Program-made: the position numbers and the translations under genes
Shown here: piece by piece, positions 1 through 25,336 of the stretch
How the letters are laid out: each line of letters begins with the position of its first letter
Numbering within the stretch: position 1 is the first letter of the stretch
The notes under the pieces: model-generated
The model's database searches: none
Told to the model about the DNA's origin: nothing
The model's input: only the letters and a program-made list of their open reading frames with translations
Origin: a virus
Lineage: Duplodnaviria > Caudoviricetes
IMG/VR virus record: IMGVR_UViG_3300035680_000084
Span: 1-25,336 of that record
Strand: one strand, 5' to 3'
DNA: 25,336 nucleotides

Positions 1-230
1 TGTGGGAGTGCTGTTGCTCTGTCTGTGAACAGGATGAGTAGGTCTTCTAAGTCCCAGTTCATTGCTTGGCAGTGTTGGGCTATTCCTACGGCTATAGCTT
101 TTCTAACATTTTTGTCTCCGAATTCTTTGGCGAATAGGAGTTGTTCGTTGATGTAGTCCCACATGCTTTGTGACGCATGGGGTTCCGGCTCATTTTTTCT
201 GTAGCTGAATGTTACGAGTCTTTTTGTCAT
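1..230 (-). CDS. Hypothetical protein, truncated at the window edge (MTKRLVTFSYRKNEPEPHASQSMWDYINEQLLFAKEFGDKNVRKAIAVG...)
   Basis: Not in the ORF track; translated by hand. The ATG at 230-228 overlaps the TGA of the upstream gene (ATGA coupling) and the frame stays open to the window edge. Confidence 0.75.
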   Translation of the reverse strand, partial: MTKRLVTFSYRKNEPEPHASQSMWDYINEQLLFAKEFGDKNVRKAIAVGIAQHCQAMNWDLEDLLILFTDRATALP

Positions 231-1033
231 TGTTCTAGTTCTTTCTGTTTGGTTTGGTGGATGATTGCGAACGCTTCTTTGGTGCGTTGGTCGTCTAGTT
301 CTCGTTTGGTGAGGAAGCGGGTGGGTTTTGTGGGGTTGGCCGACTGGGTGTCGGGTTCGTCTTCCCAGCGTTCTTGGTTGAGCCAGGTGGATGCCCATGC
401 AGTGTATTGCATGTCTTGGTCTTGTCTTTCGAGAGCATATTTTTTTGCTCCTGAGAGGATGGTTTCGGCATCCGTTTTTTTGAGTGCTTTGCTGAAAGCT
501 AGTTTGGCTTCTGCTTTTCCTTTTTTGCGTGGGTAGATAGACCAGAAGGTGTTGAAATTTTCTGTTGCCTGTATTTCTATGGTTAATTGACTCTGTTTAA
601 TATTGGCTTTGATTAGAGTGTCGTTTTCTGCACTAGGGGTAGCGTCAAATTTGCACCAGGGTGGTGTCGTTTTTTGCACTAGGGTAGTGTCGTTTTCTGC
701 ACTAGGTTGTTTGGTTATCAGATGGTAGATGTTGCTTTGATATTGCAGCAGTTCACCTTCACCTACAGTTCGATGCTCAACGTGTACTGCACCTAATTCT
801 TGAAGTTCTTTGATAGCTTTGTCAACTGATCTGATTGATACCCCAATTTTTTCGGCTATCGTTTTTCTGCTGGGAAAACATGTGCCTTTTTGGTTGGCGT
901 ATCTGTTGAGGACTGCGTATACGCAGATAGCTACGGGACTCTTTTGGGAGTAAAGAATCCACTCAGGCAAAATAGCGAAGTAGTTGTCGCTTTCTGCGGA
1001 GGAAGATTTGATATCATTACTAATGGCAATCAC
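227..1033 (-). CDS. Phage replication initiator / replisome organiser (N-terminal winged HTH, C-terminal DnaD/DnaT-like domain)
   Basis: N-terminal CFPSRKTIAEKIGVSIRSVDKAIKELQELGAV is a typical HTH_36-like motif. C-terminal FNTFWSIYPRKKGKAEA...ASTWLNQERWEDE is typical of phage initiators. Direct repeats lie in the linker. Confidence 0.85.
   Translation of the reverse strand: MIAISNDIKSSSAESDNYFAILPEWILYSQKSPVAICVYAVLNRYANQKGTCFPSRKTIAEKIGVSIRSVDKAIKELQELGAVHVEHRTVGEGELLQYQSNIYHLITKQPSAENDTTLVQKTTPPWCKFDATPSAENDTLIKANIKQSQLTIEIQATENFNTFWSIYPRKKGKAEAKLAFSKALKKTDAETILSGAKKYALERQDQDMQYTAWASTWLNQERWEDEPDTQSANPTKPTRFLTKRELDDQRTKEAFAIIHQTKQKELEQ
617..707. repeat. Four tandem 22-24 bp iteron-like repeats, probable replication origin
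   Basis: agtgtcgttttctgcactaggggt (617), agcgtcaaatttgcaccagggt (641), ggtgtcgttttttgcactagggt (663), agtgtcgttttctgcactaggt (686). An AT-rich tract is adjacent at about 555-612. Confidence 0.8.
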
Positions 1034-1048
1034 CGCTTTGGTTGTCCG

Positions 1049-1077
1049 GCCCCCGACAGTTATCGCTGTGCGGGGGC
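1049..1077. promoter_or_regulatory. GC-rich hairpin in the 5' leader of the initiator gene
   Basis: Arms gcccccgacag / ctgtgcgggggc with one bulged base and a 6-nt loop, between the putative leftward -10 and the GTG start at 1033. Confidence 0.5.
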
Positions 1078-1090
1078 ATTTACTGTTTTG

Positions 1091-1101
1091 AGCATATCAC
1101 A
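1091..1101 (-). promoter_or_regulatory. Putative leftward extended -10 promoter
   Basis: Minus strand reads TGTG-A-TATGCT, the same pattern as the other intergenic motifs. No canonical -35. Confidence 0.55.
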
Positions 1102-1116
1102 CATTTTTGTTTTGGG

Positions 1117-1127
1117 TGCGCTATACT
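1117..1127 (+). promoter_or_regulatory. Putative rightward -10 promoter
   Basis: TGCG-C-TATACT, about 7 nt upstream of the first hairpin at 1135. Confidence 0.55.
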
Positions 1128-1134
1128 ATTTCTT

Positions 1135-1219
1135 GTCAACTTGTACTCTCTCCGAGTTGACCCCCATAGCGAACCCCTGCCCATCTCACCCCCTTTCAGT
1201 GGGCAGGGGTCTCGTTGGG
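1135..1219 (+). ncRNA. Candidate structured RNA / terminase leader: two tandem hairpins with CU-rich loops
   Basis: Hairpin 1: gtcaacttg / cgagttgac, loop tactctctc. Hairpin 2: perfect 11-bp acccctgccca / tgggcaggggt, extendable by agcga / tcgtt, loop tctcaccccctttcag. Confidence 0.5.
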
Positions 1220-1236
1220 TATATGATCGGTAGACG

Positions 1237-3231
1237 ATGACTGGTAACAAAAATAGTGGCCGCAAGTTTATTACTCCCGAAGACAAGATCAGGTTTTGGG
1301 AAGCTCGTGCCGCCGGCATAACTATCAAGGAAGCCTGCAAAATTGCGGGTATTCATTACAACACTGGTCAAGAGTGGGATAGTAAGCGTCGTAAGATGCA
1401 GGCAGAGTTGCAGGCAGCTAACCTTGAAGTCAAAGTGTCGGGGGTTAAAGCGCACCGTAACGGTGATAAAGTTGCTGAGTTGCGGGCGACGATAGATCAG
1501 ACCGCAGAGTTACCTCCCGTTATCCCGTATGCCCGATTATCGGAACGGGCGAAGCATGGATGGGATGATTTTGAGTATTTCCGTCGAGTGTATTTGGGGC
1601 GTGTGTCGTCACCGTGGCAGGTAGAAGCCGCTTTACGCATTGTGGAATATTTGGAATCTGAAGAAAAAGAATTCCTAGTCTTGAACTGTCCCCCTGGTGC
1701 AGGAAAATCTACGCTGTTCCATGACGTTGCTGTGTGGTGCATTGTTCGTAACCGGTCTATCCGTGTGCTGATCGGGTCTATTTCGCAGACGCTAGCCAAA
1801 ATGTATTCTCGTCGTATCCGTGAAACCTTAGAACGCCCCACCCGTCTGATTGCTGACCCTGAACTGGTACGCAAAGGGTTAGCGGTTGACGCTGAGGGAT
1901 GTTTGGCACACGATTACGGCAGGTTCAAACCTACCGCTAGCGGTTCATTGTGGCGAGCCGAAGAATTCATTGTTGAACAACTCAACATCGGCATGCTCGA
2001 AAACAAAGAACCGACCGTTTCGGCTTACGGTATCGACTCAGAGTTCATTGGACATCGTGCCGACCTCTGTTTGTTTGATGACGTTGCGTCTACAGAAAAC
2101 GCTAAAGAGTCCACTTCTCGTGACCGCCTACTGGAACGGTGGGATTCGATGGCTGAAGCTCGTTGCGATCCAGGCGGACTAGTCGCTGTAATCGGGCAGA
2201 GGCTCGGCCCAGGAGACTTGTACGCTCACTGCCTCAATAAAATCACATATGACGATATCGAGGATGATGATGATGCGTCGGGTGAGGATGCCACTGTCGA
2301 AGAACAGTTAAAAGACCCTGTTAAGAAACAGAAGTATCACCACATCATTTATAAGGCGTACTACGAAGAATTAGATACGGGAATCAAGTCCCGTTCTAAG
2401 AAAGCGTTACCGTGGCCGAACGGCCCGCTACTTGATCCGGTACGTCTACCGTGGAAAGACTTATCGTTTATCAAATACAACCAGCCATCCAAATTCAGGG
2501 TTGTATATCAGCAAGAAGATATCGATTTGGACTACCAGTTGGTTGAACGCACCATGCTGACTGGTGGTATGGGTGTTGACGGGGTGCAGTACCCTGGATG
2601 TTTGGACAGGGACAGGCAACCTGGGAATATTCAACGTGGGTTATCTGCTCCGTGGGTGTCAATTATCTCTGTTGACCCGTCACCTTCACAGTTCTGGGGT
2701 GTCATTTGGACAATTGTGCAACCTGACCTGGGGTTATACCATGTCGTTGACATTGAAAGAGTGAAACTAACTGCCGAAGAACTGTTGGGTTGGCAGATGG
2801 CAACGGGTGAGTACACCGGTATTCTTGAAGATTGGGTGTGTCGAGCCGACGAAATGGGTTATCCGGTGACTCACATCATTGTTGAGGTTAATGCGGCCCA
2901 GCGTTTCTTGTTGGCACACGATTTTGTGCGTCGCTGGCAGGCTTCCCGTGGGGTAAACATCATTCCTCACACGACTTCTCGCAACAAGTTGGATGAAAAC
3001 TTGGGGTTGGAAGCTTTGATTCCACCAATTGTCCGGTCGGGTTCACTACGTCTACCCACTTTGTCGGGTAACTGGAAAACTTTGGCTTTGATCGAGGAGT
3101 TATGTTCTTGGACTAAGGATAAGAAGAAGGGTACTGACCTTGCGATGTCGTTGTGGTTTACACTTCTTCATGCGCCACGGTTGTCTGCGCCTCGTCTGCC
3201 TGCACAAAGATGGAGACCTTCGTGGTTGTAG
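1237..3231 (+). CDS. terL: Terminase large subunit with N-terminal HTH extension
   Basis: Walker A CPPGAGKST, Walker B LCLFDD, coupling motif VIGQR, RNase H-like nuclease residues ISVDPS, IIVEVN and GTDLAMS. Lies upstream of the portal. Confidence 0.93.
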   Translation: MTGNKNSGRKFITPEDKIRFWEARAAGITIKEACKIAGIHYNTGQEWDSKRRKMQAELQAANLEVKVSGVKAHRNGDKVAELRATIDQTAELPPVIPYARLSERAKHGWDDFEYFRRVYLGRVSSPWQVEAALRIVEYLESEEKEFLVLNCPPGAGKSTLFHDVAVWCIVRNRSIRVLIGSISQTLAKMYSRRIRETLERPTRLIADPELVRKGLAVDAEGCLAHDYGRFKPTASGSLWRAEEFIVEQLNIGMLENKEPTVSAYGIDSEFIGHRADLCLFDDVASTENAKESTSRDRLLERWDSMAEARCDPGGLVAVIGQRLGPGDLYAHCLNKITYDDIEDDDDASGEDATVEEQLKDPVKKQKYHHIIYKAYYEELDTGIKSRSKKALPWPNGPLLDPVRLPWKDLSFIKYNQPSKFRVVYQQEDIDLDYQLVERTMLTGGMGVDGVQYPGCLDRDRQPGNIQRGLSAPWVSIISVDPSPSQFWGVIWTIVQPDLGLYHVVDIERVKLTAEELLGWQMATGEYTGILEDWVCRADEMGYPVTHIIVEVNAAQRFLLAHDFVRRWQASRGVNIIPHTTSRNKLDENLGLEALIPPIVRSGSLRLPTLSGNWKTLALIEELCSWTKDKKKGTDLAMSLWFTLLHAPRLSAPRLPAQRWRPSWL

Positions 3232-3239
3232 ACAGTTTC

Positions 3240-3250
3240 TGTGGTATATT
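3240..3250 (+). promoter_or_regulatory. Putative extended -10 promoter
   Basis: TGTG-G-TATATT immediately after the terL stop, followed by an AAAGGA SD and GTG at 3279. Confidence 0.6.
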
Positions 3251-3278
3251 TAGAGCAACTACTAGCAAAGGATTTCCT

Positions 3279-3401
3279 GTGCCACAAGTCGGTAATAAAA
3301 AGTTTCCTTACACTGCTGCTGGCATGAAAGCCGCTAAAGCCGCAGCCAAGAAGTCTTCTAGTTCTAAGATGACTACTTCGATGAAAAAGAAGAAAGCATA
3401 A
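3279..3401 (+). CDS. 40-aa Lys/Ala-rich protein (MPQVGNKKFPYTAAGMKAAKAAAKK...)
   Basis: Start reassigned from 3153 to GTG 3279 because of the SD AAAGGA and the upstream promoter. The stop overlaps the next ATG (TAATG). Confidence 0.75.
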   Translation: MPQVGNKKFPYTAAGMKAAKAAAKKSSSSKMTTSMKKKKA

Positions 3402-3706
3402 TGGCCGCTAAAAAAGTAAGTTCATCTACCCCTGTTGACCAAGCAGTTGCCGCTATCAAGCGTCGCTATCCTGGTACTGCTATGGGCGAGTTTAAGGGTG
3501 TCCGTTCAACGACACAGGCTGTTCAACAGTTTCAGGATGTTGTTGCTGAATCGGCTTTGACCGATAAGTACAACAATCGTACTTTGATGGCTGCTGCAGC
3601 TAAGGTCGCTACTCAACGGTTTGTTGCTTATGGTGGCGGTATGGAGGAGCAACGCAATAAGCGTAAGCCTGCTGCCGCTAAAATGGCAACCAAGAAAATG
3701 AAATAA
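3401..3706 (+). CDS. Small basic Ala/Lys-rich hypothetical protein
   Basis: 101-aa ORF coupled to the previous gene; begins MAAKK and ends KKMK. Confidence 0.8.
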   Translation: MAAKKVSSSTPVDQAVAAIKRRYPGTAMGEFKGVRSTTQAVQQFQDVVAESALTDKYNNRTLMAAAAKVATQRFVAYGGGMEEQRNKRKPAAAKMATKKMK

Positions 3707-3715
3707 GGAGATAAC

Positions 3716-3952
3716 ATGAAAGATGCAAAATCACGTGGCGGTTCTACCCCTGACCGTTTTGACAAAGAAGTTGCGGTATTGGTTAAGTATGGTGTCACGA
3801 AGTCAAAAGCAGAACAGATCGTTAATGGTCGTGCAGAACTTTTGATGCGTCAAGGTTTGCGCAGTAAGCCAAGCGCAACTCATAAGAGTGAAGGCAACCG
3901 CACCGGTGGCGGTGGTCGTTCGGCTTCAAATCCAAACAAGAAAATGAAGTAA
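3716..3952 (+). CDS. Small basic hypothetical protein
   Basis: SD TAAGGAG before the ATG; 78 aa; ends KKMK. Confidence 0.8.
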   Translation: MKDAKSRGGSTPDRFDKEVAVLVKYGVTKSKAEQIVNGRAELLMRQGLRSKPSATHKSEGNRTGGGGRSASNPNKKMK

Positions 3953-3962
3953 CAACTAACAC

Positions 3963-4238
3963 ATGCCAATTGAATATCGAGGCGAAACGTTTGCTGGCTA
4001 CAACAAACCTAAACGCACCCCGTCAAACCCAAAAAAGTCGCATGCCGTACTAGCCAAAGAAGGTAGTACGGTAAAACTTATTAGGTTCGGTCAACAAGGT
4101 GTGTCAGGGTCACCAGCAAAAGCCGGCGAGTCTGATGCTTCTCGTAATCGACGGGAATCGTTTAAGGCTCGTCATGCCTCGAATATTGCTAAAGGTAAAA
4201 TGTCTGCTGCTTATTGGGCTAACAAGGTGAAATGGTAA
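3963..4238 (+). CDS. Small basic phage protein of unknown function
   Basis: 91 aa. The pattern GYNKPKRTP...KLIRFGQQG...SFKARH...SAAYWANKVKW is one I recall from aquatic phage head regions. Confidence 0.8.
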   Translation: MPIEYRGETFAGYNKPKRTPSNPKKSHAVLAKEGSTVKLIRFGQQGVSGSPAKAGESDASRNRRESFKARHASNIAKGKMSAAYWANKVKW

Positions 4239-6007
4239 CTATGCGATCAATTGAAGAAATAGTTGCACTGTACAACCATCGTCGTCGTTCGCTCGGCCCT
4301 GTACATCAGCAGATGCAGAGGGTACGAGAACTAGCTAACGGTGACATTATTGTTCCGCTTAATGAGTTGGATCGTAACGCTAAATCTTCTGTTGCTAACT
4401 TGCTTGTTCAGGGTTTGGATCAGATGTCTATGCGGGTGTCGTCAACGATGCCATCCCCATATTTCCCTCCGTTCAGGGAAGGTTCAGAACGATCTAAAGA
4501 AATGGCTTCACTACGCAAAAAAGCGATGCTGTCTATTTGGGATCAGAACCGTATGAACATGAAGATGCGTCGACGTGCCAGACACTTCCTCGCATACGCA
4601 TCAGCACCAGTCATTCTGAAGCCTGACTTCAGAACATTGACTCCACGCTGGCATGTCCGTAACCCGCTAGATACTTTCCCTTGCCCGTCAGACGATCCTG
4701 ACAACCCTGTCCCAAATGATTGCATTTTCACATACCGCAAACCCTACTCGTGGCTGGTAATGAACTACGCAGGTCTTGTTGATGGCCGTTTACGTTTAGG
4801 CAAAGTTGAATACGACACGATGTTCACCATCATTGAATACGTTGATGAAAACGAACTTGTACTTGGTGTTATCGGTGCAGAAGACAACCCGCAACTTACA
4901 CAATACGAACGCTCAGGTTTAGACTTTATTGAACTAGAACGCATCGTGAACCGCACCGGTATGCCGTTGTGTGTTGTTCCGCAACGAATCACTCTTGATC
5001 GCCCACACGGACAGTTCGACGGTCTCATGGGAATGTTCTATACACGGGCAAGACTGCAAGCTCTTACTGAGATCGCTATTGAACGAGGCATTTTTCCTGA
5101 CGAGTACCTTGTTGCTCGCCCAGGTGAAAACCCCGAAATTTTGCAGGTCGCTGACGGTAAGACAGGTTTGCTTGGTGTTGTTAAGGGTGGCGACATCCAA
5201 ATCCAGCAGGTCAACCCAGGCTACAAAACCGATACTGCCCTTGATCGTTTGGAACGACAGGAACGACTTGAAGGTTCTATCCCCGCAGAGTTCGGTGGAG
5301 AATCAGGTTCTAACATTCGTACAGGCCGGCGTGGAGAAAACGTGTTGTCGGCTACTGTTGACTTCCGTGTTCAGGAAGCACAGGAAGTGTTTGCTTCTTC
5401 TATTCTTGAAGAAGACAAGATCGCTATTGCTATTGAGAAAGCGTATTGGGGTGACACTCCTAAAATGTTTTTCCTTCCTGGTCGTGCGGGGACAGGCAAA
5501 GTTGATTACACGCCTAACAAAATTTGGGAAACAGATTTCCATTATGTCGCTTATTCGGCAGCGGGTTCTGATGTCAATAATTTAATTATTGGTTTGGGTC
5601 AACGTGTCGGTACTGGTTTGATGTCTAAGGAATCTGCTCGTGAAGCCGATCCGCTTATCAGTGATCCTGATATGGAACATGATCGCATTATCGGTGAAGG
5701 TGTCGAAGCAGCGTTGTTGTCGTCTATCCAGCAGCAGGCCGCTAGCCCGCAGTCACCGTATCAGCCTGCCGATCTCGCTTCACTTGTCAAAAAAGTTATT
5801 ATGGAAAACAAATCGTTGTTTGACGCTGTCGCCGAAGTTGATACTGCTGCTAAGGAACGTCAGGCCGCTGAAGCACCGCAGGGCGCACCTGAAACTATGC
5901 CAGGTCTTGCTCCTCCAGGTATGGGGGCTGAACAACCTGTCGCTCCACCCGAAGGCGCACAGGGTCAACCTGACATCCAATCATTACTCGCTCAATTGGG
6001 GGGCTAA
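4232..6007 (+). CDS. Portal (head-tail connector) protein; start may be ATG 4241
   Basis: About 590 aa, first large gene after terL, helical character, Pro/Gln/Ala-rich C-terminal tail as in podovirus-type portals. Called from synteny and size. Confidence 0.8.
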   Translation: MVTMRSIEEIVALYNHRRRSLGPVHQQMQRVRELANGDIIVPLNELDRNAKSSVANLLVQGLDQMSMRVSSTMPSPYFPPFREGSERSKEMASLRKKAMLSIWDQNRMNMKMRRRARHFLAYASAPVILKPDFRTLTPRWHVRNPLDTFPCPSDDPDNPVPNDCIFTYRKPYSWLVMNYAGLVDGRLRLGKVEYDTMFTIIEYVDENELVLGVIGAEDNPQLTQYERSGLDFIELERIVNRTGMPLCVVPQRITLDRPHGQFDGLMGMFYTRARLQALTEIAIERGIFPDEYLVARPGENPEILQVADGKTGLLGVVKGGDIQIQQVNPGYKTDTALDRLERQERLEGSIPAEFGGESGSNIRTGRRGENVLSATVDFRVQEAQEVFASSILEEDKIAIAIEKAYWGDTPKMFFLPGRAGTGKVDYTPNKIWETDFHYVAYSAAGSDVNNLIIGLGQRVGTGLMSKESAREADPLISDPDMEHDRIIGEGVEAALLSSIQQQAASPQSPYQPADLASLVKKVIMENKSLFDAVAEVDTAAKERQAAEAPQGAPETMPGLAPPGMGAEQPVAPPEGAQGQPDIQSLLAQLGG

Positions 6008-6394
6008 ATGGTCGATTATCCGAACCGTTCAGATTTGCGTAACCCTGCAACTAAAAAGGTTGCGTTTACGGGACAGACTTATGGGCAGGCTACACAGCAG
6101 GCTTCTTCTCAGCAAGCAGTGTCGCCTGGTTCTGCGCCGGCGGATGTTCAGGCACAGCAGGTTGCTCGACCTGTTCCTGGCGCACAGTCTTTAACCCGCC
6201 CTACTGAACGACCTGATGAACCGATTACTGCTGGTGCTGATATTGGTGCTGGCCCTAATGCTATGCAAGCAGGTTTACGCCCACGTTTCATACCTGTTGA
6301 CGACAATCTTGAAACTTTGAAAGCCTTGTATCGCATGTACCCTTCTGATGGTTTGTTAGAAGTTATTTCTGCATACACAAATGGGAAGATGTAA
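6008..6394 (+). CDS. Hypothetical Gln/Pro/Ala-rich protein, probably virion-associated
   Basis: 128-aa ORF abutting the portal stop and overlapping the next ATG. Confidence 0.8.
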   Translation: MVDYPNRSDLRNPATKKVAFTGQTYGQATQQASSQQAVSPGSAPADVQAQQVARPVPGAQSLTRPTERPDEPITAGADIGAGPNAMQAGLRPRFIPVDDNLETLKALYRMYPSDGLLEVISAYTNGKM

Positions 6395-9300
6395 TGCCTT
6401 TCCCTTTCACAAAAACAGAAGAAGATCAAATCGATGATGAGAATGATGCGGCTAATCAACGTGTCATTCTTACTAATTCAACTGTTACTCCTCAATTATC
6501 TGATTACATAACAGATTTTTATAAAACTTATCCTGACGCAAATTTTAATGTTTTGATCCCTACCGCTAAAGCGTATGCGGAAGGTGTCATGGATGAAAAA
6601 ACTGCTAAAGATTTTTTGTCTAGTGTCACATTAAAATCTATTCAAGATAAGTTGCGTAACTATAAACCACCGAAAAAGAAAAGTTGGTTTGAACGCAACG
6701 TTTCTGATAAAGCTAAGGGTGCTTTGCGTTGGGGACAAGCAGGCGTGAACTATGTCCCTGATGTAGTTAGCGGTGCTGCTGGCTATGTAGGCACAACAAT
6801 CATGTCAGGTGTCCAGCAAGCATTTGGTCAAGCAACTTCAACAGGAACAGTTGACTTAACACCCACTGTTGTCCCTAAAAGCCCTCCGTTAAACCCTACT
6901 ACCGCTATCGGTGTCGGTGACATTTTAGGTACTGGCGCACAAACTGTTCCTGAGTTCACAACCGGTACAGGCAGACCGTCAGCAATTTTGTGGGATCAAA
7001 CATTATTAGGTGCGATGACTCAAAACCCTGATCTGATCGGGACAGGCTTTTTCCCTAGCCAAGAAATTATGGCGATTCAAGGTGAAGCGGCTCGTGAAGC
7101 ACGAGGAACAATTGATGGCAAAGCGGCCAACCCTGGTCGAGTGTTAGCCAATGTTGTTACGCAACCAGGTTCTGTTGAATACAACATTCTTTCAGGTTTG
7201 ATTGATATGGGTGTCGCTCTTGCTGTCCCGTCTTTCCCTGGTGGGAAGGCTGTAGTGCAGGGGGCTAAGGTTGGTGCTGAGGCAGTTTTGCCTTTGCGTA
7301 CTTTGGCTGGTTTAACTAATGCAGAATCAGCAATGATTATCCCATCAAAAGTTACTGACTTTCTGCGATCTTCTTCTGGTCGTAGTGTTATTGAACGGAT
7401 AGTGAAAATAGATTCTGTTGATGAAGCAATGGAAATTTTCCCTACTGCTAACGCAAAATTTTGGCAGCAAGTAACAGATGTTAAAGATGTTGCTAGTGTC
7501 CAAAGATTGTTGAATGACACGCTCGGTTTGGGCGACATCACTCGTGGTATCGGCCCTAGAAGTATTGATGATGTAAACATTTCACGGTGGGATACGGTGA
7601 AGCGTGAGTTGCCGTATTTTGGTACACAGAAAGAATCTAAGGTTGCTCGACTTATAGCGAACTTGCCAGGTCAGCATGTTGTGGTTGCTGGTGGTTCGGA
7701 TCGTGAAGTTGCTCAATCTATTAAAAATGTTAAGAACTATTTGCGGGCCATCAAAATGGATGAAGGTGACCGTGTTAAATATGTGAACATGTTGACTCGT
7801 GCGTTGAACGAGGCTGATGGTTCTGTTCGTAATGTTGTTAAAGAAATTGAAGAAATTTCTAGGGCTTCTTTCGCCAAAATGGGTGTCAATGATGTTTTGA
7901 ATAACAAACTTCATGAAGGCTGGAAAGGTTTTAAGGAGATCGTAGATGACACTTTGTATGGTGCTATTGACGATCTTGGTACTTCCGCAGATTTTGGTGG
8001 CTTGTTTACTTTTGTGTCTGATACTGGTCGTGTCATAACCGTTAATCAACCTTTGAATACTGCGATTGTGCAGTCTGAAGCGTTGAAGCATGCAATCTTT
8101 TTGGCTGACCCTCGCCGAGTTCGACGCATTGCTTCACAAAAAAATCCTTTGGCGTGGCTAACCACAGCAGATGCTGTAACAAGAGGAAATAGATTTGGTA
8201 AATTGCGTTTCCCTATTTCTGTTATTGAATCATTGCAAAACGAGTTGTGGCGGCCAATGACTTTGATGACTGGCGGATATGTTTTGCGTAACATGAGTGA
8301 CTCTTTGCTACGTCAATCTTTTGCACCGAATATTCAAACAGGAATATTCCACCCGTTAGATTTGATCCAAGTCGCTATGTTCAAAAAGTTTCAAGGCGAC
8401 ATTTTAGGTTTTTCATTTAAGGGTGATCCTGAAGATTTGATTCGTGCAGGTCAACATGAACTTGCTGATTCTGCTGGTTTTTCTATTCGTGAAATGAACG
8501 CCCCAACGAATGTGTTGTCTCGTGAACAGAAAACTGGTGTGTGGACTCGTTACGAAATCGGTAACGGGCCTGAAGCTTTTGGTAAGGCTGTTGCTGCTGA
8601 GATGGCTTTGCTTCATGGCGATGAGGCTATGAGAATCGCTGCTAAAGGTGAAGCTGCTCCTGGCAAAACATTGACAGAAACAATTTTAGATTGGGTTTCT
8701 ACAACGCCTGAAGGCGAAAAATATATTCGCACAATGCAAAACATTTGGACTAACCGAACAATTATTGATCCTTCTACTGGCTCACCTGTCCGTGGGTCTG
8801 CAACGTTTATTGATAAAGCAGGCAGAATCAATTTAGACGAAGTAGCAGAATATATTGAAAGTGTTACTTTTGGTCGTCTTGCTCAATCAACCGGTAATGA
8901 TCCTCGATTGTTAGAAGTTGTTGCTAATGGATCGTGGACTGACTCACAAGGAAAAATTATTGACGCTTTGTTCAAACATCGAACAGGTGAAATCAAGGGT
9001 TACAGCGACGAATTTTTGAGCGAGATAAATACGATTGTCAAAGACCCAAACATTCAGTTGACTAAATGGTATAAAGCACAAGTCACTGTTTCTGCACAGG
9101 GTTATCAAGGTCGGCTTGCACCAATTGTTAACGGGATGGATAAAGCCGTTGATATCTTTTTTGGTTCTCTATACCCGAAACGTGAACTGTTTTTGAATAG
9201 GTCTCCTGTTTTTAGACAACAATACTTTAATGTTATTGACGAATTTCTTGATGAACTTGCACCTGGTCAAGCAACAGAAATTTTGCGTAGTGTTCAAGAC

Positions 9301-11100
9301 GCAGCCAAAGCAGCCAAAGTAACATACGATGTCAAATTTTTGGAGAAATATGTTGGCAGTAAAAAGTTGGCACAAAAACTGTTGGACAAAGATTCAGGAA
9401 AGTTGCCATCAAAAGGCAATCTTATGCGCGAAGAACTTGATGCTTACGCCAAAGGTTACGCATTAGACGAAACCAAAAAACTGTTTTATAACGCAACCGA
9501 AAAATCTAACTTTGCTGACATCATGCGAATCATCGCACCGTTCGGTTCAGCGTGGGCAGAAGTAACAAAGAATTGGGCTAAAACATTATCCACTGACCCC
9601 GAAGCTTTCAAACGAACAACTAAGACTGTACAAAGTCTTACAACCGCTGACCCTGATAATGACAGTCGAGGGTTCTTCTACAAAGACCCAACAAGCGGGG
9701 AGTATGTTTTTAACTATCCACTATCAGAAGATTTTGCACCGTTCCTTACCGCCGGTGGAGCAGCATTGGGTTTCATCGTTGGTGGAGTGGGTGGCGCAGT
9801 CGCTGGTGGGTTTGCAGGATCTAAACTTGCTGGCCCTGTTAATGCTGGTGTCGGAGATTTAGGTGTCAATATGGTCGCCCCAGCAAAATCTTTGAACATG
9901 GGTTTACAGTTAACCCCTGGTGTAAGCCCATTTGTTCAATTCGCAGCAAACAAAATTCTTCCACAAAAACCGTCTTACGACTGGGTAAGAAAACTTGTTA
10001 TCCCTTATGGCGCACCAGAAGTTGACTGGGTAATTATGCCATCATGGTTCAACAAAGCGATGGAAGCATGGGTCGCTAATCCTGACAATGATCGTCTTTT
10101 TGGTGACATGACAATGCAAGCTATGGAAGCTTTAGCAATGAGTGGCAAATATGATTTGACGACTCTTGCTGGTGGTAAAGAATTAGAAGAAGACGCTATT
10201 GATAAAGCTCGCTATCTTTTAGGTATGCGAGCCTTCGGTCAGTTCCTCGGCCCGACTCGACCTGTACCAAAAGTTGAAGTTCCGTTATTGGAAGAAAAAC
10301 GTCAACAAACTATTACTGTGGGTGAAGAAAAGTTAGATTTATCCAAAGTTGACATTCACGGTGCAGAGTTAGCGAAATATTTTAGGCAACTCCAAGACGA
10401 AGATTACGATACTGCTGTACGCAAATTTATGGAAACTTTCGGTGACGACGCTTTCCTATATATGGCAGGTAAAACTAAGTCAACTGTTGGCGGTTTGGAT
10501 GCTTCAAAAGAGTTCGCTGCGTGGGAACGTGACAACAGTAAGTTCTTTGATACCTATAAAGAAGTCGCAGGGTATTTCGCTCCTGTAGGTTCAGAGTTTG
10601 ATTATCAGGTTTACACACGACAAATCGAACTTGGTTTGCGTGAAATGTTAGAACCTGACGAACTTATTGAGGAATCTCAACGTCTTGTCGGTGTCGCTTT
10701 ATATCGTGAAGTTGTGCGATACGCTGGCCCTAAACCATCTAAAGAAGAAAAACAAATCATTTCTGATTACCGTAAAGATTTATATGAGCAGTACCCTGGT
10801 TTTGAACGTGCCGATATCAACACTAATAAAACACCTGCCGATATCAGTGTTCTGTATGAAGCTGCTTTTGATAGTCGTATGGATGACAACAATATTGCTA
10901 TTGCTGCCCGCCAGTATTTAGATGTTCGTGATTTTGCTTTAGAGATCGCTGCTGAACGTGGTGTCGGTTTGGGTGCTGAGGCTAATAGTGATTTGACTGG
11001 TATTTTGCGTCAAGAAGGCGAACGTTTGGTGGGTCAGTATCCGGAGTTTGCTCGATTGTGGGATCGTATTTTGTTCTCTGAAGTGGATTTAGAAAGGTAA
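6394..11100 (+). CDS. Large putative internal virion / DNA-ejection protein
   Basis: 1568-aa uninterrupted ORF between portal and scaffold, with a hydrophobic Gly-zipper segment and no recognised catalytic motif. Function inferred from podovirus layout. Confidence 0.65.
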   Translation: MPFPFTKTEEDQIDDENDAANQRVILTNSTVTPQLSDYITDFYKTYPDANFNVLIPTAKAYAEGVMDEKTAKDFLSSVTLKSIQDKLRNYKPPKKKSWFERNVSDKAKGALRWGQAGVNYVPDVVSGAAGYVGTTIMSGVQQAFGQATSTGTVDLTPTVVPKSPPLNPTTAIGVGDILGTGAQTVPEFTTGTGRPSAILWDQTLLGAMTQNPDLIGTGFFPSQEIMAIQGEAAREARGTIDGKAANPGRVLANVVTQPGSVEYNILSGLIDMGVALAVPSFPGGKAVVQGAKVGAEAVLPLRTLAGLTNAESAMIIPSKVTDFLRSSSGRSVIERIVKIDSVDEAMEIFPTANAKFWQQVTDVKDVASVQRLLNDTLGLGDITRGIGPRSIDDVNISRWDTVKRELPYFGTQKESKVARLIANLPGQHVVVAGGSDREVAQSIKNVKNYLRAIKMDEGDRVKYVNMLTRALNEADGSVRNVVKEIEEISRASFAKMGVNDVLNNKLHEGWKGFKEIVDDTLYGAIDDLGTSADFGGLFTFVSDTGRVITVNQPLNTAIVQSEALKHAIFLADPRRVRRIASQKNPLAWLTTADAVTRGNRFGKLRFPISVIESLQNELWRPMTLMTGGYVLRNMSDSLLRQSFAPNIQTGIFHPLDLIQVAMFKKFQGDILGFSFKGDPEDLIRAGQHELADSAGFSIREMNAPTNVLSREQKTGVWTRYEIGNGPEAFGKAVAAEMALLHGDEAMRIAAKGEAAPGKTLTETILDWVSTTPEGEKYIRTMQNIWTNRTIIDPSTGSPVRGSATFIDKAGRINLDEVAEYIESVTFGRLAQSTGNDPRLLEVVANGSWTDSQGKIIDALFKHRTGEIKGYSDEFLSEINTIVKDPNIQLTKWYKAQVTVSAQGYQGRLAPIVNGMDKAVDIFFGSLYPKRELFLNRSPVFRQQYFNVIDEFLDELAPGQATEILRSVQDAAKAAKVTYDVKFLEKYVGSKKLAQKLLDKDSGKLPSKGNLMREELDAYAKGYALDETKKLFYNATEKSNFADIMRIIAPFGSAWAEVTKNWAKTLSTDPEAFKRTTKTVQSLTTADPDNDSRGFFYKDPTSGEYVFNYPLSEDFAPFLTAGGAALGFIVGGVGGAVAGGFAGSKLAGPVNAGVGDLGVNMVAPAKSLNMGLQLTPGVSPFVQFAANKILPQKPSYDWVRKLVIPYGAPEVDWVIMPSWFNKAMEAWVANPDNDRLFGDMTMQAMEALAMSGKYDLTTLAGGKELEEDAIDKARYLLGMRAFGQFLGPTRPVPKVEVPLLEEKRQQTITVGEEKLDLSKVDIHGAELAKYFRQLQDEDYDTAVRKFMETFGDDAFLYMAGKTKSTVGGLDASKEFAAWERDNSKFFDTYKEVAGYFAPVGSEFDYQVYTRQIELGLREMLEPDELIEESQRLVGVALYREVVRYAGPKPSKEEKQIISDYRKDLYEQYPGFERADINTNKTPADISVLYEAAFDSRMDDNNIAIAARQYLDVRDFALEIAAERGVGLGAEANSDLTGILRQEGERLVGQYPEFARLWDRILFSEVDLER

Positions 11101-11106
11101 TTTATT

Positions 11107-11883
11107 ATGGCTACACGTAAAATCAAAGATGGCACACCGCCGACTACTACTCCTCCTGGTTCTGCTGGTACGACGAGTGCTATAGAGAACTTAGGTAATG
11201 TACAAGGCAAAGAAGCTGCTAGCGAAATTGTTACTTATACTCCTGGTCAACGACTTAGGGTTGTGAACGGTAAATGGGAAGTTTATAACGGGCCAGGTCT
11301 TGTAAACGCTAAAGGTAAACTTGAGTTAGTTCAAGGTTCGCCTTTCTATTACGATCTTGAAAATGAACCTGGTCGTCTTTGGGCATCATATAACCCTAGA
11401 GAACGTGCCGCTAAAATGGAACAACTTGTTTCAGCAGGGTTTTTATCTAAGGCTGGTGTTGATGATTATAGTTCTCAGTTAAACGGTATTGCTCAATGGT
11501 TGCAGTCGTCTAACTATTTAGGTTTGGAGAAAGAGAACACTCTTTCAACTCTTATTGCTGGTGGGCCTGCGATTAAACGTGGTAGTGGTGGCAGCACACC
11601 TAGTTATGTTATTTCTAACCCTGAAGAACTAAAACTTATTGCTAAAAAGGTGTCTCAGGAAACTCTTGGTCGAGAGTTAAATGATGAGGATGTAGACCGT
11701 TTTGTGAAGGCGTATCAGGCTCAGGAGTTGCAAGCACAAAAGGCTTCTGGTGTTGTTACTCGTGTTGCTGGTTCTGATGTTGCTGCTCAACAGTTTGCTG
11801 AACAAACTGCGCCCACTGAAGCTAAGGCATATGAGTATCTTGGTTATATTAATAAGTTCGTTGATGCGATTGGAAGTTTGTGA
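11107..11883 (+). CDS. Putative internal virion protein
   Basis: 258-aa ORF in a tightly packed operon; function from position only. Confidence 0.6.
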   Translation: MATRKIKDGTPPTTTPPGSAGTTSAIENLGNVQGKEAASEIVTYTPGQRLRVVNGKWEVYNGPGLVNAKGKLELVQGSPFYYDLENEPGRLWASYNPRERAAKMEQLVSAGFLSKAGVDDYSSQLNGIAQWLQSSNYLGLEKENTLSTLIAGGPAIKRGSGGSTPSYVISNPEELKLIAKKVSQETLGRELNDEDVDRFVKAYQAQELQAQKASGVVTRVAGSDVAAQQFAEQTAPTEAKAYEYLGYINKFVDAIGSL

Positions 11884-12974
11884 TGGCTACTAAAAAAGTT
11901 GAAGGCACTCCTCCTGTTGGCCCTATTGATATTGGTGGTTATGCTCCTGGTGCTGTAGGCAAGTTTGATAAGTTTGTTCCTAAAAAGAAGGATAAACCGA
12001 AACCTGAACCGAAACCTGAACCTTCTGGCCCCCCAGATTTGTCTGGTGTCAATTGGGAAGATGTAGGCAAATTGATGACAGCAAACGGGATACCGATTCC
12101 TGGTGCTGAAGTTGATTGGGAGACAGCCGCTAAAGAACAATATGGTGGCTATTACTCGTTAATCGAAGGCTCAACAGAATTGAGAGAACTGTTAAAAAAT
12201 GCTGTTGAAGGTAAATGGTCTGAATCTAAATTTACTTATGAATTGCAACAGACGACATGGTATAAAACTACTTCTGCGTCAACACGAACATGGGATGCAA
12301 ATAAAGCACTTGACCCTGCTACAACACAGCAACAAATTGACAACCGTTCAGCAACTATTCGTGAAACAGCATTAAATCTTGGTGTCAGTCTTGATGATGC
12401 GACAATTAAAAAAATGGCTGAGGATAGTTTGCGTGGATCGTGGGATACACAAGTTCTCAATAACGCTATTGGTGCAGAAGCATCAAAAACTTCTGGTGGT
12501 ATGTCAGGTTTAAGAACAGGTTTCTTGGGTCAACAATTGAAACAAACCGCAGCCGATTACGGTATCCAGTTATCCGATCAAACATTCAACACTTGGGTTG
12601 ACAAAGTTGCTCGTGGACAAGAAAATACAAAGTCGTTTCAACAGTACGCTTTGAATACTGCTAAAACATTGTTCCCTGGTATCGCCACACAGTTGGATCA
12701 AGGTTTAACATTTGGGCAAATCACCGATCCGTATAAGCAAGCGGCTGCTCGAACATTAGAAATGAACCCTGATACCATTGACTTCACTGATCCGAAATGG
12801 TCTAAAGCAATCACGTTCACTACCGACAAGGGTGAACAGCGGCCTATGAATTCTAATGAGTGGGGAACTTATCTCCGTTCAGAACGGTCATTGGGTTACG
12901 AGTACACTAATGAGGCTCGTTCACGGGCATACCAAGTCACATCCGGTTTAGCAAACCTTTTCGGAAAGATATGA
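11883..12974 (+). CDS. Putative internal virion protein
   Basis: ATG 11883 overlaps the previous TGA. Lys/Pro-rich N-terminus and internal helical repeats (ALNLGVSLDD / AADYGIQLSD). Confidence 0.6.
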   Translation: MATKKVEGTPPVGPIDIGGYAPGAVGKFDKFVPKKKDKPKPEPKPEPSGPPDLSGVNWEDVGKLMTANGIPIPGAEVDWETAAKEQYGGYYSLIEGSTELRELLKNAVEGKWSESKFTYELQQTTWYKTTSASTRTWDANKALDPATTQQQIDNRSATIRETALNLGVSLDDATIKKMAEDSLRGSWDTQVLNNAIGAEASKTSGGMSGLRTGFLGQQLKQTAADYGIQLSDQTFNTWVDKVARGQENTKSFQQYALNTAKTLFPGIATQLDQGLTFGQITDPYKQAAARTLEMNPDTIDFTDPKWSKAITFTTDKGEQRPMNSNEWGTYLRSERSLGYEYTNEARSRAYQVTSGLANLFGKI

Positions 12975-12975
12975 T

Positions 12976-13809
12976 ATGAGCGATACAGGCGCACCACAGT
13001 CAGCATATGCCATCATTGGGCAAGACTTAGAACGCTACGGTTTAGGTAGCCTCACACAGTTCGTGAACGATCTTGTGTTCAAAGAGAACGTGTTAGATGA
13101 GAACATCATTCGTGGTCGTATGCGTGAAACTGAGCAGTATAAGACAAGGTTCGCTGGCAACGAGGCTCGACGCAGAGCAGGATATAACGTTCTGTCAGAG
13201 AACGAATACTTGTATTTGGAGAACGCTTACCGTCAACAGTTACGTTCTGCCGGTATGCCCCCAGGTTTCTATGACAGCAACGACGATTTCACTGCGATGA
13301 TCGGTGGCGACATTTCGGTTGCTGAACTTGCCACCCGTGTCAATCAGGGATACGAAGCAGTCAAGAACGCTGACCCGCAGGTCATCCAAGAGATGCAACG
13401 GTTATACGGTGTGAACGACAGTCAACTGGCCGCCTACTTCCTAGACCCTACGAAAGCTGCTCCTATGCTTGTTGAGCAAGCTAAGTCTGCCCAAATCGCT
13501 TCTGAAGCTACCAGGCAGGCAGGATTGGCTATCACAGCCCAGCAGGGTGAGCAGTTGGCACAGGCTGGCATCAATGTGGAGCAGGCTCGACAAGGGTTCG
13601 CTACGCTCGGTCAGGCACAAGAACTGTTCAACCCTCTTGCCGGCGAACAAGGTGTCGGTATGACTCAAGAGGAACAGATCGGGGCAGTGTTCGCTACTGA
13701 CGCTGCTGCTGCTCAACGCCTCCGTAAGAAGCAAGCGGAACGAACCGCAGCCTTCCAGGGTGGCGGAGGTTTCGCTGGGCAAGGTCAAGGACAAACCGCT
13801 TTAGCGTAG
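12976..13809 (+). CDS. Putative internal virion protein
   Basis: 277-aa Gln/Ala-rich helical ORF with a Gly-rich C-terminus; function from position only. Confidence 0.6.
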   Translation: MSDTGAPQSAYAIIGQDLERYGLGSLTQFVNDLVFKENVLDENIIRGRMRETEQYKTRFAGNEARRRAGYNVLSENEYLYLENAYRQQLRSAGMPPGFYDSNDDFTAMIGGDISVAELATRVNQGYEAVKNADPQVIQEMQRLYGVNDSQLAAYFLDPTKAAPMLVEQAKSAQIASEATRQAGLAITAQQGEQLAQAGINVEQARQGFATLGQAQELFNPLAGEQGVGMTQEEQIGAVFATDAAAAQRLRKKQAERTAAFQGGGGFAGQGQGQTALA

Positions 13810-13813
13810 GTAC

Positions 13814-13841
13814 TTGCATCCTACAAATAATGTGCTACACT
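13814..13841 (+). promoter_or_regulatory. Putative sigma70-type promoter for scaffold and capsid genes
   Basis: TTGCAT, 16-nt spacer ending TGTGC, then TACACT. Confidence 0.7.
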
Positions 13842-13888
13842 TAATCCGATGCCAATAGGCAGGAACACCTTAACGGGTTGTAAGCAGC

Positions 13889-13926
13889 GAACCGCCATGC
13901 CTCCGTGGTGGTTCTGGGCAAAGGAG
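13889..13926 (+). promoter_or_regulatory. Leader hairpin with anti-SD loop next to the scaffold SD
   Basis: 11-bp stem gaaccgccatg / cgtggtggttc with two G-U pairs, loop cctc(c); SD AAGGAG at 13921-13926. Confidence 0.55.
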
Positions 13927-13933
13927 TGTACAT

Positions 13934-14371
13934 ATGGACAGCGACATCGAATTCGATGAACAAGAAACAGGCCGAAATCCTCTGCGTGATCGCATGAAGC
14001 AGCTTGAATCGGAAAACGCAGCACTGAAGGCTAGGGCCGACGAAGCCTCTAACGCCGCACGTGAACTAGCTTTCGTAAGAGCAGGAGTTGATTCTGCCGA
14101 TCCGATGGCAAAGTATTTCGTGAAGGCTTATGACGGTGAACTTTCCCCTGATGCTATTAGAGCCGCTGCTATCGAAGCGAGACTTATCCAAGATACTAAG
14201 GCTGCACAGGTAGCGCAGGAAGCTAAAGGTTGGGACAGAACCAATCAGGCCGCTTCCGGTAACACTGTTGGTGAAGCCCCTGTGGACATGGTGACTCGGA
14301 TCAGTAAGGCTACTAGCCAAGCTGAGATTGAGATGTTGCTGGAAGAAGTAAGGTCTCTCCAACAAAACTAG
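13934..14371 (+). CDS. Capsid scaffolding protein
   Basis: Acidic N-terminus, coiled coil (LRDRMKQLESENAALKARADEA), directly upstream of the capsid gene, strong SD. Confidence 0.8.
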   Translation: MDSDIEFDEQETGRNPLRDRMKQLESENAALKARADEASNAARELAFVRAGVDSADPMAKYFVKAYDGELSPDAIRAAAIEARLIQDTKAAQVAQEAKGWDRTNQAASGNTVGEAPVDMVTRISKATSQAEIEMLLEEVRSLQQN

Positions 14372-14389
14372 CCCCGAAAGGCAAATCTC

Positions 14390-15343
14390 ATGGCTTATAC
14401 AGAAACATCCTCCCTATCAGTTGACCAGGTGGCGTTTGATCGCCTGGCTTATTTCGCTCTCCGTTCAGAACTGTTGTTCGATGCGGCTGCGGATGTCCAA
14501 CCGACGCAACAGGCTATGCCTGGTACTGGCGTAACGTTCACGATCTTCAACGATCTTGCTACCGCTACCAGCACCTTGTCGGAAACCACTGACGTTACTG
14601 CTCCCGCTTTGAGCGATTCGCAGGTTACGGTTACCCTCAACGAATACGGTAATGCCGTTATCACCACCGCTAAGTTGCGTGGAACTGCTTTCCTTGACGT
14701 TGACTCGGCTGCTGCTAACATCGTTGGTTACAACGCTGGTGCTTCAATTGACGAAGTTGCTCGTGAAGTTCTCGCTGGTGGATCAAACGTGATCTACGGT
14801 GGTGGCGGATCAAGCACCCCAACGAGCCGTACCACGGTTAAGGCCGCTGACATCATCGAAGCTAACGACATCCGTAAGGTGACCGCACAGCTTCGTGGTG
14901 CTAACGTTCCTACTTTCAACGGTTTGTACATGGCTTACATCCACCCCGATGTTGCTTATGACTTGCGTCGTGAAACTGGTGCTGCTGCTTGGCGTGACCC
15001 GCACGTGTACCAAGATACCTCGAACATCTACAACGCCGAAATCGGTGCTTTTGAAGGTGTCCGTTTCATCGAAACTCCTCGTGCAAAGGTGTTCCAGAAC
15101 GCTTCTGACGGTTCGGGTTCAACCGGAACTATCGAAGTTTACTGCACTCACGTGATGGGTCGTCAGGCTTTGGCTAAGGCGTACTCGTCAATTGACGGTA
15201 ACGGTGCTGTCCCGAAGGTTGTTCGTGGCCCTGTGGTTGACACCTTGAACCGTCTCCAGCCAATCGGTTGGTACTGGTTGGGTGGCTACGGTCGTTTCCG
15301 TGAGGCTTCGTTGCGCCGAATCGAGTCTGCAAGCTCTCTCTGA
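14390..15343 (+). CDS. Major capsid protein (HK97 fold, N4-gp56-like)
   Basis: 317 aa with motifs VTVTLNEYGN, YMAYIHPDVAYDL, EIGAFEGVRFIET and DTLNRLQPIGWY. SD GAAAGG; followed by a terminator. Confidence 0.92.
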   Translation: MAYTETSSLSVDQVAFDRLAYFALRSELLFDAAADVQPTQQAMPGTGVTFTIFNDLATATSTLSETTDVTAPALSDSQVTVTLNEYGNAVITTAKLRGTAFLDVDSAAANIVGYNAGASIDEVAREVLAGGSNVIYGGGGSSTPTSRTTVKAADIIEANDIRKVTAQLRGANVPTFNGLYMAYIHPDVAYDLRRETGAAAWRDPHVYQDTSNIYNAEIGAFEGVRFIETPRAKVFQNASDGSGSTGTIEVYCTHVMGRQALAKAYSSIDGNGAVPKVVRGPVVDTLNRLQPIGWYWLGGYGRFREASLRRIESASSL

Positions 15344-15361
15344 GTTTGTCCGGTGTGAAGG

Positions 15362-15408
15362 CTGGGTGGTGCGATACAATGGTGTCGTGCCACCCAGTTT
15401 TTCTTTTT
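15362..15408 (+). terminator. Intrinsic terminator after the capsid gene
   Basis: 16-bp stem ctgggtggtgcgatac / gtgtcgtgccacccag with three G-U pairs, loop aatg, then tttttcttttt. Confidence 0.9.
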
Positions 15409-15421
15409 GTAGGAGTGTTTG

Positions 15422-15784
15422 ATGAGTATTTCTAATTATGGTGAGTTAGCGTTTCTTAATACGTTGCGTAACACTTCGTTTGCTGTGGCTACGCCGTATT
15501 TGAAGTTGCATTTGGGTGATCCTGGTGAGGATGGGACTTCTAATGCTGCGGTTGAGGCGACTCGTAAGTCGGTTTCGTTTAGTGCTGCGTCGGGTGGTTC
15601 GATGGTTTCTAGTGCGACGGTTGAGTGGACTAATGTGTCTACGACTGAGACTTATTCGCATTGGTCGTTGTGGGATGCTTCGACTAGTGGTAATTGTTTG
15701 TGGAGTGGTGCTTTGGCTTCGTCTGCTGCTGTGACTGCTGGGGATACGTTCCAGATCACTAGCCTTACATTGTCGTTGGACTGA
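15422..15784 (+). CDS. Small beta-rich virion protein (fibre/decoration-associated)
   Basis: SD AGGAG 6 nt before ATG 15422. The pattern YLKLHLGDPG...HWSLWDASTSGNCL...VTAGDTFQI is common in phage structural regions. Confidence 0.75.
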   Translation: MSISNYGELAFLNTLRNTSFAVATPYLKLHLGDPGEDGTSNAAVEATRKSVSFSAASGGSMVSSATVEWTNVSTTETYSHWSLWDASTSGNCLWSGALASSAAVTAGDTFQITSLTLSLD

Positions 15785-15790
15785 TTGTAG

Positions 15791-17206
15791 TTGGCTACTT
15801 CGTTTCCTACTGGGCTTGATGCTTTAACTAATCCGACTTCGGGTAATACGCTTGCGTCGCCGGATCATGCTGGTCAGCATGCTGATGCTAATGATGCGAT
15901 TGAGGCGTTGGAGGCGAAGGTTGGTGTTAATGGTTCGGCGGTGACTTCATCGTTGGATTATAAGATTACTAACATTAATGCTTCTAATCTTACTAGTGGT
16001 ACTGTTCCTGCTGGTCGTATGAGTGGTTCATATGCTGGTATTACTAGTGTTGGTGCTTTGGGGTCATTGACTGTTACTGGTGATGTGACAGTTGATACTA
16101 ATACTCTAAAAGTTGATTCAACTAATAATCGTGTTGGTATTGCTAATGCTAGTCCCGCATATACTTTAGATGTTAACGGTACAGTTGAGGCTACACAGTT
16201 CCTTCAGGGTACGGATTACCATAGTCCATATCAGGGTTTCCGTAACAAAGTTATTAACGGCAATTTTGGTGTTTGGCAACGAGGCACATCAGTAGCGATT
16301 AGCACTCAGGGTTATACCGCTGACCTCTGGTATCACCAATCTTACAATGGTGCAACCATTAGTCGTCAGCCAACATCAGATACAAGTGTTTTACCTAATG
16401 TTCAATATTGTGCAAGAGTTCAACGCAATAGTGGTGCAACAGCAACAAACTTCATGTTTTTTACTCAACCAATGGAAACACAGGAGTCAATTAAAGTTTC
16501 AGGGAAAACTGCAACTCTTTCTTTCTATGCTCGTAAAGGCGCAAACTTTCCTTCAGGTGCGGGAGCGTTTCAAGCAACATTGTATTACGGTACAGGAACA
16601 GACCAAAATCTTTTTGTGTCAGGTTACACAGGTTCCGCTGTAGCGTTCTCAACTACTTTTACATTGACTTCATCGTGGGTAAGATATTCGATTACGGGCA
16701 CTATACCTACAACTTCAAAAGAATTAAGTCCGCTTTTTGGTTACACTCCTACTGGTACTGCTGGTGCTAACGAATATTTTGAGATTACTGGAGTCCAGTT
16801 GGAAGAAGGTAGTGTTGCTACACCATTAGAGCAGCGACCTATGCAAACTGAACTAGCGTTGTGTCAACGATACTACCAAAAAAGTTATGCCACTAATACT
16901 GCTCCTGCAACTGTAACTGACACAGGACATTATTCTTTCTATGGGACTAGCAATGTGTTTGCTATCATGCTTGGCACTATCCAATTACGAGTGCCGATGC
17001 GAGTTGCCCCAACAACAATTACTTACTACCGAAATAGTACTGGCGGGGTGGGATGGGATTATTTTAACACTAGCGGTGGTGGTAGCGGTACACCGACTAC
17101 TGCTTATGCTTCAGAAACAAGTTTTACACCCTATTTAAGCCTTGCTGGTGGCTCTTATGTAGGTGGCGGTATATATGGTCATTGGATAGCATCGGCGGAA
17201 CTATAA
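15791..17206 (+). CDS. Fibre / receptor-binding protein with carbohydrate-binding-like domain
   Basis: TTG start; N-terminal anchor HADANDAIEALEAKVG, shaft repeats (VDSTNNRVGI...PAYTLDVNG), RNKVINGNFGVWQRG, GVQLEEGSVATP...ELALCQRYY and a C-terminal AEL. Confidence 0.8.
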   Translation: MATSFPTGLDALTNPTSGNTLASPDHAGQHADANDAIEALEAKVGVNGSAVTSSLDYKITNINASNLTSGTVPAGRMSGSYAGITSVGALGSLTVTGDVTVDTNTLKVDSTNNRVGIANASPAYTLDVNGTVEATQFLQGTDYHSPYQGFRNKVINGNFGVWQRGTSVAISTQGYTADLWYHQSYNGATISRQPTSDTSVLPNVQYCARVQRNSGATATNFMFFTQPMETQESIKVSGKTATLSFYARKGANFPSGAGAFQATLYYGTGTDQNLFVSGYTGSAVAFSTTFTLTSSWVRYSITGTIPTTSKELSPLFGYTPTGTAGANEYFEITGVQLEEGSVATPLEQRPMQTELALCQRYYQKSYATNTAPATVTDTGHYSFYGTSNVFAIMLGTIQLRVPMRVAPTTITYYRNSTGGVGWDYFNTSGGGSGTPTTAYASETSFTPYLSLAGGSYVGGGIYGHWIASAEL

Positions 17207-17376
17207 TGAAATACTTTACTCAACAAACAATCGGTTTAGATGGTCAACCGTTTACAATCGTAATGCTTAAAGATGGCGCACAAATAACACAGTATGACGA
17301 GAACCTTGTTTGGCAAGAATATTTAGCATGGCTCGCTGAAGGTAACACCCCCGAAGAATGGTCACCGGAGAGCTAA
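17206..17376 (+). CDS. Small fibre-associated (assembly chaperone-like) protein, 56 aa
   Basis: ATG overlaps the fibre TAA. The WQEYLAWLAEGNTPE motif is typical of small genes that follow this fibre type. Confidence 0.75.
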   Translation: MKYFTQQTIGLDGQPFTIVMLKDGAQITQYDENLVWQEYLAWLAEGNTPEEWSPES

Positions 17377-18191
17377 TGGCTCGCCTATATAACGACCCAC
17401 TATTCCTCTACAACGCCAGCAACCTCACCTACAACGGTGTAGTCACATTCACCCAAACCGCCACAGGTTCAGGTACAGGCACAGAAACCGCTACATCGGC
17501 CAGCACACGAGCAAGAATCGCTACAGGTTCAGGTACGGGAACAGAAACTGCCGACTCGAACATCAACCCAGTCCGTACCGCTACAGGTTCAGGAACAGGC
17601 ACAGAGTCAGCCACTCGCATCCGTGTACCAGTACGTGCCGCTACAGGCTCAGGTGTAGGAGGATTCGACTCCACCGGACTACACATAGCACCACGAACTG
17701 CAACAGGGTCAGGTGTAGGCACATCGCTTAACAGTATCCTCCACAAGAATTTGCGTACCGCTTACGGTGCAGGAGGATCAACAACCAGCGACACCGCTGT
17801 CGGTTTACACATCGCACCTAGAAACGGAACAGGCTCAGGATTAGGAACAGAAACCGCATCCCGTATCCGTGTACCAGTCCGTACCGCCACAGGATCAGGG
17901 GCAGGAACACAAACCGCCACCTGGACTAAATCACTCATCTTCCGCACACCAGTCGAAGACAGATTCCCGTGGGACAACTACCGCAACTCCGAACCCGCAC
18001 ACCGACTATTCGCCAAAGCCAACCAGGGATATCGAGCAAGAAACATCTTCCGACTCAACACCGGTGCATACACCAACACCGATCCGTTAGACCCCACACT
18101 CGTAGACAAAGTGTATTACGGCGGTCACGACTACTATGTAGACCAAACCGAAAAAGATCAGCTAGTCGCAGCAGGGTATACTGTCACCTGA
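17376..18191 (+). CDS. Thr/Ser/Gly repeat virion protein with C-terminal YxGGH...AAGY domain
   Basis: SD GGAG and TAATG coupling give start 17376; eight repeats of about 20 aa. Confidence 0.8.
   Translation: MARLYNDPLFLYNASNLTYNGVVTFTQTATGSGTGTETATSASTRARIATGSGTGTETADSNINPVRTATGSGTGTESATRIRVPVRAATGSGVGGFDSTGLHIAPRTATGSGVGTSLNSILHKNLRTAYGAGGSTTSDTAVGLHIAPRNGTGSGLGTETASRIRVPVRTATGSGAGTQTATWTKSLIFRTPVEDRFPWDNYRNSEPAHRLFAKANQGYRARNIFRLNTGAYTNTDPLDPTLVDKVYYGGHDYYVDQTEKDQLVAAGYTVT
17449..17930 (+). repeat. Eight degenerate coding repeats of about 60 bp (RTATGSGxGTETA)
   Basis: Cores such as c(c/t)acaggttcagg recur at 17461, 17521, 17581, 17641 and 17701, with later degenerate copies. Confidence 0.85.
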
Positions 18192-18478
18192 TGCCTACGT
18201 TCACCCCGCCCACAGACGCATATCTGAACCTCACCGACTTTGATCTAGACACCCCACCGACAGAGAACATGCGGGTAGCGTTTCGACTGCTACGCCATTT
18301 TGCGTCGTTGCCTCGTGGCAGAAATGTCTATAAACTAGATGACAACTCATATACCGAAAACGATCCTGCTGACTTTGACACAATCCAAATCAGTTACCTC
18401 GGTGGACATGTCTACACAGTTTCAGATGCTGAAGCTGCCAGCCTGACCGCCGCAGGATACAGCGCATACATCACCTGA
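18191..18478 (+). CDS. 95-aa protein paralogous to the C-terminal domain of the preceding gene
   Basis: Start reassigned from 17969 to ATG 18191 (TGATG coupling). Shares RNxxxL, YTxxDP, YxGGHxYxV and LxAAGY with the upstream protein. Confidence 0.8.
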   Translation: MPTFTPPTDAYLNLTDFDLDTPPTENMRVAFRLLRHFASLPRGRNVYKLDDNSYTENDPADFDTIQISYLGGHVYTVSDAEAASLTAAGYSAYIT

Positions 18479-18479
18479 C

Positions 18480-18485
18480 TATAAT
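18480..18485 (+). promoter_or_regulatory. Putative -10 for a leaderless transcript
   Basis: TATAAT 6 nt before ATG 18492; no SD. Confidence 0.65.
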
Positions 18486-18491
18486 AAAACT

Positions 18492-18761
18492 ATGATTAAA
18501 CACCAAGAAACCCACCCCACTCTTGATGTCGAAGGCTGTTTCGCATGCCGTATCTCAACGGTATCAATGGACTCGTCATGCACCCCCAACCGTCGCAGTG
18601 ACGCAGCCCGCATCAACGCCACAGAATCCCGATGGGACAAAGACATGGCCGCCTACAAACGCCTACGGGCAGACGGGCTACAACCCAACAAAATTGATGG
18701 TGCAGCCAACGTAGAGAAAAAGGCTGAGACAGCGTTCCAAGTGGAATCAGGCCACGTGTGA
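18492..18761 (+). CDS. Hypothetical 89-aa protein with a His/CxxC cluster (possible Zn site)
   Basis: HQETHPTLDVEGCFAC; GTGA overlap with the glycosyltransferase. Confidence 0.8.
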   Translation: MIKHQETHPTLDVEGCFACRISTVSMDSSCTPNRRSDAARINATESRWDKDMAAYKRLRADGLQPNKIDGAANVEKKAETAFQVESGHV

Positions 18762-19876
18762 AACACCCTTACGACATCCAGGGTGTCAACATCCCTCATG
18801 TCGGCTACGGCAGGATGATGCAAGAAATACAGGATGTTGCTGTAGATCGCATTGACCAAACTGAAAACGCAGGAACAGTCGTATACGGTATGACTCCTGA
18901 CATGATTAAAGGATCGTGGGAAGGTCAGTCAACCGCAGTGTTAACTATGTGGGAGACAGATGTTTTGCCTCCCCGTTTCGCTCGCCTTCTCCCCGCATAT
19001 GATCGAGTCTTAGTCCCCTGCGACTGGAACAAAGAACTATTTGACGCTATCCACCCTGATGTCCATGTCGTACCGTTAGGTGTCAACCATGATGTGTGGA
19101 AACCCCAAGTAGTAGAAGATAACCCTAAGTTCAGGTTTATGACCGGTGGCTCAGGATGGTTACGCAAAGGTATCCCGCAGGTGGTACAGGCGTTCCATGA
19201 TGCTGCTTTGCCTGACAGCGAACTGATTGTCAAACTTCCCACCTATCTGTTTGATGACCCTAAAGAGTTCAACCTCGGCCCTAATGTGACCATTGTCAGG
19301 GATAACTTGTCGGTTGCTGAAGAACGAGACTTACACGCTTCTGCTGACTGTTTCGTGTCTGCTTCCAGGGGCGAAGGGTTCGGGTTGATACCGTTACAGC
19401 AGTTGGCGTTAGGTAACAGGGTGATCGCCCCTGCTACTACAGGACACCTCATGTTCTCCCACCTGTTCGACTATGCCCTGGATGCTTCCCCTGAGACAGC
19501 ACACATGCAGACGTACAAAGATATCGGCAACTGGCTTGTCCCTAACCACGACCAACTGGTTGACAGTATGCGAGATGCTTACGCTAAGGGTCGCCCTACT
19601 TTCATTCAACGGCAAGCTCGGCATAAACGGACTTTAGGGTTTTCGTGGGATAACACTGTGGACAAACTGTTGACAGCCCATCCCCCTACAGGCATGTTGA
19701 CTACAAAAAAGTGGAAACCTGCCGGCGAAAACCTGGTGTGTGTCAGGGCATTAAAAAAGGTTGAGGCTGACATAGGGGCACATAAGATCAGGATTCCGAA
19801 AGGGGAACTGAAATGGGTTCCGGTGTCTACTTTTGATGTTCTTGTGGAGTCGGGGAATGTTACCGAATTTGTGTGA
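18758..19876 (+). CDS. Glycosyltransferase, GT-B fold (GT4 / Glycos_transf_1-like)
   Basis: N-terminal GYGR loop, TMWET, VLVPCDWN, VVPLGV, RKGIPQVVQAF, ADCFVSASRGEGFGLIPLQ and FSWDNTV. Confidence 0.9.
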   Translation: MKHPYDIQGVNIPHVGYGRMMQEIQDVAVDRIDQTENAGTVVYGMTPDMIKGSWEGQSTAVLTMWETDVLPPRFARLLPAYDRVLVPCDWNKELFDAIHPDVHVVPLGVNHDVWKPQVVEDNPKFRFMTGGSGWLRKGIPQVVQAFHDAALPDSELIVKLPTYLFDDPKEFNLGPNVTIVRDNLSVAEERDLHASADCFVSASRGEGFGLIPLQQLALGNRVIAPATTGHLMFSHLFDYALDASPETAHMQTYKDIGNWLVPNHDQLVDSMRDAYAKGRPTFIQRQARHKRTLGFSWDNTVDKLLTAHPPTGMLTTKKWKPAGENLVCVRALKKVEADIGAHKIRIPKGELKWVPVSTFDVLVESGNVTEFV

Positions 19877-19886
19877 CAGAATAGGG

Positions 19887-19892
19887 TATACT
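19887..19892 (+). promoter_or_regulatory. Putative -10 for a leaderless transcript
   Basis: TATACT 7 nt before ATG 19900. Confidence 0.6.
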
Positions 19893-19899
19893 TGGGGCT

Positions 19900-20016
19900 A
19901 TGGCTGCCAAAAAGAAATCAACACCCTGTTGGGATAACTACATGATGGTTGGTATGAAAAAAGGCAAGTCAGGTAAACCTGTCCCTAATTGTGTTCCGAA
20001 GGCTAAAAAGAAGTGA
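19900..20016 (+). CDS. 38-aa basic peptide MAAKKKSTPCWDNYMMVGMKKGKSGKPVPNCVPKAKKK
   Basis: Below the ORF-track cutoff; translated by hand. Fills the intergenic gap and overlaps the next start (GTGA). Carries a CWxxY...VPNCVP motif. Confidence 0.75.
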   Translation: MAAKKKSTPCWDNYMMVGMKKGKSGKPVPNCVPKAKKK

Positions 20017-20894
20017 CTACAACAGGTACGATCCTTGATCGAGCCAACCAGCTTCTGCTGGCAGGTGTCGTAGAAGAACGCAACAAACTTGCGGTCTCTT
20101 GTGATGCCTCCACAACCACGCTCACGATGTCGTATGCGTTGGGTTCGCTTCGTGAAAACACTGTCTTTGAGATCGGTTCAGAGATGATGTTTGTTTGGGA
20201 AGCAAACAGTACTTCTAAAACTGTGACTGTTGAACGAGGTTACGGCGGGTCTGTTGCTGCTGCTCATACGGCAGGCGATATTGCTACGGTGAGTCCTCGG
20301 TTCCCTCGTGGACAAATGTTGACAGCATTGAACGCTGAACTGTCTGATCTATCGTCACCGCTAAACGGGTTGTTCCAAATCAAAACAGTAGACCTGTCGT
20401 ACAACGGATCGGATCGCATGGTGAACCTTACGGGTGTCACCAGCATGATTGACCTATACGATGTCCGATACCGCTACCTGAACGACGACTACCCTGTAGT
20501 GCGTAACGTTCGACTACTACGAGACATGCCAACCGCAGACTTCGCTTCAGGGTTTGTTCTCGCTTTTGACTCCTATGTGCGTTCCGGTACTGTCCGTGTG
20601 ATCTACAAAGCTCCTTACGGTACGCTCGCTACTGAAGCAACGGTACTTGACACAGCGGGTGTTGGCACAGAGTTAGAAGACCTACTCGTGTTGGGTGTCC
20701 AAATACGTATGGTTGCTGGTCGTGAAGTGAAACGTAACTTCACTGAATCTCAGGGTGACACTCGTCGTGCTGACGAAGTACCTGCTGGGTCTGTCACAAA
20801 TAGCATCAACAACTTGTTGCGTTTGCGTCGAGATCGTATTATTGCTGAAGCATCTCGTCTTACCCGCCAGTATCCTCTGCGTTTCAGGAAGTAG
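20013..20894 (+). CDS. Putative head-tail adaptor (tail tubular protein A-like) with inserted beta domain
   Basis: 293 aa; helical termini, internal TVERGYGGSVAAAHTAG motif; lies before the nozzle-like gene. Called from synteny. Confidence 0.55.
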   Translation: MTTTGTILDRANQLLLAGVVEERNKLAVSCDASTTTLTMSYALGSLRENTVFEIGSEMMFVWEANSTSKTVTVERGYGGSVAAAHTAGDIATVSPRFPRGQMLTALNAELSDLSSPLNGLFQIKTVDLSYNGSDRMVNLTGVTSMIDLYDVRYRYLNDDYPVVRNVRLLRDMPTADFASGFVLAFDSYVRSGTVRVIYKAPYGTLATEATVLDTAGVGTELEDLLVLGVQIRMVAGREVKRNFTESQGDTRRADEVPAGSVTNSINNLLRLRRDRIIAEASRLTRQYPLRFRK

Positions 20895-20897
20895 CCG

Positions 20898-22742
20898 ATG
20901 GCTACGCTAACTAGATTTACTACCCCATATGTGGGTGGGCCTGCGTTCTATACAGGTACAGGTATTTCAGGTTTAGTACCAGACATTTTCCCTGTCGCTA
21001 TCGCTGGTCGACCGTACATGTTGGATTTGAAATCTGGTCGTTTCGGTCGTGCATTTGAACAACGATTGCGTGACTCTGCTGACGATTCCAATATTCCTGG
21101 TGAGGGTGCAATTAACCCGCAAGGTTTGTGGCGGCGTGGACAAGTCTCGTGGCATAAGGGTTCTGCACAAAAGTACGGCGATACCGCTGAGGGTGTTGAC
21201 ACTAGGTTTTATTCGTCTAAGAATATTGATCCGTGGACTAAAGGCCAGTTGTCAATGTTAAAGACAACTTCAGAAATTTTAGATTCTGCAAACACTAATT
21301 TACCTATGGTTGTCGTCGGTAGTTATTTGTATGTCGGTGACGGTAACACATTAAAATATACGACCAACTTGTCTAGTTGGACTAGCGTCACTACTGGTGC
21401 GCCAACGGCAGCGATTGAAGCGTTAACAACTGACGGTACAAAAGTTTTTGTTTCGTACAACAACAACGCTATTTATTCTTCTACTGCGGGTGGGGCTTCT
21501 GTCGCCCAATATTATCCGACATCAGGTTCAACCGCATATACCTACAACTCGTTGAAGTATGCGAAAAGCCGAATCATAGCTTTGCATGACAATCACATCC
21601 ATTTACCTACCGGTTCGGGTGGATCACATACCCCGTTCTATGAGCATCCCAACACATCATTTGATTTTGTTGATTCTTGTGCTGGACAAAACGCTATCTA
21701 TGTAGGTGGTAATGCAGGTTTAACCGCAATTGTTTACAAGATAACTGTTAAAGCCGATGGCACACTAAACGTTCCTGTTGTTGCTGCTGAACTCCCGTTA
21801 GGTGAAACTCTTTCTTCGTTGACCGGATATTTAGGTAATGTTTGTATCGGAACAAATAAAGGTATCCGTTTGGCTACTGCTGACAGTGAGGCAGATTTGA
21901 TAGTCGGGCCTCTTTTGGAAACGACAAGCAGTGTCAAATGTGCGGTCGGTGACGGTCGTTTCGTATGGTACGGGTGGACAAACTTTGATGCGACATCTAC
22001 AGGTTTAGGGCGCATTGATTTATCGCAGTTCAATAGTGTTAACGAACCTGCTTATGCTTCTGATCTTATGGCTGATGTCCAAGGTGCAGTAAACGCAGTA
22101 GTTAACTGGGGTGAATACCGTGTGTTCTCTGTATCAGGGCAAGGGTTGTATCGTGAACATGCCACCAATCTTGCGTCAACAGGATATATAGAAACAGGTT
22201 CATGGCGTTGGGGAATCCCCGACCCCAAGTTCGCTACCTTCGTAGACTTCCGTACCCTACCGCTAACAGGGTCACTCACGTTCGCTTTGAACCTTGACAA
22301 CGGTGGCTACGAATCTTTAGCAACCTTTGATACTCCTGGTGTGACAGAGAAAACTCTTGACGGTTCAGACACATCATTCGGTGAAGCAGCTTTCAAAATT
22401 ACTTTTACTCGTAGTGCTACTGACTCAACTGTTGGGCCGACATTGACTCGTTGGCAAGTTCGTGCGTTCCCTGCACCTAAACGATCAGAACTGTTCTCTG
22501 TCCCCATTTTGTTACACCAAAAACTTAATCGTGCAAACAGAGAATATTATTACGATGTCAACAATGAGTTAGCGTTCTTACGCAATCTTATTGCCGATAC
22601 TCGTATTACTACATACCAGGAAGGCGAAGAAACATTCAAAGTTATTGTTGAAAACGTCGAATGGATACCAGTTGACTCTCATCTCAAAAACTGGATTTTT
22701 GATGGTACAGCAGTTATTACTTTACGTTCACTTACAGCATAA
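20898..22742 (+). CDS. Putative tail nozzle / stabilisation protein (beta-propeller-like)
   Basis: 614 aa with repeated short beta-strand patterns (YLYVGDG, KVFVSY, AIYVGG, FVWYGW), between adaptor and fibres. Confidence 0.6.
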   Translation: MATLTRFTTPYVGGPAFYTGTGISGLVPDIFPVAIAGRPYMLDLKSGRFGRAFEQRLRDSADDSNIPGEGAINPQGLWRRGQVSWHKGSAQKYGDTAEGVDTRFYSSKNIDPWTKGQLSMLKTTSEILDSANTNLPMVVVGSYLYVGDGNTLKYTTNLSSWTSVTTGAPTAAIEALTTDGTKVFVSYNNNAIYSSTAGGASVAQYYPTSGSTAYTYNSLKYAKSRIIALHDNHIHLPTGSGGSHTPFYEHPNTSFDFVDSCAGQNAIYVGGNAGLTAIVYKITVKADGTLNVPVVAAELPLGETLSSLTGYLGNVCIGTNKGIRLATADSEADLIVGPLLETTSSVKCAVGDGRFVWYGWTNFDATSTGLGRIDLSQFNSVNEPAYASDLMADVQGAVNAVVNWGEYRVFSVSGQGLYREHATNLASTGYIETGSWRWGIPDPKFATFVDFRTLPLTGSLTFALNLDNGGYESLATFDTPGVTEKTLDGSDTSFGEAAFKITFTRSATDSTVGPTLTRWQVRAFPAPKRSELFSVPILLHQKLNRANREYYYDVNNELAFLRNLIADTRITTYQEGEETFKVIVENVEWIPVDSHLKNWIFDGTAVITLRSLTA

Positions 22743-22750
22743 GGATTATC

Positions 22751-23521
22751 ATGGCAAAGACACGCAGATCATATAAGGGTGGTGCAGCAAGCACTACAAC
22801 AGGTACAAGTATCGCAGCATCGGGAGCGACAACGTTTACTATTGCTGCTTATACGGGTTGGCCTTACGGTACGCCACCGTTTTTTGTGGTGGTTGAGCCT
22901 GGTACTTCTAACGAAGAAAAGATTTTGGTTACTCGTGCTGGTGCTACTGATACGACGATCAATATTTATGCGACTCCTTCTGTTGCTGCTAATCGTGGCA
23001 TGGATGGTACGGCAGCGTTCTTGCATGCTTCCGGATCAACTGTTTATCCTGTGTTTACTGCTACTGATGCTGATGAGGCTAACGAACTTGCTTCGACGTT
23101 AACGACGCAGGGTGACATTCTTATTCATGGTGCTTCTACGTTCGCTCGTGTCGGTATTGGTACTGCGGCTCAGGTGTTGAAGGTGAATAGTGGTGCGACT
23201 GCTCCTGAGTGGGGTCAGGTCGCTACTGCTGGTATTGCTGATGATGCTATTACTGCTGCGAAGATTGCGGCTAATGCTGTTGGTTCTTCAGAGTTGGCCG
23301 ACAACGCTGTTGATACTGCTGCGATTGCTGACAGTTCTGTTACTTCAGCGAAGATCGCTGACGGGACTATCGTTGATGCAGACATTAACGCTTCGGCTGC
23401 TATCTCCCCATCTAAAGTTGCAGGCGTTTTCATCACTGGTGACAGTTCCAATAACACTATTACTATTTCGACTTCTGCTCCTACGGGTGGAAGTTCCGGA
23501 GATATTTGGCTGAAGTATTAA
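22751..23521 (+). CDS. Tail fibre protein, proximal part
   Basis: SD AAGGA; TTQGDILIHG and QVLKVNSGATAPEW shaft motifs; 10-aa repeats IADDAITAAK / IAANAVGSSE / LADNAVDTAA / IADSSVTSAK; C-terminal SAPTGGSSGDIW. Confidence 0.8.
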   Translation: MAKTRRSYKGGAASTTTGTSIAASGATTFTIAAYTGWPYGTPPFFVVVEPGTSNEEKILVTRAGATDTTINIYATPSVAANRGMDGTAAFLHASGSTVYPVFTATDADEANELASTLTTQGDILIHGASTFARVGIGTAAQVLKVNSGATAPEWGQVATAGIADDAITAAKIAANAVGSSELADNAVDTAAIADSSVTSAKIADGTIVDADINASAAISPSKVAGVFITGDSSNNTITISTSAPTGGSSGDIWLKY

Positions 23522-23523
23522 TT

Positions 23524-24459
23524 ATGGCTACTTATGTTAAAGACGGATCAGGTTGGCAGGAGTTAGCTAGTTTAGATCGCCCTTACGCAAATGTTTCTGG
23601 TACTTGGCAGCCTGTCAAGAATGTGTATGCGAATGTTTCTGGTACGTGGCAGGAAACGTTTGCATATTTTGAGACTTCTGGTGGTACTTCTTATGATGCT
23701 GGTAGCGGTTACACGGGTGTCTATTTTACTGCTAATGGTACTTTTACTATTTTGGAAGGCACTAGAAATATTGAGTTTGCAGTTGTTGGAGGAGGAGGAG
23801 GAGGCGGAGGCACTGGTCGTAGTACCGCAAGAAATAACCTTGGATATGGTGGCGGTGGTGGTGCTGGAGGATTTGTTCAATCAACATCTACTAATTTAAC
23901 TGTTGGTAGTTATTCAATTACTGTTGGTGGTGGTGGTGCTGGTGGAGTGCCTGCGAGTACCTCACTTATGAGTGGTATAGCCACTGGTGGAAACGGTAGT
24001 GCTGGTACTTCCTCTACGGTTGTCTTTAGTGGTAGCACACTAGTTAGTTCTGCTGGAGGCGATGGAGGAAATGGTGGTCGTGGCAGTTCCTCAACATTCA
24101 CAACCAATCTCGGAGGGACAGGTGGTGCAATGGTTCAAGGCACCGTTATTTCTGGTGGGTCAGGCTTTAGTTCCTCAGGAAGTTTGTCCAATCAAGTTAA
24201 CAGAGGGGGTGGAGGTGGAGGAGTTGGCGGTACGGGTGGAAACGCAACATCAACCATTACTGGAGCAGCAGGTGTAGGTTATACAGCCCCTGGTGGTGGC
24301 TGGAGCAATCTCCCAGGAGTATCTTTTGGTGGTGCAGGTGGTAATGATACTGCTACATACCAATACCCTTACAATGGTACTGGTGGAAATGGATCTGTCG
24401 GGTACGCCTCAGGTTCTACTGGCCTTGCAGGATACGTCTACCTGAGGTGGTTAACATGA
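23524..24459 (+). CDS. Glycine-rich fibre tip / receptor-binding protein
   Basis: ATG 23524; duplicated YANVSGTWQ, then FTANGTF, VVGGGGGGG and GGGGGAGG motifs, ending GYVYLRW. Confidence 0.8.
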   Translation: MATYVKDGSGWQELASLDRPYANVSGTWQPVKNVYANVSGTWQETFAYFETSGGTSYDAGSGYTGVYFTANGTFTILEGTRNIEFAVVGGGGGGGGTGRSTARNNLGYGGGGGAGGFVQSTSTNLTVGSYSITVGGGGAGGVPASTSLMSGIATGGNGSAGTSSTVVFSGSTLVSSAGGDGGNGGRGSSSTFTTNLGGTGGAMVQGTVISGGSGFSSSGSLSNQVNRGGGGGGVGGTGGNATSTITGAAGVGYTAPGGGWSNLPGVSFGGAGGNDTATYQYPYNGTGGNGSVGYASGSTGLAGYVYLRWLT

Positions 24460-24770
24460 GTCATTGGGCACAAATAGACGAAAACAATATTGTTATTAAT
24501 GTGACAGTAGGTAACAACGACGAACCCGACGAAGGTTACCAATGGCTGCTAGACAATATTGGTGGGCGTTGGATTAAAACATCTATTAACACTTTTGCTG
24601 GAGAACACTCGCAAGGTAAAGAACCGGTCAGGTTTAATTATGCTGGTATTGGCTACACCTATGATGAAACACGGGATGCTTTTATTCCGCCAAAACCTGA
24701 AGAACACGAATGGGTTTTGAATGAAACAACATGTCAATGGGATATTGTTGAACCAACAACAAAAGAATAA
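24456..24770 (+). CDS. Small acidic partner of the Gly-rich fibre protein, 104 aa
   Basis: ATGA overlap. The pattern MSHWAQIDENNIV...RFNYAGIGYTYDETRDAFIPPKP typically follows Gly-rich fibre genes. Confidence 0.8.
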   Translation: MSHWAQIDENNIVINVTVGNNDEPDEGYQWLLDNIGGRWIKTSINTFAGEHSQGKEPVRFNYAGIGYTYDETRDAFIPPKPEEHEWVLNETTCQWDIVEPTTKE

Positions 24771-24824
24771 TAATTTCAAATCTACAATTAGATGCCAATT
24801 ATTTGCAACTAGAAAGAAAATATA

Positions 24825-25336
24825 ATGACAACATATCCTGTACTACCCATCATCATGCCCGCCGATCTTGCAGGTCAAAAGAACGGCGAACTCAACCCCG
24901 CTTTGCTACGAGACATCAAAGCACCCAACGGCAAACTGCATCGTCTAGCAGCTACCGCATGGAACGCCATGCAACTCGCCGCATACTTTGACGGGATCGA
25001 ATTGAAGCATGTTGGCGCATACCGCCCTATCACTGAACAGATCAAGTTGTTTAACACTCGTTATCAGGACACACCTACAGGTCGTACTCCACAAGTGACC
25101 CGCAAATATATGGGTAAGACATGGTATTTGAAGAAAGGTTTTGCACCCGCAGGTACTCCCGCCACCAGTAATCATGGGATTGGACTCGCAATCGATGTGG
25201 CCTCAGCGTCAGGGACACGTTTGGCGTGGTTGCTCGGTGACGGATTCATGACTTCTAACGCCCTAAAGTTTGGTTTCTCATGGGAAGTTGCAGACTCCAA
25301 AAACCCAAACAGCGAAGCATGGCATATCCGCTATGT
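24825..25336 (+). CDS. Endolysin, peptidase M15 (VanY/M15B-like Zn peptidase), truncated at the window edge
   Basis: Not in the ORF track because there is no stop. Manual translation MTTYPVLPIIMP...GAYRP...TSNHGIGLAIDV...SEAWHIRY contains SxHxxGxAxD and ExWH. Confidence 0.9.
   Translation, partial: MTTYPVLPIIMPADLAGQKNGELNPALLRDIKAPNGKLHRLAATAWNAMQLAAYFDGIELKHVGAYRPITEQIKLFNTRYQDTPTGRTPQVTRKYMGKTWYLKKGFAPAGTPATSNHGIGLAIDVASASGTRLAWLLGDGFMTSNALKFGFSWEVADSKNPNSEAWHIRY

Follow-up and report, generated by a model that had tools for sequence, protein, structure and literature searches.

The element at positions 1135-1219 of the plus strand is real, conserved and uncatalogued, and it is probably a phage small RNA that would repress the phage's own non-structural genes by pairing of its loops with their ribosome-binding sites (RBSs). 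The window, i.e. the whole stretch of DNA analysed, is a phage contig of 25,336 nucleotides (positions 1 to 25,336). On its plus strand the gene terL, encoding the terminase large subunit of 664 aa (1237-3231; phrog_38, E 5.4e-59), is the first gene of the structural operon and is followed by portal, major capsid and tail-fibre genes. On the minus strand the gene of the replication initiation protein, rep (227-1033; HTH_36, phrog_270), is the first of a leftward early arm, "early" being assigned by gene content and not by timing. A divergent -10 box, TATGCT at 1091-1096 (-), is the putative promoter of rep and the early arm. A VanY/D-Ala-D-Ala carboxypeptidase domain, likely that of an endolysin, was present in a truncated ORF at 24825-25334 (+).

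The IMG/VR locus L164 (loci with related terL genes are designated L and a number) is 99.98% identical to the window over 13,222 nt and reaches 8.7 kb further left. It carries two WhiB genes. WhiB genes have an established association with actinobacterial hosts, and the hosts of this uncultured phage group are on this ground likely actinobacterial. Two terL contigs in GTDB belonged to MAGs titled Clavibacter and Crocinitomicaceae; they are probably co-binned phage DNA and were not used as host evidence. No GenBank phage had a DNA match to positions 1040-1260 and every terL match to GenBank phages was below 60% identity, so that the search brought up no cultured relative. Only one IMG/VR contig contained the exact 26-mer of hairpin 2.

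The promoter in front of the element, P1, has the -10 box TATACT at 1122-1127 (+), and the predicted RNA start is at about 1134-1135. The hairpins begin 7-8 nt past this box. Hairpin 1 (1135-1161, +) folds with a 9-bp stem and the loop UACUCUCUC, a CU repeat, at 1144-1152; this loop is complementary to GA-repeat RBSs of early and recombination-block genes of the window phage. A C run between the hairpins (1161-1165, +) is weakly paired in the window. Hairpin 2 (1163-1219, +) has a long GC-rich stem, which is the likely 3' end of the RNA, and its loop at 1185-1198, CUCACCCCCUUUCA, holds a 12-mer resembling the tail of 16S rRNA as well as a 9-nt complement of an early-gene RBS. Two stable hairpins with pyrimidine-rich loops directly after TATACT had been described in an earlier note on this DNA, and folding bore this out: the plus strand of the element gave a minimum free energy of -42.7 kcal/mol (z -6.44), and none of 200 shuffled sequences folded as well. 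The reverse strand of the element also folds (-39.6 kcal/mol, z -4.46). The earlier note had overlooked P2, a -10 box TATGAT at 1222-1227 (+), which lies 9 nt before the ATG of terL and from which a near-leaderless terL mRNA is predicted. A canonical intrinsic terminator, consisting of a GC-rich stem, a short loop and a U tract, was not found on the plus strand in positions 900-1400, and read-through into terL is therefore possible. The small minus-strand ORFs within the element were not conserved.

That the RNA lies outside the described families, as had been supposed, agreed with the search of Rfam, in which neither the window nor any of 12 related loci reached the gathering score and positions 1000-1300 returned nothing at E<=10. 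Looking up sequencing runs yielded five runs with shares of 0.05-0.10, as contigs only; the sole run recorded as RNA did not reach the element, and one contig from a run that is probably DNA spans positions 1167-1463.

Conservation was assessed with five terL scans. They yielded 289 loci in which the terL start was usable, and many of these were the same contig fetched twice. According to their upstream 150 nt the loci formed 106 types, 43 near ones, with a terL identity of at least 76%, and 63 that are more distant. The layout of promoter, RNA and promoter was definable in 41 of the 43 near types despite the divergence of their sequences; left out of the RNA set were L040, with a weak and atypical element, and L105, in which the element was not found. 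In 38 of the 41 RNAs the first paired base was located 6-8 nt behind the upstream -10 box, these boxes (P1) having been picked by eye. An unselected scan for -10 boxes yielded 35 matches at offsets 4-8, compared to 0-6 per offset elsewhere. Stem pairs were counted by loop anchoring, because a MAFFT alignment of 18 elements had misplaced some stems. Six of 27 rows failed to anchor and six were duplicates, and the pairing of 120/120 in this count is by construction; hairpin 1 showed compensatory changes, with 2-6 pair types per position over the 15 distinct stems. G·U pairs were more numerous on the plus strand than on the minus strand (155 versus 58), and 34 of 40 loci leaned to plus and 4 to minus. 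The open segments consisted of 70% pyrimidine, and an exposed CCCC was present in 37 of 41 RNAs. The comparison of regions upstream of terL, which the earlier note had proposed as a check, returned a common layout, compensatory stem changes and loops that vary by phage along with the phage's own RBSs.

Several further structures were observed in the relatives. Tandem pairs of promoter-RNA units with different loops occur in L036 (2289-2496) and L037 (1521-1737). A variant RNA in L120, L182, L110, L024, L107 and L027 has a first domain consisting of a junction of three small hairpins with the middle loop CCUUUC. An inverted repeat, possibly a regulator site, lies between the leftward and rightward -10 boxes in many relatives (L120, L150, L058, L147 and L091). 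The rep leader of the window (-) contains a GC-rich hairpin (1049-1077 and 1020-1079) within a 19-aa upstream ORF overlapping the rep start; similar hairpins were found in L172, L094 and L040, and in L172 a 32-aa ORF with its own Shine-Dalgarno sequence (SD) is coupled to rep through an ATGA overlap. The early arm of a relative carries a type II hammerhead ribozyme (L030, 1978-2046, -; RF02276, 62 bits, gathering score 37).

The relation of the element to terL was then defined by the position of the terL promoter. In 35 of the 43 near types a TANNNT box ended 7-9 nt ahead of the terL ATG, and all other distances between 0 and 24 nt were empty; of the remaining eight, three had TTTACT at the same place and five had genes in between. 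As this -10 box recurs 7-9 nt before the ATG, a near-leaderless terL mRNA from its own promoter is predicted, and the statement that terL has no SD was confirmed. One or more genes were inserted between the element with its second promoter and terL in six relatives (L005, L086, L027, L017, L067 and L113), in all of which the element stayed at the divergent promoter, and in L005 (insertion 1548-2544), L086, L027 and L113 a -10 box precedes the ATG of the first inserted gene by 7-8 nt. Because these insertions before terL leave the element in place, it is not a terL-specific leader, and the combination expected of a cis-regulatory leader of terL, a fixed place directly upstream and an initiation site held within it, was not found. 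Of the two possibilities considered earlier, a small RNA or a terL leader, the plus-strand small RNA with exposed anti-RBS loops was therefore retained, and the terL-specific leader was given up in view of the separate terL promoter and the six gene insertions. Some other genes of the window had been noted to look leaderless, and -10 boxes 6-9 nt before the ATG were indeed present for the ORFs at 18191, 18492 and 19900, as well as at 13849 (all +; ORFs of 95, 89, 38 and 36 aa, respectively), which suggests that these four ORFs may be leaderless. A packaging RNA of the phi29 type was rejected, as both loops are pyrimidine-rich and cannot interlock and as the enzyme is a large terminase.

The loops were compared with the RBSs of the same phage by scoring the longest perfect complement between the open segments of the RNA and 20-nt windows before predicted starts. 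Own and other genomes were compared by a permutation test after removal of row and column effects. Gene starts came from a simple in-house caller and clades from a quick tree; an opposite-strand ORF filter removed real genes and was not used in gene calling. Loops matched the minus-arm early RBSs of their own phage better than foreign ones (n=20, p=5e-5), also with one phage per terL group (n=11, p=9e-4). Scoring by duplex energy gave a weaker effect (p=0.023 and 0.006). Random windows, stems and late RBSs gave no own-versus-foreign signal, and late RBSs were if anything avoided. Perfect matches of at least 7 nt were present at 48 of 303 early sites (16%) and at 1 of 107 late sites, while foreign RNAs gave 9.0% and 2.7%, respectively; the late set is small outside the window, which supplied 22 of its 107 sites. 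The RNAs therefore carry single-stranded seeds complementary to target RBSs beyond chance. No 7-nt match in the early arm was found for four of the 20 phages (L158, L148, L027 and L067), and in L203 and L149 the RBSs are GA repeats although a CU loop is missing. In many early genes (L164 starts 7493 and 6935; the arms of L101, L203 and L149) GA repeats replace a normal SD and match the 16S tail perfectly over only about 3 nt.

The strongest covariation was seen with the RBS of rep alone (n=39, p=5e-5), and it held within clades and without the clade of the window. It peaked at positions -20 to +8 and was absent in coding sequence, in stems and in sense orientation. Together with the divergent transcription of RNA and rep from one region, and with L172, where the matched SD precedes the 32-aa ORF coupled to rep, this would fit a dedicated brake on rep translation, serving control of replication or copy number in the manner of plasmid countertranscript RNAs, with all other matches incidental. 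When rep was removed from the early arm, the remaining signal rested largely on the clade of the window (p=0.19 without that clade, 0.07 within clades). However, the rep RBS of the window itself is hardly matched (5 nt only). The rep of the window is unlike that of the phage's nearest relatives, and phages whose terL genes are 97-100% identical have exchanged the rep module but kept the RNA (window 227-1033 versus L002, L166 and L169). Moreover, a scan of 60 proteins from these partial genomes named neither an integrase nor a partition gene. A held-out block of recombination and WhiB genes, on the other strand and several kb away, co-varied independently with the loops (n=12, p=4e-5; without the clade of the window n=9, p=7e-4). 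In this block 21 of 99 sites had a match of at least 7 nt to the own RNA, compared to 73 of 1089 with foreign RNAs. A brake for rep only is consequently regarded as quite unlikely.

The covariation of this distant block with the loops also argues against mere local duplication. According to such an explanation the element would be a terminator, an insulator or an untranslated leader between the divergent promoters and terL, and the pyrimidines of its loops would be leftovers of a duplication of RBS DNA. Hairpin 2 is long and GC-rich and its stem ended 1-4 nt ahead of P2 in all 41 RNAs, as would be expected of such a structure, and the plus-strand loop and the rep RBS form short direct repeats. 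The explanation nevertheless leaves the promoter at hairpin 1 unaccounted for, and the matches are restricted to the loops and the RBS window, including those of other-strand genes kilobases away. This explanation appears very unlikely.

The resemblance of loop 2 to the 3' end of 16S rRNA had been proposed as the central feature of the element. The match of 11 out of 12 nucleotides to the 16S tail is present, with one mismatch in the 12-mer TCACCCCCTTTC at 1186-1197, but it is weak on its own, because 15 of 100 shuffled windows contained a match of this kind. Among 13 close relatives, of which 10 could be parsed, 11/12 was reached by four, including one identical to the window, and 8-9/12 by the other six. 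Over the 41 RNAs the loops matched the tail better than shuffled loops did (mean 6.6 versus 4.9 nt), with 29 of 41 at 6 nt or more and 12 of 41 at 5 nt or less. The 11/12 match is thus not the conserved feature, and mimicry of 16S rRNA has become less likely as the trait under selection; it may also be a side effect of a small RNA with targets among the phage's own genes.

The loops could still serve as generic mimics of the 16S tail directed against host mRNAs, causing host shut-off, and the matches to phage genes would then follow since both track the SD of the host. The excess over shuffled loops and the 11/12 match in the window are in line with this, and the 6C RNA binds many host mRNAs through C-rich loops, as stated in PMC6486639. 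The 16S tail was, however, identical in all 23 exact-match loci among 30 fetched in a phylum sample, a set found with that pattern and hence biased, whereas the loops differ from phage to phage and follow the RBSs of each. Several loop-RBS pairings use bases missing from 16S rRNA, and at the same site the loop matched over 11 nt in L017, 10 in L150, 9 in L058 and 8 in L048, where the 16S tail matched over 6, 7, 6 and 4 nt, respectively. In addition, the host-like SDs of late genes are unmatched, and in 12 of the RNAs the tail itself is matched over no more than 5 nt. Host shut-off by 16S mimicry is considered unlikely.

In the window phage, the best predicted sites for the small RNA were those of early genes left of the window in L164, with -12.0, -11.3 and -9.8 kcal/mol. 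Start 6935 would form 8 bp and start 7493 7 bp with loop 1, and start 7237 would form 9 bp with loop 2. Two more GA-repeat sites were predicted in the WhiB block of L164. With an in-house score corrected for accessibility, the window RNA gave a median of -7.05 kcal/mol for 16 early starts of L164 and -1.85 kcal/mol for 26 late starts (p=9e-4). The phage SDs named as targets in the earlier note, GAAAGG and GGAG of late genes in the window, went unmatched; the sites that do match are those of rep, early and recombination genes and lie for the most part beyond the window. The sparing of late genes is not absolute, because two late GAAAGG sites (11107 and 14390) match loop 2 by 6 nt.

The 63 more distant types contained a different structure at the corresponding place. 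In this clade the plus strand carries the genes upstream of terL, and 23 of 63 types have a rod of 54-74 nt that starts 6 nt after a minus-strand -10 box overlapping the terL promoter; other offsets gave 2-10 types, apart from 16 at offset 8. G·U pairs in 25 candidate rods, of which L236 and L261 look spurious, favoured the flipped (minus) strand by 57 to 19. Matches of at least 7 nt to the rod loops were found at 28 of 272 upstream RBSs and at none of 78 downstream (late) RBSs, and own RBSs were preferred to foreign ones (p=0.02, n=18). The rod and the window RNA thus appear to share their place and an anti-RBS logic with the strand flipped; homology is not claimed, because the folds differ. 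These strand data also bear on the possibility that the functional molecule is the opposite strand, acting as an RBS-copy decoy for a repressor or for ribosomes, or that the DNA itself acts as a hairpin or packaging signal. The reverse strand does fold (z about -4.5) and the element adjoins terL. Both the G·U bias and the spacing to the -10 box, however, favour the anti-RBS strand in both clades, although its orientation relative to terL is reversed between them, and the element was unmoved where genes had been inserted before terL. A function of the other strand or of the DNA is therefore highly improbable.

The preferred reading of the element as a small RNA with own-gene targets can be compared with known systems. 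It would work like 6C, cuckoo and other small RNAs with C-rich loops but fails their defining features. 6C (B11) of the Actinomycetota, the host phylum inferred here from WhiB, is likewise about 90 nt long with tandem hairpins and C-rich loops, and its loops bind mRNAs without a chaperone, according to PMC6486639. Unlike 6C, the present element matches no Rfam model, is encoded by a phage and has loops that change with the phage's own RBSs; the longest C run in the window comprises five residues, and runs of six C are open in only 3 of 41 RNAs. The cuckoo RNA shares two to four adjacent hairpins, stems of variable sequence, as found here, and loops resembling an anti-SD, but its defining loop CCUCCUCCC occurred in none of the 41 RNAs, and the loops of the element differ from one another and between phages, whereas cuckoo is keyed to alphaproteobacteria (PMC4615179). 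OOP, PreS and VpdS are also base-pairing regulators encoded by phages; according to bioRxiv 10.1101/2024.10.31.621285, OOP acts as an antisense RNA on one mRNA only, cII-O, while PreS, which was discovered through Hfq, has mainly host targets, and VpdS is described as regulating host and phage mRNAs. The window RNA, by comparison, would act as a single RNA on the RBSs of an entire gene class of its own phage. It also differs from cis-encoded antisense RNAs of the OOP or countertranscript type in that 1135-1219 (+) lies clear of the predicted rep transcript, whose start is left of 1091. The countertranscript of the plasmid R1 CopA/tap system controls rep or a coupled leader ORF by antisense pairing, and the c4 antisense RNA of P1 and P7 pairs in trans through short loops. 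The window RNA differs from both by the lack of target overlap, by seeds of 7-11 nt and by many targets. No description of such a phage RNA was found in the literature searched. Four motifs had no match in three of the six supplementary files of PMC10690425, and the remaining supplements may hold the family as an unnamed candidate.

The following mechanism is proposed from these comparisons. P1 would transcribe a stand-alone RNA of about 85 nt with its 3' end at hairpin 2; the loops of this RNA would pair over the RBSs of non-structural mRNAs and block loading of the 30S subunit without a chaperone, as in 6C. The predicted targets are rep, the array of early small genes and the recombination/WhiB block, and the effect would be repression rather than activation. 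Structural genes would largely escape by different SDs or leaderless starts, terL by its near-leaderless mRNA. The RNA would thereby serve as a shared brake or timer that shifts ribosomes from the early genes to the late ones; P1 could be active late, or active early while the RNA builds up as a timer.

Transcription factors and polymerases are the usual explanation of when each class of phage genes is expressed. It is conceivable, if somewhat short of probable, that the early-to-late switch is made here by RNA, with co-evolving loops reading an RBS signature specific to each phage and silencing the class that bears it, and that two clades have realised this at their terminase promoter with unrelated folds encoded on opposite strands. 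If this is true, an 85-nt RNA addressing a gene class through co-evolving ribosome-binding sequences would constitute a translational class switch. It would also offer natural seed-target pairs, e.g. those of L017, L150, L117 and L058, and, for hosts that lack Hfq, a small repressor scaffold that needs no chaperone.
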